Origin: Candidatus Fermentibacterota bacterium
GTDB taxonomy: Bacteria > Fermentibacterota > Fermentibacteria > Fermentibacterales > JCC-6
NCBI GenBank assembly: GCA_963845085.1
Contig: CAWJQI010000005.1
Coordinates: forward strand, 256,001-320,000
Direction of reading: 5' to 3'
Length of the DNA: 64,000 nucleotides
Part shown: positions 1 through 64,000 of the stretch, one piece after another
How the letters are laid out: each line of letters opens with the position of its first letter
Numbering within the stretch: the first letter of the stretch is position 1
Notes under the pieces: model-generated
What the model was told of the DNA's origin: nothing
The model's input: only the letters and a program-made list of their open reading frames with translations
Database searches by the model: none
Program-made: the position numbers and the translations under genes

Positions 1-1
1 T

Positions 2-685
2 CGCGGCCCCTCCGTGACTGAATGCCTCTGGCTCATCCACCGGCTGGAGCGTGAAGCCCGAAACGCCGGAGGTGCGGTGCACTTCGTTCTCGGCAACCAT
101 GAGCTGATGGTGCTGCGCGGCGACCTTCGCTACGTAAACCAGCGATACCTTGACGGCATTGCCGGCCCCACAGGAATTGACTACGGCGACCTTTTCGGCC
201 CCGACATGGAACTGGGGCGCTGGCTTAGGACAAGGCCGGTTGCTGTCCGACTCAACGGCATCCTTTTCGTGCATGCGGGCATGGCGCCGGAATCGGTTGC
301 TCCGAACCTCCTCCACATCGATGAAATCAACGAACTGGCCCTGCGGGGGCTTGGGCAGACCACGGTGGGCGTGGCTCTCAACGACGAGCTGGGAATGCTC
401 TTCGGAGCCCTGGGGCCGTTCTGGTACCGGGGTTACCACTACGCCATGGAGGGAGTTTACCCCGAAGCAACCGGTGAAGAGATCGACCGGCTGCTCGAAT
501 TCCACCAGGTTGATCGCATAGTGGTTGGCCACACCGAACATGACAGCCTGTCCGTCCTTCATGATGGCAGGGTGATCGCCATCGATGTTCCTGCCGGGGA
601 GCTTGGCGGCCTGCAGGCTCTCCTGTGGGAGGATGGCAGTTTCTACCGCCTGGATGCCGACGGAGGAACAACGCTCATTCCCTGA
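2..685 (+). CDS. Metallophosphoesterase (calcineurin-like, Shewanella-like phosphatase type), 5'-truncated by window edge
   Basis: Frame open from window start (RGPSVTECL); GNHE, HAG, GPFWYR and VGHT motifs. Confidence 0.85.
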   Translation, partial: RGPSVTECLWLIHRLEREARNAGGAVHFVLGNHELMVLRGDLRYVNQRYLDGIAGPTGIDYGDLFGPDMELGRWLRTRPVAVRLNGILFVHAGMAPESVAPNLLHIDEINELALRGLGQTTVGVALNDELGMLFGALGPFWYRGYHYAMEGVYPEATGEEIDRLLEFHQVDRIVVGHTEHDSLSVLHDGRVIAIDVPAGELGGLQALLWEDGSFYRLDADGGTTLIP

Positions 686-921
686 TCACCCGTTCCGTCC
701 CCGCGGGCTTCCTCCCGTTGTTCTGCTTGAGAAGGGGCTGCCCCGCACATGCGTGGATATGCTGTCGTCAGTGCATGCATGAATTTATTCGCATTATCGC
801 CTTAATCAGCCATACTTGACGTACGGGGTCAACATGCATATGTCAGTTCCGCTGCTCCGCCTGCTTGTCGAGGGGTTGGCAAGCAGAATGACAGCATCAC
901 TTTAGGGGAGGGGGCTGACAC

Positions 922-1920
922 ATGAAGGCAATTCGTGGCACTCCGCTCATCATCTCCGCAGTTCTGTTGCTCTTGTCCGGCTGCCAGGATGGACCCGGCA
1001 TCATGGATCCTGCCGATTTCGAACTGACCACGGGCCCAAAATCCGATCCGATGGAATACCCGATCTGGGCCGGGCAGAACATCCTTGTGGGAAGCCTCGC
1101 CATATCGAACGACGAGGAATACCTGTACGTGACCTACACCCTGTTCGACGGCTGGGAACTAACTGAAACCCACGTTCACGTAGCTGCTGATCTTGCCGGC
1201 GTACCGGTGAACAGGAACGGAATACCCATACCGGGCCAGTTCGACTATGGTGACACCCATGACCCAACGGTGGCGGTCTTCACGCTGCCGATTCCGCTGG
1301 CATCGTATGCTTTCGTGCCCGGGGACGAAATCGTCGTGGCTGCGCACGCCGAGGTAACGAAATACGATGAGCAGTCACAGCAGTACATCACCGAAACGGC
1401 GTGGGGCGGCGACCAGCCCGGCCCGGGGAACCGCTGGTGGTTCTATGCGTTGTACACGCTTCAGACCTCCGGGGAGGAGGAAGAGTCCGGCAACGAGACT
1501 GCCTGGGCCAGGATGTACGATGACCCGTACGACTTCACTTACGACAACCCAAACACCACCAGCTGGGCCACGTATGTAAGGGTGGTGCCTTCAGAAGGCG
1601 GAAGCGGCGAGACCAAGGACTACAGTACATTCTACTTTTACGCCGGTCAGCACTACAGGGTCGGGGAGGTTTACATCTCGAGGGATGCCGGTTACCTCTA
1701 TGTGCAGGTTGTCCTCGACAACACGTACCTTCTCGCGGAAAGCCACCTGAACGTGCAGCTCGACGAGTACCTTCTAGGCAGCGCACCCGGTCAGTTCCCG
1801 TACATTGTTGAGCATGATCCCTATGCAAGCGGCTACATCTTCTCCATCCCATGGGATCCCGCCTGGACAGACCAGGAACTTTGTGTAGCGCTCCATGGAA
1901 CGGTCTACGGAGAATACTGA
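922..1920 (+). CDS. Lipoprotein with two tandem copies of an uncharacterised beta-rich domain
   Basis: Lipobox LSGC; repeat [WY]AGQ...VG...YLYV...L.E[TS]H...PGQF seen twice; GGAGG RBS. Confidence 0.8.
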   Translation: MKAIRGTPLIISAVLLLLSGCQDGPGIMDPADFELTTGPKSDPMEYPIWAGQNILVGSLAISNDEEYLYVTYTLFDGWELTETHVHVAADLAGVPVNRNGIPIPGQFDYGDTHDPTVAVFTLPIPLASYAFVPGDEIVVAAHAEVTKYDEQSQQYITETAWGGDQPGPGNRWWFYALYTLQTSGEEEESGNETAWARMYDDPYDFTYDNPNTTSWATYVRVVPSEGGSGETKDYSTFYFYAGQHYRVGEVYISRDAGYLYVQVVLDNTYLLAESHLNVQLDEYLLGSAPGQFPYIVEHDPYASGYIFSIPWDPAWTDQELCVALHGTVYGEY

Positions 1921-1937
1921 CCCGCCGGCAACCCATA

Positions 1938-1969
1938 AAAAGCCGCCATGCACGTGCATGGCGGCTTTT
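1938..1969. terminator. Bidirectional intrinsic terminator (perfect 32-bp palindrome)
   Basis: AAAAGCCGCCATGCACGTGCATGGCGGCTTTT between convergent genes; T-tract on both strands. Confidence 0.8.
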
Positions 1970-1988
1970 CTTCGTGCGTCAGGGTGTG

Positions 1989-3683
1989 CTACAGCAGGAT
2001 CATCCTTGTCGTGGCCGTTCCGAGTACGGTTTCGATCCGAACCAGGTAAACGCCTGCGGGAACGGAAGCCCCGCTGTTGCCGGTTCTGTTCCAGCTGACC
2101 GCAGGATTGTTCACGGTGACGGAGTGGCTGAGTTCACCGACAAGCCTTCCCGACAGGTCGAAAATGCTTATTGATGCGGTCTCCCCTGCCAGCCCCCCGA
2201 AGGTGAAGCATACCGCACCCGCCGAAGGGTTTGGTGATATCCGCAGGTACGCCTGCCCGCCCTCCTGGCCGGCTATCCCCAGGTACTCGCCCATGGTTCC
2301 GTCGGACTGGATGTTCTGGGCATAGATGCCCGTGCCAGTTCTTGCGTCCGTCCAGGCATAGTAGGCTCCATCGGCGTATCCGGGGCAGACCACGGGGTCA
2401 TCCTTCGCACCAAGGCTTCCCGCGGAGATGGTGACGGGACCCCACATCACCGCACCCGAGAAATCGAGCTTCATCACCCGGAGGGCCGTGTTCACGGGGT
2501 CGATCAGGTACGAGACGAGTATCCCGTCGGAAGAGACGACTGCGTCGACGAAGGATATCTGGGCCGATCCAAGCGGAACGAGTTCGAGCCCGCTGTCGGT
2601 CCACATCCTGTCACCAGTGCCGGAGAACTTCTGGCCGTAGACCCCGTAATTGTTCTGGTTGCCGTCGCTTTCAACCCAGAACGCGAAGCATTCACCGGCT
2701 GAATTCATGAGGGCGGAAGGGTTCATATGCAGCCTGTCCGAGGAGTTGGTCGAAGCCTGGGCGCCGTTGAACGGGAAGAGGTTGATGCCTTCGCTGTCGA
2801 GATGCTGCACCCAGACGTCGAAGGAGTTCACCGAAGGTGAATCGTACCAGTAACAGAGCGCGCCGCCTGCGCCATCCTCCCTCATGCCGGGGAAGGTCCA
2901 GGGAGTGATCGCTCCGGTATTGTAGACGAGCACAGGGCTGTCTCCCCACGTACCCACGCCGTCAACGTCGAGCATGTCGGCGTAGAGGTGAGTAACGGTC
3001 ATGGGGTACGAGCCCGTCGAGTTCTTCCACAGGACTATGACGCTGTCCTGACCGGCGGGGATGATCTCCGGAGAGGACAGATCGGATGACGCACTCGTCA
3101 TGACGATCCCGTAGTCGCCCCAGAGCTTCTCACCGGTTGGGGACAGTTTCTGGAACACCAGGCAGGCCGTGTCGTCGGACCTGCCCCAGGCAAAGACGCA
3201 GTTCCCCTCCCCTGTCACCGCAACAACAGGGTTGGGTTCAAAACCCGGGACCGATGGATCGGAGAGACAAATTCCATCCACACCCCACAGGAAATCGCCG
3301 GAACTGCTAATCATGTATGCGGAAACATCCAGTTCGCCCGAGGCGTTCCGTTCGTCGGAGAATGTGAGGATGGCGTTGTCCGACCCGTCCACAGCCATGG
3401 AGTAGTCGACGAGCCAGCTCATCTGGGGCTGGCTGCTCACAAGGATGCCGTCATCTTCGAATTGAGGCACTCCCTGGTAATCCAGCCGCTGCAGATACAT
3501 GGAGTACCCGCCCGACCTCTGGTCGAACCACGAGATGAAGCACCCTCCATCCGAGGTCGGCACGATCTTGGAAAGCACCTGCTCGCCCGTGAGGTTGCAG
3601 ATCTCAAGGTTCATCGTTGAGTCGGCGCTCCATTGTCCAAACAGAAGGAATGGAAGAAAAACCACCCATAAAACGGATTTCAT
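1989..3683 (-). CDS. Secreted beta-propeller-like protein with T9SS/FlgD-like C-terminal domain
   Basis: Start reset to MKSVLWVV after G-rich RBS; repeated W.D.R / Y.Q.[LF]..G..W units; C-terminal SPNPS...IFDLSGRLV...AGVYLVR. Confidence 0.75.
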   Translation of the reverse strand: MKSVLWVVFLPFLLFGQWSADSTMNLEICNLTGEQVLSKIVPTSDGGCFISWFDQRSGGYSMYLQRLDYQGVPQFEDDGILVSSQPQMSWLVDYSMAVDGSDNAILTFSDERNASGELDVSAYMISSSGDFLWGVDGICLSDPSVPGFEPNPVVAVTGEGNCVFAWGRSDDTACLVFQKLSPTGEKLWGDYGIVMTSASSDLSSPEIIPAGQDSVIVLWKNSTGSYPMTVTHLYADMLDVDGVGTWGDSPVLVYNTGAITPWTFPGMREDGAGGALCYWYDSPSVNSFDVWVQHLDSEGINLFPFNGAQASTNSSDRLHMNPSALMNSAGECFAFWVESDGNQNNYGVYGQKFSGTGDRMWTDSGLELVPLGSAQISFVDAVVSSDGILVSYLIDPVNTALRVMKLDFSGAVMWGPVTISAGSLGAKDDPVVCPGYADGAYYAWTDARTGTGIYAQNIQSDGTMGEYLGIAGQEGGQAYLRISPNPSAGAVCFTFGGLAGETASISIFDLSGRLVGELSHSVTVNNPAVSWNRTGNSGASVPAGVYLVRIETVLGTATTRMILL

Positions 3684-3835
3684 TTCGTCCCCCCCCAATC
3701 TGTGTTGCCTCAGCTGTGCACGGAGCCTAAAGTTGAACTGGTCATGAGATACAACATGCACGGGAATATGACAATGGAGCCGGAATGACCATGCATGGCA
3801 CAAGGCTCACCACGATTAGTAAAGGCGGTCACCAA

Positions 3836-4639
3836 TCACTGATGATGTTGTCCCGGCTCGCTGGCATCGTCGGGCTCCGCTCCAAGTGCACCGAGTTCCC
3901 GGACCAGCTCACCGTATCGGTTCCAGGCCTTTTCGAATTTGAGTTCGAGTTCGGAAATCGACCCGACCTTGAGAAGATCCTCCACCAGCGCCGCATCCTC
4001 GGGCGGATAATCCCTGTATCCGTACCGAAGCCCGAAATCAGCCCTGCATGGGCGATGGCTCAGGTTCAGCATGATCGCAAGGTTCCGCGCAACGAACTGG
4101 AAGTAGAATGGAAACGCTTCGGAGAACCTTCCCCTTGCCAGGGCCTTGCGGATCTCGAGAACCATCAGGAATTCCTGAGCCACAGCCATCCTGTAAAGCT
4201 TCCGTGACCTTTCGAGCACCTGGCCGGAAGGGGTCGGCGTCGTGTCGACAACCGGTTCCTTCTCGAACCACACCACGGCGTTCCCGTGACGATCGGAAGC
4301 CGTGAACTTGTCGGGCAGCGATTTTCTGATGAAGGCCGCATCGAGGTAGTAGAGCTCGGGTGTGTCCCTCAGCCGATAGAAACACTGGGAGAAGCCGTGC
4401 CACGCAGGCTCAGGTACCCGGAACCTGCGTTCTATGCCGTACCGTCCCTCCAGGAACTCATCCAGCAGGGATATGACGACCTCAACCGAATCATCCCCGC
4501 AGACCACGGCCAGATCAAGGTCGGAGTACTCGTCATGCCAGCCCGTTGCGGCGGAACCGCCCTCCCACGCTGCGACGACTTCGTCCCGGCCGAACAGGAA
4601 TCCGCTCAATTCTTTCGATATCTGTTCCGGAGTGTGCAT
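3836..4639 (-). CDS. Nucleotidyltransferase-domain protein (Pol-beta superfamily)
   Basis: GGS..G..DEYSDLDL motif near N-terminus; start approximate. Confidence 0.7.
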   Translation of the reverse strand: MHTPEQISKELSGFLFGRDEVVAAWEGGSAATGWHDEYSDLDLAVVCGDDSVEVVISLLDEFLEGRYGIERRFRVPEPAWHGFSQCFYRLRDTPELYYLDAAFIRKSLPDKFTASDRHGNAVVWFEKEPVVDTTPTPSGQVLERSRKLYRMAVAQEFLMVLEIRKALARGRFSEAFPFYFQFVARNLAIMLNLSHRPCRADFGLRYGYRDYPPEDAALVEDLLKVGSISELELKFEKAWNRYGELVRELGALGAEPDDASEPGQHHQ

Positions 4640-4794
4640 TCCGTTTCCCCCCACCGTTAAGGGCATGCCTGATCCGCTATTCAGAGGCAAATATAAAAAC
4701 CATTCGATAGTCACAGCCCGGTGACAGACTGCCCTCCCACTACCTTGTCCTCAAGTGGTAGATTTAGGATGTTGATAATTCTTTCCTTTTCTTC

Positions 4795-6165
4795 ATGGAG
4801 GCAGTGATGATTCAGCGCACCGGTATAGGCGGAATACTCGCCGGTGGGTTCACCGGGAGCAGTGTTACGGTTTACGGATGGGTGAGGACTTCCCGTTCGG
4901 GGAAGAATGTTGCCTTTGCTGCGCTGAACGACGGTTCCTCAGTGATGAACCTGCAGGTCGTGTTCGACCGCCAGGTATTCTCCGACGAGCTTCTTTCGGG
5001 GCTCCAGGTGGGTGCATGCGTCAGGGTGACCGGGTTTGTCGCCGAAAGCCAGGGCAGCGAGCAGCCCTTCGAGCTTCAGGCCTCCTCGCTCGAGATAGTG
5101 GGTCCCGTCGACGAGGAGTTTCCACTTCAGAAGAAGAGGCACGGTCTCGAGTTCCTTCGTACCATGCCGCACATACGGCCCCGTACGAACACATTCGGAA
5201 GCGTCTTCCGTTCAAGCCATCACCTGTCGCAGGCGATACACCGTTTCTTCGACTCCGAGGGCTTCTTCCACGTGCACACCCCCATCATCACCGAGAGCGA
5301 CTGCGAGGGCGCCGGTGAGACTTTCCGGGTGACAACGCTCCCCGCAGGGTCGTGCGATTGCGAATCCGACTACTTCAAGCGCAGGGCTTACCTCTCCGTC
5401 AGCGGGCAGCTCGAGGCTGAACCGCTCGCGCTCGCACTGGGGAAGGTCTACACCTTCGGTCCCACGTTCAGGGCCGACCCGTCCGACACCCGCACCCATG
5501 CTGCCGAGTTCTGGATGATCGAACCGGAGATGTCGTTCTTCGACCTCGAGGATGACATGGACCTCATCGAGCGCTTCGTGAAGTCATGCGCGCTGTACAT
5601 GGCGGACAAGTGCGCCTCCGATATCGCATTCTTCTCCGAGCACTACGAGAAGGGGCTTAACGAAAGGTACCGACTCATCGAGAAGGAGTTCGCAAGGGTG
5701 AGTTACACCGAGGCCGTATCCATCCTCGGCTCCGCATCATCCTCCCTCTCCTCGGTGCCTTCATGGGGTGACGATCTTGCCACCGAGCATGAGCGGTACC
5801 TCTCGGAGAAGCACTTCTGCAGGCCTGTCTTCGTAACTGACTACCCCGCATCCATGAAGCCGTTCTACATGTACCTGAATCCCGACGAGCGAACTGTCGC
5901 TGCGTGCGATCTTCTCGTTCCCGGCGTGGGCGAGATCGTCGGAGGCAGCCAGCGCGAGCACAGGCTTGAGGTGCTCAGGAAGAGGGCTGTGAACCAGGGG
6001 CTGGATCTCTCCGTCTATGCCTGGTACCTCGAACTCAGGCGGTGGGGTTCAGCGCCTCATGCAGGCTTCGGGCTTGGTTTTGAAAGGCTGTTGATGTACC
6101 TCACGGGGATGGACAACATCAGGGATGTTATCCCGTTCCCGCGCACTTTTGGAAAAATGTACTGA
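4795..6165 (+). CDS. asnS: Asparagine--tRNA ligase
   Basis: OB-fold anticodon domain (GWVRT...LNDGS), GPTFRA, AEFWMIEPE, GEIVGGSQRE, PHAGFGLGFERL. Confidence 0.95.
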   Translation: MEAVMIQRTGIGGILAGGFTGSSVTVYGWVRTSRSGKNVAFAALNDGSSVMNLQVVFDRQVFSDELLSGLQVGACVRVTGFVAESQGSEQPFELQASSLEIVGPVDEEFPLQKKRHGLEFLRTMPHIRPRTNTFGSVFRSSHHLSQAIHRFFDSEGFFHVHTPIITESDCEGAGETFRVTTLPAGSCDCESDYFKRRAYLSVSGQLEAEPLALALGKVYTFGPTFRADPSDTRTHAAEFWMIEPEMSFFDLEDDMDLIERFVKSCALYMADKCASDIAFFSEHYEKGLNERYRLIEKEFARVSYTEAVSILGSASSSLSSVPSWGDDLATEHERYLSEKHFCRPVFVTDYPASMKPFYMYLNPDERTVAACDLLVPGVGEIVGGSQREHRLEVLRKRAVNQGLDLSVYAWYLELRRWGSAPHAGFGLGFERLLMYLTGMDNIRDVIPFPRTFGKMY

Positions 6166-6180
6166 AAAGGCTGGTGTTTC

Positions 6181-9100
6181 ATGAGTGATACCATCATGAC
6201 CATCGACGGGAATGAAGCCGCGGCCAGAGTGGCCCACAAACTCAGCGAGGTCATCGCCATCTACCCTATCACCCCCTCGAGCAACATGGGGGAGCATGCC
6301 GATGAATGGTCGGCCGCAGGCAAAACAAACATCTGGAACACCGTCCCGCTGGTGCAGGAGATGCAGAGCGAGGGCGGAGCAGCGGCATCGGTTCACGGAG
6401 CCCTTCAGACCGGCGCCCTCACTACAACCTTCACCGCAAGCCAGGGGCTTCTTCTCATGATCCCCACGATGCACAAGCTCGCAGGGGAACTCACCTCCAC
6501 AGTGTTCCACGTTTCCGCCCGCAGCCTTGCCTGTCAGGCTCTCTCGATCTTCGGTGACCACAGCGACGTCATGTCCGTGCGCAATACCGGCTTCGCGCTG
6601 CTTTCCAGCGCGAGCGTGCAGGAAGTGCCCGACATGGCAGTCATCTCTCACGCGGCCACTCTCAGCAGCCGCATCCCCTTCCTGCACTTCTTCGACGGGT
6701 TCCGCACGAGCCACGAGGTCCAGAAGATCTCCGTGCCTGGCGATGACGTGCTCCGTGCGATGATCGACGACGAACTGGTCCTTGCCCACAGACACAGGGG
6801 AATGAACCCGAACCGACCCGTTCTCAGGGGAACCAGCCAGAACCCCGACGTTTACTTCCAGGGCCGCGAGACCGTCAACACCTATCACCTCGCAACCCCG
6901 GGCATCGTTCAGGAATACATGGACATTTACGCCGGCCTCACCGGCAGGCAGTACCACCTGTTCGACTACGTGGGCGCCCCTGATGCGGAAAGCGTTGTCG
7001 TGCTGATGGGTTCGGGCTGCGAAACTGCACATGAGACGGTCGAGTGCATGCTTGCCGACGGTGCAAAGGTGGGCGTTCTGAAGGTAAGGCTTTACCGTCC
7101 CTTCGACCCGCGCGCCATGCTTGCCGCCATCCCTTCCACCGTGAAGGTTCTCAGCGTTCTCGACCGCACCAAGGAACCCGGAAGCGAGGGTGAGCCCCTC
7201 TACAAAGACGTGGCAACCGCCCTCAAGGAATCCGGCCGCTGCGGCGTGAAGGTGCTCGGCGGCAGGTACGGCCTGTCCAGCAAGGAATTCACGCCCGCGA
7301 TGGTGAAGGCTGTGTTCGACAATGCCGCCGGTGAGAAGAAGCACGGCTTCACCGTCGGGATCAATGACGACCTCACGGGCACGAGCATCACTGTTCCCGA
7401 GTTCTGCATACCCTCCCAGGGCATGCACCAGGCCGTTTTCTTCGGCCTTGGCTCGGACGGAACCGTGGGCGCCAACAAGAACAGCATCAAGATCATCGGT
7501 GAAACCACCGACTTCTACGCCCAGGGGTATTTCGTCTACGACTCCAAGAAGGCCGGCGCCATCACAGTGAGCCATCTCCGCTTCGGTCCCCGCCCGATCC
7601 GCCAGACCTGCCTCATCGGGCGTGCCGACTTCGTGGCATGCCACCAGACCGTGTTCATGGAGAAGTACGACATACTCCGCTACGCTGCCAAGGGGGCAAC
7701 CTTCCTTCTGAACACCCCCTACAGCAGGGATGAGGTCTGGAACAGCCTGCCCCGCGAGGCCCAGAAAGACATCATCGAGAAGAACATCAGGTTCTATGTG
7801 ATCGACGCCTACAAGGTGGCCCGGGAGACAGACATGGGCGTGATGATCAACACCATCATGCAGACCTGCTTCTTTGCGATCAGCGGTGTCATCCCGAGGG
7901 AAGAGGCGATTGCGAAGATCAAGGGCGCCATCAAGAAAACCTACGGCCGCAAGGGCGAGAAGATCGTTGCCAAGAACTACGCTGCGGTGGACCACAGTCT
8001 GGCCAACCTCTTCGAGGTGCAGCACCCCGCAGAGGTCACAAGCTCATTCAACAGACCCCCTTCCGTTCCTGCCGATGCACCTGATTTCGTGCAGAACGTA
8101 ACCGCAGAGATCATCGCCCAGCGGGGCGACAGCCTTCCCGTGAGCGCGATGCCTCCCGACGGCACCTGGCCAACCGGAACGACCCAGTACGAGAAGAGGA
8201 ACATCGCCCTCTCGATACCGGTCTGGGATCCCGCCGTCTGTCTGCAGTGCGGGGTGTGCAGCCTTGTCTGTCCCCACGCCGCCATCCGCATAAAGCACTA
8301 CGACGCGGGCTGCCTGAAGGGTGCCCCCGCCACGTTCAAGAGCATCGATGGCAAGGCCAGGTTCCAGGGCACTTCCTACACGGTCCAGGTTGCCCCCGAG
8401 GACTGCACCGGCTGCGGTGCCTGCGTCGAGGCATGCCCGGGCAGGAACAAGGCCGTCGAGGGCCGGAAGGCCATCAACATGGAGCCCCAGATCCCTCTCA
8501 GGGCTCCCGAGGCTGAGAACTACTCATTCTTCCTTGCCATACCCGACTACGACCGTTCCAAGGTTGACGTCTCCTCCGTGAAGGGCAGCCAGCTTCTCCG
8601 CCCGCTGTTCGAGTACTCCGGAGCATGCGCCGGCTGCGGCGAGACCCCCTATGTGAAGCTCCTCACGCAGCTCTATGGCGACAGGGCCGTGATCGCCAAC
8701 GCCACGGGCTGCAGCAGCATCTACGGCGGGAACCTTCCCACGACCCCCTACTGCAGTAACGCCGACGGGCGAGGCCCCGCCTGGAACAACAGCCTCTTCG
8801 AGGACGCCGCAGAGTTCGGCTTCGGCTTCAGGCTCACCGCCGACAAGCACACCGGATTCGCTGTCGAACTGCTGCAGGCCATGGGTGACAAGCTCGACGC
8901 ATCACTGGTCGCCGGGCTTCTCGACTGTGCCCAGGTCTCCGAGGAGGAGATCGAGGCCCAGAGGAAAAGGGTGGATGCGCTCCGCAAGGCGCTGGGACGA
9001 ATCGACACCCCCGAAGCCCGCCAGCTTGAAAGCCTCGCCGACTACTTCGTGAAACGAAGCGTCTGGATCATTGGCGGGGACGGCTGGGCGTACGACATCG

Positions 9101-9714
9101 GTTACGGCGGTCTCGACCATGTCCTTGCCCAGGGCAAGAACGTCAACGCTCTTGTGCTCGACACCGGCGTTTACTCAAACACCGGCGGGCAGTGCTCGAA
9201 GGCAACCCCGATGGGCGCTGTCGCCAAGTTCGCAGCGAGCGGCAAACCCATGCCCAGGAAAGACCTGGCCATGATAAGCATGACCTACGGCAACATCTAC
9301 GTGGCACAGATCGCCATGGGCGCCAACTACGGCCAGGCAGTGAAGGCGTTCGTCGAGGCCGAAAGTTACGACGGCCCATCGATCATCATCGCCTACAGCC
9401 ACTGCATCGCCCACGGAATCAACATGACCAAGGGCATGGATGAACAGAAGCTTGCCGTGAAAACCGGCCTCTGGCCGCTGTTCCGCTTCGATCCGAGGCT
9501 GATCGGCAAGGGCCAGTCACCACTCCAGCTCGATTCCAAGAAGCCCGACACACCCTTCAGCGAACTCGCCCGCAGCGAGGTGCGCTGGAAGGTTCTTCTC
9601 GACAAGGACCCTGAGCGCGGAGAGATGCTCGTAAAGCAGGCCCAGGTTGAGATCAACAGAAGGTTCCACCTCTACGAGCAGATGGCTGCCATGAATTGGA
9701 ACGCCGGCGAGTAG
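6181..9714 (+). CDS. nifJ: Pyruvate:ferredoxin (flavodoxin) oxidoreductase, single-chain
   Basis: YPITPSS, EMQSEGGA, two CxxCxxCxxxCP ferredoxin motifs, ACAGCGE, GGDGWAYDIG TPP motif. Confidence 0.97.
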   Translation: MSDTIMTIDGNEAAARVAHKLSEVIAIYPITPSSNMGEHADEWSAAGKTNIWNTVPLVQEMQSEGGAAASVHGALQTGALTTTFTASQGLLLMIPTMHKLAGELTSTVFHVSARSLACQALSIFGDHSDVMSVRNTGFALLSSASVQEVPDMAVISHAATLSSRIPFLHFFDGFRTSHEVQKISVPGDDVLRAMIDDELVLAHRHRGMNPNRPVLRGTSQNPDVYFQGRETVNTYHLATPGIVQEYMDIYAGLTGRQYHLFDYVGAPDAESVVVLMGSGCETAHETVECMLADGAKVGVLKVRLYRPFDPRAMLAAIPSTVKVLSVLDRTKEPGSEGEPLYKDVATALKESGRCGVKVLGGRYGLSSKEFTPAMVKAVFDNAAGEKKHGFTVGINDDLTGTSITVPEFCIPSQGMHQAVFFGLGSDGTVGANKNSIKIIGETTDFYAQGYFVYDSKKAGAITVSHLRFGPRPIRQTCLIGRADFVACHQTVFMEKYDILRYAAKGATFLLNTPYSRDEVWNSLPREAQKDIIEKNIRFYVIDAYKVARETDMGVMINTIMQTCFFAISGVIPREEAIAKIKGAIKKTYGRKGEKIVAKNYAAVDHSLANLFEVQHPAEVTSSFNRPPSVPADAPDFVQNVTAEIIAQRGDSLPVSAMPPDGTWPTGTTQYEKRNIALSIPVWDPAVCLQCGVCSLVCPHAAIRIKHYDAGCLKGAPATFKSIDGKARFQGTSYTVQVAPEDCTGCGACVEACPGRNKAVEGRKAINMEPQIPLRAPEAENYSFFLAIPDYDRSKVDVSSVKGSQLLRPLFEYSGACAGCGETPYVKLLTQLYGDRAVIANATGCSSIYGGNLPTTPYCSNADGRGPAWNNSLFEDAAEFGFGFRLTADKHTGFAVELLQAMGDKLDASLVAGLLDCAQVSEEEIEAQRKRVDALRKALGRIDTPEARQLESLADYFVKRSVWIIGGDGWAYDIGYGGLDHVLAQGKNVNALVLDTGVYSNTGGQCSKATPMGAVAKFAASGKPMPRKDLAMISMTYGNIYVAQIAMGANYGQAVKAFVEAESYDGPSIIIAYSHCIAHGINMTKGMDEQKLAVKTGLWPLFRFDPRLIGKGQSPLQLDSKKPDTPFSELARSEVRWKVLLDKDPERGEMLVKQAQVEINRRFHLYEQMAAMNWNAGE

Positions 9715-9734
9715 GGGCTTCATGTTTTTGAAGC

Positions 9735-9756
9735 GGGGGGGGCATCCGCCCCCCCC
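9735..9756. terminator. GC hairpin between convergent genes (possible terminator)
   Basis: GGGGGGGGC-ATCC-GCCCCCCCC; weak U-tract. Confidence 0.45.
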
Positions 9757-9770
9757 TGTAGTTTCCCGGC

Positions 9771-11336
9771 CTACCAGGTTTCCGCCGTTACGGCGAATTC
9801 CCTTTCGCAATCGACAGGACCGGCGTGAACCACATCAGGGCACTCCCTGTCTGAGTGCCTTGTAAGAAGGCTTACAACCACTGTGCCGGCAACGGCCATC
9901 AGCACGCCGAAAGCCAGGTAATTGTAGCCATAGCTGTTCGAAAGCCATCCAGGAAGAGCCTCGGCCCAGGAGTCAGCTATCGTGTAGTACTCCCAGAAGT
10001 AACCGCCTATCGACCCGGCCAGGCCAAGTAGAATCCCGGCGGTAACACCGGCAGCAGTCGCCCGTTTCCAGAAAGCTGCAAGGAACGGAACCGCAATGCA
10101 GGCAGAAAGCACTCCACTTGAAATGTAGTACACGTCTCCCAGCTTCTCGCTTGCCAGCGCCGCAGCCAGGGCTAAAAGGATTGTCGCCATCGAAATGATC
10201 CTTGAAAGGGTGTGCCGCTTGCCTGAAGCGGTGTTCCTGCGTTTCAGAACGGGCTCAACCATGTCGTGCGCAAGAGCCATGGAAGTCACGTTGCTGAAGG
10301 TGTCGATGGTGGACATCTGGCACGCCACAAGTCCGAGGACCATGATGATGGAAAGCCAGCCCGGCAGGCCGGCTATCACGGCACTGATAATCCCCAGTGC
10401 GTCGGGACCCACTTCAGGGGCCGGTGCTCCGTCAACAGGGGGGAATGCCGCAAGGGCGCCAAAGGCGGCAATGGATGGCAGCAGGCAGATAAAGACACCG
10501 ATGAGAAGCACCCCGAGCCATGCTCCCCGTCTGGCCTGCCTCGTGGAGGGTGCAGCCTGAACGCGGATCACCAGGTCCTGCTCCAGAAGCCATCCCGGAA
10601 GGTAGCCGACAAGCAGCACAACGGGGAACAAAACACCCAGAAACCACGGATTGCCGGCATCGCCGGCTGCCGCCCAGGGCGGGGTGACGGTTCGAAGGGC
10701 GCCCACGATATCTCCATTTGTCGCCTGCTGGGCCATTTCCAACACACCGCCCGCAAGAACTATCATGAAGAGAGCCATTATGCCGAACTGAAGCAGGTCG
10801 GTGGTGACGATGGCCCGAAAACCACCGAACCACGTGTAGAAAAGAATCGGCACAACTATCACCAGCATTGCTGCCCAGGCCGGAACTCCCAGAAACGGTG
10901 AAGCAAGGCTTCCCGCCATGAAAAGCTCCGCCTGCGTCCAGGAAAGAAAAACACCGAATGACATCACAGCAGTGAGAACCCTTGCGGCCGGACCGAACCG
11001 CCTCTGAAGGGCCTGGGGAATGCTGATGGTCGGGATGCGCCGGAGCATGGGTACGGCGGCCACGATAATGAACGTTAAAAGAATCCACGGTATCGGAAGG
11101 ATCCAGAGCCCGGACGCTCCATACATATAAATCTGCGACATTCCGAAGCCGATCCACCCCAGCATGAGCCAGCCGGCTGTCAGGCTGACGCCAAGCCGCC
11201 ACCCGGGAATCTTACGGTTGGCAAGCCAGAACTCGAGCTGGCTCTTCTCATCACTGGACTTTGCCCGAAGCTTCCATCCGAGAAGCATCACTGCCAGGCT
11301 GTAAAGAACTACTGCGCCCCAGTAAGCCCACGTCAT
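9771..11336 (-). CDS. Sodium:solute symporter (SSS) family transporter
   Basis: About 13 hydrophobic segments; FWLANR, RRFG, GGFRAIVTTDLLQ, MSTID motifs; abuts upstream barrel gene. Confidence 0.9.
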   Translation of the reverse strand: MTWAYWGAVVLYSLAVMLLGWKLRAKSSDEKSQLEFWLANRKIPGWRLGVSLTAGWLMLGWIGFGMSQIYMYGASGLWILPIPWILLTFIIVAAVPMLRRIPTISIPQALQRRFGPAARVLTAVMSFGVFLSWTQAELFMAGSLASPFLGVPAWAAMLVIVVPILFYTWFGGFRAIVTTDLLQFGIMALFMIVLAGGVLEMAQQATNGDIVGALRTVTPPWAAAGDAGNPWFLGVLFPVVLLVGYLPGWLLEQDLVIRVQAAPSTRQARRGAWLGVLLIGVFICLLPSIAAFGALAAFPPVDGAPAPEVGPDALGIISAVIAGLPGWLSIIMVLGLVACQMSTIDTFSNVTSMALAHDMVEPVLKRRNTASGKRHTLSRIISMATILLALAAALASEKLGDVYYISSGVLSACIAVPFLAAFWKRATAAGVTAGILLGLAGSIGGYFWEYYTIADSWAEALPGWLSNSYGYNYLAFGVLMAVAGTVVVSLLTRHSDRECPDVVHAGPVDCEREFAVTAETW

Positions 11337-12067
11337 TGAAGGAAACCCCAGGTTACTGAAATACCGGCGCGAAAGTGCGAGGGATCTTCAAAAGCATCCT
11401 TGATTTCGCCGTCGAGAAGCGTCGAGAAATCGGCGGACGGGGTGAGGGTTATGACGGACGAAAGCGGGATGGGTGCGGAAATCCCGATTGTGAGGTCGGC
11501 GAGGGCAGCCTTGTTCACGCCGTAAATCGCAAGGTTGTGCCTGCGGTTCCCATAGCCGAGATTTAGGTTAACCGCAGGTTCTACACAACCCACCGGTATT
11601 CCCTGGGCGAGGGAAACGGAACCGTAAAGCCCCTCGGCCTGCTCAAGATCGCGATACAGGTTCAGCGACGGTGACAGGGATACATTGGGACCCATGCAGA
11701 TATAGAGCTCTGATGAGCTTTCGTATCCCGTATTTGGATACCAGTACTTGCCGAGTCCACCGTACACCCACAGCGGGCCCAGATCCCTCGTATAGTCAAG
11801 GATGAAGTCAACTTCCGTGAACTCTCCGGCAGCGAATCCATAACCGTCACCGTAGTCATTCTCCTCGGTCATTTCCATGCTGCCCCACAGAGTGGTGCTG
11901 AACCCGGATAACCCCGCAGAGGCTGAAGGCTCGAGCACCGGAGCGTCAACGTATACCACGCCCCTGAAGAGGTAGCTGCTTCTTGCCGTGAGGTCTGCAG
12001 AACCCCAGAGATCACCGGCTGCTGCAGCTGCGAGCAGCGTCAATACAAAGATCAGACTTGTTCTCAA
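11333..12067 (-). CDS. Outer-membrane beta-barrel protein (TorF/TIGR02001-like putative porin)
   Basis: Signal peptide, S.YLFRG motif, EVDFILDY, amphipathic strands, aromatic C-terminus; TTG start with GGAGG RBS. Confidence 0.75.
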   Translation of the reverse strand: MRTSLIFVLTLLAAAAAGDLWGSADLTARSSYLFRGVVYVDAPVLEPSASAGLSGFSTTLWGSMEMTEENDYGDGYGFAAGEFTEVDFILDYTRDLGPLWVYGGLGKYWYPNTGYESSSELYICMGPNVSLSPSLNLYRDLEQAEGLYGSVSLAQGIPVGCVEPAVNLNLGYGNRRHNLAIYGVNKAALADLTIGISAPIPLSSVITLTPSADFSTLLDGEIKDAFEDPSHFRAGISVTWGFLQ

Positions 12068-12070
12068 GGA

Positions 12071-12128
12071 AACCCTCCCCCGGTATTCCGGCCGGGAAGG
12101 TTATGCGAATACAGCCCCCCGGACCGGA
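12071..12128 (-). promoter_or_regulatory. Alternative mRNA pairings controlling the barrel-gene RBS (anti-anti-SD / anti-SD / SD)
   Basis: A UCCGGUCCGGGGGG (12128-12115) pairs with B CCUUCCCGGCCGGA (12100-12087); B alternatively pairs with SD segment CCGGGGGAGGGUU (12083-12071). Confidence 0.65.
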
Positions 12129-12193
12129 GTTGTCGATCGGCTGCCCAACCCGGACAGCAATTCAATTCCTCATGTACGACGGACTGCGGTCAT
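12101..12193 (-). CDS. Putative selenocysteine-containing leader peptide MTAVRRT(U)GIELLSGLGSRSTTPVRGAVFA, 30 aa
   Basis: RBS AAGGAAAGGA before ATG 12193; in-frame TGA at 12172-12170; frame stays open to TAA 12103-12101; SECIS-like hairpin 11 nt after the TGA. Confidence 0.65.
12140..12158 (-). promoter_or_regulatory. Bacterial SECIS-like hairpin (leader peptide)
   Basis: GCUGUCC-GGGUU-GGGCAGC, 7-bp stem, G-first apical loop, 11 nt 3' of UGA. Confidence 0.65.
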
Positions 12194-12220
12194 CTTGTCC
12201 TTTCCTTGAAGGTTGGTCGG

Positions 12221-12249
12221 ATTCTTTTCACGAAACACATCGATGTCAA
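12221..12249 (-). promoter_or_regulatory. Sigma70-type promoter for leader/barrel/SSS operon
   Basis: TTGACA (12249-12244), 17 nt, AAGAAT (12226-12221). Confidence 0.6.
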
Positions 12250-12283
12250 GCGGCACCCGGCACTGTCGTAGCTCACTGCGGGT

Positions 12284-12313
12284 ACCGGCCGGGCGCAGGT
12301 TCCCCCGGCCGGT
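12284..12313. terminator. GC hairpin downstream of protease gene, upstream of leader promoter
   Basis: ACCGGCCGGG-N10-CCCGGCCGGT. Confidence 0.45.
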
Positions 12314-12333
12314 CCGCGAAATGCCCGCAACTG

Positions 12334-13423
12334 TCAGAAGGCAGCCTTTTTAGCCTCGTCGGAGAGCTCGCACCCGTACTTTTCCACCAGATACCTGTCA
12401 AGGTCATCGGCCCTGGATGCCATGTTCACGATGTTTTCCCGTAATGCTGTCGACATGGTCCGATTTCAGGTCAGAGAGGTGCACCCTGTACGAGATGTAG
12501 ACAAGCCCGCTGTCGACACCCAGGTTGTAGGGCAGCGCAGGATTGCTGAGGATATACCTGTAGAGCTCGGTGAGGTTTTCGGTCGGCAGTTTCACAAGGG
12601 GACATGTGACAGTCAGGTAGTTCGACCTGTATACGAAGATCCTGATGAGAGCGCTTCCCCGGTGAAACTCCCAGAACTCGTAGCCGTTCCGCGCCAGAAC
12701 GGGGTCAATCCCCATCTTCTCGACGGCGCTCTCGACAAACACGGAAAGATCGGTCATGGGAGCTCTTTCAAAGAGGCTCTTCACATCGAGCCTGACCCCG
12801 CAGTTCTCGCAGTACTCATCCTCCTGCTCGAGGAGGCAGCCGCACGACGGGCATCTCACCGAGTAGTGTTCGGGCATCTTCTTCTCGAGAAGTGCCAGCT
12901 CCCTCCCTATGATATCCGCCGGGAGCGAAAAACCTATGTTCTCGGCTTCCTTGAACTTGCACGTTGTTATGCCGACCACCCGGCCGTCGGGAAGCACCAT
13001 CGGGCCACCGCTGTTGCCGGGATTGATCGCGGCGTCGGTCTGGATGTAGCACTGTCCGTTCACGAGCTGGTTGACGCTCGAAATGATGCCCTCGGTCACG
13101 TTGAACGGATAGCCGAAGGGGTAGCCGAGCACAAGTATCCTGTCCATCACCTTCAGGTTGTCGACGCTCGAAAAGTCAAGTTCAGGGGCATCGATCACAC
13201 CCGCGGGTCTGAGAAACGCGAGATCGTGCTTCGGGGAGATCAGTATCACATCCGCCCTCATGGCTTCACTGCCGGTGTTCTCGACCGAGACCTCCCTCTC
13301 TCCGTCGACAACGTGGTGGTTCGTGATGATCACACCGTGCTTCTTCGAATAGAAGCCCGACCCGCTTCCGCGCGAGGTTCTTACCTTGAAGACCAGTTTG
13401 AAGATGTCATTGAGATCTGCCAT
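12334..13423 (-). CDS. Trypsin-like serine protease + zinc ribbon + YbjN-like domain; +1 frameshift near 12443
   Basis: GSGSGF, TNHHV, DLA, INPGNSGGP; CPSC...CENC; after the shift the frame continues RENIVNMASRADDLDRYLVEKYG...AAF to stop at 12336-12334. Confidence 0.8.
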
Positions 13424-13426
13424 GAT

Positions 13427-14548
13427 CTACTCCGATGGCTGTTGGAGTTTCATAACTTCCGACACCGCCTTGAAAAGCTCTTCAGCGGCCGTCTTCCAAT
13501 CTTTTCCCGACGCCGCGTGCAATCCATGGTTGAGGGTTTCTTCTATGCTCCTCGGAACCAGGAACCTGTAGAGGAGATTGTAGACATCGTAGAGAAGGAA
13601 CACCACCGCGCTCATGAACGCCGAGGAGGAGATGTCCTTCTCTGCATTGAGATAGTAGTTCTCAAGCTCCTTCTTTATCAGGGGCAGGAAGGCGTGCTTC
13701 CTGAGGGAAATCAGGCTTTCAGTCCTGTAGATGGATTCCGAGAACTTTTCAGGAGTGATGGCTGCGAGGTCGCTGAAAAAGCCGCAGAGATTGTCGAGCT
13801 TCTCAGCGGGGGCCGCCTTGGAAAATGAATCGTTCACGACCTTTCCGATCTCGGCGGCCAGAAATCCCTTCGGCGAAAAGATGTAGTCGATCTTCCAGAG
13901 GGATATCAGGCCGGACTCAACGCCCATGTCGTACCACCGGTTGTCCCTGAAGTAATGAAGGTAATCGAGACCTTCCTTCACATGCGCTCCAAACCTTGCG
14001 TAAATGTCGGCCAGTTCGGCGTCGGTGCAGTGAATGCACTTCGGTTCGCAGATCCTTTTTGCCTGGAACTTCTCGATGAACACGTCGTCGAAATGATCGG
14101 CGTTGATGCACAGCTCGTACAGGATGTCGTACAGTTTGTAGGGCTCGCACAGCGAAAGCGGCACATCGATCTCGAAATGAAGCTGGTCCTCCCTCAGCAC
14201 GATCTGTGTCAGGAAGAGGACGCCGAAGTTGATCTCCGACACCTGTCTGAGCAGGGCGTTCACCCTTTTCTCCGGCAGGCTCAGGAATGGTGCACGAATC
14301 TGAAGGGCCGAATCGGTGATCCTCATGTTGATAATGATTGAGCCGTGGGGCAGGTTGAACTCGTTCCCGTCTGCACTGCCGTACTTCGCGGCGGCTTCCG
14401 GATCCAGGTAGTCAAGCAGGTTCAGGATGGTTTCCCTGTGTTTTCCGGCGCTGTGCGAATCAAGCACCGCCTGCCATCTGTTGGTGAAATCCGTGAGCCC
14501 TGTCAGGCCTCCCGTAGGCGTTTCGAAAATGTACGAAGTGTTCATCAT
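13427..14548 (-). CDS. Hypothetical protein with YbjN/type-III-chaperone-like N-terminal domain
   Basis: HGSIII...APFL.LP...LLRQVSEINF...ADHFDD pattern; co-oriented 3 bp from protease. Confidence 0.6.
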   Translation of the reverse strand: MMNTSYIFETPTGGLTGLTDFTNRWQAVLDSHSAGKHRETILNLLDYLDPEAAAKYGSADGNEFNLPHGSIIINMRITDSALQIRAPFLSLPEKRVNALLRQVSEINFGVLFLTQIVLREDQLHFEIDVPLSLCEPYKLYDILYELCINADHFDDVFIEKFQAKRICEPKCIHCTDAELADIYARFGAHVKEGLDYLHYFRDNRWYDMGVESGLISLWKIDYIFSPKGFLAAEIGKVVNDSFSKAAPAEKLDNLCGFFSDLAAITPEKFSESIYRTESLISLRKHAFLPLIKKELENYYLNAEKDISSSAFMSAVVFLLYDVYNLLYRFLVPRSIEETLNHGLHAASGKDWKTAAEELFKAVSEVMKLQQPSE

Positions 14549-14748
14549 GCCTCCGTTACGAGTTAGGCTTCCGGCGCCCGGAGCGGCTCATTCACCCCCT
14601 GCACGCCTCGAATTTCCTTTCAGGAAGGCGACAATAGCGCAGGTTTTAATACCAGTCAATCGCACGGCACGGTCATGCCGGAATGTGTTGACCGGAGTCC
14701 GGTTCCTTCCATATCATCCCTGCGGGATACCCTTTCATCGGAGGATGA

Positions 14749-15171
14749 ATGACAACCATTGAATTCATCATAATGTGCGTGCTGATGGCAATGGTCCCCG
14801 CTTGCGGGGAAGACGGCGACGACGGAACAGGGGAGGCTTCTGATGCGTCATCCGCGGAGGTGGCATTCTCCGGAGTAGAGGAGTTGACCCGCCTTCACGG
14901 GAAGCGGGAGTCCGAAGTCGTATCTGAAATGGGTCCGCCGGATTTTGAGCAGGAACTGGTCCTGCATGCCGGAGAGACCCTTCCCGAGTTCTTTATCGAG
15001 GTTCACAACACCTATTCACCGGAAGATCCCGCCATTGAAGGAAGGGTGATAAGACACCTTCAGTGGGACAGGGATGGTTACAGCGAAGCCGTATTCATGC
15101 ACAGACCCGACCCTGACGGCGAGTGGATCGTACTCGAGTCTGTGAAGTGGTCGGAAGGGGTGGAGTTCTGA
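14749..15171 (+). CDS. Hypothetical lipoprotein
   Basis: GGAGG RBS; VPAC lipobox; acidic linker. Confidence 0.6.
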   Translation: MTTIEFIIMCVLMAMVPACGEDGDDGTGEASDASSAEVAFSGVEELTRLHGKRESEVVSEMGPPDFEQELVLHAGETLPEFFIEVHNTYSPEDPAIEGRVIRHLQWDRDGYSEAVFMHRPDPDGEWIVLESVKWSEGVEF

Positions 15172-15172
15172 C

Positions 15173-16000
15173 ATGAGGATACCAATGGTGTTTTTCTGCA
15201 CTGCCGCCACTGCCGTCTTCAATGCATCCCCCGCAGACACCGTCTACGGTTTGCCGGCCAAGGATGTTGCCATTGTCTATGCCGAACCGGCGCATCTCTA
15301 CGCAGAGCCTTCGGTCAACTCAGAACTTCTCTGCAGCCCGCCTGTCGGAACGCCTGTGCTCGATCTGGCTCCCGCCGGGAGCAGCATCCTGCAGGGCGGC
15401 ATCCTCTCCCCGTGGATGGGGGGCGTTTGCGAGGTTGATGGCAAGAGCCATCGAGGTTTCATCCTGATGGCTGACCTCGCCCTGACGGAACTGAAGCTGG
15501 GGGGTGACACACTGTTCGTGTTCGGGCTGGATTCCCTCAGAACGGTCGGTTCCGGGTACTGCGGCCAAGCCAAGGTGGTATTCGAAGGCAATGTGCTGCA
15601 GCGCATACAGCTCACTCCACCGAACGGTTTCTGGGAGGAAGGTGAATATCTTTACTGGGTCTCATCGCGTCGGATCGATCCAGCCGGCTTTTCGGGCATG
15701 GACGCCCTGTTCGTTCTCTCCTTCGAGTATCAGGCGTGCGGCTTCTTGAACCGCGCCATTCTGTTCGCCTGGTCGGACCGGTCCCTGGTGATGGGTCCTT
15801 CCGCAGACAGTGTCGCTGAGGCCGGGCTTTTCCACACTGTCGAGGAATTCCTGTTTCCGCCGGATGACGGCTCGGATCCCAATATCCTGAGGATTTCATT
15901 GGTCGTCGAGGAGTTCGTTGAAGAAGCGAGAGCCTATACCGTTACAAGAAGCGATACAACGAGATTCGAGTGGACGGGCACCGCGTTCAGGGAGTTGTAA
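15173..16000 (+). CDS. Secreted hypothetical protein, possible N-terminal SH3-like domain
   Basis: Signal-like N-terminus; LYAEPS..SE.L...P.G..V pattern. Confidence 0.55.
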   Translation: MRIPMVFFCTAATAVFNASPADTVYGLPAKDVAIVYAEPAHLYAEPSVNSELLCSPPVGTPVLDLAPAGSSILQGGILSPWMGGVCEVDGKSHRGFILMADLALTELKLGGDTLFVFGLDSLRTVGSGYCGQAKVVFEGNVLQRIQLTPPNGFWEEGEYLYWVSSRRIDPAGFSGMDALFVLSFEYQACGFLNRAILFAWSDRSLVMGPSADSVAEAGLFHTVEEFLFPPDDGSDPNILRISLVVEEFVEEARAYTVTRSDTTRFEWTGTAFREL

Positions 16001-16089
16001 CCCGCCGGCCCTGATTCCTCCGGGCCATAATCCGGTATGTTATTTGTCTCATTCAGCTTCCGGGAACAAAACTGCATGCCGTATTCACC

Positions 16090-18828
16090 GTGATGAATCG
16101 TGAGGAAATGATCGAAAACAAGATTTCAGGGCAGGTCTCAAGACCGCATGAACCACGAACCGCCGGAGCAGTCCTCTTCATCTTTCTTCTGTTCGTCCTT
16201 CCGTCACTGGCCCTCGCAAATGCTGCATCAGCAGTTACAGAAGTCGAACCGATCTCACATCGCATGATGATGCTGATGCTCCAGCTCGGAACCATCATCT
16301 TTGCAGCACGTATCGGTGGAATCGTGTTCGAAAGGATGAAGCTGCCGGCCGTTCTGGGAGAATTGACGCTCGGTATTGTCATCGGCCCTCATCTTCTCGG
16401 CGGACAGGCAATTCCTGGTTTTCCTCTTGGTCTGTTCCCCCCCGGCACATCAACACTCCCGGTGTCTCCGGAGTTGTACGGAATCTGCTCAGTTGCTGCT
16501 GTGGTACTGCTTTTCAACGTTGGACTCGAGACTGACCTGTCGCTGTTTGTTCGCTACTCAGTTGCCGGTGGACTGGTGGGTCTTGGTGGTGTTGCGGTCT
16601 CGTTCGTCGCGGGGGACTTCCTGGCCGTGGCCTGTTCGGAATGGCTTTTCGGCAGGCAAATGGGCTTTTTCTCCGGGCAGTGCCTGATGATGGGCATAAT
16701 AATGACAGCCACATCCGTAGGAATAACAGCGAGGATTCTTTCCGAGCAGCGGAAGATGAAGTCTCCCGAGGGCGTCACGATTCTTGCAGGAGCCGTGGTG
16801 GACGACGTTCTCGGCATCATCCTCCTCGCAGTGGGACTTGGCGTCATTGCTGCATCACAGGCGTCGGGCAGAGTTGATTGGGCGCACATCGGGATCATCG
16901 GCGCCAGAGCGGTCGGAATCTGGCTTGCGGCAACCGTGGTCGGAATCCTCTCGGCACGCCGCATCAGTGCGTTTCTCAAGTCCTTCGGCAACCCTTCCGT
17001 AATTGCGATCCTCGCACTGGGGCTTGCGCTAACACTCTCGGGTCTTTTCGAGAAGGCTGGCCTTGCCATGATCATCGGGGCCTATGTGATGGGACTTTCG
17101 CTGTCCAGAACCGACATCAGCCACTTGGTCAGGGAGCGGCTTGCACCAACGCACTCCCTTCTGATCCCGGTTTTTTTCGTGGTAATGGGTATGTTCGTCG
17201 ACCTGCATGCATTCGCTTCCCCAAAAGTGCTGCTTTTCGGGCTCTTCTACTCGGCGGTTGCGATCGGAGCGAAACTCGTGGGCTGCGGGATCCCGGCCCT
17301 GTTGTGCCGATTCAATACACTTGGTGCTCTTCGAATCGGAGCCGGAATGCTGCCAAGGGGGGAAGTGACGCTCATCATTGCCGGCACGGGGATGGCGATG
17401 GGCATCCTCAATGGCGAACTGTTCGGAGTTGTGGTTTTCACAACACTGCTCTCCTCTCTGGTGGCTCCACCGGTTCTGATACGGCTTTTCAAGATACCAC
17501 GGCACGGCCTGCGCAACCCTGTTCAGGAAGAGGACGTCTCTCCGATAGTATTCCGTTTCCCCTCCGCCAGAATGACCGAGCTTCTTGTGGAGAGGCTTCT
17601 GGATGTCTTCCGGGCCGAGGGTTTTTTCGTTCATGAACTCAGCAGACGCGAGCAGATCTTTCAGATCAGAAAAGACGATTACATCATAGCCTTTCAGCGG
17701 CTTGGCGATCGTATCTCCTTTCAGGCACACCAGCGCGAAGTTCCCTTTATCAATACTGCGATGATGGAAGTGGTTGCAGAACTCGAGGGGATTGCCAGGG
17801 AACTCAGCAAGCCAAAGAACCTTGGGGAAATGGGACCAAAGGTTCAATACCGGAACGGCGAAATTCACTACAGACAGGAGTTGTCAAGATACCTCTCCGT
17901 CTCGCTGCTTTTTCCTTCGCTGAAGGGTGACACCAAGGAGGCAGCATTGAACGAGATGCTGGACCGGCTTGCTCACGATAACAGGGTGAAGGACCTTCCC
18001 CTGGCTCGCAGCGTCGTCTGGGAGAGGGAGCAGAGCATGTCAACAGGCATGCAGCACGGAATTGCTCTTCCTCACGCTCGAACGGATGCGGTGTCATCCC
18101 TTGTCTGCGCTGTGGGCATGAAGCGCAGTGGAATAGAGTTCGGATCGATTGATGGCGAGCCGACCCGGATAATAGTGCTGACCTTGTCGCCGGAATCGGC
18201 ATCAGCTCCGCAGATCCGGCTCATCTCGACGATAAGCCAGGTGCTTGACGAGTTTGGACGCAAAGCGCTTCTATCATCGGAGTCGCCGGGAGAGATGTTC
18301 CTTACACTCACCGGCATTGCGCATTCGGAAAGCACCGGAAAAAGATTCTCCCGGAGGACGGGGCTTCTCCGCAAAGGTACGGGTGAACCTGACAACCTGA
18401 AGGAGTATCTGACACCAGGGCTTGTCCAGCCGGACCTTCAGGGGCGTACAGCGGAACAGGTCATTGATGAACTGCTTGGCATGCTTGTCAAATGCGGTTT
18501 CGTGTCCGATCAGGCAAATGCCCTGGATGAGGTGCTCTCCCGAGAGAAAGCAATGCCGACAGGCCTTGAACACGGTATCGCAGTTCCACACTGCCGTACA
18601 GGCCAGGTTGACCGGATTCGCTGCGCACTGGGCATTTCCAGAAGTGGAGTCGACTTTGGAGCATTCGACGGAAAACCTTCGAAAATCATCATGCTTGTTC
18701 TCTCCCCCCTCGGGGATCCTTCCTCCCACATCCGCCTGATGGCCGTGATGGGCCGTTCCCTTGACGCCCCGGGACGGGAAAGACTTCTTTCCGCAAGGAC
18801 AGTCGATGAGGTTTTCAAGGCGCTTTGA
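16090..18828 (+). CDS. CPA2 cation:proton antiporter fused to two PTS EIIA (Fru/Ntr-type) domains
   Basis: PAVLGEL, GLETD, ATSVGIT, AVVDDVLG, GMLPRGEV; two REx..TG..HGIA.PH motifs; start approximate. Confidence 0.9.
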   Translation: MMNREEMIENKISGQVSRPHEPRTAGAVLFIFLLFVLPSLALANAASAVTEVEPISHRMMMLMLQLGTIIFAARIGGIVFERMKLPAVLGELTLGIVIGPHLLGGQAIPGFPLGLFPPGTSTLPVSPELYGICSVAAVVLLFNVGLETDLSLFVRYSVAGGLVGLGGVAVSFVAGDFLAVACSEWLFGRQMGFFSGQCLMMGIIMTATSVGITARILSEQRKMKSPEGVTILAGAVVDDVLGIILLAVGLGVIAASQASGRVDWAHIGIIGARAVGIWLAATVVGILSARRISAFLKSFGNPSVIAILALGLALTLSGLFEKAGLAMIIGAYVMGLSLSRTDISHLVRERLAPTHSLLIPVFFVVMGMFVDLHAFASPKVLLFGLFYSAVAIGAKLVGCGIPALLCRFNTLGALRIGAGMLPRGEVTLIIAGTGMAMGILNGELFGVVVFTTLLSSLVAPPVLIRLFKIPRHGLRNPVQEEDVSPIVFRFPSARMTELLVERLLDVFRAEGFFVHELSRREQIFQIRKDDYIIAFQRLGDRISFQAHQREVPFINTAMMEVVAELEGIARELSKPKNLGEMGPKVQYRNGEIHYRQELSRYLSVSLLFPSLKGDTKEAALNEMLDRLAHDNRVKDLPLARSVVWEREQSMSTGMQHGIALPHARTDAVSSLVCAVGMKRSGIEFGSIDGEPTRIIVLTLSPESASAPQIRLISTISQVLDEFGRKALLSSESPGEMFLTLTGIAHSESTGKRFSRRTGLLRKGTGEPDNLKEYLTPGLVQPDLQGRTAEQVIDELLGMLVKCGFVSDQANALDEVLSREKAMPTGLEHGIAVPHCRTGQVDRIRCALGISRSGVDFGAFDGKPSKIIMLVLSPLGDPSSHIRLMAVMGRSLDAPGRERLLSARTVDEVFKAL

Positions 18829-18831
18829 GTT

Positions 18832-19788
18832 TTGGCAGCAGCAGGGTTTTACATGCAGGGATATTCCCGGAGGTTTATCATGATGATGTGTCTTGTGCTC
18901 ATCCTGACGGCATCAACCGCGCAGGCAGATGACAATGCGATATGCCTTCACGAGTGGGGCGTGGTGATTTACGACGGGAACACGGCCCGGGCCGTGGGCG
19001 GACCCGGGAGCATCCTCTTCGCGAGGGATGAAGTGCCGATCGAAGCCGAAGCGCCCGTGATAAACATCTACGGCCCGGAGTTCACGGGAGATGTCACCGT
19101 AGCGGCGCTGGGAGCCATTTGCGAGATGTACCCCGAACCCGATGCGGCCGGAGGGCCCGGAATGATGCCCGGAGGACTGGGTTCGTTCATCAGATGGGCC
19201 GGGCTCAGGGCAAGTTCAGGAGACGAGTGCGAGGAGAGCCTGCAGGAATACTCCGCGCAGCCCGTTCCCGCGTTCGCCTACGCCGTTCCGTCGTGGAGAC
19301 CCGCCGACGCCCTCACACTTGAGAGGGCTGACGGGTTCAGCGACAGGTTCCTCTACTACGAGGTGGATGTCACGGGAACCGGGTTTCCCCTCCCCCTGGC
19401 AGGTCATGCAGCCGAAAACGAACCTGTTGCCCGCGAGATCATCGTGCTCCACGGCAACAGCCAGGGCGTGGCGGTCACTTTTGAGCTGCTGCACGGCGGG
19501 GACCCATCCATGGCGGGAACAACGGCGCCGCATCTCTACTCGGGCGCCGAGGTAAGGCAGATCCTCGCAGGATGGGCTTCCGGCACCCTGACCGATCACG
19601 AGATCGATGCCATGTGGGCTACATGGGAGCCCTACATCCTGTCCGACGGGTGGGCGGGGGAAAGCCTGATGATCTTCCCCCTTCCTGGGGAGGTTGTTGA
19701 CAGGATCAGCAGCATCAACGTTGAAAACGATCAGGGATTCCCTGTGACCGTACAACGCTTCTTTCTCGGGATGATGTACCTTCCCTGA
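18832..19788 (+). CDS. Secreted hypothetical protein (HEWG motif)
   Basis: Signal peptide ASTAQA; LHEWG, EAPVI, DRFLYYE; start approximate. Confidence 0.6.
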   Translation: MAAAGFYMQGYSRRFIMMMCLVLILTASTAQADDNAICLHEWGVVIYDGNTARAVGGPGSILFARDEVPIEAEAPVINIYGPEFTGDVTVAALGAICEMYPEPDAAGGPGMMPGGLGSFIRWAGLRASSGDECEESLQEYSAQPVPAFAYAVPSWRPADALTLERADGFSDRFLYYEVDVTGTGFPLPLAGHAAENEPVAREIIVLHGNSQGVAVTFELLHGGDPSMAGTTAPHLYSGAEVRQILAGWASGTLTDHEIDAMWATWEPYILSDGWAGESLMIFPLPGEVVDRISSINVENDQGFPVTVQRFFLGMMYLP

Positions 19789-19791
19789 GCA

Positions 19792-20298
19792 TCAGGCGAA
19801 GAATACCTCGCACTTTTCAAGTCGGGCACCTTCGGACAGCAACACCGTGCCACCGGCCGTTACCTCGGTGTGTTCATCGAAAGGACCCACGCCTGTGAGG
19901 ACGATGGTCGCCCTGTGACGACACATCCCCAGCGTTGACGAGAAGCTGCTCATGCTCATGCTTCCGATGGACCGGTCCCTGACGGGCGGCTGGACGTTGC
20001 CGATGCCGGCGCGCTCTCTGACCAGGATCACGCCCGATGCCATGCAGGTGTATTCGACAACAAGCCCGTACTCGTCTTCACCGCCCTGGAAGCGGATGTC
20101 GAAACGAAGGCAAAGTCGATGCTTTCTTCCGGGCTTCGGAACAAAGGTCAACCTCCATTCGGAGCCGGTTTCCACCCCGACTGATGCAACCGGCTTCCCC
20201 GGCATCCACCGGGATGCGATCAACGCAAGGACAAGAGTCACGGCAAGGACGATCAGAACAAGCGCGAGCTGATCACTGCACAACAGAAGCACAGGCAC
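19792..20298 (-). CDS. Hypothetical membrane-anchored protein
   Basis: N-terminal TM helix; operon position. Confidence 0.5.
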   Translation of the reverse strand: MPVLLLCSDQLALVLIVLAVTLVLALIASRWMPGKPVASVGVETGSEWRLTFVPKPGRKHRLCLRFDIRFQGGEDEYGLVVEYTCMASGVILVRERAGIGNVQPPVRDRSIGSMSMSSFSSTLGMCRHRATIVLTGVGPFDEHTEVTAGGTVLLSEGARLEKCEVFFA

Positions 20299-20304
20299 TC
20301 CCTT

Positions 20305-20739
20305 CTATCGTGGCGGGCACGTGATGCCGTGCTCCCTCAAAAGTTCGGCGGCCGTGTCGCGATAGATCCGGAACCGCATGCCGCCGAGGTGTTTGCCACC
20401 GTACCACCTGGCCACGAGAACGATGCAGTCGACGGCGTTCATGTTTCTCATCACCTCGAGGATGCAGTTACCAGCGCCGCTCTCCCCGCCGTCGCCCCTG
20501 CCCTCGATGCAGCCGTGACGCCGAAGCGCCCAGCTGAGGTGGCTTGCCTTCTCCAGGCGGAACATGTCGGTAAGGGTGCGGACGGCCGAAGCAGGGTCAC
20601 TGTCAGCTTCGACCGGCACCCCGCATGCAAGGAAACGGCTCTGCTTTTCGAGCACCGGGTTGCCTGAAACAGGGCATTTCAGTGTTATCGGGAGCCCCGC
20701 CGAGTGATCACTTTCGCTTTTCCCGCGCACCCGAGCCAC
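20305..20739 (-). CDS. YigZ/IMPACT family protein
   Basis: SRFLA, ASHLSWA.R, DGGESGAG, VARWYGGKHLG. Confidence 0.8.
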   Translation of the reverse strand: MARVRGKSESDHSAGLPITLKCPVSGNPVLEKQSRFLACGVPVEADSDPASAVRTLTDMFRLEKASHLSWALRRHGCIEGRGDGGESGAGNCILEVMRNMNAVDCIVLVARWYGGKHLGGMRFRIYRDTAAELLREHGITCPPR

Positions 20740-21045
20740 CTAGACCAGCAGTACCAGAGTAAAAGCGAAAACGGGGATGTAAAGCACAAGAGAGGTCAGC
20801 GGCGGGATAAGCTGCAGTCGGATGGAACCAGACCCGGAATGCATCATCGCCGCGTTCACAGCCAGCAACCCCGCAAGACCGACGAAAAGCAGCACTTTTT
20901 GGATGGCCGGAAGGAACTGCACAGGTTCCGCGCCGGGTTCGTTCTCGATCCGCCACTGCAGAAGAGCAACGCTGAGGGAGAGAAGGAGAAGGAACGTGAA
21001 GATGCCGGAGCAGACCAGCAGCAACATCCTCCCCTTTCGGTTCAC
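20740..21045 (-). CDS. Small 3-TM membrane protein
   Basis: Three hydrophobic segments; GTG start after upstream stop. Confidence 0.5.
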   Translation of the reverse strand: MNRKGRMLLLVCSGIFTFLLLLSLSVALLQWRIENEPGAEPVQFLPAIQKVLLFVGLAGLLAVNAAMMHSGSGSIRLQLIPPLTSLVLYIPVFAFTLVLLV

Positions 21046-21055
21046 CCAGTGGCCC

Positions 21056-21316
21056 TCACTGCGAGCCCAGGATGGAGTCAACGGCGTGGACGCGTGCGCC
21101 GGCCCCGGCTGCAGCACTCCGTGCGTCGTCAATCACCCCTGTGGGAACCGGTGGAGTGGCAATCCCGTTGATCGCTTCCTGCGCTTCGATCACCTCGACG
21201 ACCGTGGAAGCGGGAGTTGCCGCCGTTGAGTCCCCATCCCCCGAATCACCGCATGCACAGAGGAGAACCACTGCAAGAACAGCGGGAACAACGGGTCTCA
21301 AGGCTGCGGTCATCAC
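21056..21316 (-). CDS. Small lipoprotein
   Basis: LCAC lipobox; overlaps upstream stop. Confidence 0.55.
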   Translation of the reverse strand: MMTAALRPVVPAVLAVVLLCACGDSGDGDSTAATPASTVVEVIEAQEAINGIATPPVPTGVIDDARSAAAGAGARVHAVDSILGSQ

Positions 21317-22008
21317 CGGAAGACCGCCTTGATGGCGCCAAAGGTTGCAGCCCGAAGAGTCTGGGGGGCCAGAATGACCTGGAAATTGTCGGCGAGGATC
21401 GATGGAATTTCCTCCTGGTAGAACAAGGCGAAACCGCTGAGACCGCCGCCCAGCCTGTACTGGGAATCAACGATCTGTGCTGTCTGTTCTCCATCGATGT
21501 TCAGGGTGAGCTCAACATCGGAGCCCACGTTCTGAAGGGTCAGCCTGACATTCACCCAGTCATCGGGGGTCACCGTGGGGCCGTATCCGCTGTAAAGCAG
21601 CTCGTAGTCGCCCGTAACGCTTACGTAACCGATATAGGCGTAGGAGAAGGGTTGAAGGAAAACGATCACACCCCCAACGTATGCCTCTCCCGTGGTGATC
21701 TGCAGCCTTGCGACAACGTTTGCCAGGCTGCCCGTGCCGTTTGGATTGAAGTCCATCGAGACCGAGCCGTTGTCCCAGAAGCCCGCCGCAGTGCAGAGGT
21801 AGCCAATGTAGGCCGAGTCGGGGAAGAAAGCCTCAATGACCTGGTCCCCGCCCTGCTCGGTCACCAAAGTGTACCCCCCGGTCTCTTCGCGGGTCCAGTT
21901 GCCGGAGGATTCCGGGTCATCCCCGGGAGTGTAGGATTCAAAGTCGTCAAGGAAGTCACCGAACACAAGCCCGGTGAGAACCATCAGCACCAGCCCTGCA
22001 AGTTTCAT
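21313..22008 (-). CDS. Secreted beta-sandwich (ConA/LamG-like) protein with C-terminal TFGAIK motif
   Basis: Signal peptide, DDFESY...ADNFQV, ends LRAATFGAIKAVFR. Confidence 0.65.
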   Translation of the reverse strand: MKLAGLVLMVLTGLVFGDFLDDFESYTPGDDPESSGNWTREETGGYTLVTEQGGDQVIEAFFPDSAYIGYLCTAAGFWDNGSVSMDFNPNGTGSLANVVARLQITTGEAYVGGVIVFLQPFSYAYIGYVSVTGDYELLYSGYGPTVTPDDWVNVRLTLQNVGSDVELTLNIDGEQTAQIVDSQYRLGGGLSGFALFYQEEIPSILADNFQVILAPQTLRAATFGAIKAVFR

Positions 22009-22376
22009 GCCCCCCCCTTGTCATTTTTCACAGGATATCACAGGTGAATATACTGCAAAGGGACGGCATTCCCCCCGAGCCTGTTACATGATTCCGGAGT
22101 TCAGCCCGCTTCCTGGTGGCAAATGCCCTGAAGAGCGTCGAGGAAACAAGGCACAGAGTTTATTCATTCACCGACACTCCGGTTCTTCATCCCGTTGCAA
22201 ACCGGAGTTTCGGAGTTGCCGAGATCAGGTTCAGTCTTCCCGAACCTGTTCCGGTTGATTGCATAATGATCGTGCGATGGCCTCTGCCCGCTTCGCTGTC
22301 AGTCGCTTCTTGATTCCCCCTGCAATCCCTCATTGTTATACTTGGCAGAAGAACACCTCCTGAAGGGAGCCATGCG

Positions 22377-23501
22377 ATGCTTTACAGGAAGCTCGGGAAG
22401 ACCGGCATCAGCGTTTCGTCACTGGGTTTCGGAGCCATGAGGCTGCCGCATGAACCAGGAGACCCCGAGAGCATTCGCCACGAGGAGGCGCAGGACCTCA
22501 TCTACAGGGCGCTCGACCTCGGCATAAACCTTGTCGACACCGCATGGAACTACCACAGGGAGAAAAGCGAGGCATTCATTGGCGATGTGATTTCGCCCGC
22601 GGAGAGGAAGAGGATACTTCTCTCGACGAAGCTCCCGTGCTGGCTTGTCTCGACGCCTGATGAAGCCCGGCGCCATCTTGACACGCAGCTCTCAAGGCTG
22701 AGAACGGACTGGCTCGACATCTACCTTCTTCACGGTCTGAACAGGAAAAGCTGGGAAAAAATGAAGGCTTCAGGGATCCCCGAGTGGGGCGCCCGCATGA
22801 AGGAAGAGGGCAGGATACGTCTTTTCGGCTTCAGTTTCCACGACCGCTATGAGACCTTCGCCGACATTCTGCCGCATATGGACTGGGACCTCTGCCTCCT
22901 CATGCTCAACTACGTCGACACCGAATACCAGGCAGGGCTGAGGGGTGTTCTGAGCGCTTCTGAAAAAGGCATGGGCGTCATGATAATGGAACCGCTTCGC
23001 GGCGGTTTTCTTGCCGGAAACCTGCCCGGGGAGGTTTCGGCCTGCTTCGGAAACACCCCCTTCTCCCCCGCCGCCCTCGGGCTTCGGTGGGTGTGGAACA
23101 TCCCTGGAGTATCCACTGTGCTGAGCGGAATGGGCAGCATTGCACAACTTGAGGAAAACGCGGCTCTTGCCGACTCGGCGCCTCCGGGATGCCTCAAGCC
23201 GGATGAGCTTGAAGGCTATGAGTGCGCAAGGAAAGCATTCCTGGCACGTGCGGAGATTCCCTGCACGCAGTGCGAATACTGCATGCCATGCCCCGAAGGC
23301 GTGGCGATCCCATGGTGCTTCAACTACTACAACTACTTCACGATGCACGGCGACCTCGAACAGGCGAAGATCCTTTACGGGTTCATCGGTGAAGGTCACG
23401 GCGCACACAGGTGCACCGGGTGCGGGGCATGCCTCGAGAAATGCCCCCGCGGGCTTTCCATACCCGACCTTCTTGCCAAGGTGAAGGCAACACTTGGATA
23501 A
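22377..23501 (+). CDS. Aldo/keto reductase with C-terminal Fe-S domain
   Basis: YRKLGKTG..VS.LGFGAMRL, DTAWNY, STK, LLHG; CTQCEYCMPCP and CTGCGACLEKCP. Confidence 0.92.
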   Translation: MLYRKLGKTGISVSSLGFGAMRLPHEPGDPESIRHEEAQDLIYRALDLGINLVDTAWNYHREKSEAFIGDVISPAERKRILLSTKLPCWLVSTPDEARRHLDTQLSRLRTDWLDIYLLHGLNRKSWEKMKASGIPEWGARMKEEGRIRLFGFSFHDRYETFADILPHMDWDLCLLMLNYVDTEYQAGLRGVLSASEKGMGVMIMEPLRGGFLAGNLPGEVSACFGNTPFSPAALGLRWVWNIPGVSTVLSGMGSIAQLEENAALADSAPPGCLKPDELEGYECARKAFLARAEIPCTQCEYCMPCPEGVAIPWCFNYYNYFTMHGDLEQAKILYGFIGEGHGAHRCTGCGACLEKCPRGLSIPDLLAKVKATLG

Positions 23502-23504
23502 ATG

Positions 23505-23538
23505 GTTGCGGCCGCGCCATCATGGCCGCGGCCGCAAC
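23505..23538. terminator. GC hairpin between convergent genes
   Basis: GTTGCGGCCGCG-N10-CGCGGCCGCAAC. Confidence 0.55.
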
Positions 23539-23551
23539 GGAGAATGATCCC

Positions 23552-24157
23552 CTACTGTTGTGTGTAGAGCTTGTTTATGAGAAGCTCGGCGAGTTTTACG
23601 CTGGTCTCGGTCCTGTCCAGTGTCGGGAACACGGCGGGTTCCCAGTCGATGATGAAGCAGAGGTCGCCGCGAAGGCCGACGAACCTGATGGGCATGCGGT
23701 CGGCCTGAGGCACATCGCCGATGGAGGCGACATCCCAGAGATCACCGGAAACCTCGACGGGGTTGGTGAGATAGCCGAGAGCAAGGTCGTACCCGTCTCT
23801 GCCGCCTGCTATGTCAACCTCGAAACGAACCTTGCTGTAGGGCACACTGCCAATGTTGTAACCGCCGACAGGCCTGCCGCCGGGGGCATTGCTGGCGGCC
23901 TCGGGGAAGGCGGCGAAGCCGGTCATGCCCATGATGGCCTCAACTTCAGCGGGGGTTATGGCATCGGTCATGACCCACCCGGCAGGAAGCACGATGGTGT
24001 CACCGGGCTGCCCGGAAGCGACGTTGTTGGGTGCCGTTTCCGTGGCAACCGGCTCCTCGGTGGCGGTGTTGTCGGTTGTTTCAGGGGCGGGCTGCTCGCC
24101 GCAACCGGTCACTGCAAAAGCCAGCAGAACTGCAATAAGAACCAGGATGACCTTCAT
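23552..24157 (-). CDS. Hypothetical lipoprotein
   Basis: VTGC lipobox; Pro/Thr-rich linker. Confidence 0.7.
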   Translation of the reverse strand: MKVILVLIAVLLAFAVTGCGEQPAPETTDNTATEEPVATETAPNNVASGQPGDTIVLPAGWVMTDAITPAEVEAIMGMTGFAAFPEAASNAPGGRPVGGYNIGSVPYSKVRFEVDIAGGRDGYDLALGYLTNPVEVSGDLWDVASIGDVPQADRMPIRFVGLRGDLCFIIDWEPAVFPTLDRTETSVKLAELLINKLYTQQ

Positions 24158-24238
24158 AGCTTCACCTTTCAGTCAGATGGTTGTTTCGAACCGGGGCTGC
24201 ATGGGAACAAGCCAGTCCCGATTGACAAGTATAATGAC

Positions 24239-27200
24239 TCAAAGGGGATTCTGCATCTCCGGAATGCGCGAATCGGCCCCTCCCAACAAGCCATCGAGCC
24301 TCTGGAGTTTCTGCAATGATTCATCCCCCTCGCCAATCCCGGGTTCAAGCGCGCGCACCCTTTCACGGAAGCTTACGGCTGCGGCATGGTCTCCGCGCAG
24401 AAGTGCTGTTTCCGCAAGCATGCACAGGGCGTTGATCTCTCCCGGTGAGTCACCGCAGCCACGGCACTGCTCAAGCGCAAGTTCGAGCAGAGGTCTGGCT
24501 TCCTCAAACCTGTCCGTGAGCAGCAACAGCTCGGCCAGGCTGTTGAGCGTTTCGCCCCTGTCGCGGGTCTGCCCTATCTCCTGCTGCAGAAGCAGGGATT
24601 TTCTGAGGCAGTCCTCGGCTTCCGCATGCCTCTGAACCCTTGTGAAAAGCCTGCCCAGTTTCGACAGTGTCTGCATCTCGAGAAGCCGGTTGCCCGTGCG
24701 CCTGTAAATCGAAAGCGCCTCCTCATAATGTTCACCCGCGTCGGAAAGCCTTCCGTCGAGCAGCGCGAGTATTCCGAGATTCGCGTGTGCGTTGGCCTCA
24801 CTCTGCATGTTGCCTGTCTCGCGGTTCAGCTCAAGCGCCAAAAGATAGAGCTCCCTTGCGCGATCAATCTCTCCAAGGCAGCGGTGGATGACACCCATGT
24901 TCAGAAGGGTGTTCCCTTCGTACCACCGGTTCCTGGTCTCCCGGCTCAGTTCGTTGGCCGCCCTGAAACAGCTGAGAGCCTCCGGCATGTCGTCCATGTT
25001 CCAGTGGGCTATGCCAAGCGAGTTTATGACCAGGCACTCGGAGTTCCTGTCGCCGATATTTCTGAAAATCCCGAGGGCCTCCTCCAGAAGCGGAAGGCTT
25101 TCCTTCGGCCTGTCCTGCTTGATGCAGAGAGCGGCCATATCCGTGAGAATGCCTCCATGCACGGCCCTGTCGGTCATCCCCGCCGACTCGTTCAATACCG
25201 GTTCGAGGGTCTCCCTTGCCTGATCGAGCTTTCCGGTGAATATCTGCATCCGTCCAAGGCGGGCCTTCGCCATCACCTTCCAGTCTGGCCTGCCGCTTCT
25301 CTCCGCCACGGTGGCCAACTCGCGCAGCTGCCCGGCCTGTTCCTCCCTCCGGGCGAGAAGGCCCAGAAATTTCTCCCTCATCATCATCACCTCGAAGAGG
25401 GAGTTGTCCCTGTATGAGCTTCCGGGCTGTGTTCCGATCCACTCCGTCAAACGGTCGGCGACCGCGAGCCCTTCCTCGTTCAGGTAGTTCGCGTCGCAGT
25501 GGGAGAGGGCGCGGAGCCCCCATTCAATGGCCTTGCCGATGTTGCCCGCGAGGCTCCAGTGATTTGAGAGCACACCGGCCATATCACCTCCCGCACATTC
25601 GGGATCGCCCTCCAGAGCCTCGGCGGCGTACCTGTGAAGAAGCGTCCTGTTCCGATGGAGAAGCATCTCGTATGAGGCATCCCGGATGAGAATGTGCGAG
25701 AAACGCCAGACCGGCTCATGCCGGCTGCCCGCTTCGCTGAGGAAACCGCGCCTGCAAAGCTCCCGCAGACAGCCGTCGTAAGCTCCCCCCGCTCCGCCGG
25801 TCATTCCTGCCACCTTCATAAAGAGCCCCTCGCTGAACTCGGCTCCCAGCACTGAGGCGATGAGGATCGATGTTTTCAGTTCGGGTAAAAGCCTGTCGAT
25901 CCTCGCCCGAAGGATCCCGCCCAGCGATTCCGGAATGCGGGCTTCCGCCTGATCGCCCGTGGCAACCCATCCCCCGGGGGTCTCGACGAGAAGGCCTCCC
26001 TCGACGAGGTCAAGGATCAGTTCCTCGATGAAGAAGGGATTGCCCCCGGATCTTGCAAGAACGAGGTTTTCGATCGAGGCATCAGCACATCCGTCAAGCA
26101 TGTGCCTGATGATGAGCCGTCCGTCCGCTTCCCCGAGTGCGCCCAGTTCAATGAAGGTCTTAATTGCGGAGGCATGCAATTCCCTTGCGCCCTCTGTGCG
26201 GCTGGAAAGAAGGAAGAGAACCCTCTTCCGGGACTTCAGCCCGGCAAGCAGAAACTCGAGTATCTCATGCGAGGCTGCATCCATCCAGTGTAGGTCCTCG
26301 AGAACGAGCACGAGATCACGGTTCGAGGACGCCGATACGATGAGGTTTCGCAGGCCGATCATCATCTCCCTGCGCCTTGAGTCCTCGTTCATCTCCTTCA
26401 GTGACGTGTCTTCAGGGTCAAGTGAGAAAAGGCTTCGAAGAAATGGAAGCTTTTCCGCAACAGCCGCCTCGGAAGAGGACGGACCGGGTTGCCCGGACAC
26501 CCCGTCTCCGGAGGCAAAAACCGAAGCTGCGTCTTCCATGAGCGTAGTCCAGAGTCCCAATGGCGGCTGTGAAAACGACAGGTTCCTGCCCGTGAGGACC
26601 CGTGGTGGAGAGACCTCCCTGCGAAGCTCCGAGACAAACTCGTGCAAAAGCCTTGATTTTCCTATCCCTGCCTCTCCCATGATCGAAACCACGCCGAAGG
26701 AACCCTCTGAAACACCCGCCCAGGCGGACCACAGCAGAGCCATCTCCCTCTCCCGGCCCAGGAGGGGTGTGCCCGAAATCCGCGCGGCCCGTTCCCAGCG
26801 CTGAACTGGAATCTTCCCGGGACCGGCCGGCTCGAAGGCGTGAACGGGGGCCGTCCTGCCCCTGATGGATATCTCTCCCAGGTCTTTCCAGAGGTAGAAC
26901 TCTCCGCACCTGTCCCTGGCGCTGGAGGATACGATCACACATCCGGGGTTCGCCACGGCTTCGAGCCGGGAAGCCACGTTCACCACGTCGCCGGTCGCCG
27001 TGAGGTGGCCGCAGGCATCGGGAGCGACTATTACCTGCCCGCAGCTCACACCTGCCCTTGCCCCGACCTCGATACCCTCCGCTGAGAGTATGTCGTTGAC
27101 CTTGCCAAGAGCTTCGAGCATCCGAATCGCACAGTCGACAGCCCTGATCGCATCATTGTCGCCCGCCTGCCCCGCCCCGAAGAGCGCCATGATGCGGTCG

Positions 27201-27481
27201 CCCTCCAGCTTGTCAACATAGCCTCCACCGGCGGCGACTATCCCGGAAAATGCCTGCATGATCCCGTTCACGAGCAGATGAACCAGTTCGAAGTCAAGCT
27301 TTTCCGCAAGGGCAGTGAATCCGCTGATGTCAAGGAAAAGAACGGCCACATCGCGTCTTTCGCCGGGAAGCAGATGAGGTGCCTGCAACGGGCGTTCGCC
27401 GGCGTTCCCGGCAATCCTTCCGAGATCGCGCGCAAAGTGATTCTCCAGAGTGTGCAACATGCGCTCCCAAAGCTCCAACAC
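24239..27481 (-). CDS. Class III adenylate/guanylate cyclase + AAA(STAND) ATPase + TPR protein
   Basis: ERRDVAVLFLDISGFT, GDRIMALFG, GDVVNVASRL; GEAGIGKSRL, LEDLHWMD, GGNPFF; C-terminal TPRs; start approximate. Confidence 0.9.
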   Translation of the reverse strand: MLELWERMLHTLENHFARDLGRIAGNAGERPLQAPHLLPGERRDVAVLFLDISGFTALAEKLDFELVHLLVNGIMQAFSGIVAAGGGYVDKLEGDRIMALFGAGQAGDNDAIRAVDCAIRMLEALGKVNDILSAEGIEVGARAGVSCGQVIVAPDACGHLTATGDVVNVASRLEAVANPGCVIVSSSARDRCGEFYLWKDLGEISIRGRTAPVHAFEPAGPGKIPVQRWERAARISGTPLLGREREMALLWSAWAGVSEGSFGVVSIMGEAGIGKSRLLHEFVSELRREVSPPRVLTGRNLSFSQPPLGLWTTLMEDAASVFASGDGVSGQPGPSSSEAAVAEKLPFLRSLFSLDPEDTSLKEMNEDSRRREMMIGLRNLIVSASSNRDLVLVLEDLHWMDAASHEILEFLLAGLKSRKRVLFLLSSRTEGARELHASAIKTFIELGALGEADGRLIIRHMLDGCADASIENLVLARSGGNPFFIEELILDLVEGGLLVETPGGWVATGDQAEARIPESLGGILRARIDRLLPELKTSILIASVLGAEFSEGLFMKVAGMTGGAGGAYDGCLRELCRRGFLSEAGSRHEPVWRFSHILIRDASYEMLLHRNRTLLHRYAAEALEGDPECAGGDMAGVLSNHWSLAGNIGKAIEWGLRALSHCDANYLNEEGLAVADRLTEWIGTQPGSSYRDNSLFEVMMMREKFLGLLARREEQAGQLRELATVAERSGRPDWKVMAKARLGRMQIFTGKLDQARETLEPVLNESAGMTDRAVHGGILTDMAALCIKQDRPKESLPLLEEALGIFRNIGDRNSECLVINSLGIAHWNMDDMPEALSCFRAANELSRETRNRWYEGNTLLNMGVIHRCLGEIDRARELYLLALELNRETGNMQSEANAHANLGILALLDGRLSDAGEHYEEALSIYRRTGNRLLEMQTLSKLGRLFTRVQRHAEAEDCLRKSLLLQQEIGQTRDRGETLNSLAELLLLTDRFEEARPLLELALEQCRGCGDSPGEINALCMLAETALLRGDHAAAVSFRERVRALEPGIGEGDESLQKLQRLDGLLGGADSRIPEMQNPL

Positions 27482-27609
27482 CCGTGACCGATGCCGGTAT
27501 CCCCCCCGGAAAAGACAATACCGGCACCGGCATGCGGAGGTCAATGCTCTCCGGGGCTTCGCCCCCGCTGTGCCCCGGGTTATGTTCACCCCATCGAAGG
27601 GAGTGCGGT

Positions 27610-28164
27610 ATGAATGACCCGGCCCGGTCATGCCCTAAACGCGGGGGAAGGGTTCAGGTCTACACGGGCAATGGCAAGGGTAAAACCACTGCGGCCCTTG
27701 GCCTTGCGGTGCGGTCGGCATGCGCCGGCTGCAGGGTCTACATCGGGCAGTTCATGAAGGGCGGCGAGTACTCCGAGCTTTGCCTTCCTTCACACTTCCC
27801 GGGGCTCATCACCATCGAACAGTACGGAACCCCGCAGCTGATCCCAAAGGGACAGGCTCCCTCCAGGGAAGACCTGGAAGGGGCGAAACGGGGGCTCTCG
27901 CTTCTCATCAAAGCGCTCTCCGGAGGCGAATACGGCCTGGTGATTGCAGACGAACTCAATGTAACGGTTCACATGGGGCTGCTCCCGGTCGGGGATGCGC
28001 TGCAGGTCCTGAGCGCAAGGCCATCAGGGGTTGAACTCGTCATCACCGGCAGGTACGCCCCGAGCGAATTCATCGAGGCCGCCGACCTGGTGACCGAGAT
28101 GGTTGAGATACGCCATTACTACAACACGGAAAAGCTTGCAGCCCGAAAGGGCATCGAATTCTAG
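27610..28164 (+). CDS. cobO: Cob(I)yrinic acid a,c-diamide adenosyltransferase (CobO/BtuR family)
   Basis: VYTGNGKGKTTAALGLA.R, QFMKG, ADE, VITGR, ADLVTEM, ARKGIEF. Confidence 0.92.
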   Translation: MNDPARSCPKRGGRVQVYTGNGKGKTTAALGLAVRSACAGCRVYIGQFMKGGEYSELCLPSHFPGLITIEQYGTPQLIPKGQAPSREDLEGAKRGLSLLIKALSGGEYGLVIADELNVTVHMGLLPVGDALQVLSARPSGVELVITGRYAPSEFIEAADLVTEMVEIRHYYNTEKLAARKGIEF

Positions 28165-28177
28165 GCAGGGGGTTTTC

Positions 28178-29275
28178 ATGTCGGTGCTTTTGTTGTTCCT
28201 CGCATCAGCCATCGAACCGGTTCGCATTGCCGAAAGTGCAGTATCGGTCGTTCCCCTCGATTCCGTCACGGTGCTGCTTTTCGACGAAGATGGCACCGGG
28301 CGCACGCTTGATGTCACAACCGGAATTTCCGGCCCGTGGTCACCCTCGTGGCAGCCAGCCGACGACGGCTGGATCGAGGACGGCTATACTTTCATCCTGG
28401 ACAGAAGCCCGGACGGGCGGTTCATCCTGATGGTCCGCGGCGTGTACGTGCCCGATCAACTCCCGATGCCCGAGGGCATGGAGGGCATGCGCGGAGCAGT
28501 GCTCGCGATGGTGTGCCGCCGGGATGGTTCCGATGCACGGCCTTTGGCGGTGAGCATTCTTGTGGGAGGCGGTCCGGATTTCGCAATTACGTCCGATTCA
28601 CGCTTTCTGATCGGCACTCCGCTTTTCGCCTGCGAACCCACACCGGAAGGGTACACGGCTGCAATTGGCCCGAATGGTGATGAAGACGGCATAGGTATGG
28701 TGAACCGGGTGAACCTCGCCACAGGTGACCGCGAGTTCGACGAGACGCTCGAGCTCTCCGACGGTTTCTGGAAATGCCCCTACAGCGACTGGGCAAGGCT
28801 CGAGAACAACTGGTACGCAGAACATACATTCAGCAATCTCGCAACCGGGGGCGTCGCAGGTTTCTACAGGGTCCCGGAAGGGGAGGCTTCGGTTCAGGGC
28901 TGGGTCAGGGAGGATGCCCTTCTCATGACGACGTGCAGTGGGCAGGGGCTTCTTCACGTTGACGGCAGCTTCGTGCCCTCGGCATCGCCGGATATCTGGG
29001 ATATCGTGTCGTGGCTTCCTGATGGAAGGTTCATCTACAGCACTGACGAGGGTAAAAACCTCCGGCTTGGCCGGGTGGACTGGGATACGTTCAGCCCTGA
29101 CGCCGGGGCTGTTCCGGTGGAGATCCCCGAAGACCTGCTGCTTTATGCAGCCATTCCGATGCCCGGAAGGCTCTGCACCGGGGTTCTGTTCCATGACAGA
29201 TGGGGCGACGGTTCCCTCTGGTTCCTTCCAACGGCCGGTCTGACTGAATCCGGGGCTGGGGGAAATGAACCATGA
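28178..29275 (+). CDS. Secreted hypothetical protein (possible beta-propeller)
   Basis: Short signal; SPDGRF and WLPDGRF repeats. Confidence 0.55.
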   Translation: MSVLLLFLASAIEPVRIAESAVSVVPLDSVTVLLFDEDGTGRTLDVTTGISGPWSPSWQPADDGWIEDGYTFILDRSPDGRFILMVRGVYVPDQLPMPEGMEGMRGAVLAMVCRRDGSDARPLAVSILVGGGPDFAITSDSRFLIGTPLFACEPTPEGYTAAIGPNGDEDGIGMVNRVNLATGDREFDETLELSDGFWKCPYSDWARLENNWYAEHTFSNLATGGVAGFYRVPEGEASVQGWVREDALLMTTCSGQGLLHVDGSFVPSASPDIWDIVSWLPDGRFIYSTDEGKNLRLGRVDWDTFSPDAGAVPVEIPEDLLLYAAIPMPGRLCTGVLFHDRWGDGSLWFLPTAGLTESGAGGNEP

Positions 29276-30537
29276 ACGTGCGCAACCATGCACTGGCCCT
29301 GCTTTTGGCCCTTGTCTCCACCTCCTTCGGGAACGGTGGCCCAGTGGACATGTCCCACATCGCCTCAACGGGGAACCTTCGGCTCGAGAACCGACCGGAG
29401 ATAAGGCTGCTGTCCGAAAACCTTCTGATAACTGTCGGTCAGTCAGAGGTTTCCGTGCGCGCCGAATACCATCTCTCAAACACCGGTGAGTCGGCCGATC
29501 TTGTCTACGGTTTTCCGGTGGAGCGGTTCATCTCCGAGTTCGACGACTACGGTGAAGACATCACGATGCTTTCCTTCACTGCCGACGGAACGCCGCTGTC
29601 CGCCTTCGAACCGCTCGCCGGTGACACGCTCGACTTCGAGGTCGAAGGGATGATGCAGAGCGGCACCGCAGTCAGCACCTGGTACCCCGTGAATCTCCAC
29701 ATCGAAAGGGGGGCCGGGATGACTCTGGTTGTCGAGTACAGCGTGAGACCCTGCTTCTCGGACTGGGAGAATTCGAAGACGTCATTTCAGAGCCACTCCT
29801 ACAGGTACTTCCGTTACCTGCTGGCCCCGTCTGGAAGCTGGGGCGACGGAACGGCCGGTTCATTCTCATGCAGGATCGACTTCACCCGCCTTCTTGAAAA
29901 CGGTGGTGAGGTGATCGCACCGCCCGCAAACGGAAGCTGGTCGGAGCCGGAGTACGGCGTTCACTGTTTCACAGCCTCACCTTTCAACATGTCCTCGGCG
30001 AACCCCGTCGAGTTCGTCTACGATCCCAGCCTGTGGATGCTTGAAGACGAGCTGCGCGAAATGTCGATAACCCCCGTGAGGATGTCATCAACAGAAACCC
30101 TTCCTCCGGCAGGGAGCAACACATACGGTGCGGAGAACCTTTTCGACTCCGATCCGTCAACGGCATGGGCGGTCCCGTTCACAGGTAACGGCGATTCCCC
30201 CTGCATAAGCATCGACCTTGAAGGCGCTGAGCTTGGTTGTGTCGCAATCATCGGGGGCTATGCAAAAAGTGGGGAAGCGTGGAACAACAACGCCAGGCCC
30301 AGACTGGTGCGGCTCACCCTTTTCAACCAGGACAACGAATGGGGCAGTGTCAACGAAGTCGAGCTCCCCGATACGGGGTATCCCGGCGAAGCAACTACGA
30401 TCGAGGCAATGAAGGTGCTTTTCGATTCGGGAATGTTCCTCCCCCAGGACTCGCTTCGGCTTGAGATCCTCAGTGTCTATCCAGGGCTGCTCTGCAACGA
30501 CCTGTGCATTTCCGAATTGGTTCTCACGGGGTGGTAG
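29272..30537 (+). CDS. Secreted protein, DUF4424-like N-terminus plus discoidin/NADase-type glycan-binding C-terminus
   Basis: NGG...SENL.I...YGFP; YGAENLFD.DPSTAW...NNARP...LEILSVYPG...CISEL. Confidence 0.65.
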   Translation: MNVRNHALALLLALVSTSFGNGGPVDMSHIASTGNLRLENRPEIRLLSENLLITVGQSEVSVRAEYHLSNTGESADLVYGFPVERFISEFDDYGEDITMLSFTADGTPLSAFEPLAGDTLDFEVEGMMQSGTAVSTWYPVNLHIERGAGMTLVVEYSVRPCFSDWENSKTSFQSHSYRYFRYLLAPSGSWGDGTAGSFSCRIDFTRLLENGGEVIAPPANGSWSEPEYGVHCFTASPFNMSSANPVEFVYDPSLWMLEDELREMSITPVRMSSTETLPPAGSNTYGAENLFDSDPSTAWAVPFTGNGDSPCISIDLEGAELGCVAIIGGYAKSGEAWNNNARPRLVRLTLFNQDNEWGSVNEVELPDTGYPGEATTIEAMKVLFDSGMFLPQDSLRLEILSVYPGLLCNDLCISELVLTGW

Positions 30538-31394
30538 GGGCGCTTCTTCCCGCAGCGGTACTTTTCTCCGCGAACCATGCACTGGCAGCGAGGTGTCTGC
30601 CGACTGAGCTTTCGATACCGGCCGGCGACACGCTGACACTTGAAACGGGCTGCACCTGGACACTGCTGGAGCCCGTCAGGCACGGGTATGAAAACATGAT
30701 CCCGGGAGGAACACCGGCAGGGCTCGGCGTCGACACGCTCAGCTATGCGGCCGGAACTCTCGGTGATGAAGAACTCACTCTCGTGCCGGAAGCCGGCGTT
30801 TTTTACCTGGGCATCGGTCTTGCCGGCTCTGGCGCACCTGATACGCTGCGATTCGTCGAACCGCCCAATCTTGTCTTCCCGGGCAGTGTGGTCCAGATCG
30901 CAGTGCGCACTGACGACAGCTACATCGGCTACCTTATGGAGTTGTTCAACACGCCGTTCATCATGACCCCGAGGCTGACTCCCGGCGGAGTCCACCAGAC
31001 CGACGCCAGGCTCGGGTCCGATTGCGCGGCGTTTGCCGTCTACGGACGAAGGCGCATGGGATGCCCGGTCGAGTATCTTGGCCCCTCGGGAATAAGAAGG
31101 TACCTTGAGAGCCTTATAAACGGGCAATTGCGCCCCGGACGCATTGATGGCGTTGAGGTCTACATGACGGACGCAGGGGCAACCATGCCGGTCGGGGAAG
31201 GCGGGCTCATTCCGGGCGACGTGCTGCACTTCGGTAGCCAGGTGTCGGTGTTCTATCAGGACGGCGGTGTCCCTGGCATTCTCGACCCATGTGATCTCGT
31301 CATCCAGTCCTTGTTCGACGGCCCGTGTATCGTAACCCTCCGCGAGAACGGCTTCTACCCCCTCCCCCTCTGCGTTCTGCGCTGGCGGAATTGA
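30504..31394 (+). CDS. Hypothetical secreted protein
   Basis: ORF fills operon; start approximate. Confidence 0.5.
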   Translation: MHFRIGSHGVVGALLPAAVLFSANHALAARCLPTELSIPAGDTLTLETGCTWTLLEPVRHGYENMIPGGTPAGLGVDTLSYAAGTLGDEELTLVPEAGVFYLGIGLAGSGAPDTLRFVEPPNLVFPGSVVQIAVRTDDSYIGYLMELFNTPFIMTPRLTPGGVHQTDARLGSDCAAFAVYGRRRMGCPVEYLGPSGIRRYLESLINGQLRPGRIDGVEVYMTDAGATMPVGEGGLIPGDVLHFGSQVSVFYQDGGVPGILDPCDLVIQSLFDGPCIVTLRENGFYPLPLCVLRWRN

Positions 31395-31429
31395 CATTCT
31401 GGCATGGCCCCCCCGAGCAGCACCGGCAG

Positions 31430-32044
31430 TCAGTTCTGAGCTGCCTTGATCTCGGCCCAGCTGCCGCCTTCCAGACTGTAGGGTGAATAGGTCACAACAA
31501 GGGTCGGCAGCAGGTCTTCGTGGCCCGAGTCCTTCGACCAGAAACCCGGGGCGCAGTTTCCTGTGGTTCCGGTCGAAGTGCAGTAAATACCGTGATTGGG
31601 GTGCGCTCCGCTTACCCATGCTTCGACAAACTGGGTCACATCCACACTGAACCAGCTCTGCGCTACGGGCCAGGAACCGCCGACAGACGGCTCCGGGTCG
31701 ATTGACGGCTGGGTGTTCAGGGTAACGGTCTGTTCATCCCAGTCCTCCCCGATCAGCTGGAAAACCGGCTGTCCGCTCGCAGAACCGAAAAAGCTGATGC
31801 AGTAAAGCCTCATCTCCGCGGATTCCACAACGGCGTCCTGGGGAATCGCCGACAGATCCCATTCGACAAGCGTTCTGTCCAGACAGCTTGAGTATCGCCC
31901 GAAGTAAAGGTGCGTGGGACCGCCGTTCGGATTTGTGGAATCGGGCTTGCAGTCGCAGATGTATGCATCCTGCGAGGCCGTTATCTCAACCACTTCCGCT
32001 GCGGCGACCGCAGCGATTACAAGAATTGAAAATGCCACCCTCAT
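31430..32044 (-). CDS. DNRLRE/TGF-beta-propeptide-like domain secreted protein with C-terminal SWAEIK motif
   Basis: DAYI...PDSTN...RTLVEWDLSAIP...A.MRLY...W.E..VT.N..P...PTLVVTY; ends GGSWAEIKAAQN. Confidence 0.75.
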   Translation of the reverse strand: MRVAFSILVIAAVAAAEVVEITASQDAYICDCKPDSTNPNGGPTHLYFGRYSSCLDRTLVEWDLSAIPQDAVVESAEMRLYCISFFGSASGQPVFQLIGEDWDEQTVTLNTQPSIDPEPSVGGSWPVAQSWFSVDVTQFVEAWVSGAHPNHGIYCTSTGTTGNCAPGFWSKDSGHEDLLPTLVVTYSPYSLEGGSWAEIKAAQN

Positions 32045-32200
32045 GGAATTGCCTCCCTGTGTTTAGCAACGTTTGTTGCGTTGCTGAACACATATGAAAG
32101 AGCGCCAGCGTTGTCAACAACCCAGACAAAAGGTTCTGTTACCGCTGTCTTTACATTCCACCACTTCTGAAGTATCGTTGCTGGCAACGAAAGGAATTGC

Positions 32201-32977
32201 ATGCAGCGGGAGAATCACTCCGAAAACCTTCCGGAATGCTTCACCTTCCTGCGGGAAGAGCTGTCAAAGGCCGACAGAGCCACCGGTTCCAGAAGAAAAC
32301 TGGCAGCGGCCCTCGGTGTTTCAACGCACACCCTCCAGAGGCTGCTGACCGGCACAGACCTTCCCGACCTCGCAAGGGAAAGATCGTCCTATGTCCGGAG
32401 CTCATGGACCAGAACCCTGACCAGGATGGCACTCGGGCTGGGGATAGACCCGGAAAGGCTCCTCAGGTCCGCCTGCATCGAGCCCGATGCACACAGCCTT
32501 TCACTTGTGAACTCCGAAAAGGCAAAGTTCGGCATGCGGTCCCGAAAGCAGAGCGAGGCAGGAAGCATGCCCGACCTGGCGGGCTTCATAATGGCCCTCG
32601 CAGGCTCCTGGCCGGGCGCAGGAAGCGCCCCTGGAAGCGAGGCCCTGCAGAGGCTTCAGGAAGCGATTGCGCAGTTCCTCGTTGCAACCGGATCGACTCC
32701 TCCCGGGCTTGCCGACGGAAGCGATCTCTCCGGTGGAAGCTTCTGCCGGTCGTGCATGGCGTCGCTTACCGATACCGAGAACCGCGGCGCATCGGATCAC
32801 TTCTGCAGATGGTGTTCCGACGACGACGGCAACCTTCGGTCAGCCGAAGAGGTGCACGGCATACTCACGAAATGGTTCATGCAATGGCAGAAGGGAATTA
32901 CGGGAAGCCAGGCGGCCGAGAGGGCAAGACACTACATGCTTGCAATGCCCGCATGGACCCTAAACTCCGGGCTCTGA
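32201..32977 (+). CDS. HTH protein with C-terminal zinc-ribbon domain
   Basis: RKLAAALGVSTHTLQRL helix-turn-helix; FCRSCM...FCRWC...MPAW. Confidence 0.7.
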   Translation: MQRENHSENLPECFTFLREELSKADRATGSRRKLAAALGVSTHTLQRLLTGTDLPDLARERSSYVRSSWTRTLTRMALGLGIDPERLLRSACIEPDAHSLSLVNSEKAKFGMRSRKQSEAGSMPDLAGFIMALAGSWPGAGSAPGSEALQRLQEAIAQFLVATGSTPPGLADGSDLSGGSFCRSCMASLTDTENRGASDHFCRWCSDDDGNLRSAEEVHGILTKWFMQWQKGITGSQAAERARHYMLAMPAWTLNSGL

Positions 32978-33019
32978 CCGCCCCGGGGCATTCCTTCAAC
33001 TCACCACTTATGCCGTCAT

Positions 33020-33562
33020 CTATTCGGTGATCAGGGTGATCACTGGAAGGTTCTCGGATGCCGTGCCGCGCGTCGCGCGAAGGTCCATCGAGGAGAGGTA
33101 TCTCCGCCCCGGTGCGGTCCAGCCGTACACGTAAAGGTAACCCGATACCGACCCGAAGCGAAGATCAAGAAGAAGGTCGCCACCCTCGTACTCCCACGGT
33201 GTGTCGAAGGTGAAGACCACCATGCCGTTCTCGTCGGCTTCTACCTCAAGGACGCTGCTCGTCAGAACCTGGGCCGATGACGTCATGTTCTCTTCGAAGT
33301 CGGGACCGATCTCGCTCCCGCCGCTCGACCCGATCCGAACGACGGCATTTCCGATCACCGCTGACTGGTCGCCCGAGGGCGCTCTGTGAAAGGCGAACCC
33401 GGAAATGGTCACGGGTCCGGGCATTTCTTCTTCAGGCACCGCCAACTGGCAGTGAATTGTCGAAGAGCCTCAACCGCCGCAGAGAGGCTCTCCCAGGGGA
33501 AAACCGTTTTCCCCGATCGTTATGGTGCCGGCCATCAGGGCCAGGGTGATAAGCTCGTGCAT
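33020..33562 (-). CDS. Putative secreted selenoprotein with CGGU (CxxU) motif, 180 aa
   Basis: GGAGG RBS + ATG 33562; MHELITLALMAGTITIGENGFPLGEPLCGG-TGA(33472-33470)-GSSTIHCQLAVPEEE continues in frame into ORF 33020..33445; SECIS-like hairpin follows. Confidence 0.75.
33437..33454 (-). promoter_or_regulatory. Bacterial SECIS-like hairpin (CGGU gene)
   Basis: CACUGCC-AGUU-GGCGGUG, 7-bp stem, 15 nt 3' of UGA. Confidence 0.6.
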
Positions 33563-33628
33563 TGTTCCTCCAGGGTGATTGGTTCAAGGCGTTGGAAAGT
33601 ATACAACTCCCGGTACTTCATCATTCCA

Positions 33629-35050
33629 TCATCCCCTGCCTGCGGGCTCCGCCACGGGCACAGCCACGCACGGCTGTTCCTCTGGCCTCTCCACCAGAAC
33701 CATGGTCCTCCACGGCCCCTTTCTGTATCTGATGAAGTATCCCGCGGCAAGCAGCGCAACGTAGAGGATCGTGAAGAGCCACAGGGAAACAACGGTCACT
33801 CCGGGGCGCCGGTAGATCAGGAAGATGCCAGGGACCCAGAACAGCCACCCCAGACACGAAGCGAGAATCATCACGAACCGTGTGTCACCGGACCCGCGAA
33901 GGGCGCCTCCGAGCATCAGGCTGACTGCGTCGAAGCCACCCCATAGGCAGAGTATGGCAAGCAGCGTGGTGCCCGTCGCCAGGAGCTGGTCGAAAGGCAC
34001 ATCAGACTCGGGGCTTCTGAAGATCGACATGTACATTCCAGGAAGAAGCAGGAAAGTTGACGCTATGGCGGCAAAATACAGAAGGGCCACGACAAGCGTT
34101 CTTCGCGTGACCCGTGCAGCCATCTCGTGGTTCCTCGCGCCCTGGTAGCGGCCGACGAGGATGGTCGTGGTGATGCCGAAACCCAGAAGGGGGTGAAAGG
34201 CCAGGTTGTTGACCCCGAACGCGATGTTGCTGGCCGTGAACTCAACGGGCGACATCTTCCCGGTGAGGAAGACGAAGACGGAGAAGCTGGCTACGTCCAT
34301 AAATACACTGACGGCCGACGGAAGGCCGTATCTGAGGGTCTTCCCCGCCTGGGCCCTGTCAAGTCGAAAGTGGCTTCGTATGGGATACTCCCGGGATATC
34401 TTTCCCCGAAGGGAAAGCGAAATAAGCACAGCGGCGGGAACGAACGAACTTATGGCTGTGGCGAGCCCGGCGCCCTCGATTCCCATCTCGGGAAAACCGA
34501 GCCTGCCGAAAATGAACAACCAGTCCAGAAGGATGTTCAGCGCTGCGCCCGCAATCCCCGCCGCCATGGTTACCGTGGTTCTTCCAAGGCCGCTCCAGAG
34601 GGATGCAGCTCCGGCGTTCAGAGTGGATCCCACCCCGGCAACCATCATCCAGCGGAAATACGCCGTCTCGAGGGAGAGAACCCGTGGAGTGTGGCCTCCC
34701 AGCCGCAGGATCAATTCCCCGGGGATGACCAGGGCCAGAAGCAGCGGCGCTGAGAGAAGGGCAAGCATGACGCCCTGTGCGTACGAGACCGCCACACCGC
34801 GGTCGTTCCCTGCCCCGTGGTTCTGGCTGACGAATGTTGATGCGTAGCCCGCCGCCCCCTGAAAGAGGCAGATCAGGGTGAAGGCGAGAATGCCTGCCGG
34901 AAGCGCAGCCTGCAGTTCCCACACGCTGTGTCTCGCAAGGAACATCCGGTCGCAGAACATCATCGTTGTCTGGGCCGCCATGCCGGTGATGACGGGCAGC
35001 GCTACTCCCAGTATCTCCCGGTAACTCCCCGGGCTCTGCAGTTTGCTCAT
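33629..35050 (-). CDS. MATE family efflux transporter
   Basis: About 12 TM; ALP...CDRMF, LNILLDWLFIFG..GFPEMGIEGAGLAT, GALRGSGDT. Confidence 0.93.
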   Translation of the reverse strand: MSKLQSPGSYREILGVALPVITGMAAQTTMMFCDRMFLARHSVWELQAALPAGILAFTLICLFQGAAGYASTFVSQNHGAGNDRGVAVSYAQGVMLALLSAPLLLALVIPGELILRLGGHTPRVLSLETAYFRWMMVAGVGSTLNAGAASLWSGLGRTTVTMAAGIAGAALNILLDWLFIFGRLGFPEMGIEGAGLATAISSFVPAAVLISLSLRGKISREYPIRSHFRLDRAQAGKTLRYGLPSAVSVFMDVASFSVFVFLTGKMSPVEFTASNIAFGVNNLAFHPLLGFGITTTILVGRYQGARNHEMAARVTRRTLVVALLYFAAIASTFLLLPGMYMSIFRSPESDVPFDQLLATGTTLLAILCLWGGFDAVSLMLGGALRGSGDTRFVMILASCLGWLFWVPGIFLIYRRPGVTVVSLWLFTILYVALLAAGYFIRYRKGPWRTMVLVERPEEQPCVAVPVAEPAGRG

Positions 35051-35805
35051 TGCATCGGCACCCGAAGGATGCTGCCGGCGCCGTCGTCAGTCACAAGAAG
35101 GTCGCCGTCGGGCAGGAAGATGATGTCCTCTATCGATTCGAAGCCGGACGCGATGGTGGTTCTCTCACCGCCGGGGTCGACCGCCACGACCGACCCGAGC
35201 TCTTCGCACGCAACGAGCAGCAGGGTGCCATCGGGCGAGAAACGAAGCCCCTCGGCCGATGGGATGCCCCCCGAATACGGCACCCAGGCACCGGTTCCGA
35301 CACTCACCGCAACCACGCTCGAAAACAGGCCTGTAAGCGGCATTTCATTGCATGCAAACAAAAGGTCATCCGATTCGGCCGTAAGCCCGGAGAGCATGAA
35401 TCCCCTGGGAAGCGTGACGATGGAATCGGGCCCTTCCGGAGTCCACCTGCAGATGCCCGACGGCCCGCCTGTCAGGGTCCATGTGTAGTAGATCTCCCCG
35501 TCCGGTGTCACCGCAACGCCCTCGGGGTTGGGTATCCCCCTCTCGAGAACTCCGAGCACGGAAGAGACGAGCCTGCCGTGATGGATGTCTTCGACTGCGA
35601 CAACCCCGAGTTCGGGGTGCCATGCGACCCCTTCGGGACTTTCGAGACCGAGCATTGCAATGAATACAACGCCCTGCGGGTTTATGCCCTTCACTGTCCC
35701 GGTTGCTTCCTCAACCACGAACACCGTGCCGTCGGAAGCGAGAGCAAGGCCGTCCGGGCTCGACAGCCCTCCGAGGAACAGGCTGAAGGCAACCGCCGTT
35801 TCCAT
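35047..35805 (-). CDS. NHL/SMP-30-like beta-propeller protein
   Basis: Repeated P[DE]G[LV]A units; start overlaps upstream stop. Confidence 0.7.
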   Translation of the reverse strand: METAVAFSLFLGGLSSPDGLALASDGTVFVVEEATGTVKGINPQGVVFIAMLGLESPEGVAWHPELGVVAVEDIHHGRLVSSVLGVLERGIPNPEGVAVTPDGEIYYTWTLTGGPSGICRWTPEGPDSIVTLPRGFMLSGLTAESDDLLFACNEMPLTGLFSSVVAVSVGTGAWVPYSGGIPSAEGLRFSPDGTLLLVACEELGSVVAVDPGGERTTIASGFESIEDIIFLPDGDLLVTDDGAGSILRVPMQ

Positions 35806-36608
35806 CAGTCGGAGAGCTTTGTGACCGAGTCGGCAACCGCCTCCATGGCTTTGGCCGATGGGGACTTGCCGTAGTTGTAAACGAAGGGCTTCCCCTGGTC
35901 GCCCGATTCCACGATTGCAGGGTCGAGAGGGATTTTGCCCAGGAAGGGAACCGAGTACGCCTTCGCTGTGTCCTCGCCCCCGGTACCGCGGAATACCTCC
36001 GTGACCTTTCCGCAGGCGGGGCATGCGAATCCGCTCATGTTCTCTACAACGCCCAGCACAGGGACGCCCGTTTTGAGGCAGAAGTCCACGGATTTCCTCA
36101 CGTCGGCTGCCGCTACTTTCTGCGGAGTGGTCACGATGATCGCTCCGTCAACGTTCCCAAGGAGCTGGACCACGGAGAGGGGCTCGTCACCCGTTCCCGG
36201 AGGACAGTCCACGATAAGGAAGTCGAGTTTCCCCCACAGCACCTGCTTCACGAACTGACTGATCAGGTTCATCTTCATCGGCCCACGCCAGATCAGTGCA
36301 TCGTCACTATTCCTGAGCATGAAACCCACGCTCATGACCTTCATGCCGGCGTGTTCAACGGGAATGAACACCTCATCCTGCGTGATCACGCCTTCGAGCC
36401 CCAGTCCGAGCATGATCGGAACGCTCGGGCCATGTATGTCAACGTCGAGCAGACCGACGCTCCTGCCCTGCATGGCAAGGGAAACCGCCAGATTGACGGC
36501 AATGGTGCTTTTCCCGACTCCGCCCTTTCCGGAAAGTACAAGCACCTTCCGGCCGACGGCATCGGTTCCCGGTGCTGCGACGGTGGATTCCGGCGTGTCT
36601 TTGCTCAT
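35805..36608 (-). CDS. mrp: Mrp/NBP35 (ApbC) Fe-S carrier ATPase
   Basis: SGKGGVGKST, DVDIHGPS, WRGP, DCPPGTGD, ENMS...CPAC. Confidence 0.93.
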   Translation of the reverse strand: MSKDTPESTVAAPGTDAVGRKVLVLSGKGGVGKSTIAVNLAVSLAMQGRSVGLLDVDIHGPSVPIMLGLGLEGVITQDEVFIPVEHAGMKVMSVGFMLRNSDDALIWRGPMKMNLISQFVKQVLWGKLDFLIVDCPPGTGDEPLSVVQLLGNVDGAIIVTTPQKVAAADVRKSVDFCLKTGVPVLGVVENMSGFACPACGKVTEVFRGTGGEDTAKAYSVPFLGKIPLDPAIVESGDQGKPFVYNYGKSPSAKAMEAVADSVTKLSD

Positions 36609-36714
36609 GTGGATCTCCGTTTTCTTCTGTTGCATGCCGTGGAAGCCCGGCCGGCTGACCGGAGTAATATACTGCCGTGCCGCGGCACTTCGCTCAAAAG
36701 CGTATGTTTGAACC

Positions 36715-38112
36715 ATGAAGCACAAACGCAGCGAACTCAGGGAAACCTTCAGGATCTCGATCACGGAGGGTGTCTTCTCGCAGGTTTACGGCAGTCTTTC
36801 CGGGCCGGGTTCCGCATTCCTCACCAGGCTTCTTGTGTTCCTCGGCGCCGGCCCGCTGCATTTCAGCCTGATTTCCGCCATCGGGCAGGTTTCAATGCTT
36901 TTCCAGCCCCTCGGCATTCTGGCGGGACGGGGCAGCATCAGGAGAAAGGGACGTGTGATCGGCTGGGCTGCTGCCGGAAGGGCGCTCACTCCCCTTCTTG
37001 GGCTTGCCCCCCTATTGCTGCCGCGATCCCTTGCGCTTCCCGCGGTACTCGTGATCTTCTTCATTATCACATCCATCCTCGCAGTCTCGACGAACATGTG
37101 GATGGGGTGGATCGCCCACATGGTGCCGAAGAAGATCAGAGGCAGGTTCTTCGCCAAAAGGAACGCCGTCCTCATGACCTTCGGGCTGATAGTCAGCTTT
37201 GCTTTCGGCATGTGGCTGGATGCTTACGGCACCCCGCCGACCGGCGCCGGGGCGGTGGTGGCAAGGGTGTTCAACACGGCCCCCGACGGCCTGCCGCGAG
37301 CCCTTTTCTTCACGTTCACAACAGCCGGATTACTGGGTATCGCAGGCCTCGCCGTGCTGAAGAGACAGCCCGAGCGGGCGGAGGCCAAATCAGCCGAAAC
37401 ACTTCGAACAACCGTCCTTGAACCGCTCCGAAACCCCAACTTCCGCCGGCTGTGCTTTTTTGGAGCGTGGTGGATGATGGCGGTTGGGGTTGGCGCACCC
37501 TTCTGGCAGCCCTTCATGATCCAGATACTGGGCATGGGGCTCGTAGAAATGCTTCTTTATGGCGCCGTCAGCACGGCGGGTGCCGTTATCACCCTGTCCT
37601 ACTGGGGGCGGCTGATCGACAGGTACGGCAACAAGACGGCAATGAAGCTCGCAATAGTGGCGGGCACGTTCATCCCTCTCGTGTGGCTCTTCGTCACCAG
37701 GGAAACCAGGTGGCTGCTCGTATTCGAAGCGGCCGCATCGGGCAGCATGTGGGGCTGCGTCGGGGTTGTTACGGCAAACCTCGTGCTCGCGGTCGCCCCG
37801 CGCGGCAGGGAGCAGGAATACTCAGGGCTTTACAGCGCCGTGTGCGGCCTTGCGATGATTGTAACGATGCTTGCTTCCGGCATCTTCATGCCCGCGCCCC
37901 TCAGAATCATGGGTCTTTCGCTGCACCCCATGCAGGTGCTCTTTCTTGCCACCGCGGTGGCAAGGCTTTCAGCCGAGATTCCCCTGGCATTCGTCGAGGA
38001 GCCCGATTCGATAGGTGTTTCCGTGGTGCTGCGCCGACTGCTGTTCTGGAACAAGGTGCGCTTCCCGATGCCCAGGGTGTTCTTCAGATCAGGCAGGGGG
38101 CGTCGCCGCTGA
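36715..38112 (+). CDS. MFS transporter
   Basis: About 12 TM; P...RGRFF..R and WGRLIDRYG motifs. Confidence 0.85.
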   Translation: MKHKRSELRETFRISITEGVFSQVYGSLSGPGSAFLTRLLVFLGAGPLHFSLISAIGQVSMLFQPLGILAGRGSIRRKGRVIGWAAAGRALTPLLGLAPLLLPRSLALPAVLVIFFIITSILAVSTNMWMGWIAHMVPKKIRGRFFAKRNAVLMTFGLIVSFAFGMWLDAYGTPPTGAGAVVARVFNTAPDGLPRALFFTFTTAGLLGIAGLAVLKRQPERAEAKSAETLRTTVLEPLRNPNFRRLCFFGAWWMMAVGVGAPFWQPFMIQILGMGLVEMLLYGAVSTAGAVITLSYWGRLIDRYGNKTAMKLAIVAGTFIPLVWLFVTRETRWLLVFEAAASGSMWGCVGVVTANLVLAVAPRGREQEYSGLYSAVCGLAMIVTMLASGIFMPAPLRIMGLSLHPMQVLFLATAVARLSAEIPLAFVEEPDSIGVSVVLRRLLFWNKVRFPMPRVFFRSGRGRRR

Positions 38113-38943
38113 CGACATCAGAAGCTGAGAAAGGGTTTTCTTATCGCCCTGCAGGGCGGTGAGTCTCCCGAGTTTCCCCAGTGTCCCGGAAAGCCCGTAG
38201 TAGTGCCTGAACCTGTGCCCCGGGTTTCGAATCACTGTTCTGGGCTGATCGGGATCAACCTCCCATGGGTGCATATAAAAAACGTACAGGCCGGTTCTTT
38301 CGAGGTGCTTCCTGACCAGCCGCTCGAAGAACCGGTAGGGGTACAGCCTGAAGTATCCGCCGCCCGACACCGGAAGCCCCATGCCCATAAACGATTCCAT
38401 CGTCATGGGGACCTCCATCATCCCGGATTGGTGCGTGAAGACGCCTGAGGATGGCGGCCGGCCCGATATTCTGCCGTAGCGGTCATGGATGCTGAAAGGG
38501 TTGAGGCTCGAATCGTAGCTGTAGCCTGTTTCGAAAAGGATCTCGAGAAGCCTGTCGGATACGGAAAAACACGGAGCCCGGTAACCGAGGACCGCAGACC
38601 CGGTGATGTCTTCAAGCGTTTTTTTCGAAACGGTCACATCCTGTCTGAGATCTGCCTCGGAGAGAGCGTAGTTGATGATGTGCCCCTGGCCGTGGGAGGC
38701 AACCTCATGCCCGGCTTCGCTGATCGCTCTGACCAGACCGGGCGCCCTGTCGGCCACCCATCCGAGAACGAAGAAAGTGGCAGAAATCCCCGCTTCGGCA
38801 AACACATCCATTATTCTGCGGGTGCTTGCCTCGACCCTTGACTCCCTGTCTCCCCATGTGTCGGGAGGGTGTGCAGAGCGAAGGTTCTCGGCCTGGAACC
38901 AGTCCTCCACATCCACGGTGAAGCAGATGGTCCCGCCCGTCAA
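38089..38943 (-). CDS. Polysaccharide deacetylase (DUF3473-containing type)
   Basis: TVDVEDWFQ, ATFFVLGW, HEVASHG, GYRAP, GGGYFRL.P, HPWEVDP. Confidence 0.9.
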   Translation of the reverse strand: MTGGTICFTVDVEDWFQAENLRSAHPPDTWGDRESRVEASTRRIMDVFAEAGISATFFVLGWVADRAPGLVRAISEAGHEVASHGQGHIINYALSEADLRQDVTVSKKTLEDITGSAVLGYRAPCFSVSDRLLEILFETGYSYDSSLNPFSIHDRYGRISGRPPSSGVFTHQSGMMEVPMTMESFMGMGLPVSGGGYFRLYPYRFFERLVRKHLERTGLYVFYMHPWEVDPDQPRTVIRNPGHRFRHYYGLSGTLGKLGRLTALQGDKKTLSQLLMSSAATPPA

Positions 38944-39701
38944 AGCAGCTTCTTCCCCGTTGCGAGGAACTGCTTTGTTGACTCCCGGTCCGGGAAGGAG
39001 TAGTAGGTCGCCTCGCTCACATCGCACTCGGTCGGGTTTCTGAAATAGCCGTCAAAGTCGGTGAGAAAGTCCACCATCATCCTGGCGCCCTCCCTCTTGG
39101 TTTTCCTGATGGCCTGGTCGAGGCTTCTGCAGTCGCTGATGGAAACCTTGCGCTGCATGAGGATGTCTCCCGAGTCAAGCTTCTCGATCATCTTGTGTAT
39201 CGTGATTCCTATCTCTTCGTACCCGTCACGCATCTGCCAGTACACAGGCATCATCCCCTGATACTTCGGCAGAAGGCTGCTGTGGATGTTCACGCAACCG
39301 TGGGCCGGCGCTGCAAGAAGCCTCTCCTTGAATATCCGCGAGGCGGCGACGGAAATCACCACATCCTGGCTGCGGGCGAATTTTATGAATTCTCTGGAGT
39401 GAATGTTTTCAACGTAAAGAAACTCTGCCCCCATCATTTCGGCGAAACGCCTTGTTGTTCTGCGCATAATGATGGCGGAAGCATACTTGCACGCGATCCT
39501 GACGGTGCCGGCCATGCCGTAGAACCCGTGGATCCTGCTGACAAGCGCCGACATTGAATCCCGACCGAGAGGAACGAGGGAAACAAGCGCGTTGACCGAG
39601 ACGCCATTGCTCCGGAGAACATCCATGTGCCGGGCAAACTCCTCCCAGAACACGGATATGTAGATGGGATCCTCCTGGGTAATAAAAACCACATTGAGCA
39701 T
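38940..39701 (-). CDS. Formyltransferase-family protein (sugar/EPS associated)
   Basis: NIHSSLLPKY.G, GITIH, LDSGDIL; lacks Fmt C-terminal domain. Confidence 0.8.
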   Translation of the reverse strand: MLNVVFITQEDPIYISVFWEEFARHMDVLRSNGVSVNALVSLVPLGRDSMSALVSRIHGFYGMAGTVRIACKYASAIIMRRTTRRFAEMMGAEFLYVENIHSREFIKFARSQDVVISVAASRIFKERLLAAPAHGCVNIHSSLLPKYQGMMPVYWQMRDGYEEIGITIHKMIEKLDSGDILMQRKVSISDCRSLDQAIRKTKREGARMMVDFLTDFDGYFRNPTECDVSEATYYSFPDRESTKQFLATGKKLL

Positions 39702-39853
39702 GCGGGCATTCCTCTCCGTTGGATCAAGGGGGAAGAATACCGAAGTATCCGGATCGAAGGCAATACCCGGCACCGCAACAGGGAACAAATGGGCCTGCAG
39801 GTTGTATACTCCTTTGTTTGCAACCATTTACGACTTCCCCGAAGGGAGCCTTG

Positions 39854-40426
39854 ATGAAGCATTGCCTTCATGCAACGACAGCTTTTGCCCTTTTATCACT
39901 TCTTCTTGCCGGGTGCATGAGCTCTTCTCAACTGGCTGGTCTCGGCATGCCGGCCAATTACGCAAAAAGCCCTGTTTTCGAGACCAGAACCCTGTGGCGC
40001 ACGGCCGTGCTTCCGCCGACAAGCAGCCTTCCCGGGCTGTCACAGGCCCAGGGTCTGTACGACTACGCCGGCATGGCGCTGCTGCGGACCGGCCGCTTCA
40101 CCGTGCTTGATCGGTCGGAGGTCGACCGGATACTGTCTGAACAGGAGTTCTCGTACTCGGGAATCGTTGACCAGACCACTGCCGTTCAGCTGGGCCGCCT
40201 GATGGGGGCCGAGGCCGTGATGACCATCACCGTGACAAGGGTGGCACATGACAGCTTCTGGTCCGACACACCGGAACAGAGGGACGCCGAGCTTCATGTT
40301 AAGATCATTTCCGTGGAGACCTCGGAAATCCTTTACTCGGCCGTCGGAGAAGGATCGGATTTCGAGGGCGCGGAAGGCGCCCTGCAGTCAGCTCTTGAAG
40401 TGGCCCTTATGGGCATAAACCGATAG
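39854..40426 (+). CDS. CsgG/HfaB-like lipoprotein
   Basis: LAGC lipobox; F.VLDRSEVDRILSEQ...AVQLGRLMGAEAV...VKIISVET. Confidence 0.75.
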   Translation: MKHCLHATTAFALLSLLLAGCMSSSQLAGLGMPANYAKSPVFETRTLWRTAVLPPTSSLPGLSQAQGLYDYAGMALLRTGRFTVLDRSEVDRILSEQEFSYSGIVDQTTAVQLGRLMGAEAVMTITVTRVAHDSFWSDTPEQRDAELHVKIISVETSEILYSAVGEGSDFEGAEGALQSALEVALMGINR

Positions 40427-40435
40427 GGGTCTCAG

Positions 40436-41389
40436 ATGAAGTCGTACGTTGCCGCAACATCACTGGCGCTCCTTGTACCGGCCTGTGGCACAACCGTTGC
40501 CAGCCCTTCACTGAGCTCTGCTGCAGCCGAAACCCCCCCGTCCATGACAGCCCCGGTCCTCGAGGATATCATCTTTGCAGGCCCACCTCCCGTCGCGACC
40601 GTTCCCGGGGAGGTTGTTGAAACACGTGCAACAGGAGCGGTGGACTGGTCCGGCAACTCGGTCAGGGCCACCGGCACCGGCGTGGTCGACCCCGGCAACC
40701 CGAACACGGCGCAGGCGCGGCTCATGGCGGAGAGGGCCGCTGTCGTAGTCGCCCAGCGAAACCTTCTTGAGCTCGCAGAAGGCGTCAGGGTCGATTCGGA
40801 GACACGGGTAGAGAACTTCATGACCGATTACGACGTAGTCATGACAACCGTGCACGGGTTCGTGAGGAACGCAAGGCAGGTCGGGCCAGCGAGGTACGAC
40901 TCGGGGACGGGAACGGTCGAGGTCGAGCTTGAGATGCGTATTTACGGCGCAGAGGGACTTTCCGGCGCCATCAGCAATGCACTTGCGACCCCGCAGCTTT
41001 CTCCCGGAACCGTGTCGCCCGAAGTCAGGAGCTTCTTGGAGCAGTACTCCGGCCTTGTCATCGACGGTGCCCGAACCGGCCTCACGCCGTCGATGTTCCC
41101 CAGAATATTCGACGAGCAGGGCAACCTCCTGCTCGACACTAGCCAGTACGCATCCCTGCTCGGAACCGCCGAAGGCGCAGGCCTTCAATTCATCTCCGAC
41201 CTCGAGGGACTGCTCGGACAGCCCGGTCTTTCCGGTTCCCCGCTCGTGCTGAGGGCTGTTCAGGCCGCCGGAGCCTTCGGGAGCGACATCATTGTTTCGA
41301 CGGCAGGTGAAGACGGGGGAAATCTGCTAAAGCAGGCACTTCCCTATCTCCTCAGTGCCGGCAGATTTCTGTTGAGAGTGGTCCTGTGA
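40436..41389 (+). CDS. LPP20-like lipoprotein
   Basis: VPAC lipobox; VRATG.G...ARLMAERAA...AQRNLLE..EGVRVDSET.V. Confidence 0.7.
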   Translation: MKSYVAATSLALLVPACGTTVASPSLSSAAAETPPSMTAPVLEDIIFAGPPPVATVPGEVVETRATGAVDWSGNSVRATGTGVVDPGNPNTAQARLMAERAAVVVAQRNLLELAEGVRVDSETRVENFMTDYDVVMTTVHGFVRNARQVGPARYDSGTGTVEVELEMRIYGAEGLSGAISNALATPQLSPGTVSPEVRSFLEQYSGLVIDGARTGLTPSMFPRIFDEQGNLLLDTSQYASLLGTAEGAGLQFISDLEGLLGQPGLSGSPLVLRAVQAAGAFGSDIIVSTAGEDGGNLLKQALPYLLSAGRFLLRVVL

Positions 41390-42558
41390 GCCGGGCGTTT
41401 ACGCTGGGGTGCATTGTTGCGCTCTGCGTCTCGTCAGGTTGCGGCCAGTCTGCCCTTGTACGGAACACACCGCCCGTCCAGCCGGTCTCCGAGCCCCCGG
41501 CGGGGGGAACCGAAGTTCTCGTGGAGGGGGTTTCATCCTTTACGGGAAGCTGGGACTCCGCCAGAGACCAGGCGCTCGGCGATGCCCTCAGAAAAGCTGT
41601 TGAACAGGGAGTAGGGGTCTTCATTGACGCCGGAAGCGTCGTCGAGAACTTCCAGCTAATCTCCGACCGCATCTACAGCCGCGCCGCCGGTTTCGTTTCA
41701 AGCTACAGGATAATCGCCGAGGAACGCACCGACGAGCTTTACAGGGTGGTCGTGCGTGCTGTGGTGAACACCGACGGCATCATGGAGGATCTTGCAGCGA
41801 CAGGCATCCTGGTGGCCGGGCAGGGACGACCGCGGGTAATGGTAGTCGTGCGCGAGGTCAGGGACTTCACCGCAGCCTCACTCGGGGATGCCGCAGCCAC
41901 GGGTTCGATGATCGAAACACTGATCATGGAAAGCTTCAGGCGCAGGGGTTTCCCCGTGGTCGACGCGGCAGCGGCTGCAGCTGTTCTCGAGCGCGACCAG
42001 CTGCTTCTGATCCTCGGGGGTGACGAACAAACCGCTGCATTGATCGGGCTCCAGGCCGGGGCCGAGATAATCGTATCCGGCACGGCGCTGCACGATGTTG
42101 AAACAAGGACGATAGCAGGCTCCCCCAGGGAGATTCACGTCTACAGGATGAACTGCCGGGCCGTCAACACGCGCACGGCAGCCGTTCTCGGCGCTTCCGC
42201 CACTTCGACCGAGGTTCCCTTCAGCGAAGACCAGGCACGTTCACAGGCTTCGTCCAAAACGGCTGATCAACTGATCGCGGCGATACTCGAAGGCTGGACC
42301 GTGAACGAGAACTCCACGGTCATTGTCGCAACGAACGCCGACTTTGACAAGCTTGCCGCGCTCAGGTCCCGGATCCGCACCGAAATACGGGGTGTCAGCG
42401 AGGTTCTGACCCGCGATTTCACCGGTTCAAGGGCAACCATCGAGGTTATTTCCGAGATACCGTCGCAGGAGGTGCTGGAACGCCTGGCCGAACTTGGCGG
42501 TGGCTTCTCGATAACGGGCGCTGCGGGCAACCGTGTTGAGATAAGGTTTTCGGACTGA
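41386..42558 (+). CDS. FlgT N-terminal-like domain lipoprotein
   Basis: SSGC lipobox; ARDQAL.DALRKAVEQ.VGV...S.VENFQL. Confidence 0.7.
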   Translation: MSRAFTLGCIVALCVSSGCGQSALVRNTPPVQPVSEPPAGGTEVLVEGVSSFTGSWDSARDQALGDALRKAVEQGVGVFIDAGSVVENFQLISDRIYSRAAGFVSSYRIIAEERTDELYRVVVRAVVNTDGIMEDLAATGILVAGQGRPRVMVVVREVRDFTAASLGDAAATGSMIETLIMESFRRRGFPVVDAAAAAAVLERDQLLLILGGDEQTAALIGLQAGAEIIVSGTALHDVETRTIAGSPREIHVYRMNCRAVNTRTAAVLGASATSTEVPFSEDQARSQASSKTADQLIAAILEGWTVNENSTVIVATNADFDKLAALRSRIRTEIRGVSEVLTRDFTGSRATIEVISEIPSQEVLERLAELGGGFSITGAAGNRVEIRFSD

Positions 42559-42592
42559 CCGCAACGCCCGTGAAAGAGGAAGGCAGCAGCGC

Positions 42593-43840
42593 CTAGAGCA
42601 CTCCCGCCGTGAAAGAGGTGAGCTGCCCGAGGCGGTGTGTGTAGCTGCCCATCTCGTTGTCGTACCAGCCGAAGATCTTGACGTGCGTGACAGGTATCCG
42701 GCAGACGCGGGCTTCCCCCTCGCACTGGTTCCGGCCCCCGTTGAAATCCGGGGGGATCTCCACATCGACGAAACCGGTCCGGGTATGGGTCTCGACCGCC
42801 TCGATCACAACGGCGGCGTCCTCGCCCTTCATATCAACCGAAACGTTCTGTTCCTCGCTGTATTTCACGAGCCCCGAAGCCTCGCCCTCGGCAGCCTGCC
42901 TGTAGATACCGTTTATGGAATCCCTGTCGATGAGGGGCTTTCCATCGGGCGTCATTCCCGACTGGAAGGTGACGTTCAGGATGATCAGGCTGACGGTTGC
43001 CGTCGGGATCCTGACCGACTCGGCCATGAACCCTATCCTGGAGACCTCCGGCATGACCTGTTCCAGCGCCTTTGCGGCCCCGGTCGAGGTCACGACCATG
43101 CTTGCAAGACCCGACCTGTTTTTCCTCAGGTCCTTCGCGCCGGAGCCTGGAACGCTGTCGAGCACCGGCTGGCTTGCGGTGACGGCGTGAATGGTGCTCA
43201 TTCCGGCGGTGATCATCCGCCTGGTGAGGTCACGGTCAAGCAGGGGGCGCATCATGTGGGCAAGCGCCGTGGTGGTGCAAGACCCGGCGGAGATCACCGA
43301 GTGCCGCCCCGGTTCGAAACGGTAATGGTTGATGCCGTAGATCATCATCAGGCTGTCTTCAGGGTCCGGGATGTTCTTCAGCTTGCTCTTGAAGGGCGCG
43401 CTGAGGAGCACTACACGCGCTCCGGCAGCCAGGTGCCCCCGGAGCGAGCCGCCCGGTGTGTCGGGATCATCGTGGGGGTCGACGAATGTGCCGGTGCAGT
43501 CCACAACCACCCCGACACCGTTGTCCCTCCAGCGGATATCCTTGGGGTTGCGCGCCTCGCGCAGCACCCTGACCTCACGGCCATGAAGGCTCAGAAGCCC
43601 TTCCTTCTCGCTGAGAACCCTGCAGTCGGGTTTTCCCCTGCTGCCGTGAAGCCAGCGGTGAAGGGTGCCGTAGGTGCTGTCGCGGGTCAGGTAATGAAGC
43701 AGGGAATCAAGGGAGGTGCCCACGGGTCTGCCTGTGTTCACTACGAACCTCTGAAAGTCGTCGTTGCCGAGATGATACCAGAGGGTCAGTTTTCCGATTC
43801 TGCCGAGGCCGTTGATCCCAAGAACACGCTGTGCGCCCAT
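42593..43840 (-). CDS. Divergent glyceraldehyde-3-phosphate dehydrogenase-family protein
   Basis: GINGLGRIG, DCTG, SAGSCTTTALA, TIHAVT, STGAAKA, WYDNE. Confidence 0.85.
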   Translation of the reverse strand: MGAQRVLGINGLGRIGKLTLWYHLGNDDFQRFVVNTGRPVGTSLDSLLHYLTRDSTYGTLHRWLHGSRGKPDCRVLSEKEGLLSLHGREVRVLREARNPKDIRWRDNGVGVVVDCTGTFVDPHDDPDTPGGSLRGHLAAGARVVLLSAPFKSKLKNIPDPEDSLMMIYGINHYRFEPGRHSVISAGSCTTTALAHMMRPLLDRDLTRRMITAGMSTIHAVTASQPVLDSVPGSGAKDLRKNRSGLASMVVTSTGAAKALEQVMPEVSRIGFMAESVRIPTATVSLIILNVTFQSGMTPDGKPLIDRDSINGIYRQAAEGEASGLVKYSEEQNVSVDMKGEDAAVVIEAVETHTRTGFVDVEIPPDFNGGRNQCEGEARVCRIPVTHVKIFGWYDNEMGSYTHRLGQLTSFTAGVL

Positions 43841-43852
43841 TCCCTTTCCTCC

Positions 43853-46800
43853 TTACTGGATCAGTGTGGCTTGCTGAATGGTTTCAAGTCTTCCAAGGAA
43901 TATGTTGCCGGTCCGGCCGTCTATGCTGAGCCAGTCCCCGGTTCTGAGTTCATGGCCCGAGATCCTTGCCGTGCCCGTGACCTCCTCGACCTCCAGCTGG
44001 ACGCAATCCACGACCGCAGTCTTGCCGAGCCGTTTCGCCGTTACAGCGGCATGTGAAGTCGAGCCTCCGCGGGCTGTCAGTATCCCTTTGACCCTTATTA
44101 TCATGGCGATGTCTTCCGGCACCGTGTCGGGGCGAAGAAGGATCACGTTCTCCTCCGGGCTTTCCTCGATAAGATCCTCGATCTGTTCGGGGTTCACCGC
44201 GACCCTCCCGGTGTAAGCCCCCCCTGAGACACCTATTCCAACGGCAACGGGCTCGAGGGCTCCTTCAACGAGCCCCGTGAAGTACGGGGCGTCAGATGTC
44301 CCCTCCGACACCATGACCCTCTTCTGCAGGATGTAGAGGTCGTCTCCCGAAGGCGACTCGAAGGTGAACTCGATTTCCTGGGGGTCGTAGTCACGCGAGG
44401 CAAGTTCCTCCGCGACCGAGAGCAGCGCTTTGTAAACCCCGGGATAGTCGGTTTCGAGCGACGATTCCACACCGTCATATGTGGGGTTGCCCTTTCTCTG
44501 GGCCTCGGAAATCGGCAGCGGGAACACAAGCCCTCCCACGAGGTCCTCGCCCTGGCTGCACACCGTGAAATCCCCGAAAAGCCGGACCTGCCTGCTGTAG
44601 GGCTCCCTGGGGTTCCGTGTGAACGTGACGCCCGACCCGGAGCTGCGGCCCCGGTTGCCGAACACCATCCTCTGGACAACGACTGCGGTCCCCCACTCTT
44701 CGGCGATTCCCACGTAGCGCCGGAAGAAACCGGCATGCGTCGAGTTCCACGAGTCGAGAACCTTCTGAACGCAGGCAACAACCTGTCCGAACGGGTCCTC
44801 GACGAAGACAACACCGAGTTCCATGGCCTTGCTCTTGTACGCGAGGGCCATTTCACGCATCTGCTCGGGCGGAAAGTCGAGCTTCAGCTTCACCCCGTAC
44901 CTGCTCTTGAATAGGTTCATTATGCCGTCGAAGACTCCACGCTCAACGCCCGACGACATGGCCCAGGTCTGTATGAACCGGCGGTACGAGTCCCATACCG
45001 TCCATTCGTAGCCTTCGATCCGGGAAATCTCGCCTGCGAGCCGGTCGTTCAGCCCCACGTTCACGAACGTTGTCATCAGGCCGGGCATGGAGAATGCAGC
45101 CCCCGATCGGATCGCGAGCATCAGCGGACGGGACGGGTTGCCCAGCTCGAGCCCGGTTCTCTCCTCGAGCCTGTCCAGCGCACCGCGAATCCTTGCGAGA
45201 GTGTCTTCGTAAAGGGGCTTGTACGACATTGCCGGCATCGCCGCAAAGAGCTCGGTCGTGATTATGAAACAGTCCGGCACGTTGTGTCCGTACTGTGCAA
45301 GCTGCTTCAGCCCCAGACCCTTGTAGCCGAGCGTCATCTGGTCGTCTGTTTCCGGGTGATTCTCCCGAAGGTGCGAAATGAGGCCGTCGGAATCGTAGTT
45401 CATCATCCTGGTGAGGGCACTTGGGCTGAGCTGCCCTGTGAGTTCGGAGATCAGCCTGTACTTCGCGCCGACGTACCTGTCCAGCGTCTGGAGCCCCATG
45501 GCTGATACAAGAACTTCGCGCAGAACCATTTCCGACACGGCGTCAACGCACATCCCCCTCAGCCTGCACTGCCGCGGATCGTGTTCGAGGACCGTGCGCA
45601 GGATCCGTTCGTGGCTGAGGATCGAAAGCCTCGACAGCTCGGTCACGCTGTTGGAAAGGAAGAGGAAGATGTTCCGGTACTGGTTGAAAGTGACGTTGTG
45701 CCATGCGAAACTGGCCTCGAGCATGCCGATGTTCGATGAGAGGGACCTTGGATTGATGCCGTCAAGCGACAGGGCCCGTTCGAAGCGCCTGAGCTCTCCG
45801 GCCACCCTTTTGAGGGATGAGCGGTTCATGTACGGAACATCGGGGCCGGTGACCACATCCTCGAACAGGCGACTGACCAGCTGCTCCACCCTGAAGGACA
45901 GACCGAGCGCGTCGAACTTCGGCTCGGAATAGTCGCCGTACATCGACGGGATCCCGGCTGCAATGTGTCGTTTGTGGTAAATGTTCTCAACCCCCTCGGA
46001 GGGGGTCGGGTCGAGGATTATCCCCTTCAGCCATTCCAGAATGTCAAGGCAGCCATCAATAAGGGAATCCCGCTCGGCGGGGCCGGGGTGCTCCTTCCAT
46101 TTCTGAAGAGCTTTGGCAAAACGGCTTCTGAGTGCGCTGTCGAGTGAAAGGTAACCGGCAACGACCTCGTCAAGAGTATCGGCAGACGGGTGGTATTTCT
46201 GAAGAAGAAGAGTGTGAAGCCTTACCAGCAGGGCAACCCTGTCGCGGTTGAACGGCTCGTGACCGTCATCCTTCCCGAAGTCGGCCGGGCTCATCGCCAG
46301 TATCCGGGAGACGAGCTGGCCGGGCTCCTCCTCTGCACGGCCGAGAGAGGAGATGAACACATGGGGTCCCTCGGCCCACTGCCTTTCTATCTGAACCGCT
46401 GCCAATACGTTCGGTGACAGGAAGGGTTCGAGGTAGGATGAATCGAGCGTGGTCCAGTAGAGCAGCACCGCCCTGCTGAATTTCACGATGCGGTTCGAGG
46501 CCTCGGCATGGATCTGCTTCCTCAGGAAGTGCATCAGGGAATCATGCCTGCTGCACGCCTCGTCTATTCTGGTGGAGACGGAGCGCAGCTCACCCTCGGC
46601 CCCGACCTCGTTGAAGTAGACCGGGAATGTTCGCAGCAGCTGTTTGGCAACGAAGTATATGGGGCTGATGTCAGCGTTCAGGAAGCGCGTGATGTCCCTC
46701 TGGAACAGGTCGGTGTCGGCAATGTAGACCCCTCCGAGCCGGAGCTGCACGTTCAGCGCAGCGGCGAGCTTTTCGTAGATGGCCGGATTCGACTCGATGA

Positions 46801-47983
46801 TGTGCATCCAGCAGCGGATCTTCGGGAGGTGGTAGGGGTTGACCACCGTCTCCCAGTCGTCGGTTGCCCCCCTGATGTCAGGATACTGGAAGTTCCAGTA
46901 GAGGATGTCCTGCATGAGGTGATCGGCCGCCCTGGTATTTCCTGCGGTTCCGATAGCCGTTCCTATGGCTTCATAGCACTGAAGCCTGGTCAGGAGGAAA
47001 GTCTCCGCCCTGCCCTGGAAGAACCCGGTCAGCCTGCTCAGTATCCTCTCGATGTCGTGCCTGAGTTCGGGCTGCATCATTATCCGAACGACGCCAAGAA
47101 GATCCGACATAACCTCGTTCTGCCGGTTGCCGAGCGTGTCGTCCTTGAGGAAATACAGGCAGACCAGGAAGCGGTCCTCGAGGTTCTCGACCCTGAACAC
47201 CATGGATATGGCGCGGTCGATTATCTCGGAGTAGGTCGGAAAATCGTGGGAAAGCAGCCTGTCCGGTTCGGACGCATCCGCGGCACCGGAAAGCCTCTGC
47301 ATCTCGGGACAATCAAGAAACCCGAATCCCCGTGTAACCGGTTCCGGATCATTCAGCTCAGTGCCGGGCTGACGGCACCATTCCACGATGTTCAACCTGT
47401 CGGCGATGATTGTGTAGCCGGTGATCAGAACCTTCCGGTAAAGCGCAAGGCAGGCGGCGCCCAGCTCCGGCACCGAAGCAGCCTTCCTCACCATGTCACG
47501 AAGCAGGGTGTCCCTCTCGAGAAAAGGAACCGGTTCGCGTTCCAGGGTGTTCTCCAGGGAGCCGAGAAGGGCCAGCACCGGTTCGTGGTAGCACTCGGAA
47601 TGACGACCGGCAAGGCCGGTCGATATCCACATGAACACCTGCCTGAGAAGCGAGGAGGTCTGCTCCCTCGTAAGGGGTTGCCTCAGCAGTCCGTCCAGCA
47701 GTTCGGCAAGGAGGGAGAACAGCAGTTTTCTGTTCTCCGAGCCCTCGAAGTACGGCCAGTTTCGAAGCAGAACCGTCTGAAAGCCGTCGAGTATCGCATC
47801 GAAGTTCCTGAAATCGTGAAAGTACTCCTCAAGCGTTTCGACAAGACGGATCCGGACCCCGTACAACCCCTCCACGGCCTGGATGAGTGGAGCATAGCGC
47901 TCCGGTACAACGACCTTTCTCGCGGTGCCAGCGATGTTCGCCCTCAGCGCGTCGGAATCAACCGGAATATCTCTGGATGCCAC
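43853..47983 (-). CDS. Pyruvate phosphate dikinase-like protein (large N-terminal extension, ATP-grasp and phospho-His domains, no C-terminal pyruvate barrel)
   Basis: LGYKG, IRSGA..SMPG, VQRMVFGN, SGSGVTFTR, QGEDLVG, EIEFT, GGSTSHAAV; GTG start after GGAGG. Confidence 0.85.
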   Translation of the reverse strand: MASRDIPVDSDALRANIAGTARKVVVPERYAPLIQAVEGLYGVRIRLVETLEEYFHDFRNFDAILDGFQTVLLRNWPYFEGSENRKLLFSLLAELLDGLLRQPLTREQTSSLLRQVFMWISTGLAGRHSECYHEPVLALLGSLENTLEREPVPFLERDTLLRDMVRKAASVPELGAACLALYRKVLITGYTIIADRLNIVEWCRQPGTELNDPEPVTRGFGFLDCPEMQRLSGAADASEPDRLLSHDFPTYSEIIDRAISMVFRVENLEDRFLVCLYFLKDDTLGNRQNEVMSDLLGVVRIMMQPELRHDIERILSRLTGFFQGRAETFLLTRLQCYEAIGTAIGTAGNTRAADHLMQDILYWNFQYPDIRGATDDWETVVNPYHLPKIRCWMHIIESNPAIYEKLAAALNVQLRLGGVYIADTDLFQRDITRFLNADISPIYFVAKQLLRTFPVYFNEVGAEGELRSVSTRIDEACSRHDSLMHFLRKQIHAEASNRIVKFSRAVLLYWTTLDSSYLEPFLSPNVLAAVQIERQWAEGPHVFISSLGRAEEEPGQLVSRILAMSPADFGKDDGHEPFNRDRVALLVRLHTLLLQKYHPSADTLDEVVAGYLSLDSALRSRFAKALQKWKEHPGPAERDSLIDGCLDILEWLKGIILDPTPSEGVENIYHKRHIAAGIPSMYGDYSEPKFDALGLSFRVEQLVSRLFEDVVTGPDVPYMNRSSLKRVAGELRRFERALSLDGINPRSLSSNIGMLEASFAWHNVTFNQYRNIFLFLSNSVTELSRLSILSHERILRTVLEHDPRQCRLRGMCVDAVSEMVLREVLVSAMGLQTLDRYVGAKYRLISELTGQLSPSALTRMMNYDSDGLISHLRENHPETDDQMTLGYKGLGLKQLAQYGHNVPDCFIITTELFAAMPAMSYKPLYEDTLARIRGALDRLEERTGLELGNPSRPLMLAIRSGAAFSMPGLMTTFVNVGLNDRLAGEISRIEGYEWTVWDSYRRFIQTWAMSSGVERGVFDGIMNLFKSRYGVKLKLDFPPEQMREMALAYKSKAMELGVVFVEDPFGQVVACVQKVLDSWNSTHAGFFRRYVGIAEEWGTAVVVQRMVFGNRGRSSGSGVTFTRNPREPYSRQVRLFGDFTVCSQGEDLVGGLVFPLPISEAQRKGNPTYDGVESSLETDYPGVYKALLSVAEELASRDYDPQEIEFTFESPSGDDLYILQKRVMVSEGTSDAPYFTGLVEGALEPVAVGIGVSGGAYTGRVAVNPEQIEDLIEESPEENVILLRPDTVPEDIAMIIRVKGILTARGGSTSHAAVTAKRLGKTAVVDCVQLEVEEVTGTARISGHELRTGDWLSIDGRTGNIFLGRLETIQQATLIQ

Positions 47984-48233
47984 GATCCTCCCCCGCCGCC
48001 CGAAGCCCGGGCAGGAATAATCCATCCCTCTCCGAAAGCATGCATGCTTCGGACAACGAAAAGCGCCTTTCAATGGCATTTCCGAACATGATCCGAAGGT
48101 TCGAGGCCATCGGATATGATAAGCTCCGGGCTGCATCGAGGCAAACCGTCCGTGAAAATCAGGGGCTCCGTCAGTAACCCTTGTCAGGAGCGGACAGCAT
48201 GCCTCCGGGAATGGTGTTCATTGGAGGTTGCCA

Positions 48234-49049
48234 TCATCCCAGCGCCACGTCGAGCATCATCATCACGGCAAAGCCCGCCAGGGTGGTGATGGTTACCATG
48301 TCTATGTTCGCCGGGGTTCGCTGGGATTCAGGTATGAGTTCCTCGACAACGACAAAGATCATTGCGCCCGCTGCGAAACAAAGGGCGTAAGGGAGGATCT
48401 CCTGCATGTGAAGGACAAACGCGGCGCCGCAGACACCCGCCACCGGTTCCACGAGACCGGATGCCTGTCCCGCCAGAAAGCTTCTGCGCCTGCTCATGCC
48501 CTCCCGGCGCAACGGCAATGATACGGCCGCCCCTTCGGGAAAGTTCTGCAGGCCGATTCCAATGGCCAGGGCAACAGCCCCGCCCAGGGTGGCAGAAGGG
48601 AGACCGGCCGATACCGCACCGAAGGCGACGCCGACAGCAAGGCCCTCGGGGATGTTGTGAAGCGTAATGGCGAGAACCAGCAGCGTGCTTCTCCGCCATG
48701 ATGTCTTTATGCCCTCGCTGCTCTCCATTCCCATTCCCGGGTGAAGGTGCGGAAGGATGCGGTCGGTCAGCCTCATGAAAAGGCCGCCGGCCATGAATCC
48801 GATGACAGCGGTAAGCCAGGGAGTCTGCCCCATTTGCCCGGCCATTTCGATGCCGGGCGCCAGAAGCGACCAGAAACTGGCGGCTATCATTACGCCTGCC
48901 GCGAACCCCAGCATCGAATCGAGTACCCTTGGTTTTACGGTTCTGGAAAAGAAAACGAGCCCTGCACCGAGGGCCGTCACTCCCCAGGTGAAAAGCGTTG
49001 CCAGAAGCGCCTGAACTACGGGCCCGCTCCCGGGAAAGAACTCGATCAT
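48234..49049 (-). CDS. ZIP family metal transporter (GufA/ZupT-like)
   Basis: [32 protein letters not shown]. Confidence 0.93.
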
Positions 49050-49852
49050 CTCTCCCCGTCTCCCGACTCTTCCAAAATGTCGGCCCAGTCTCTGAGCACG
49101 CGCGGAAAGAGCTCCACCTTCGCGATGTCCCTCCCGTCCATCAGGAAGGGCAGAACATCGGCGGCAAGCTCTCTCATGCTGTAACGGGAAAGCCGGGAAA
49201 TTATCGAATCGGCGATCTTCCCCCTGTCATCGGTTCCCTGCTTCGAAAGCAAGTATGCCATGTCGGGTGAGGTTCTTCCGAAAAGGAACACCGCGTCGTA
49301 GAGGTCGCGACCCAGAATCCGTCTGCGCTGAAGGGTGGCGTGAAGCTTCTGGGCAAGGATGAGGCTATCGGGAGCCACGGATACCGTCGCGGTGACATCC
49401 AGACGATTCAAAACCTTTATTGCGGGGGAATAGTGGTAGTGCTGTGGCTCACCGTCGATCTTCAGCTTCAGCACCTGGTCCTTGTGGCCCGTAAGCCCCC
49501 ATGCCTGAAGGATTCTCTGGAAACGGACCACAGCGCTCAACTTTTCGGTGTTCCTTAGGGTAACATGGCACTCAACACCTTCCAGAAGGAAACCTCTTTC
49601 GATCCGTCTGGCTATTTCCGGCACATGCCCGGAGGAAAGCCGGCCGGTATCGAAGTCAAGGTCTTCGGAGAACCTCCTTGTGCCGTAAAAGATTCTCAGG
49701 GCCGTTCCCCCCATGAAGACAAGGCCGCTGGAAGCCCCGGTGCCGTAGATAAACCCCAGCGTCTTGTACTGAAGGTATTCGGTGAGCATCGCCCTCCTAA
49801 AACCCGGGGGAATACCCGCATAACCCGACCAGACAAGTTCGGGATCAAGCAT
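49046..49852 (-). CDS. AbiEii/AbiGii nucleotidyltransferase toxin (type IV TA)
   Basis: [26 protein letters not shown]. Confidence 0.9.
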
Positions 49853-50459
49853 CTTCCATAACCCTGGTCAGCATTGCACACTTCTCCATTATCCTTCTGC
49901 TTCCAAACCTGAGGGCCATTCCCGCAAGTTTTCCGGCGACGGCTCCGAATGCTTCCCGGTCCAGTCTAAGTTCCCGAAGTGATTCCGGGGTATTCAGCTC
50001 CTTCCGCAGATATAGCATATCAAGCAACGCCCTCTCGGGAAGGGCCATCAAGAAGGGATGTCTGGGACCCTGAACAACAGAGTAGCCGAACCAGTACCCG
50101 GGCTTCACGGTTCTGTAGATGAATCCGGCCGCTGGCGATAGAACGGATCTGGTCTTCCTGGTGGAAACCGAAGTCACGGAGAATGCCGTTTCTGGGATCA
50201 GCCCGTGATATGAGAGGGCTGATTCGAGGGAAACGAACGAAGGCCGGTAGATCAGGTTCGCGACTGCAAAAAGGTCCTGCTCGCCAAGAATCGAACCACT
50301 TGGAATGTAGTACCCGGGAGCGATCATCTGGACCAACCCGGCAGACCGCCACCTGTAAACCGTTTCCCTGCGCAGCCCCGGAAGGGCTGCGGCCATGTCC
50401 ACCATGGATACCACCGGCAGCTTGTCCGAAAGCTTCAGGAACTCGATAAAACGGGCCAT
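49845..50459 (-). CDS. AbiEi-type antitoxin / transcriptional regulator
   Basis: wHTH N-terminus, PSFVSLESALSYHGLIPE, A.PERALLD; overlaps toxin. Confidence 0.85.
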   Translation of the reverse strand: MARFIEFLKLSDKLPVVSMVDMAAALPGLRRETVYRWRSAGLVQMIAPGYYIPSGSILGEQDLFAVANLIYRPSFVSLESALSYHGLIPETAFSVTSVSTRKTRSVLSPAAGFIYRTVKPGYWFGYSVVQGPRHPFLMALPERALLDMLYLRKELNTPESLRELRLDREAFGAVAGKLAGMALRFGSRRIMEKCAMLTRVMEDA

Positions 50460-50612
50460 TCTGTTTCCATTCTGTTACACTTATGCCATACTATAGAAAT
50501 GAATCAAAAAAAGCAAGTGCATCAAGGGTTTGGAATCCGACGATCTGGATTATTGTGCACGCCATGTTATACTTCTGCTTGGAATCGATTCACGGGCCGA
50601 AAGGGGAATGAA

Positions 50613-52061
50613 ATGATCGTTCTTCTCCTTGCCATCATCTCCAGCCCCCAGGAAATCCTCTGGACAGCGTTTCCCGACGGTGGCTTCACCGCCGTCCAAT
50701 GTGCGGGAGACGTGAACGGCGACGGCACGGAGGACATCTTCGCAGCATCCCTCGAAAACACGGGGTTTGGGATACACTGCCTCAACGGCCTTACCGGAGC
50801 CGTGATCTGGAGCAATCAAGCGGCAATGGGGGTTGCCGGACCGGGTTGTCTGCGAGAGGTTGGCGATGTCAACCTCGACGGTGTGCCAGAACTGGCCGCC
50901 GGCTGGTCGGGCTCTCCCAGCGTGTTTCTCCTGTGCGGGGCAACAGGCACGCAGTTATGGAACCTGCCCCAGGACAAACCGGTGGAGTACGTTGAGGGTG
51001 TTGTGGGTCCGGAGCCCGGAGACATAGTGGTTATCGCACTGAAAGATCCCGTTAACTACGGCTGCTTCTTTGCTATTGACGGCCAGTCCGGTCAGGAACT
51101 GTGGTATAAGTGGACCGGTTACACCCAGGATCACTGGATCAAGGTGACCGAAACGGATATAAGCGGCAACGGCTGGTCAGAGATGGGTCACTCCACCGAC
51201 CTCGGTAGTGTCATGAGCGGGTATGTTGCGATCAGGGACGGTTATACCGGAGAACTGCTCTGCAGCCAGAGCACCTGCTACTTCGGAACCATGGATGTCT
51301 GCGATTCCCCGGTCCCGAGTCTCGCCGTCTCCCACTTCGGGAACCTGCCCAGCACATGGATGGTGGACATTCCCGGGGAGGAGCCTGTCTGGGCTATCGA
51401 CGAAGTAGAATTCTGCTTCCCTTACCTTGATTTCATCGGGAATGTTACAGGGACATACACACCCCGGGCCGACCTGCTGGGCTACGGCAGCTCAAGTATC
51501 TATCTGATAAGTGGAGACAATGGCTATTACGATGATGGCTATTCGCTTTCAGCGGTTGCGACGGACTGCTTCCACGACGGCAGCCAGTGGCGTCTTGCGG
51601 CCCTGACAGCGGGCACGTTCAACTCCCCTCCCCTTGTTTTCTCCTCACCTGTAATAACTCCCCAGACCCAGTTGCCCAACTCTCCCGGCGCGTCCATGTG
51701 CCTTTTGGAATCGGACCAGTACCCCACTCCCCTTGTCGCCGTTGCCATGGAGGGCGCTTCCGGCCCCGGTATTTGTGTCATTCACACCTCATGGCCGGTT
51801 GCAACGGGCGAAACTGGCAGCTCACCCATACCCGCCCAGGTCCCGGTCAGCCTCGTGGAATGCCCCGGGACAGGGTTCCTCACTGCACAAGGAATCGCCG
51901 GCGGAGAGGCCGTAATACTCGACTCGGCAGGAAGGGTTGTAGGGACGGTCAGGCTGAGGCCAGGCGAAAGGGAGGCATTTCATCTTCCTCCCGGTGTGTA
52001 CCACCTTGTGGATTCCGCAACCGGTCTGCTTCTCCAGCGGGGAGTGGTCCTGGCCCCCTGA
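50613..52061 (+). CDS. Secreted FG-GAP/PQQ-like repeat protein with degenerate T9SS-like C-terminus
   Basis: GDVNGDG.EDI and GDVNLDGVPEL repeats; DSAGRVV...PGVY. Confidence 0.7.
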   Translation: MIVLLLAIISSPQEILWTAFPDGGFTAVQCAGDVNGDGTEDIFAASLENTGFGIHCLNGLTGAVIWSNQAAMGVAGPGCLREVGDVNLDGVPELAAGWSGSPSVFLLCGATGTQLWNLPQDKPVEYVEGVVGPEPGDIVVIALKDPVNYGCFFAIDGQSGQELWYKWTGYTQDHWIKVTETDISGNGWSEMGHSTDLGSVMSGYVAIRDGYTGELLCSQSTCYFGTMDVCDSPVPSLAVSHFGNLPSTWMVDIPGEEPVWAIDEVEFCFPYLDFIGNVTGTYTPRADLLGYGSSSIYLISGDNGYYDDGYSLSAVATDCFHDGSQWRLAALTAGTFNSPPLVFSSPVITPQTQLPNSPGASMCLLESDQYPTPLVAVAMEGASGPGICVIHTSWPVATGETGSSPIPAQVPVSLVECPGTGFLTAQGIAGGEAVILDSAGRVVGTVRLRPGEREAFHLPPGVYHLVDSATGLLLQRGVVLAP

Positions 52062-52070
52062 CCCTTCGCA

Positions 52071-52574
52071 TCAGGGCAGGAAGCCCACCCATCCGTCAGC
52101 ATCGGACGCTTCGAGAAGTTTCCAGCCCTCACCAGGCCCGCGCGAGACCGTGAGGCTCCAGCTTCCCCCGCTGCTGACATTATCGGGGCCGGTTCCGATG
52201 TAATCGAGCTGGAAGTCGAACGACAGAAGAGCCTCATCGGACGAAAGGTACTGGACAGAGGCGTTCTCCTCATCGATGGAAAGGCAGATCTCCGAACACT
52301 CCTGGAAGAAGGCATCGATCAACTCTGTCTGGAGTTCGGCGTTCCATCCCGAATCAACGACCCCGTCGCCGTCGTAATCGTCCCAGCAGGACTCGGGAAT
52401 GGTGTGGAAATACCCTTCCTGAAGTACACTTGTGAACATGCCCGTGTCACGGTTGCTGAACGCGTCTTCAAGCGTGGTCAGCACATCGAGAGGGGTTCCC
52501 TGCTCACCCGGGCCCGTGGTACTGTTGCCGCACCCGACGGCAAGCACCGCTGCAGCTACTGCCAGCACTTTCAT
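52071..52574 (-). CDS. Lipoprotein (possible NTF2-like fold)
   Basis: AVGC lipobox; GGAGAG RBS. Confidence 0.65.
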   Translation of the reverse strand: MKVLAVAAAVLAVGCGNSTTGPGEQGTPLDVLTTLEDAFSNRDTGMFTSVLQEGYFHTIPESCWDDYDGDGVVDSGWNAELQTELIDAFFQECSEICLSIDEENASVQYLSSDEALLSFDFQLDYIGTGPDNVSSGGSWSLTVSRGPGEGWKLLEASDADGWVGFLP

Positions 52575-52755
52575 GGTTCACTCTCCTTCCGGCAAGAATA
52601 GTAAAATGATCCCTCTTTCCCGAAAGGTCAAGTCACATTTTCGTAAACTCTATGTTTCCCTTGGAATGACATTCGCAGGTTTCCCTGTATTGAGGACAAT
52701 TGCTGGAGTGAGCCTTTCCCGAAACAGCAGACACCTGCAGGTTTTGGGATCGTTG

Positions 52756-52830
52756 TGAACCGCCCCTGGTTTTCCAGAGGGTTGTGTTATGTGATTCCGA
52801 CCACCATGGCCGGGATCTCCTGCCGCAGAA
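52756..52830 (-). mobile_element. IS3-family end remnant (terminal inverted repeat plus transposase C-terminal stub)
   Basis: TGAACCGCCCCTGGTTTTCCAGAG resembles IS3/IS51-group TIRs; minus strand reads ...LRQEIPAMVVGIT* just inside it. Confidence 0.55.
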
Positions 52831-52913
52831 GCTCGATCAACGCCGGCAATGGGCAACGTCATCGCCGGCAGCAGAAGGGTGATTCTCATGAGTCAATCTC
52901 TATACGAATCTGA

Positions 52914-54113
52914 TCAATTCCGAAAATGGGAATCGAATCGACCTACACTGCCCGGCAGTTCCGTCCCGTGACTCATGATCTCGATATAGCCCGTGTAACT
53001 GAACAGTCGGTTGCGTTTCCGGGCGGTCAGCTCCTTGACGATACCGAGCTGTTCCAGATGGCCGAGTGCCTTGTTGACCGTGGCCGGGGTTATGCCGGTC
53101 TTCTGCACCAGCGAGCCCGAGGTGGCGATGGGATGCTCCATCAGTGCCCGGTGGACCTGCAGGGTGGATGCAGCCGCCCGGCCGAGACCGCTGATCTTGT
53201 CGTGGTCGCGGTTTGACAGGTCGAGGAGTTGCTGCGCCGTTTCCACTGCCTGGGTGGCGGTGACGATGACCGCCTCGGCGAAGAAATCGAGCCAGGCTTC
53301 CCAGTCGCCTGTAATACGCACGTTGTTGAGCAGCTCGTAGTAATACTGACGATGCGTTTTGAAATAGAGGCTGAGGTAGAGCATCGGCTCCCGCAGCACC
53401 TTCTGCTCGCACAGCAGCAGAGTGATCAGCAGACGTCCCAAACGGCCATTACCGTCGAGGAAAGGGTGGATCGTCTCGAACTGCACGTGAGCCAACGCCG
53501 CCTTGAGCAGCACCGGGGACGGCTCCGGCTGGTCGTGGAGGAAGAGTTCCAGCTTGCTCATGCACTCCAGCACCTCTTCGGCCGGAGGCGGAACGAAGGC
53601 TGCGTTGCCCGGCCGAGTGCCGCCGATCCAGTTCTGGCTGCGCCGAAATTCCCCCGGAGTCTGATTGCTGCCACGACCCTTGGTCAGCAGCACGCCATGA
53701 ATCTCGCGGAACAGCCGCAGCGACAGCGGCAGCCCTTCCTCCAGCAGGCGCAGACCATGGTCGAGGGCCGCAACATAGTTGCTGACCTCCCGTACATCAT
53801 CAAGCGGCACGCCGGGTTCCTGATCCAGCTCGAACAGCAGCAGGTCGGACAGCGACGATTGAGTCCCCTCGATCATGGAGGAGAGTACCGCTTCCTTACG
53901 AATGTACATGTAGAGGAACAGCGAGCTTTCCGGCAGCAAGGTCGAAACGCTGTCCAGACGTCCAAGCGCCAGTAATGCCAGGTCGAACTTGCTGCGCAGC
54001 TCCGGCGTCCAGTCGATGGACGGACGTGGCGGCAGCGGCGCGGGCACGAAGGCCTGGGCCTTCTGGCCCTCCGCCGATATGGTCACATATCTGCCTTGGA
54101 GTTCCCGCTTCAT
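52914..54113 (-). CDS. Fic family protein with C-terminal HTH
   Basis: HPFLDGNGRLGR catalytic motif; SSMIEG autoinhibitory motif. Confidence 0.93.
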   Translation of the reverse strand: MKRELQGRYVTISAEGQKAQAFVPAPLPPRPSIDWTPELRSKFDLALLALGRLDSVSTLLPESSLFLYMYIRKEAVLSSMIEGTQSSLSDLLLFELDQEPGVPLDDVREVSNYVAALDHGLRLLEEGLPLSLRLFREIHGVLLTKGRGSNQTPGEFRRSQNWIGGTRPGNAAFVPPPAEEVLECMSKLELFLHDQPEPSPVLLKAALAHVQFETIHPFLDGNGRLGRLLITLLLCEQKVLREPMLYLSLYFKTHRQYYYELLNNVRITGDWEAWLDFFAEAVIVTATQAVETAQQLLDLSNRDHDKISGLGRAAASTLQVHRALMEHPIATSGSLVQKTGITPATVNKALGHLEQLGIVKELTARKRNRLFSYTGYIEIMSHGTELPGSVGRFDSHFRN

Positions 54114-54130
54114 CCTGCCTGCCTCGAACC

Positions 54131-54179
54131 TAAAATAAGATTTGTCTTTATTTTATCTTTACCGAGCATCCTAAAATAA
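54131..54179. promoter_or_regulatory. Putative operator repeats upstream of fic
   Basis: TAAAATAA (54131) - N9 - TTATTTTA (54148) inverted pair plus a third TAAAATAA at 54172. Confidence 0.5.
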
Positions 54180-54473
54180 AGAATCGGGAAGCAAGAATCA
54201 AGCGGATTCTCTGCGCGGCCACTTCGACGTCCTCAGACATGAGTTCGACGTTGTGGCGCATATGCGAAAGCAAACAAGAATGTTTGAGGATGGATTGCGC
54301 TCAGCAACTCTTCCTCGGCTGTTAAACTTGTATGAGTCTTAACACACTTGTAGACAGACTCTTAGCACATATGCCACAACATAGCGTGCAGTATGCGTGC
54401 AGAAGTCAGATGAGGAGGGGATGGCGATGATGACATCTCCCTCCCTGGCAATATCTTAGACGCTGTTGAGGAC

Positions 54474-54496
54474 TGGTGGAGGCGGCGGGATTCGAA
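54474..54496 (-). other. tmRNA/tRNA 3'-end fragment (probable att junction)
   Basis: Minus strand TTCGAATCCCGCCGCCTCCACCA = T-loop, 3' T-stem, acceptor strand, CCA; 5' T-stem missing. Confidence 0.7.
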
Positions 54497-54500
54497 ACCG

Positions 54501-54797
54501 TTGTTATGCAATTACTTGCATGATACAGAACCGCTACACTTCCCTGACAGAAACGATACAATTCCCAACACTATCAAACACTTGCTTCGAGAAGCAAATC
54601 GAAGAAAAGAACAGATTCAGACAGAACCTGAACAGAAACCAGACACTCCATTGCACTCCAAGTGTGCTATATGCGTGCACCAGGCTGAAACACCTGAGGA
54701 CCTGTTGCTGGTGGTGAAAGCATGGGGTGAACTTTCGGATTTCACCAAGGGGATTATCCTGGGGCTGGTAGCTTCAGAGGAAGGCAAGTATGAGTAA
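54501..54797 (+). CDS. Small island-border hypothetical protein
   Basis: C-terminal DL..VV.AW..L....K.IILGLV helix, a pattern recalled from small ORFs beside att sites; start uncertain. Confidence 0.45.
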   Translation: MLCNYLHDTEPLHFPDRNDTIPNTIKHLLREANRRKEQIQTEPEQKPDTPLHSKCAICVHQAETPEDLLLVVKAWGELSDFTKGIILGLVASEEGKYE

Positions 54798-55050
54798 AGC
54801 ACTCTGACAGAATTGACAGAATTGACAAAGCAATACGAAACAAGTGAAGGCAGTTCTTCTATTTCGGAAGCCGCTGCAGCCGTGTGTTCCCCTTTTAGGA
54901 GAGAAAAGACCCATGCCCTATTGCCGACCTTGTGGGTAAACGTCAAAGCACATGAGTGCTTGTCATGAGGACCGATATAGCATGATATTAATGAGCTTAG
55001 CATCGTGTCCGCAGTAGCAGGAGGCTTGAGAATTGTCAGGATCTCACGCA

Positions 55051-55935
55051 ATGATCTTGCATATCGACAATTGGGAACATATAAAGCTCATATCACCAGG
55101 GTTTAAAGGGTTTTATTTCAGAGGTATGAGCGAATCATCAATGGACCTTAAGTCTCCGTTGGAAAGGTCGAGCACAAGGTGGGGTGTTCCCCGTGATATC
55201 TTACCCATTGCTGAAGAGCGTATCCTTTTTGATTTCAAGAGAAGAGCGAGTAATTACTACCATCCCGTTCCCTCAGATGGCTCAGTCCTTGAATGGTGGG
55301 CCTTGCTTAGGCATTTTGAGGGACCTGCTCGCTTTCTTGATTTCACTAAATCTTTCTTCATTGCAGCATACTTTGCTCTTGCAAACTCAACTACGGAAGC
55401 TGCTATATGGGCTGTTTCCAAACGGAGTTTAGATACCTTTGAAGAAATAGCGTTTCCAGAGCTTAGGAAACTGGGCACATTTCACGAAAGAGTAACATTC
55501 AAGGAAAAAGAAGTTTACCCTTATGTTTTTAGTAGGAATTATAAGTATAGAGGTGTAGTAGCTAGTGAGCCGTTTGTTTTAAATAATCGCATGCGCGTAC
55601 AACAGGGACTTTTTTTGATTCCATTCAGTTTAGCGGAACCATTTGAGCATCACTTCTTCGCTGCATTGGAATTGCCACCATCATCATTTCGGGAGGATTC
55701 CACAATATCATATACCTATAGAAATATCCTTGATAATAGTATAAGTCTAAGCGATTTTTCTCTCATTAAGATCATTCTTCCACCGTCCATTCATTCTAAG
55801 GCCGTATGCGAGTTAAATGATATGAATATAACAGCGGAGTCCCTCTTCCCTGGACTTGATGGACTTGCAAAGACTCTTGAGATACCATTTGCCATGTACA
55901 GTAGCTGGTTCCAAGACAGCAGCAAAGTAGATTAG
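55051..55935 (+). CDS. FRG domain protein
   Basis: YFRG, RHFEGPARFLDFT, AAYFA, RMRVQQGLF, MNITAESLFPGLDG. Confidence 0.88.
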   Translation: MILHIDNWEHIKLISPGFKGFYFRGMSESSMDLKSPLERSSTRWGVPRDILPIAEERILFDFKRRASNYYHPVPSDGSVLEWWALLRHFEGPARFLDFTKSFFIAAYFALANSTTEAAIWAVSKRSLDTFEEIAFPELRKLGTFHERVTFKEKEVYPYVFSRNYKYRGVVASEPFVLNNRMRVQQGLFLIPFSLAEPFEHHFFAALELPPSSFREDSTISYTYRNILDNSISLSDFSLIKIILPPSIHSKAVCELNDMNITAESLFPGLDGLAKTLEIPFAMYSSWFQDSSKVD

Positions 55936-55985
55936 TGTATTATGGGTCATTTTTATGTATACAGTGTTATTAAGGGGGAACAGAG

Positions 55986-56672
55986 ATGATATCTAACTTT
56001 CTTGGTCAAGGTCTTTACACCATCTCTCAAGTTTCTCGTTACACAAGGATTAATAAAAGTTCGATAAAAAGATGGGTCAAAGTCGTTGAAGGAGATCACT
56101 ACTATGGCTCGATGTTTGCTGTGTACACTGGAGATTATCAAGCGAAAGAGAGCACTATCTCTCTTAGCTTCAATGATCTGTTAGAGATTAGGTTCATTCA
56201 TGAGTTTAGAAAGCTTGGTGTCTCCCTTCAGACAATACGGAAGGCTCTGGTAAAAGCGCAAACGCTTCTGAATGAGAACCACCCTTTCTCGACGAAAAAG
56301 TTTCTAACTGATGGGAAAGAAATACTCTATGAGCTTTCCAAGGAGGACTCCTCTGTTGATCTTATGAACATTCTCACAGAGCAGTATGAGTTCCAGCAGA
56401 TTCTTGATAAGTTTCTGCATAATACTGGTTTGGAATTTTCCCCTGAAGACACTGTGTGCAGATGGTGGCCAAATGGAAAAGCAAACCATGTAGTTCTTGA
56501 TCCGCAAAGGGCTTTTGGACAGTCAATCATTGGTGCTAATGGCGTACCAACTGCAGTCCTTCATGCCGCGTATCGGACAGAACTGAGCATTGGTGTTGTA
56601 GCTGATTGGTATGAAATAGACCAGGAGTATGTTTCTGCTGCAGTCAAGTACGAGGAGTCACTAACAGCATGA
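55986..56672 (+). CDS. HTH + DUF433 antitoxin (VapB45-like)
   Basis: GLYT...VSR HTH, LSFNDLLE, GVSLQTIR, LDP.RAFGQ, V.AAV.YE. Confidence 0.85.
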   Translation: MISNFLGQGLYTISQVSRYTRINKSSIKRWVKVVEGDHYYGSMFAVYTGDYQAKESTISLSFNDLLEIRFIHEFRKLGVSLQTIRKALVKAQTLLNENHPFSTKKFLTDGKEILYELSKEDSSVDLMNILTEQYEFQQILDKFLHNTGLEFSPEDTVCRWWPNGKANHVVLDPQRAFGQSIIGANGVPTAVLHAAYRTELSIGVVADWYEIDQEYVSAAVKYEESLTA

Positions 56673-57058
56673 GGTTTTTTCTCGACAACAACATTGCTCC
56701 AAAAATCGCAAAAGCTCTTCACGAGCTGTGTAGAGAGCATAATCACGTTGTTTGCCTTAGAGATATGTTTGACCCAGCAACACCTGATGTTGAATGGATT
56801 AAAACCTTGTCTGAGGAAATTGAGAGTGGTTGGATTGTTGTAACCTGCGATAGTAAAATCCGTCGGAACCCACATGAGACACAAGTATGGCGCGAAGCAG
56901 GACTACCTACTTACTTTCTTACAAAGAGTTGGACAACTCTGCAATTCTGGGATCAGGCAAGAAACTTTGTTAAGCTATGGCCCTGCTTGCTTGAGCATGC
57001 TTCAAAAGCAAAAGAAGGAACTTCATTCAGAATCAAACATAATTGTGTTATTGAATAG
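56669..57058 (+). CDS. PIN-domain toxin (VapC45/DUF5615-like)
   Basis: FFLDNN, DVEWI, VVTCD; ATGA overlap with antitoxin. Confidence 0.85.
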   Translation: MRFFLDNNIAPKIAKALHELCREHNHVVCLRDMFDPATPDVEWIKTLSEEIESGWIVVTCDSKIRRNPHETQVWREAGLPTYFLTKSWTTLQFWDQARNFVKLWPCLLEHASKAKEGTSFRIKHNCVIE

Positions 57059-57457
57059 TATTCATATTACACTAGTATCTATTGTTGTGGCAGCAGCATT
57101 ACTTCAGGTTTCTATCTCTTGTTTAGTGTTAACAGGAAGTCTCACTCTAAAAAATGTCCCCTAAACGGGGAAGCCTACGCACAAAGCGACCCAAGGAGCG
57201 AGCACTAACGTTTCTGGAACTTCCGGCAACCCAGGGGTAAGGATATACAAGTTACCGGATTCGTTTACGTTTTCAGGGTCGTGCTTTGACATTGTTTTCC
57301 TGCGCGGAAACTACTCCGTGAAGCACAGAGTAATGTCGTTGTCCGATATTCTCGCAGAAGAATAGTCCGCAGGTTACCCATAGTCAATCAGGATATTAGT
57401 TGTTGGTGATCAGCAAGCCTAAGAGCGCTCCTCGGACAAGGGGGCCCTCACGGCCCC

Positions 57458-58120
57458 CTACCTCTTCACCATCCCCCGCACCGTCGCCGGGTGCCACTGC
57501 CCGCCGTTCTTCGTGGGAATGCCCCGGCCAGTCAGGTAACTGGCGATCCAGGCATAGCTCCGGCCCTGGCTTCTGAAGGACCGCATCAGTTCAAGTATCC
57601 TCAGTTCATCTTTCACCGGAACCAGGGTGTCCCCCTGCCTCTCGTAGCCGTAGGGCACCGGGGAGTACACAAGACCCTGCGCTTTTTTGTGCTGTAGAGC
57701 TGCTGATGTTCTCTCTGCGACCTGGTCCCTCTCGAACTCATTGAGAACCGCCATAAGCCGAAAGATCATCTTCCCCGCTGCACAGGTGGTGTCGATCCTC
57801 TCTGAGAGACTTACCAGGTCAGCGCCGGCCTTGTCCAGCCTCTCGGCAATCTGCAGCGTGTCTTTCGTTGACCGTGACAGTCGGGACAGGGAGTAGACGA
57901 CAAGCACCGCCTTCCTGTCACAGGCGAGTTTCAGGGCTTCCTGCAGCCCCGGTCGTTGTCTTATCCCCGTCCCGCTTATCCCGGCATCCTCGATGATTTT
58001 CAGCAGGGTGATGTTCAGGCTTTGAGCCCACGCCTTGATCGAGGCGGTCTGCGCATCGAGGCTCACTCCGTTTCTGACCTGTTCGTCCGTGCTGACCCTG
58101 ATGTACCCCACCGCCTCCAT
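57458..58120 (-). CDS. Serine recombinase (resolvase family with recombinase-type C-terminus)
   Basis: GYIRVSTDEQ, D.GISG...RPGL, SRLSRS, EFERD..AERT, PYGY. Confidence 0.92.
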   Translation of the reverse strand: MEAVGYIRVSTDEQVRNGVSLDAQTASIKAWAQSLNITLLKIIEDAGISGTGIRQRPGLQEALKLACDRKAVLVVYSLSRLSRSTKDTLQIAERLDKAGADLVSLSERIDTTCAAGKMIFRLMAVLNEFERDQVAERTSAALQHKKAQGLVYSPVPYGYERQGDTLVPVKDELRILELMRSFRSQGRSYAWIASYLTGRGIPTKNGGQWHPATVRGMVKR

Positions 58121-58624
58121 CAGATCAGCCCTTTCGCCCTCAGAGAGGTCCACCTGGGTTTCTCACCGGGACGCCCGGCGCTGTAGATCAGGTGATCCAG
58201 CAACCGAACCTCGAGGGGCTCCATGACCTTCTGGAGATGCTTCGTCAGGGCGATGTCCTGTGGGCTGGCTTCCTCCCGGCCGCCGGGGTGGTTGTGGCAA
58301 AGAATCAGTCCCGTTGAGTTTGTTTCATGAAGGAGAAAGCTGACCAGCTCCCGTGGATAGACAGTTGCCCGGTCCACAGTGCCGTTGGAGAGCAGGATCA
58401 GCCCCAAGAAGTCGTTGCAGGTGTTCAGGGCGATTGCGTACAGGGCTTCTGTGGGCCTGTACTCGAACAGGTCGGACAGGAACTCCATTGCTCTTTCCTG
58501 ACAGTCGATGGTGTGGGGTGACGACTTCCAGGGTGAGACGCCGGACGGTCTTGAAGGTAATGGCTTTCTCGGCGAGAATCAGCTTCCGGTTCCTCTGAAA
58601 AGCATGGATCATCTCCGGGGTCAT
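58120..58624 (-). CDS. RadC/JAB-domain protein, +1 frameshift near 58510-58528
   Basis: E...VYPRE...CHNHPGG...S.QD...LLDHLI in 58120..58488; N-terminal MTPEM...RRLTLE in an adjacent frame. Confidence 0.75.
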
Positions 58625-58993
58625 GATCGACCTCCTTCTGGTCATGGATTGGATGGGAAGACTCCGCCGGGATCCGGCGTGTCAGTCAGTCTCAAGTGGG
58701 GATAGGGGCGTATACAAGGGTGCCTGCATATGCAACCGTGCGGTTGTATACGGAAAGACGGCATTCCAATGAGCGAAACAACTCAGAACTACGAAGTATC
58801 GAGCCCGTCATTAAGAATCAAAACGACTTCAGCAAGTGCTCCGAAGTTCCTCATGCAGAGTCCTTAGAAATCAATCCCTTCGGACTCATTTCAGGTGTTT
58901 AAGGGGTCAAGGGAACCATTTCAGATTGGACAAAAGACAGCTTCAAACAGAGTCCATCCAGCATATGAAAATGACCCTCAAAACTAGTCTTTT

Positions 58994-59431
58994 TCACGAA
59001 GCGGAGTCCCTTGTAGACGCCATTACTGACATAACTTTAACGAAGAAGTGTGCAAAACCGGAGCCCATTTCGAGTTTGGCCGTCTCAAAGAGGGAAAATC
59101 CGCTGTTCGGCTTCAAGTTCCTTTCTCTGTTAATTGTTGTTCCCCTTGTACATAAAAGGTTGGTGGATTTTTCGCACGTTTCTGCAAATCGTTGCCGCAT
59201 GCGCAGGAAAGGTGCCGCAACTCTCCGAAAAGAGGCTCTGATCATCCTGCAGAGTGACTCGAATTCTCTCTGATTTTCACTGCCTTTGGCGGGTTGATTC
59301 AGGTAGCGTTTCGAGGTGCCAGTGGCGTAGTCAGACAGGGTAAGGACGACTTCTCGAAGAATGGAATCGGAAAGCGTAGGCTTGCCCGAGAATCGCAGCG
59401 ATTTCTGTTCGGTGAATCTGAATTGATTCAC
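58994..59431 (-). CDS. Hypothetical protein
   Basis: AAGGAGG RBS before GTG 59431; no recognisable motif. Confidence 0.4.
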   Translation of the reverse strand: MNQFRFTEQKSLRFSGKPTLSDSILREVVLTLSDYATGTSKRYLNQPAKGSENQREFESLCRMIRASFRRVAAPFLRMRQRFAETCEKSTNLLCTRGTTINRERNLKPNSGFSLFETAKLEMGSGFAHFFVKVMSVMASTRDSAS

Positions 59432-59611
59432 CTCGACCTCCTTCTGGTCTGGATTGAATGGGAAGGCTCCGCCGGAAGCCGGCGGGATCAGTCGCTTCTC
59501 AGAAAGGTAACGGGATATCGTAAAGGCGTCTGAGCAGGATTGACATTCTTCCAGAACAAGTATATATTTATAGAGGAAATAGCGATATATATTGCACATA
59601 AGGAGGGGAAA

Positions 59612-59842
59612 ATGGATACTGATGAGAAAGTCAGGGAAAACCGAGTACGTCGAAGACTGAAACGGCTTGAGTGTCGACTTTTCAAATCGAGGGTTCGTGA
59701 CCCTCGTAGGCTCGAGTATGGCGGATACTTGGTCCAGGACGATTGCAATAGGATTGTGTTCGGAGGAGCACATCACTTCTATTCGGCCACTCTTCAAGAT
59801 GTTGAGGAGTGGTTAGATACACTTGAAGAAGAAAACCGCTAG
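59612..59842 (+). CDS. Small phage/ICE-type basic protein
   Basis: AAGGAGG RBS; ENR.RR.L.R....L.KSR.RDP....YGGY...L.DVEEWL. Confidence 0.6.
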   Translation: MDTDEKVRENRVRRRLKRLECRLFKSRVRDPRRLEYGGYLVQDDCNRIVFGGAHHFYSATLQDVEEWLDTLEEENR

Positions 59843-60121
59843 ACAAATCTTGATCGACACTCATGCTTCGATGTGATGATTGTTGCCCTCTGTGTCACGG
59901 AAGTGGATATGAGATTTCCGGCGGGATGACTCATATGAGGAGAGGGCGTACAAAAAGGCCACCCCCGAGAAGGGCGGACAAAACGGACCGGTTTAGTACG
60001 GGATGATGAGTAAGTTTCGAATACTGCACTGAATACCGTTCTTATCTGGCACCGCTGTATCACGAAGAAGGTTCTCGAGAAGCTCCCTGGGAGTTCAAGA
60101 GAGTCAATACGGTGTTTGCAT

Positions 60122-60553
60122 TCATATTGTGTGCCCGTTCATAACCAGTGGAGGATTTCCTTGGGTCCAACCCACGACGACGAGAGTATTCTGATAGTAT
60201 GATCTCGCGTAGACACTTCCGTCCGGCGTTGATACTTCGATTTCGTAGGTGAACTGCATGCCATCTGCAAGCGCGATCATGTCATCGCTATCAAGACATA
60301 AACTGATTTGCTGGAGAGCGCCGGATTCTATCCTGGCTGATCGCTCCCAAGGAGTCGTAATGGTTGTGCTTTGCTCATTATTCGCTGTGCCATACCGAAT
60401 TGGGAGTCTGTAAGATACCTGGTCATCCCTCGTCCAGTAGACTCTGTAAGTTACATCAGCCATCTCCGACGATGAGGTGGATTCGGATGAATCGCTACAA
60501 CTAAGGACGAATGAAATGGTAGCAAATGAGATAATCACGAGAAACCGATGCAT
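60122..60553 (-). CDS. Hypothetical lipoprotein
   Basis: VLSC lipobox; GAGGAG RBS. Confidence 0.6.
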   Translation of the reverse strand: MHRFLVIISFATISFVLSCSDSSESTSSSEMADVTYRVYWTRDDQVSYRLPIRYGTANNEQSTTITTPWERSARIESGALQQISLCLDSDDMIALADGMQFTYEIEVSTPDGSVYARSYYQNTLVVVGWTQGNPPLVMNGHTI

Positions 60554-60607
60554 TGCACGCTCCTCTCATTCAGTTGTAGTAACAGGTGATTATGCTATAT
60601 GAATCGC

Positions 60608-60949
60608 TCAGTTATCCGTCCACTGCTCGTCAACATGGTTATCCCATGTAATTGACCATGAGTATCCTTCTGATTCCAGGTTCACATTCTGAACGAAGTA
60701 ATCTCCGAAGAAACCCATGGCCTTCAACTCATAGGATCCACAATCAAGCTCTATGCTCGCTTCTTGTCCAGACTCTAAGGCCAACATCCAAATCCACTCT
60801 TCAACATCGGAATCGAGGGGTTGTATGCAGATTCCCACAATAGGCCATCCAAGGTCGTTACGTACGTGTAGCTCTCCTTTGCCACAGGATATCGTGAAGC
60901 AGAATGCGACAGCTATGAGCGGAATCGGATTTCTATAGGTTAAAACCAT
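60608..60949 (-). CDS. Hypothetical lipoprotein
   Basis: TISC lipobox; beta-rich body. Confidence 0.55.
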   Translation of the reverse strand: MVLTYRNPIPLIAVAFCFTISCGKGELHVRNDLGWPIVGICIQPLDSDVEEWIWMLALESGQEASIELDCGSYELKAMGFFGDYFVQNVNLESEGYSWSITWDNHVDEQWTDN

Positions 60950-60950
60950 T

Positions 60951-61649
60951 TCAGTTTTCCTTATCACTTTCAGATTGCGCACTCTCGTTCATCAGTCGTT
61001 CTGTCTCATGCAGATCGCTTTCAGAGGATATGTATTCCGGATAGAGCTCGCTGTACATCCTGACAAGGTACTCGTTGTCCACGGCAGCGAGTTTCTGGCC
61101 GCACTTCGGACAGAAGTTCAGAGTCTTTTCAAGGAAGTTATCGCAGGCAGCGCAGTACAGCATACCCTGAGCCATCGACCGGAACTGCGCGATCTCTCTA
61201 CCGATGAGGATCCTCTGCCTTGTGGTCTTGTCTGGAGAAATCAGCCAATCCGCATGGGATACGATCTCTCTGGATCCGCAGGTTGTGCAAAACTGGCTGC
61301 CATGCTCAACGCGGTTCTTGCAGGCTTGGCAGTGCGGTCTTGACTCGAGGTGCTGTTGTGCGGCCGATTCAGCCCTTTGTCTCTCCTGCAGTACCGCCTG
61401 ATCTGCGCGATGCTTCTCCTCAAGCTGAGCCTTGACGACAGTCATCTGTGTCCAGTTCGCCGAGCCGCACTTCGCACAGACCAGCTTCTGTTGTACCGTG
61501 CCCGGAATATCCATGTGGTGCTTCGCAGGAACCACTTCGCCGATGTATCCACAGTCGTTGCACCTGACCTGTCCTTTGCTCTTGCCCACCAGCTTCGCGA
61601 TGATCCAGATTACAGCACATACCAAGATCACAACCTGTAACGCTGTCAT
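60951..61649 (-). CDS. Membrane-anchored multi-zinc-ribbon protein
   Basis: N-terminal TM; six CxxC motifs (CNDC, CAKC, CQAC, CTTC, CAAC, CPKC). Confidence 0.7.
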   Translation of the reverse strand: MTALQVVILVCAVIWIIAKLVGKSKGQVRCNDCGYIGEVVPAKHHMDIPGTVQQKLVCAKCGSANWTQMTVVKAQLEEKHRADQAVLQERQRAESAAQQHLESRPHCQACKNRVEHGSQFCTTCGSREIVSHADWLISPDKTTRQRILIGREIAQFRSMAQGMLYCAACDNFLEKTLNFCPKCGQKLAAVDNEYLVRMYSELYPEYISSESDLHETERLMNESAQSESDKEN

Positions 61650-61710
61650 GCCGACACCTCAGACTCCCTGTTACTTTTGGTAATGATGATTGCCCTGTTG
61701 AGTCCCTTGA

Positions 61711-61938
61711 TCACGTAAGCTTTGCGAGGAGGTCGCTCATGGTCATCTCAAGGCCCGAAGCCACGCGCTCAAGAACAATCAGCGTTGGATTTCTGGTTCC
61801 TCTTTCAAGGCCTGAGATATAGGTCCGATCAACCCTGATCTTCAGTGCAAGGCTCTCCTGGGTCAGGCCAAGTTCCTGCCTGCGAGTACGGAGCCTAACA
61901 CCAAATCTATCAAGAATATCCGATTCTCTCGGTTTCAT
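61711..61938 (-). CDS. XRE-family HTH regulator, R-M controller (C-protein)-like
   Basis: FG..LR..R...GLTQE.LA....VDRTYISGLERG.RNPTL. Confidence 0.88.
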   Translation of the reverse strand: MKPRESDILDRFGVRLRTRRQELGLTQESLALKIRVDRTYISGLERGTRNPTLIVLERVASGLEMTMSDLLAKLT

Positions 61939-61960
61939 GGTATGAGTATCGATTCATGGA

Positions 61961-61990
61961 TACTGCGAGTCTACGGACTATGAGTCACAT
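61961..61990 (-). promoter_or_regulatory. Tandem C-box operator
   Basis: ATGT-GACTCATAGTC-CGTA-GACTCGCAGTA, 22 nt upstream of the C-protein ATG. Confidence 0.8.
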
Positions 61991-62192
61991 CCGTAGAGCA
62001 GTTCCTTCTGTGATAAGCCTGAGGGGAGTGTTGTCAGGAGGTTGGACTAGTGGAGCTTCTCCACTGCTTCTCCATTACCAACGGGCATCCAAGTCCCGAG
62101 TTGGCGATTACTGCACCTGGATAGGTAAGAACGGTTGTATACGATCTGCATGAGCTTATCTTGCTGTATACCTTATCACAGAAGCGCAAAGA

Positions 62193-62224
62193 AGAAGGCC
62201 GCTGCCCTGAGACAACGGCCTTCT
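62193..62224 (-). terminator. Probable terminator hairpin after FG-GAP gene
   Basis: AGAAGGCCG...CGGCCTTCT stem followed on minus strand by TCTTT. Confidence 0.55.
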
Positions 62225-62238
62225 CATTCAGGGCAGGT

Positions 62239-64000
62239 CTACCTGGCGATAACAAGCCTTTCAGCAGAATTCACACCAGATCCTGCAACCCGAACGAAGT
62301 ACACCCCCGAAGGAACTGAGGAGACATCCCACTGGAAGGAACTCTCCCCGGCGGGAATGGAACCGTCGTTAAGCCTCTCCACAAGGCGGCCGTCCAGTCC
62401 GTATACCGAGACCGTGCAGTCAACGGGTTCCGGAAGGCTCAGGCGAATGACTGCTGTTGTGGTTGCTGGGCTGGGGCTGACACTGAGCCGGAGTGCAGGC
62501 TCCTCCTCTATCCCCAGTGGATCGTAGGTTACAGTAACCGTGTTGATCTGGGGGGAGACGGCGGGATTGTCACTGAGCATGGTTACCCGGTACTGAAAAT
62601 AGCTCTCGCCGTCTGAAAGGTAAGCTGACAGATCAGCAGGGGCGTAGAGCAATACACTCCACTCCCCGAGGTTCCCTGGATCATCGGAACCCCTGACTTG
62701 GAAGCAGAGCTGGGTCTCGGCGGGAACCGAAGCATCCCAGGTAAGGTCTCCCCACGAAGCGTCGTTCACGTACAGAATGTCGCTGTTGAGCCAGCCCGAA
62801 GAGCAGTAGTCCTCACCAAGACGCCACCAGTAAAGGTCGGGAGTGCTTGTTCCGTAGAAGCTGCACACGAAGTCTTCCACCCCATTGCCATCGAAGTCGC
62901 CTGGAGCGACAAGGCCGCCGGCGCTTTCAGAATCGAGACCATTTGAGAACGGGTACTCCATGAGAATCCTTTGAACGAACCTCTCCTGTGGGCTCCGTGT
63001 ATTCTCGAACATCCCCAAACTGCTCTCTCCCCGGTAGATGATGTCCATGTCGCCGTCGCTGTCGTAGTCGATGGATGCAAGACCGTAGACGTTGTCATCC
63101 GTCTCGAGGTTGTAGTAGGGGTAGAACTCGGGTCCCTTGTACCAGCTGATGCGGCCGTAATCAAAGCTCTTGCCTCCGACCATCAGATCGGCGATTCCAT
63201 CGTTATCAAGATCAACGAAGTTGGGAAAGACTCGTGAGTGTTTGAATATGGTTGAGAAACGATTTTGTACTCGAACCAACCAGATGATCCTTCCCTAAGG
63301 ATGTAGATCATTGGAGCAGGGAACTGGCCAATCAAAAGAGCAGCCGTAAGGTAACCATCGCCTGTTATCTCGGCTGCAGCAAACTCGGAACCTGTTGCTG
63401 TTCCAGCCTTCCTGTAAAGAAGATTTGGCTCCATGCAAGTCCCTCTCCAATGTTCTTGTAGAACAGAAGACTAGCGCTATTATTTATATAGTCATTAAGC
63501 ATGCAAATAATATCATTTTTACCGTCTCCATCCAAGTCCAAAACAACACCCGAAACTGGATCAATCGTCCACCATCCTTTTCTGCCACTCTCCGCCGGGA
63601 TAGCCTGGGTTTTCCCACCAGAGAGGGAATCGGCTCCTCCAATGTCATCATCAAGCCGTCTCCATTCAGATCGCCTGAGAAGATCGTCACTAGGCTGTCC
63701 GCGAAACCAACGGTCTGATGTGACCATTGGTTCTGGTTGCCTGTTGAGAGGATTGCGCCTATTGATGATGATGAGCATTTGAAAAGGTCTGTATAAGCGT
63801 CGCTGTTGACTGTGGCAGCCTAAGAAGGAAACTTCCATTATCATACACTCTCGACCACTTCATGGCTGTGCCAAGAGTCAGCGATCCTGAAGCCTGCCAT
63901 CCCATGCCGTAGCAGGAGCCGAGGTCCGATCCCCAGTCTGTCGTGGTAACTTCTCCCGTAGGGCCACTGCTCCAGTCGGTCTGAACCATTGATGCCCCAA
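62239..64000 (-). pseudogene. FG-GAP repeat secreted protein with T9SS-like C-terminus, broken by several frameshifts, 5'-truncated
   Basis: QTDWSSG N-terminus; FG-GAP pieces in different frames (GDLNGDG, DLDGDGKNDI, EITGDG); intact 62239..63279 part with DLDNDG, GDFDGNG and SPSP...DGRLV...SGVYFVR. Confidence 0.7.

Follow-up and report, generated by a model that had tools for sequence, protein, structure and literature searches.

According to two articles (PMC11097638, PMC13188914), a dedicated or specific high-affinity transporter for selenium is not known. The standing candidate for a selenium transporter is the YedE family (TIGR04112; PMC5322559), and clusters that combine corrinoid and MtaA-like genes with double-cubane genes have already been linked to the use of methyl-selenide (PMC10418091). 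At the level of regulation, a SECIS-like element in the 5' UTR of E. coli selAB is repressive through a SelB-bound hairpin next to the Shine-Dalgarno (SD) sequence (PMC13449736). In the transport of choline, the head group is ringed by W62, Y67, Y91, W141, W254 and W406 of human CHT1 (PMC11589582), and the cage of the bacterial sfCHT consists of W99, Y126, W176, W298 and W445 (PMC13220886).

Here we describe an operon that is a candidate for a dedicated bacterial selenium importer. The window, by which we mean the whole 64,000-nucleotide stretch of DNA analysed, carries this operon as two minus-strand open reading frames (ORFs), a barrel gene and then a symporter gene, with a 4-nt overlap (Table 1). 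A sequence-only reading of the same DNA had described two abutting genes, a signal-peptide barrel and a sodium:solute symporter (SSS), under a leader with a UGA codon and a SECIS element, and our analysis confirms the coordinates, the folds and the leader. It had also proposed the pair as a candidate selenium uptake system with selenite or selenide as possible substrates. A selenium-linked uptake system has good support from the leader, the regulon, the gene neighbourhoods and the genome profile; selenite and selenide are disfavoured by a CHT1-like cage with invariant acidic residues. Our main reading, with a probability of about 0.5, is that the operon is a selenium-scavenging uptake system for a methylated selenium cation such as trimethylselenonium. 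Next to the operon, at 12404-14548 on the minus strand, the window encodes a trypsin-like protease with a zinc ribbon and a YbjN/T3SS-chaperone-like protein, a pair that is also close to the operon in locus L001. ARAGORN found no match in the 64,000 nt.

Table 1. Features of the operon, its leader and the two further leaders in the same genome. Positions refer to the window unless preceded by G000, the genome of the window, and a contig.
Feature	Position	Strand	Description
G+C hairpin, likely terminator	9735..9756	.	between operon and convergent gene 6181-9714
sodium:solute symporter gene	9771..11336	-	521 aa, distinct SSS clade, CHT1-like aromatic pocket
outer-membrane barrel gene	11333..12067	-	244 aa, signal peptide, 12-stranded, Gcw_chp/TorF-like
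alternative pairings	12071..12122	-	hairpin 12102-12071 masks barrel SD; predicted
uORF read-through frame if UGA is Sec	12101..12193	-	30 codons, then TAA
SECIS-geometry hairpin	12140..12158	-	7-bp stem, starts about 11 nt after UGA, G-rich loop
leader uORF	12170..12193	-	7 codons, MTAVRRT, ends with TGA at 12172-12170
Shine-Dalgarno of leader uORF, strong	12198..12207	-	sequence
sigma70-like promoter	12221..12249	-	10/12 consensus matches, 17-nt spacer
methyltransferase/double-cubane operon with leader (locus L118)	G000 C1:284699-289930	-	second leader
Omp28-like CxxC gene C5:523236-522229 with leader (locus L119)	G000 C5:522229-523373	-	third leader

The symporter belongs to the SSF family (PF00474; 109.6 bits, cut-off 22.8), and proteins of the SSS act as importers. 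Its scores lie far below the NCBIfam cut-offs of the PutP, PanF, ActP and VC_2705 subfamilies, and as far as sequence can tell it represents a new clade within the SSS, outside the named subfamilies. The predicted structure (pLDDT 92.1) has, by its structure matches, a LeuT-type fold; in the structure search the top TM-score is that of CHT1 (0.79), and SGLT2 comes first by E-value. The protein search is described here by the best 120 of 293 matches. In an alignment of 168 sequences, which were not dereplicated, the Na2/Na3-site residues are conserved: the Na2-site hydroxyl pair in TM8 (S342 in 168 and T343 in 165 of the 168 sequences) aligns with the site in sfCHT.

Region-limited searches gave no direct alignment of the window symporter with CHT, and the cage was therefore mapped through a homologue (L092) that is 44% identical to the window symporter and aligns with sfCHT at an E-value of 2.7e-5 in HMMER. 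In this weak alignment W56, W61, W133, W249 and Y403 fall on five of the six CHT1 cage positions, W249 across a one-residue gap. The position of Y91 in CHT1 (Y126 in sfCHT) is aliphatic, with an invariant W84 two residues before it, and the VGGGY Cl- loop of CHT is replaced by a bulkier L-M-L-G-W. In vSGLT and SiaT the first and third cage positions are not aromatic in the alignment. The five aromatic residues are invariant in 166 to 168 of the 168 sequences (again without dereplication), and so are the acidic residues E137, E252 and D254. A cage of this kind together with invariant acids favours a cation over selenite or selenide, and the substrate may be a small methylated onium cation. The cage itself cannot tell selenium from sulfur or nitrogen. 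Taken together with the selenium regulon and the methyl-handling partners described below, trimethylselenonium or a related selenonium would be the simplest fit.

The second line of evidence is the leader. Bacterial SECIS geometry requires an in-frame UGA and a stem-loop with a loop G about 16-23 nt downstream. The window leader has this geometry, as judged by eye against the UxxC genes of its own genome, and that genome contains the required machinery: selA, selB, selD (with an in-frame TGA) and tRNA-Sec. Also by eye, the hairpin is like those that follow an in-frame TGA in three of four Omp28-like UxxC genes of the same genome. The TGA of the leader uORF is likely to be a selenocysteine codon. 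Rfam gave no gathering-score match in the window, and in the leader only chance-level matches. The sigma70-like site is weak by itself (one found, 1.0 expected in shuffled sequence); a comparable -35 hexamer precedes the uORF in several homologues.

How the leader might switch the operon was studied by constrained folding. In the window, the barrel SD is unpaired with a value of 0.01 in the free RNA and 0.07 with a ribosome at the UGA; it falls to about zero when a ribosome sits over the competing segment, and reaches up to 0.54 for a ribosome that has arrived at the read-through stop. The competing segment is G-rich (12122-12111) and is predicted to pair, in what would be a weak switch, with the 5' arm of the hairpin that masks the SD. 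A ribosome at the UGA raises SD unpairing in L001, L002, L042 and L054 but not in L006, L008, L013 and L049. Because the effect is weak in the window and mixed among the homologues, folding does not decide in which direction the leader switches. In the L010/L013 group, the bases that follow the UGA can, by eye, pair with the 5' side of a hairpin resembling a terminator, and the output there may therefore be transcriptional.

To compare leaders we fetched 16 genome and 76 metagenome loci, which form 58 clusters at 90% identity, and placed the starts of 56 operons manually on ORF maps (one start comes from genome G119), with up to 400 nt of upstream sequence and less in several cases. Under a hairpin rule that was tuned after the first examples had been inspected, a hairpin follows 32 of 350 TGA triplets and 5 of 290 TAA or TAG triplets upstream of these 56 operons (Fisher p 5e-5). 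By the same rule, TGA and hairpin are found upstream of 26 of the 56 homologous operons versus 72 of 604 genes in G000 (12%). The 26 matches divide into 19 short uORF leaders with an in-frame start, four probable selenoprotein codons and three that we attribute to chance; in the other 30 operons no leader was seen. Not counted as leaders were L009, L046, L057 and L099, where the UGA looks like a part or remnant of a selenoprotein, and L015, L066 and L083, which have no in-frame start. The uORF peptides vary among the homologues, and the position of the terminal UGA and the hairpin is kept. Several of the hairpins have a GGUC loop, which we take to be the canonical SECIS loop. In a quick tree of 50 rows, leaders and selenium-linked neighbours occur on several deep branches; the L087/L101, L070/L072, L011/L015 and L068/L069 branches show no credible selenium marker in the fetched DNA.

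Some of these loci deserve separate mention. Directly before the symporter, L046 (239-780) and L099 (63-586) contain an ORF of about 175 aa that ends in Tyr-Gly-TGA and is followed by a SECIS-geometry hairpin; it is probably an unannotated selenoprotein, with a short frame in L009 and L057. In L075, L079, L081, L089, L107 and L117, leaders lie upstream of large YedE/double-cubane/corrinoid clusters (in L079, upstream of the barrel alone), and five of these leaders have GGUC loops. At least two UGA-hairpin units stand in series in L079, L081, L089 and L117. Inside the selD-YedE cluster of L107, one ORF (4962-5813) starts like a cysteine desulfurase or Sec lyase and ends as the C-terminal half of the symporter, which is either a deletion fusion or a mis-assembly. 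Downstream of the symporter in L002 (7900-11600) there are regular repeats that resemble a CRISPR array.

A comparable UGA/hairpin leader occurs twice more in G000, outside the symporter operon (Table 1). One copy heads an operon in which a SAM-methyltransferase gene is joined by two double-cubane-like genes and by a double-cubane reductase (above the cut-off of NF040772) with its activase. NCBIfam has no name for this methyltransferase family, which gave 36 matches across the phylum; in 26 of the 30 loci fetched from these the gene is preceded by the leader. We regard it as likely to be a new selenium-metabolism gene. The other copy heads the only Cys paralog in a T9SS-sorted Omp28-like family whose other four members are UxxC, with TGA for the first Cys. 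From its sequence, a Cys paralog under the leader has the pattern of a low-selenium back-up. One would expect such a back-up to be switched on under selenium shortage, which is our main ground for assuming that the leader is on at low selenium. Cysteine desulfurase/Sec-lyase-like genes lie about 8-13 kb from the leader of the Cys paralog (G000 C5:509191-510351 and 513743-515116), the latter appearing as two tblastn pieces. The link of the operon to selenium is strong but indirect, and the symporter operon is very probably selenium-regulated.

Gene neighbourhoods and genome profiles bear on the same question. For the neighbourhoods we counted as partners a methyltransferase, double-cubane reductase or activase, corrinoid protein, MtaA-like enzyme, Ram activase, FtrB selenoprotein and sel genes. 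In the fetched DNA, where many contigs are short, 22 of the 58 clusters carry such methyl-transfer or double-cubane partners or sel genes near the symporter; selA, selD or seleno_YedE is present in six, and seleno_YedE adjoins the symporter in three. The flanking partners in other genomes are the genes that carry the same leader in G000.

The symporter is found in 12 of 70 genomes of the phylum. As selA is near-universal there (64 of 70), its profile is uninformative within the phylum: eleven of the carriers have selA, and in the twelfth, a genome of 77% completeness, we found selB. The methyltransferase is present in all 12 carriers versus 36 of the 70 genomes overall (p 1e-4, with kin that are not independent). 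Outside the phylum, seven of eight carriers have selA or selB; in the eighth, G071, selD was found, selA was not, and selB did not exceed the cut-off. The methyltransferase occurs in six of these eight and the double-cubane reductase in the other two. Taken together, selA or selB is present in 19 of the 20 carrier genomes, and with selD included all 20 have at least one of these genes; the uptake proposal had been made to depend on close orthologues not being common in genomes without a selenium trait, and it stands on this point. In the class of G071, the symporter is present in 4 of 301 genomes, and selA in three of these four as well as in 27 of 30 methyltransferase carriers, versus 107 of 301 overall; in 14 genomes the methyltransferase lies less than 8 kb from selA. 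In the class of G374, one of 201 genomes has the symporter. Such rarity among selenocysteine users (12/70, 4/301 and 1/201) marks it as an accessory route. The G119 cluster resembles a distant group (41-45%) and may be mis-binned. Seleno_YedE was not found in G000; it occurs in six of the 70 phylum genomes and in none of the 12 carriers, but we rejected a mutual exclusion of symporter and YedE, since no overlap is within chance (about one expected).

The barrel protein is predicted to begin with a hydrophobic helix, followed by 12 long strands (AlphaFold, pLDDT 93.4), and its fold matches are the small outer-membrane barrels PcoB, OmpG, Tsx and KdgM. It has no Pfam match itself, and a profile search found no solved relatives by sequence. 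The putative porins of the Gcw_chp/TorF type (PF09694, TIGR02001) are like it in size, signal peptide, and profile and language-model similarity, but the window protein scores below the family cut-off (TIGR02001: E 0.008, 15.7 bits, cut-off 47.15). PF09694 is matched by 20 of 43 aligned barrel homologues at E-values up to 0.01, and in a language-model atlas the barrel scores 0.98 to a cluster of which 34% of the members carry Gcw_chp. Of the 58 locus clusters, 31 contain a barrel homologue and seven have other signal-peptide proteins, two of them with weak porin matches. In the close relatives L010, L048 and L049 the leader directly precedes the symporter with no barrel between. Since the homologue is found in only part of the clusters and is missing in these relatives, the barrel is an accessory part of the uptake system. 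Larger signal-peptide proteins (410-500 aa) take its place upstream of the symporter in L014, L059, L063, L067, L071 and L080.

In the mechanism that we propose, the barrel would pass a small methylated selenium cation through the outer membrane, and the symporter would carry it inward together with sodium at times of low selenocysteine supply. If Sec-tRNA is scarce, the ribosome may halt at the UGA of the uORF, and the downstream RNA would then expose the barrel SD; in one group of relatives the stalled ribosome might prevent a terminator instead. Plentiful Sec-tRNA would allow read-through and hold the operon off. Inside the symporter, the Trp/Tyr cage could hold the methylated onium group through cation-pi contacts, as in CHT1. 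Most speculative are the steps that follow: the co-regulated methyltransferase, or elsewhere the corrinoid/MtaA-like set, might remove methyl groups, and the ATP-driven double-cubane reductase might cut C-Se bonds to deliver selenide to SelD. That the symporter imports some selenium compound is probable; that this compound is a selenonium cation has, in our judgement, an even chance.

The evidence from regulon and neighbourhood fits equally well with a selenium-regulated importer of selenite, selenide, methylseleninate, selenourea or a neutral seleno-amino acid. SSS members that carry anions (NIS, SMCT) or urea (DUR3) are also among the fold matches, and Sec-lyase-like genes occur in three of the 58 loci. 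We nevertheless consider such substrates unlikely: the Trp/Tyr cage and E137, E252 and D254 are invariant, the equally invariant R258 aligns with a general tunnel arginine of the SSS, the partner enzymes are of methyl-transfer and reductive-cleavage types, and seleno_YedE often adjoins the symporter as a second transporter. One could also argue that the operon is induced at low selenium to import an onium compound without selenium (choline, betaine, trimethylsulfonium or S-methylmethionine) that feeds a selenium-independent bypass. After all, the cage is that of a choline transporter, the best solved relatives of the methyltransferase are phosphoethanolamine and sarcosine/dimethylglycine N-methyltransferases, a corrinoid neighbour of the symporter scores with MtgC/MtbC models (below cut-off), and the leader also heads a selenium-free back-up gene. 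Some related methyltransferase clusters have been proposed to act on sulfur (PMC10418091). However, the partners adjoin selA, selB, selD and YedE and not a selenoenzyme to replace, and we find a bypass of this kind rather improbable.

Two further alternatives concern the leader itself. If it were on at high selenium, the system could serve to methylate and export excess selenium; YedE has been suggested as an exporter (PMC5322559), and the SAM-methyltransferase could methylate selenide. For the window, folding predicts that the SD opens once a ribosome has reached the read-through stop. Yet the distance from that stop to the start is not conserved among the homologues (36-245 nt), the leader heads the Cys back-up paralog, and the symporter keeps its Na2/Na3-site residues in a family of importers; we think export quite improbable. 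It is more doubtful still, to the point of being very hard to believe, that SelB does not read the UGA-hairpin leader and that the link to selenium is incidental. Hairpins do form easily in G+C-rich DNA, our rule was tuned on early examples, and the loose test lets through 12% of the genes in G000. But one and the same rule finds enrichment after TGA as compared with TAA and TAG, the leader recurs at most of the fetched loci of an independent gene, the methyltransferase, and several loci have canonical GGUC loops.

Uptake of a methylated selenium cation, if true, would provide a function for the selenium-associated double-cubane reductase and the unnamed methyltransferase, and sediment anaerobes would regain selenium from methylated selenonium species. 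The importer question is directly testable, because a single-subunit SSS protein is easily expressed and assayed and its pocket gives a short list of substrates. Among openly accessible papers, at the level of their main text, we found no report of an SSS selenium importer or of a selenocysteine-uORF leader; the cluster tables of PMC10418091 and PMC5322559 could include the symporter. With slightly less than even confidence, we suggest that the clade represents the first prokaryotic importer dedicated to selenium at high affinity, in the form of a sodium symporter whose choline-type cage takes methylated selenonium ions. The clade would stand at the entry of an undescribed scavenging pathway that runs from barrel and symporter through SAM-methyltransferase and double-cubane reductase to SelD, switched on by a selenocysteine-codon leader.

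Like the trp and his leader-peptide attenuators, in which the progress of the ribosome controls downstream expression, the window leader would set downstream expression by ribosome progress. With the E. coli selAB element (PMC13449736) it would share control of downstream expression by selenocysteine supply, but it is a translated uORF with an in-frame UGA and SECIS geometry. The type 1 mlp clusters and the methyl-selenide salvage genes SdmABC of M. voltae combine, as do the symporter loci, corrinoid, MtaA-like, Ram/RACE activase and double-cubane genes beside sel genes (PMC10418091); the main text of that paper names no symporter, porin, leader or SECIS. In contrast to type 1 mlp, the symporter loci, cut at 5 kb, show one MtaA-like gene and a class I SAM-methyltransferase, and the corrinoid set is absent from both the window operon and the co-regulated operon of G000, which places these two operons outside that type. 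YedE is, like the symporter, a membrane protein tied to selenium by context, and the two share neighbours (a dehydratase-like/double-cubane subunit, an activase, selD and Sec lyase), but their folds are unrelated (PMC5322559). With CHT1/SLC5A7 and sfCHT (PMC11589582, PMC13220886) the symporter shares the SSS/LeuT fold, the Na2/Na3 residues and, by the weak alignment described above, aromatic residues at five of six cage positions. It differs from them in its identity of 17-20%, below the 34-38% identity to CHT1 within that family, in having L-M-L-G for the Cl- loop and an aliphatic residue for Y91, and in adding the invariant acids E137, E252 and D254 together with a selenium-type regulation.

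What the first reader, a model, noticed from the sequence alone, without database searches (positions are those of the whole stretch)
12071..12249. Selenocysteine-sensing leader-peptide switch (UGA + SECIS uORF) upstream of a transporter operon
Seen on the minus strand: promoter TTGACA-17-AAGAAT, RBS AAGGAAAGGA, then ATG ACC GCA GTC CGT CGT ACA TGA. Exactly 11 nt later comes the hairpin GCUGUCC-GGGUU-GGGCAGC, and the frame stays open to TAA, giving MTAVRRT(U)GIELLSGLGSRSTTPVRGAVFA. Established: bacterial SECIS elements lie just 3' of the UGA inside the ORF (11-nt spacer in E. coli fdhF) with a G early in the apical loop. Also seen: segment A (UCCGGUCCGGGGGG, codons 22-27) can form about 13 bp with segment B (CCUUCCCGGCCGGA, right after the TAA), and B can instead pair with the barrel-gene SD (CCGGGGGAGG). 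Inference: under Se limitation ribosomes stop at the UGA, A:B forms and the SD is free (uptake ON). With Sec-tRNA/SelB available, read-through disrupts A:B and B occludes the SD (OFF). This would be translational attenuation using the 21st amino acid as sensor; I do not know of a described example with this architecture. The polarity is uncertain because a ribosome terminating at the UAA also covers part of B.
Basis: partly seen in the sequence, partly recalled or inferred. Interest (0 to 1): 0.95.

Follow-up and report, generated by a model that had tools for sequence, protein, structure and literature searches.

The report
Selenocysteine-codon leader before porin-symporter operon
A tiny upstream reading frame that always ends in the selenocysteine/stop codon UGA, followed by a selenocysteine-insertion-type RNA hairpin, is conserved in front of an outer-membrane channel plus sodium-symporter operon, and probably lets the ribosome report the cell's selenocysteine supply to this candidate selenium-related transporter.

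Summary
On the minus strand (12249-12068) lie a sigma-70-type promoter, an SD, a 7-codon uORF ending in UGA, an 11-nt spacer, a 7-bp hairpin with loop GGGUU, an open frame to UAA, and mutually exclusive helices (A:B versus B:SD) before a 12-strand-type porin gene and an SSF symporter. I found 19 distinct versions (11 Fermentibacterota genomes, 4 genomes of another lineage, metagenome variants): 19/19 have UGA as first stop, while start codon, uORF length (4-9 codons), peptide and second stop (3 UAA, 9 UAG, 7 UGA) vary; a hairpin follows 10-14 nt after UGA in all, with compensatory changes. The genome has selA, selB, tRNA-Sec and a Sec-containing SelD whose SECIS loop (AGGUU) resembles the leader loop. 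The leader tracks the porin+symporter pair and no other gene. Sec insertion itself is not shown, the open frame is not significant by itself, Sec use is universal in the phylum, and the polarity (ON under Se shortage or Se sufficiency) is unresolved: lineages differ in my modelling. I found no published description; this scan has noted similar leaders on other DNA (unchecked notes). Best reading: a Sec-decoding leader-peptide switch, a new variant of attenuation.

The parts
12221..12249 (-). sigma-70-type promoter, TTGACA - 17 nt - AAGAAT
   Evidence: 10 of 12 matches; only site in 1.4 kb; shuffles mean 0.4; a TTGAC(A/C/T)-17-nt -10-like pair stands at the same relative place in the relatives' leaders by inspection
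12198..12207 (-). Shine-Dalgarno of the uORF (AAGGAAAGGA)
   Evidence: purine-rich SD 5-10 nt before the uORF start in the other leaders
12170..12193 (-). uORF: ATG + 6 sense codons + UGA (MTAVRRT-stop/Sec)
   Evidence: 19 of 19 distinct leaders end this frame in TGA
12159..12169 (-). 11-nt spacer between UGA and hairpin
   Evidence: 10-14 nt in all 19 leaders by inspection
12140..12158 (-). SECIS-like hairpin, 7 bp, loop GGGUU
   Evidence: forms in all three modelled states; covariation (98% of cells paired, 3 of 7 pairs with double changes, 0 of 500 shuffles reach the score)
12101..12193 (-). read-through frame, 30 codons counting UGA, ends UAA
   Evidence: same length (30) in the two same-genus relatives
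12115..12128 (-). segment A (SD mimic / anti-anti-SD), pairs with the 5' half of the uORF in the free fold or with B
12087..12100 (-). segment B (anti-SD), directly after the UAA
12074..12083 (-). SD region of the porin gene, sequestered by B in the free fold
   Evidence: 7 consensus pairs, columns 120-126 with 135-141
11333..12067 (-). 244-aa signal-peptide outer-membrane beta-barrel (small porin type)
   Evidence: no Pfam; TorF-family porin below cut-off, E 0.008; AlphaFold2 pLDDT 89.5, all-beta; Foldseek best: PcoB, OmpG, Tsx, KdgM, NanC
9771..11336 (-). 521-aa sodium:solute symporter family transporter, start overlaps porin stop
   Evidence: PF00474 E 2e-31; no NCBIfam equivalog reached; vSGLT, SGLT1, CHT1, NIS as solved relatives

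Best explanation
A ribosome-read switch keyed to selenocysteine decoding. Transcription starts at the promoter about 25 nt before a well-initiated 7-codon uORF. The ribosome reaches UGA with a SECIS-type hairpin sitting 11 nt downstream, at the mouth of the mRNA channel. If SelB-GTP-Sec-tRNA(Sec) is available a fraction of ribosomes insert Sec and translate on through the hairpin and segment A to the UAA that abuts segment B; if not, release factor 2 ends translation at UGA. The two outcomes leave different parts of the leader covered, and so decide whether B pairs with A (SD of the porin gene free) or with the SD (porin-symporter translation blocked); in one sister family the same uORF-UGA-hairpin module is joined to an intrinsic-terminator-like hairpin instead. 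Shown: anatomy, conservation, covariation, Sec machinery, exclusive association with the porin+symporter pair. Inferred: Sec insertion at this UGA, SelB binding, the regulatory outcome, and that the operon serves selenium supply. Polarity is open; I lean slightly (about 55:45) to 'ON when Sec is short'.
For: (1) 19 distinct leaders, from 11 of 70 genomes of the phylum, 4 genomes of another lineage and metagenome contigs, share SD + short uORF + UGA + hairpin. (2) First stop is TGA in 19 of 19, while starts vary (ATG 14, GTG 3, TTG 2), sense codons 4-9, peptides unrelated between groups, and the second stop of the same leaders is TAA 3, TAG 9, TGA 7; genome-wide TGA share of stops is 69%. (3) Hairpin starts 10-14 nt after UGA in all 19 although uORF length and the UGA-to-gene distance (95-173 nt) vary. 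(4) Hairpin covariation: 98% paired, 3 of 7 pairs with double changes, 0 of 500 shuffles as high; sister family 100% paired, 2 of 8 pairs with double changes, 1 of 500. (5) Loops carry G in the first two positions in 18 of 19 (my reading); the genome's own SelD SECIS has loop AGGUU and a candidate CxxU selenoprotein AGGU at 11 nt. (6) selA, selB, tRNA-Sec, Sec-SelD in the genome; SelD with in-frame TGA in 9 of 10 other leader genomes tested. (7) A 1-nt spacer indel in one genus shifts the read-through frame, yet that frame still ends in the same conserved UGAnGUAG box, which offers stops in two frames. (8) Of 34 porin loci followed by the symporter, 31 were flagged with the leader, 2 are cut inside it, 1 (Myxococcota) lacks it; of 51 porin loci without a detectable symporter 3 were flagged: 2 cut at the contig end, 1 weak AT-rich false hit. 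(9) Alternative helices A:B and B:SD in this window and same-genus relatives.
Against: No direct evidence that this UGA is decoded as Sec. The open frame behind UGA is expected by chance in each leader (P 0.20-0.74). TGA is the commonest stop here (69%). SelB is in 64 of 70 genomes of the phylum, 46 of 46 good ones, so co-occurrence with Sec use says nothing. The predicted polarity differs between lineages: ribosome at UGA opens the SD and read-through closes it in one genus and in the other lineage's L030, read-through opens it in this window and L005, and in the sister family the read-through stop lies 3 nt before a terminator-like 5' arm. On a very short AUG-UGA-SECIS mRNA RF2 outcompeted Sec in vitro (PMC4513850, passages read), which may limit recoding on 4-codon uORFs. 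The operon's substrate is unknown.
Confidence: 0.6

Rival explanations
1. An ordinary uORF/leader-peptide switch in which UGA is only a stop codon; the hairpin is a structural part (pause site or top of the 1:2 helix) and the signal sensed is something else (translation capacity, RF2 activity, or an unknown ligand of the RNA).
For: Open frame behind UGA not significant singly; TGA is 69% of stops in this genome; UGA lies inside predicted helices in several leaders, which could also fix it; polarity models for read-through disagree between lineages.
Against: 19 of 19 UGA against 7 of 19 at the second stop of the same leaders, including four leaders of 47-52% G+C; no codon or residue common to the peptides that could name another sensed amino acid; hairpin placed by the UGA, not by the start codon; two-frame stop box after a frame shift; no Rfam family.
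Confidence: 0.22
2. A SelB operator like the SECIS-like element of the E. coli selAB leader: SelB with Sec-tRNA binds the hairpin and changes the fold; the uORF is incidental.
For: SECIS-like hairpin in a 5' leader; precedent described in bioRxiv 10.64898/2026.03.03.709296 (passages read, citing its ref. 70).
Against: In E. coli the element lies 3 nt from the SD of the regulated gene (same passages); here it lies about 55 nt upstream of the porin SD and always 10-14 nt behind an in-frame UGA of a well-initiated uORF with start-codon turnover ATG/GTG/TTG, which points to a translating ribosome.
Confidence: 0.1
3. A gene for a small (18-32 residue) selenopeptide with a function of its own.
For: Frame open past UGA in all 19; equal length, 30 codons, within this genus.
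Against: Read-through peptides are unrelated between groups and frame-shifted within one genus; the RNA around them forms SD-sequestering or terminator-like helices.
Confidence: 0.04
4. Chance co-occurrence of a short ORF and a GC-rich hairpin.
For: 195 loose pattern hits in the genome.
Against: Conservation across two deep lineages with covariation.
Confidence: 0.02

Closest known systems
Leader-peptide (ribosome-mediated) attenuators of amino-acid operons (trp, his, pheA type) and translational attenuators (erm/cat type); recalled textbook knowledge
   Same: Short translated leader ORF with its own SD; position of the leading ribosome chooses between mutually exclusive helices; output is SD sequestration (this window) or a terminator-like hairpin (sister family).
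   Different: The sensed codon would be a single UGA that needs SelB, Sec-tRNA and a SECIS hairpin; the choice is termination against recoding, not stalling at hungry sense codons; the target is a transporter, not a biosynthetic operon.
Bacterial SECIS elements of selenoprotein genes (E. coli fdhF type; this genome's own selD)
   Same: Hairpin 10-15 nt behind an in-frame UGA, G-rich apical loop, frame continues.
   Different: Sits in a 4-9 codon uORF whose product is not conserved; embedded in regulatory alternative helices.
SECIS-like element in the 5' UTR of E. coli selAB (passages of bioRxiv 10.64898/2026.03.03.709296; original paper not read)
   Same: A SECIS mimic in a leader used to feed Sec status back on gene expression.
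   Different: No uORF and no UGA there; acts by SelB blocking the adjacent SD.
Selenium control of the Sec-type fdh gene of Treponema primitia through translational uncoupling (PMC3892789; listing and start of abstract seen only)
   Same: Failure to decode a Sec UGA lowers expression of what lies downstream.
   Different: There the UGA is inside the enzyme gene itself; no dedicated leader.

Membership tests
Bacterial SECIS element | Stem-loop shortly downstream of an in-frame UGA within a translated frame | tested here: met
   11 nt in the window; 10-14 nt in 19 of 19 leaders
Bacterial SECIS element | Apical loop with G among its first bases (criterion recalled from the bSECISearch model, not read here) | tested here: met
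   GGGUU here; 18 of 19 leaders by my reading; own SelD SECIS AGGUU
Bacterial SECIS element | Host encodes selA, selB, selC, selD | tested here: met
Bacterial SECIS element | Binds SelB and directs Sec insertion | not testable with these tools
   needs EMSA, 75Se labelling or mass spectrometry
Leader-peptide attenuator | Short ORF with SD and start codon in the 5' leader, conserved as an ORF | tested here: met
   19 of 19; starts ATG 14, GTG 3, TTG 2
Leader-peptide attenuator | Mutually exclusive helices ending in a terminator or SD sequestration | tested here: met
   A:B against B:SD; terminator-like hairpin in the sister family, found by the scan in 1 of 2 leaders scanned
Leader-peptide attenuator | Expression responds to supply of the cognate charged tRNA | not testable with these tools
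   no RNA holder listed
E. coli selAB-type SelB operator | SECIS-like hairpin directly next to the SD of the regulated gene, no UGA needed | tested here: not met
   hairpin ends at 12140, porin SD at 12083-12074; UGA invariant
Any Rfam 15 family | Covariance-model match | tested here: not met
   no hit in the leader at E up to 10
TorF-family putative porin (TIGR02001) | Score over the curated cut-off | tested here: not met
   15.7 bits against 47.15; fold is a small porin barrel

The most novel reading that the evidence does not exclude
The ribosome itself is the selenium sensor: a single Sec codon with its SECIS in a throw-away leader frame measures Sec-tRNA/SelB supply and sets expression of a dedicated two-membrane selenium uptake route (small porin plus Na+ symporter) in bacteria that lack a YedE-type carrier. 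[quoted passage not shown]
Probability: 0.35. Interest if true: 0.92.

Novelty: new variant of a known kind. Interest (0 to 1): 0.8.

Why it matters
Regulation of bacterial selenium metabolism is poorly understood. [quoted passage not shown] A cis-acting leader that reads Sec-decoding capacity would be the first attenuator keyed to the 21st amino acid and to stop-codon recoding. It would also act as a flag for genes that belong to selenium homeostasis. Here it points to an uncharacterised porin plus SSF symporter pair in Fermentibacterota, where no YedE-type protein was found in this genome (88% complete). The element is compact (about 130 nt) and directly testable with reporter fusions and UGA-to-UGC or UGA-to-UAA changes.

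Tried and rejected
- Rfam scan of 9000-15000 at E up to 10: five chance-level hits, none in the leader.
- Loose genome-wide pattern scan: 195 hits, too unspecific to find further copies.
- blastn of the leader against the genome: no second copy.
- Covariance model R1 over all 70 genomes of the phylum: only 5 strong hits (E below 1e-9), all at porin loci. I inspected 16 of the weaker hits. They are gene starts or lie inside ORFs (the 31.9-bit hit lies in a 465-aa ORF). One is a 44-codon ORF ending in UGA plus hairpin, left open. So no regulon was found.
- YedE (PF04143): not found in G000 and present in 39 of 70 genomes. No uORF-UGA-hairpin turned up in the pattern scan of 30 loci, nor by eye upstream of 10 of them, where upstream genes abut.
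- Selenoprotein discovery by joining TGA-split frames: 8820, then 976, then 46 candidates. Three were sent to Pfam and none had a domain across the TGA.
- GRDB search: blank, but its control rang nowhere.
- Molybdopterin FDH: no TGA.
- Open-frame test: not significant per leader.
- Equilibrium three-state modelling did not settle the polarity.
- One global MAFFT alignment of 17 leaders misaligned the groups and was not used for a model.
- Sequencing runs: no RNA holder listed. DNA contigs of 4 runs covered parts of the leader at 95-99% likeness and showed no change between 12068 and 12200 (low depth).
- The relatives search centred on G085 repeated that on G084.
- Literature: five searches found no paper describing a Sec-codon leader peptide or uORF in bacteria. 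Subscription journals are not covered.

Full report
**What is there.** The elements on the minus strand of the window, in order:

| Element | Coordinates |
|---|---|
| TTGACA, 17 nt, AAGAAT | 12249-12221 |
| SD AAGGAAAGGA | 12207-12198 |
| ATG | 12193 |
| six further sense codons, then TGA | TGA at 12172-12170 |
| spacer, 11 nt | 12169-12159 |
| hairpin GCUGUCC-GGGUU-GGGCAGC | 12158-12140 |
| TAA closing the still-open frame | 12103-12101 |
| TTG start of a 244-aa protein | 12067 |

- The promoter scan returns this pair as the only promoter-like site in 1.4 kb (10 of 12 matches).
- The 244-aa protein's stop overlaps the start of a 521-aa sodium:solute symporter (PF00474, E 2e-31).
- The 244-aa protein has no Pfam family and only a sub-threshold TorF-porin hit.
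- It folds with pLDDT 89.5 into a signal helix plus an all-beta barrel. Its best structural matches are small monomeric outer-membrane channels: PcoB, OmpG, Tsx, KdgM, NanC.
- The symporter reaches no curated equivalog.

**Is it more than chance?** On its own it is not. A loose version of the pattern occurs 195 times in the genome, and the leader's fold z-score is -2.49. The case rests on comparison.

**Organism and relatives.**
- Record titles of close relatives name Candidatus Fermentibacteria / Hyd24-12.
- The porin has homologues in 14 of the 70 genomes held for the phylum, which here equals one order.
- It also has 29 loci in the species-representative collection and 40 in metagenome contigs.
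- I read the upstream DNA of all of these.
- Wherever the porin is followed by the symporter, the same module precedes it: an SD, a short uORF, an in-frame UGA, and a GC hairpin 10-14 nt later.

**Script count over 85 loci (some redundant).**

| Group | Loci | Leader flagged | Remainder |
|---|---|---|---|
| Porin followed by symporter | 34 | 31 | 2 end at a contig edge inside the leader; 1 (a Myxococcota contig with a sigma-54 activator gene upstream) has none |
| Porin, no detectable symporter | 51 | 3 | of the 3 flagged: 2 are cut right after the porin, 1 is a weak AT-rich false hit |

- Leaderless porin paralogues sit behind a purC-like gene.
- Distant homologues in Planctomycetota and others carry TGGCAC-N5-TTGC promoters.
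- Two leader-bearing contigs from outside the phylum led to a second lineage. There, 4 of 4 porin+symporter loci have the module, and I saw none upstream of the 10 porin loci without a symporter.

**What is conserved and what is not, across 19 distinct leaders.**

| Feature | Result |
|---|---|
| First stop | TGA 19 of 19 |
| Start codon | ATG 14, GTG 3, TTG 2 |
| Sense codons | 4-9 |
| Peptides | unrelated between groups (MTAVRRT, MYFVYKN, MRLLFIKA, MSRWL, MQKL and others) |
| Second stop of the same frames | TAA 3, TAG 9, TGA 7 |
| UGA-to-gene distance | 95-173 nt |

- TGA makes up 69% of stops of long frames in this genome, so invariance in the GC-rich lineages alone is weak evidence.
- The contrast with the second stop argues for a constraint on UGA itself. 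So do the four leaders of 47-52% G+C.
- The hairpin covaries. In the window's family, 98% of cells pair, 3 of 7 pairs show double changes, and 0 of 500 shuffles reach the score. In the sister family, 100% pair, 2 of 8 pairs show double changes, and 1 of 500 shuffles does.

**Link to selenocysteine.**
- The genome encodes SelA and SelB and tRNA-Sec.
- Its SelD reads ...ACAG-U-AGK... across an in-frame TGA. The SECIS of that SelD is a 6-bp stem with loop AGGUU, 15 nt behind the UGA.
- A secreted protein with a C-x-x-U motif has an 8-bp hairpin with loop AGGU exactly 11 nt behind its TGA.
- The leader loops (GGGUU, UGGUG, GGGGU, AGUUG, CGGGC/U, AGACU and others) carry a G in the first two positions in 18 of 19. 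That criterion, and the 11-nt spacing of E. coli fdhF, I recall from the literature and did not read here.
- SelD carries an in-frame TGA in 9 of 10 other leader genomes tested.
- SelB is present in 64 of 70 genomes of the phylum and in 46 of 46 good ones. Co-occurrence therefore cannot discriminate.

**Is the frame behind UGA translated?**
- The frame is open in all 19, but shuffles give P 0.20-0.74 per leader. The product over ten lineage representatives, about 1e-4, assumes an independence that does not hold.
- More telling is one genus in which a 1-nt indel in the spacer shifts the frame. The shifted frame still ends within the same conserved UGAnGUAG box, which offers stops in two frames.
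- In the second lineage, the stop lies just after an SD-mimic segment in 4 of 4 leaders, 25-27 codons after UGA.
- The read-through peptides themselves are not conserved, which speaks against a functional selenopeptide.

**Mechanism and polarity.** I folded each leader in three states: free, with a ribosome over UGA, and with a ribosome over the second stop. I also computed the unpaired probability of the porin SD in each state.

| Lineage | Result |
|---|---|
| This window | SD unpaired probability 0.01 free, 0.06 with a ribosome at UGA, 0.29 at the UAA. B:SD persists with a ribosome at UGA, and the UAA abuts B. |
| Same-genus relatives | Mixed (0.20/0.48/0.39 and 0.30/0.30/0.57). |
| A neighbouring genus, and L030 of the second lineage | The classical attenuator geometry holds. 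The uORF pairs with A. A ribosome at UGA frees A to pair with B and opens the SD (for example 0.00 to 0.51). A read-through ribosome stops on A and leaves B:SD. |
| The sister family | The segment after the read-through UAG is the 5' arm of a GGCCCGG-N4-CCGGGCC hairpin followed by a U-rich tract. The scan flagged it as terminator-like in 1 of 2 leaders scanned. A read-through ribosome would block it. |

The static models therefore give opposite signs in different lineages, and I cannot settle the polarity.

Arguments for 'ON when Sec is short':
- An A:B anti-sequestor helix is conserved. It would be needless if only read-through opened the SD.
- The classical geometry is seen in four lineages.
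- No YedE-type carrier was found in this genome (the genome is 88% complete).

Arguments for 'ON when Sec is available':
- The terminator geometry of the sister family.
- The stop abutting the anti-SD in this genus and in L018.
- Recoding is only 30-40% efficient even with ample selenium (PMC4513850, abstract and passages read). That suits an output proportional to read-through.
- The same paper reports that on an AUG-UGA-SECIS mini-mRNA, RF2 abolished Sec insertion. This is a caveat for the shortest uORFs.

**Specificity.**
- A covariance model of the window-type leader, run over all 70 genomes, gave strong hits only at porin loci of 5 genomes. I inspected 16 weaker hits and they are coding or gene starts.
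- No second copy exists in this genome.
- YedE-type genes are present in 39 of 70 genomes. They showed no such leader in the 30 loci scanned.

**Comparison with what is known.**
- Functionally this is closest to ribosome-mediated attenuation. Structurally, the sensing part is a SECIS behind a UGA.
- The E. coli selAB leader uses a SECIS mimic without a uORF, 3 nt from the SD (passages of bioRxiv 10.64898/2026.03.03.709296). That defining adjacency is not met here.
- Five full-text searches found no description of a Sec-codon leader peptide.
- Earlier notes of this scan report similar UGA/SECIS uORFs before yedE, 'selenate' ABC transporters and Cys-type back-up enzymes in other genomes. These are unchecked AI notes. 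They gave me the lead to test YedE here and nudged my lean on polarity, but they are not evidence. None of them concerns a porin-symporter operon.

**Verdict.** This is a real, deeply conserved leader whose invariant features are those needed for Sec decoding. Sec insertion, the sign of regulation and the substrate of the transporter remain to be shown.

Noticed in passing
L099:129-1268 (G000 contig C5, about 740.5-741.7 kb; outside the window): SelD of this genome is itself a selenoprotein (…ACAG-U-AGK…). It carries a 59-residue Cys-rich N-terminal extension. The same TGA is present in SelD of 9 of 10 relatives tested.
   Followed up: partly
L096:1-759 (G000 contig C4:762314-763075): Candidate new secreted selenoprotein: a signal peptide, the motif C-A-N-U, and an 8-bp hairpin with loop AGGU exactly 11 nt after the TGA. 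It has no Pfam family.
   Followed up: partly
L012 (G040 contig C212), porin gene about codon 53: The porin orthologue of one sister-family genome has an in-frame TGA inside the barrel gene. It could be a pseudogene, a sequencing error or a Sec codon; this was not resolved.
   Followed up: no
L032-L046, L074-L088 (Planctomycetota, Sumerlaeota, Aegiribacteria and other contigs): Distant homologues of the porin carry TGGCAC-N5-TTGC (sigma-54-type) promoters. They often follow a gene ending in a Fis-type HTH. One follows a P-II gene. None is followed by the symporter.
   Followed up: partly
L156:1381-1547 (G037 contig C30): A 44-codon ORF for a small hydrophobic protein ends in TGA. Eleven nt later comes a 7-bp hairpin like that of leader L060. 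It may be a small selenoprotein or a different leader.
   Followed up: no
window 12404-13423 (-) and 13427-14548 (-): The genes upstream of the leader encode a trypsin-like peptidase with a weak zinc-ribbon hit and a protein with a weak YbjN/T3SS-chaperone-like hit. A GC-rich inverted repeat lies between the peptidase stop and the leader promoter.
   Followed up: no
window 12058-12444 (+): A 128-codon ORF lies antisense to the leader. It is most likely a by-product of the high G+C content.
   Followed up: no
L018:300-560 (G062): In this leader the segment GGAACC can pair either with GGUUCC directly after the UGA or with GUUCC further on. The hairpin at the 11-nt position therefore forms only when the first arm is covered, for example by a ribosome at UGA.
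   Followed up: no

Follow-up and report, generated by a model that had tools for sequence, protein, structure and literature searches.

The window analysed here is a stretch of 64,000 nucleotides from a Candidatus Fermentibacterota bacterium (assembly GCA_963845085.1, contig CAWJQI010000005.1, our C5, positions 256,001 to 320,000), and the gene of interest occupies positions 33020 to 33562 of its minus strand. The gene runs in one frame from an ATG at 33562 to a TAG at 33022-33020 and codes for 180 amino acids; its sole interruption is an in-frame TGA at codon 31 (33472-33470), which we read as selenocysteine (Sec). The TGA stands in the context P-L-C-G-G-[TGA], with Cys28 three codons before it, and this Cys-x-x-Sec (CxxU) motif covers 33470-33481. 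On the same strand, a GGAGG ribosome-binding site lies 4 nt 5' of the ATG (33567-33571), residues 1-11 (33530-33562) form a short hydrophobic leader whose hydropathy and low pLDDT point to a probable signal peptide, and a SECIS-type hairpin is found at 33437-33454. Residues 12-180 (33023-33529) are predicted by AlphaFold to form a jelly-roll β-sandwich, which ends with no C-terminal tail. A gene for a MATE-family transporter (33629-35050, minus strand) lies directly upstream, while the convergent gene at 32201-32977 on the plus strand weakly matches a helix-turn-helix and ends in a Cys-rich segment resembling a zinc ribbon.

The standard ORF call misses the first part of this gene, as it begins at a TTG (33445) located downstream of the TGA. 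An earlier note, made from the letters of the window, had set against this weak start the GGAGG-led ATG at 33562 with its in-frame TGA, and both the reading of the frame and the comparison with orthologs bear it out. Indeed, codons 1-30 are conserved as protein, with 19-20 of the 30 residues identical in all six orthologs and third-position changes the commonest, and a GGAG or GGAGG site precedes the equivalent start in each of the six. Conservation on both flanks of the TGA, a check set beforehand, is seen in the orthologs as well. The public protein sets contain 13 matches, all of them N-terminally truncated forms of 104-148 aa, one of which carries the name Candidatus Fermentibacteraceae; thus, the family has been hidden because gene callers cut its genes at the UGA. 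Scans for other signals gave little: the sigma-70 promoter scan returned no matches, the terminator scan returned one terminator-like match within the gene, at chance level, and Rfam had no matches over 32800-33800 at E up to 1.

The gene belongs to a family that is widespread in its lineage. The genome holds eight members, seven with a TGA at the aligned site and one with Cys, and the protein matches 35 of the 41 genomes searched, namely this genome and all 34 others of the same order, with up to about nine matches per genome and none in the six distant genomes. From a sample made of 30 matched loci, 60 further regions and this genome, which represents part of the listed matches, 119 genes were recovered, and 114 were retained after five partial, frameshifted or contig-edge cases were dropped. 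At the aligned site, these 114 Fermentibacteria genes have 106 TGA and eight Cys codons (TGC or TGT), with no other codon and no second in-frame TGA; this is the Cys or aligned TGA at residue 31 that the earlier note had expected of homologs. The motif takes the form CxxU in 99 genes, SxxU and CxU in three each, CU in one, CxxC in seven, and CC in one, and further CxxC homologues exist beyond this set. The Sec position is steadier than that of the first Cys, as illustrated by the three SxxU genes and by the homologues that have Cys at the Sec position only (P0034, P0057, P0065, P0066, P0104 and P0114). The presence of Trp, Arg or Gly at this site, which the note had named as evidence against its reading, was found in a single protein record, P0166, which has Arg and comes from a 1.6-kb contig. 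A quick tree of the family is compatible with either a single or multiple origins of the Cys forms.

Outside the Fermentibacteria, the family thins out rapidly. A scan of GTDB contigs, in which 80 loci were kept, named Fermentibacteria and then one WOR-3 locus, followed by weak matches from Bacteroidota, Spirochaetes and Cloacimonadota that have no motif. Among 121 WOR-3 genomes, 13 match, and in seven of them the protein has a CxxU encoded by TGA; the TGA genes span two families and more of one order, plus WOR-3. A search of the ESM Atlas, for which the query was a natural Cys homologue instead of the window protein, led to Fermentibacterota clusters, and a scan of metagenome contigs with the single window protein yielded no confirmed locus.

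The hairpin that follows the TGA provides the next line of evidence. It begins 15 nt 3' of the TGA, as the earlier note had proposed, and consists of a 7-bp stem closed by an AGUU loop (33447-33444) at +23; it overlaps the codons of His37-Cys38-Gln39-Leu40-Ala41-Val42. According to the legend of Fig. 2 in PMC13188914, bacterial SECIS elements have a loop of 3-9 nt, a stem of 4-16 bp, a G in the first two loop positions, and a loop placed 16-37 nt after the UGA, with a minimum free energy of −7.5 kcal/mol or lower. The window hairpin agrees with all four constraints given there, and the 60 nt that contain it have a minimum free energy of −21.0 kcal/mol. The folding z-score is −2.85 for the 53 nt from the UGA, −1.04 for the 40-nt piece alone, and −2.0 against synonymous recoding. 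With a conserved Gln codon as the anchor, 102 of the 106 TGA genes show an AG[G/U]N loop closed by a stem of 6 bp or more, and so do none of the eight Cys genes, which are related to each other and come from a few clades; because the hairpin overlaps a conserved strand, its loss in the Cys genes is partly tied to the amino-acid change. The stem shows compensatory pairs, with pair 2 being C-G in 79 genes and U-A in 22, and pair 3 being A-U in 94, G-U in seven, and G-C in five; the window gene has G-C at pair 3 instead of the usual A-U, and its orthologs show G-U. Three of the four TGA genes missing the standard hairpin share a YQVLV strand with the WOR-3 members, whose TGA genes have a shifted hairpin with a 3-nt loop that folds in six of seven cases. 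In the whole genome, this hairpin type is present at only 20 of 81,997 TGA trinucleotides, a control that is partly circular as the pattern was taken from the family itself; six of the 20 have a Cys codon three codons upstream, with 0.8 expected, and all six are family genes.

The machinery needed to decode this signal is in place. The genome encodes selA, selB, selD (itself containing a TGA) and tRNA-Sec, and selA was matched in all 32 Fermentibacteria searched, two of the matches being partial. In WOR-3, selA was found in the three searched genomes that have a TGA member vs neither of the two that have only Cys-free homologues. TGA terminates 327 of 510 long ORFs and is the main stop codon, for which reason genetic codes 4 and 25 were rejected. 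We consider it very improbable that translation truly ends at this TGA, that the TGA arose by a nonsense mutation or a read error, or that the codon is reassigned genome-wide to Trp or Gly: the databases do call a short downstream ORF and one homologue has Arg at the site, but the same TGA recurs in 106 genes plus WOR-3, both of its flanks are conserved as protein, and it aligns with Cys, not with Trp or Gly, in a genome where it is the main stop. Based on these sequence comparisons, the gene almost certainly codes for a selenoprotein, its in-frame TGA being read as selenocysteine; the CxxU motif and SECIS element of the earlier note are supported by the TGA/Cys alignment, the hairpin and the Sec machinery alike.

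Some observations made along the way concern the selenoproteome at large. A coding-potential scan for the whole set of selenoproteins missed the window gene and gave an output that was mostly noise. The genome also has four exported Omp28-like genes with a U-x-x-C motif, located at C4:684491 (−), C4:51751 (+), C5:499718 (−) and C5 with the TGA at 786648 (+); these resemble NF045500 only distantly, with scores well under its cut-off, and two of the three scanned have a type IX secretion system (T9SS) tail above the cut-off. In addition, ARAGORN called a 90-nt tRNA-Gly with anticodon ACC at C5:968841-968930; such an anticodon is uncommon in bacteria, and the call may be spurious.

Regarding the structure, the AlphaFold model built from an 82-row alignment has a pLDDT of 94 and a pTM of 0.88, and describes an all-β sandwich with one short helix, in which the CxxU motif sits in the loop before strand 36-42. 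The best structural match is the N-terminal domain of the carbohydrate esterase PbeAcXE (7TOG; Z 10.7, rmsd 3.2, 149 residues aligned), and others are phage tail and baseplate domains, the Cwp84 lectin-like domain (4CI7, Z 9.9) and the PHR domain (3GBW, Z 9.7), with many CBM32-type modules at Z near 6. Across the PbeAcXE, Cwp84, PHR and CBM32 matches, the rmsd goes from 3.2 to 3.9 and the sequence identity from 8 to 14%, and a search of PDB sequences gave no matches. No thioredoxin-fold entry appears among the best 50 structural rows, which alone is no test; the model itself differs from that fold, which is α/β and has its motif where a helix begins, and it shows the jelly-roll β-sandwich typical of galactose-binding-like and carbohydrate-binding modules (CBMs). 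The protein is therefore predicted to fold as a CBM-like jelly roll, and the suggestion of a non-thioredoxin β-sandwich made in the earlier note finds support in both the model and the structural matches.

Domains of this type without the motif are common. A profile search collected 8,096 clusters at E up to 0.001, and among the best 150, the loop has no Cys in 374 of 432 domains of long or three-repeat proteins and has two Cys in only two of them. In a sample of 22 such proteins, the domain accompanies CBM96, PKD, Ig and T9SS domains. This distribution suggests that a widespread surface module acquired the Sec motif in a lineage-specific way. A long ORF of this genome (C5:58000-66000) also contains a weakly matching jelly roll (E 0.08) that has no Cys.

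Export is well supported by sequence features for the family and less so for the window copy. Most family leaders have 16-17 residues, and 94 of 114 have Lys or Arg within the first five residues; moreover, 90 of 114 members have a [TS][FW]GxIK tail within their last 30 residues (strict pattern), which a second structure model renders as a helix. The same tail ends 32 ORFs of the genome vs two in a control window, is described by no model in the libraries scanned, and is found on proteins that mostly have signal peptides. SprA-like and PorV-like genes are present in the genome, and all seven WOR-3 TGA members end in what appears, by eye, to be a T9SS-like extension, which fell below model thresholds in the one member scanned. 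Tail-type ends also occur on two other minus-strand genes of the window, at about 21313-22020 and at 31430-32044, the latter encoding a DNRLRE/CBM96 protein that has Cys residues close to the N terminus.

The window gene belongs to a clade of 11 members (SH-aLRT 100, quick tree) from which the tail is absent. The window gene and its six orthologs, the seven-member core of this clade, have a leader of 11 residues with a hydrophobic core and no Lys or Arg, and have Cys38 in place of a Tyr; the subfamily adds His37 and Cys38 near the motif. Leader hydropathy in the window gene is 2.59, compared to a family median of 2.88. The short uncharged leader, the missing tail and the other atypical traits make export less certain for this copy than for the family, so that the claim of an exported protein made in the earlier note stands for the family, where it is backed by typical signal peptides, the conserved C-terminal tail and the T9SS-like tail of WOR-3, and is probable, but short of firm, for the window gene. 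As for its location, the tailless subfamily is likely soluble in the periplasm rather than sorted to the surface.

The neighborhood of the family offers a hint about its partners. Nearly all Fermentibacteria genomes (33 of 35) have a near single-copy gene for a NapH/NosR-like membrane ferredoxin (PF12801), and at 27 of 30 loci it is immediately preceded by a family gene of the same orientation; counting three more genomes where the linkage was read from coordinates, 30 of 33 genomes have the PF12801 gene next after a family gene. Its product has a signal peptide and an exported N terminus with Cys-rich repeats, and no FMN-binding domain was detected in it. The protein, encoded in this genome at C4:763928-765298, carries two to four such exported repeats with a DxDxD segment, and the scans gave no model match for these repeats. 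According to the part of PMC8238504 available to us, PF12801 proteins likely carry electrons through the membrane, either to extracytosolic enzymes or from them. The window gene is not linked to the PF12801 gene, the former being on contig C5 and the latter on C4; in the tailless clade it is the MATE gene that adjoins, both in the window and at seven of the 10 other loci. Likewise, a search of five WOR-3 genomes with TGA members, run without a positive control, found no PF12801 gene. A possible second route of reductant to the envelope is given by a CcdA-like gene (C5, about 10 kb from selAB) that adjoins a gene for an exported thioredoxin with a CxxC motif. Searches of this genome, which is 88% complete, found neither DsbB nor VKOR.

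Taken as a whole, the best explanation, to which we give an even chance, is that of an exported jelly-roll selenoprotein whose Cys-x-x-Sec loop is redox-active outside the cytoplasm; the redox role of the loop, taken by itself, we would put at even or just under. A redox-active selenol is favored by the PF12801 linkage together with the retention of the Sec position where the first Cys is lost, which also speaks more for a reactive residue than for a structural bond. In such a mechanism, SelB would bind the hairpin and insert Sec, and the protein would cross the inner membrane; the selenol may then attack an oxidized sulfur target brought to the variable loop, such as a disulfide, a persulfide or polysulfide, or a peroxide, and Cys28 would resolve the adduct to give a selenenylsulfide. 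The loop could be re-reduced by the NapH/NosR-like membrane ferredoxin found beside other family members, or by the CcdA/thioredoxin pair. Against this role, the predicted fold is like that of binding modules without catalytic activity, and no residues emerged as catalytic partners; besides, the window gene is apart from the ferredoxin gene, which was not found in the five WOR-3 genomes.

Three other uses of the loop deserve attention, since the same traits can be read in different ways. Binding of a soft metal or metalloid (Cu, Zn, Hg or As) for scavenging, delivery or sensing, with no redox cycling, strikes us as unlikely but worth keeping in mind: Table 1 of PMC13188914 lists CxxU in a putative mercuric transport protein and in BtuF, the tailless subfamily has His37 and Cys38 near the motif and lies beside a MATE exporter, and the many paralogues with varied loops would suit different ligands. 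The SxxU and single-Cys homologues would, however, be short of one ligand, the conserved neighbor of the wider family is a protein of the electron-transfer type, and Cys38, which lies in a predicted strand and replaces Tyr, makes the G-C pair of the hairpin and may thus reflect selection at the RNA level. Somewhat less likely again, the protein may be a lectin or adhesin whose ligand loop is held in place by a structural Cys-Sec bond, as the nearest folds are binding modules, the Cys-free domain is repeated in large surface proteins with Ig, PKD, CBM96 and T9SS domains, and a selenenylsulfide would survive in a reducing envelope lacking disulfide-forming enzymes, in line with the DsbB and VKOR result. 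Such a bond is impossible in members with only one Cys or Sec, the domain, judging by thousands of clusters, folds in its absence, and the ferredoxin linkage is left unexplained.

We regard as improbable a selenol that forms lasting covalent links to other proteins or surfaces, as in a cross-linked coat or a covalent adhesin. One near-invariant reactive residue on a binding-type fold is what this would call for, and the up to nine matches per genome and the 32 tail-bearing proteins suggest an abundant envelope class; yet in 99 of the 106 Sec members such links would be resolved by the Cys that is retained three residues from the Sec. The redox-active loop remains our preferred reading. Its boldest extension, which we hold to be rather unlikely, is a selenium redox layer in the Fermentibacteria envelope, where diversified Cys-x-x-Sec reactors on a sugar-binding-type scaffold would be fed by the NapH-like ferredoxin and would handle extracytoplasmic polysulfide or elemental sulfur, by either reduction or shuttling, with the tailless copy acting as a soluble periplasmic shuttle. 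In the parts available to us, PMC5030696 and PMC5763382 portray these bacteria as fermenting anaerobes whose habitats are often rich in sulfur; the former proposes sulfur or polysulfide reduction, and the latter reports no sulfhydrogenase in Sabulitectum and few oxidative-stress defences. We take this literature as context for the polysulfide idea and not as support for it.

How this family relates to known systems can be seen at several levels. It shares with other SelB/SECIS-decoded selenoproteins the in-frame UGA, the downstream hairpin, the Sec/Cys pair, the CxxU motif and the full Sec machinery, and it differs from them by having several paralogues per genome and export signals. Most characterized selenoproteins have a thioredoxin-like fold, as stated in PMC13188914, a review of 2026 seen in part. 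The thioredoxin-fold CxxU/UxxC selenoproteins, including the Omp28-related GOS_C (NF045500), also have a two-residue-spaced Cys/Sec motif near the N terminus, and the hairpin position in the four exported Omp28-like genes of this genome is similar to that of our family; the difference lies in the fold, here predicted to be all-β with the motif in a loop. The galactose-binding-like jelly rolls (7TOG, 4CI7, 3GBW and CBM32) resemble the prediction over the whole domain, but with the low identities given above, and the literature examined makes no mention of a Sec motif in these modules. Finally, the NapH-like systems (PF12801; PMC8238504, as far as available) similarly have a membrane Fe-S protein genetically linked to exported proteins, whereas here the linked proteins are selenoproteins, the ferredoxin has exported Cys-rich repeats, and the window gene is unlinked.

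The catalogues consulted point to an uncatalogued family, in line with the new family that the earlier note had thought possible. Table 1 of PMC13188914, with a stated total of 119 selenoprotein families and subfamilies, has no fitting entry and none named for a carbohydrate-binding or jelly-roll domain, a few rows that have no Pfam or NCBIfam model being compared by name, and the terms Fermentibacter, lectin, carbohydrate and signal peptide do not occur in its text. Pfam and NCBIfam gave no matches for the query, and 82 members gave only single-member noise at E above 0.03. In the accessible parts of the other sources, BSepDB (PMC13326102) lists Fermentibacterota genomes and searched known families only, and deep-Sep (PMC12013277) does not mention these phyla. 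Our literature search found no description of the family, although its scope did not include the candidate lists of Haft and Tolstoy 2025 and of Deng et al. 2026 (groundwater), which could contain it. The evidence supports an uncatalogued family, on a scaffold unlisted for selenoproteins, that is decoded by known rules.

What this family adds to the view of these bacteria is a CxxU motif on a predicted binding-module scaffold with export signals, present throughout an entire candidate phylum with as many as nine or so copies in a genome. As the Cys-free version of the domain is common, the family is a clear example of how a selenium site can arise on a fold without catalytic activity. The short tail of the Fermentibacteria members is likely a sorting signal, given the subfamily that lacks it and the T9SS-like tail found in its place in WOR-3, and the link to the membrane ferredoxin would provide a concrete and testable route for extracytoplasmic selenium redox chemistry in abundant anaerobes of digesters and sediments.
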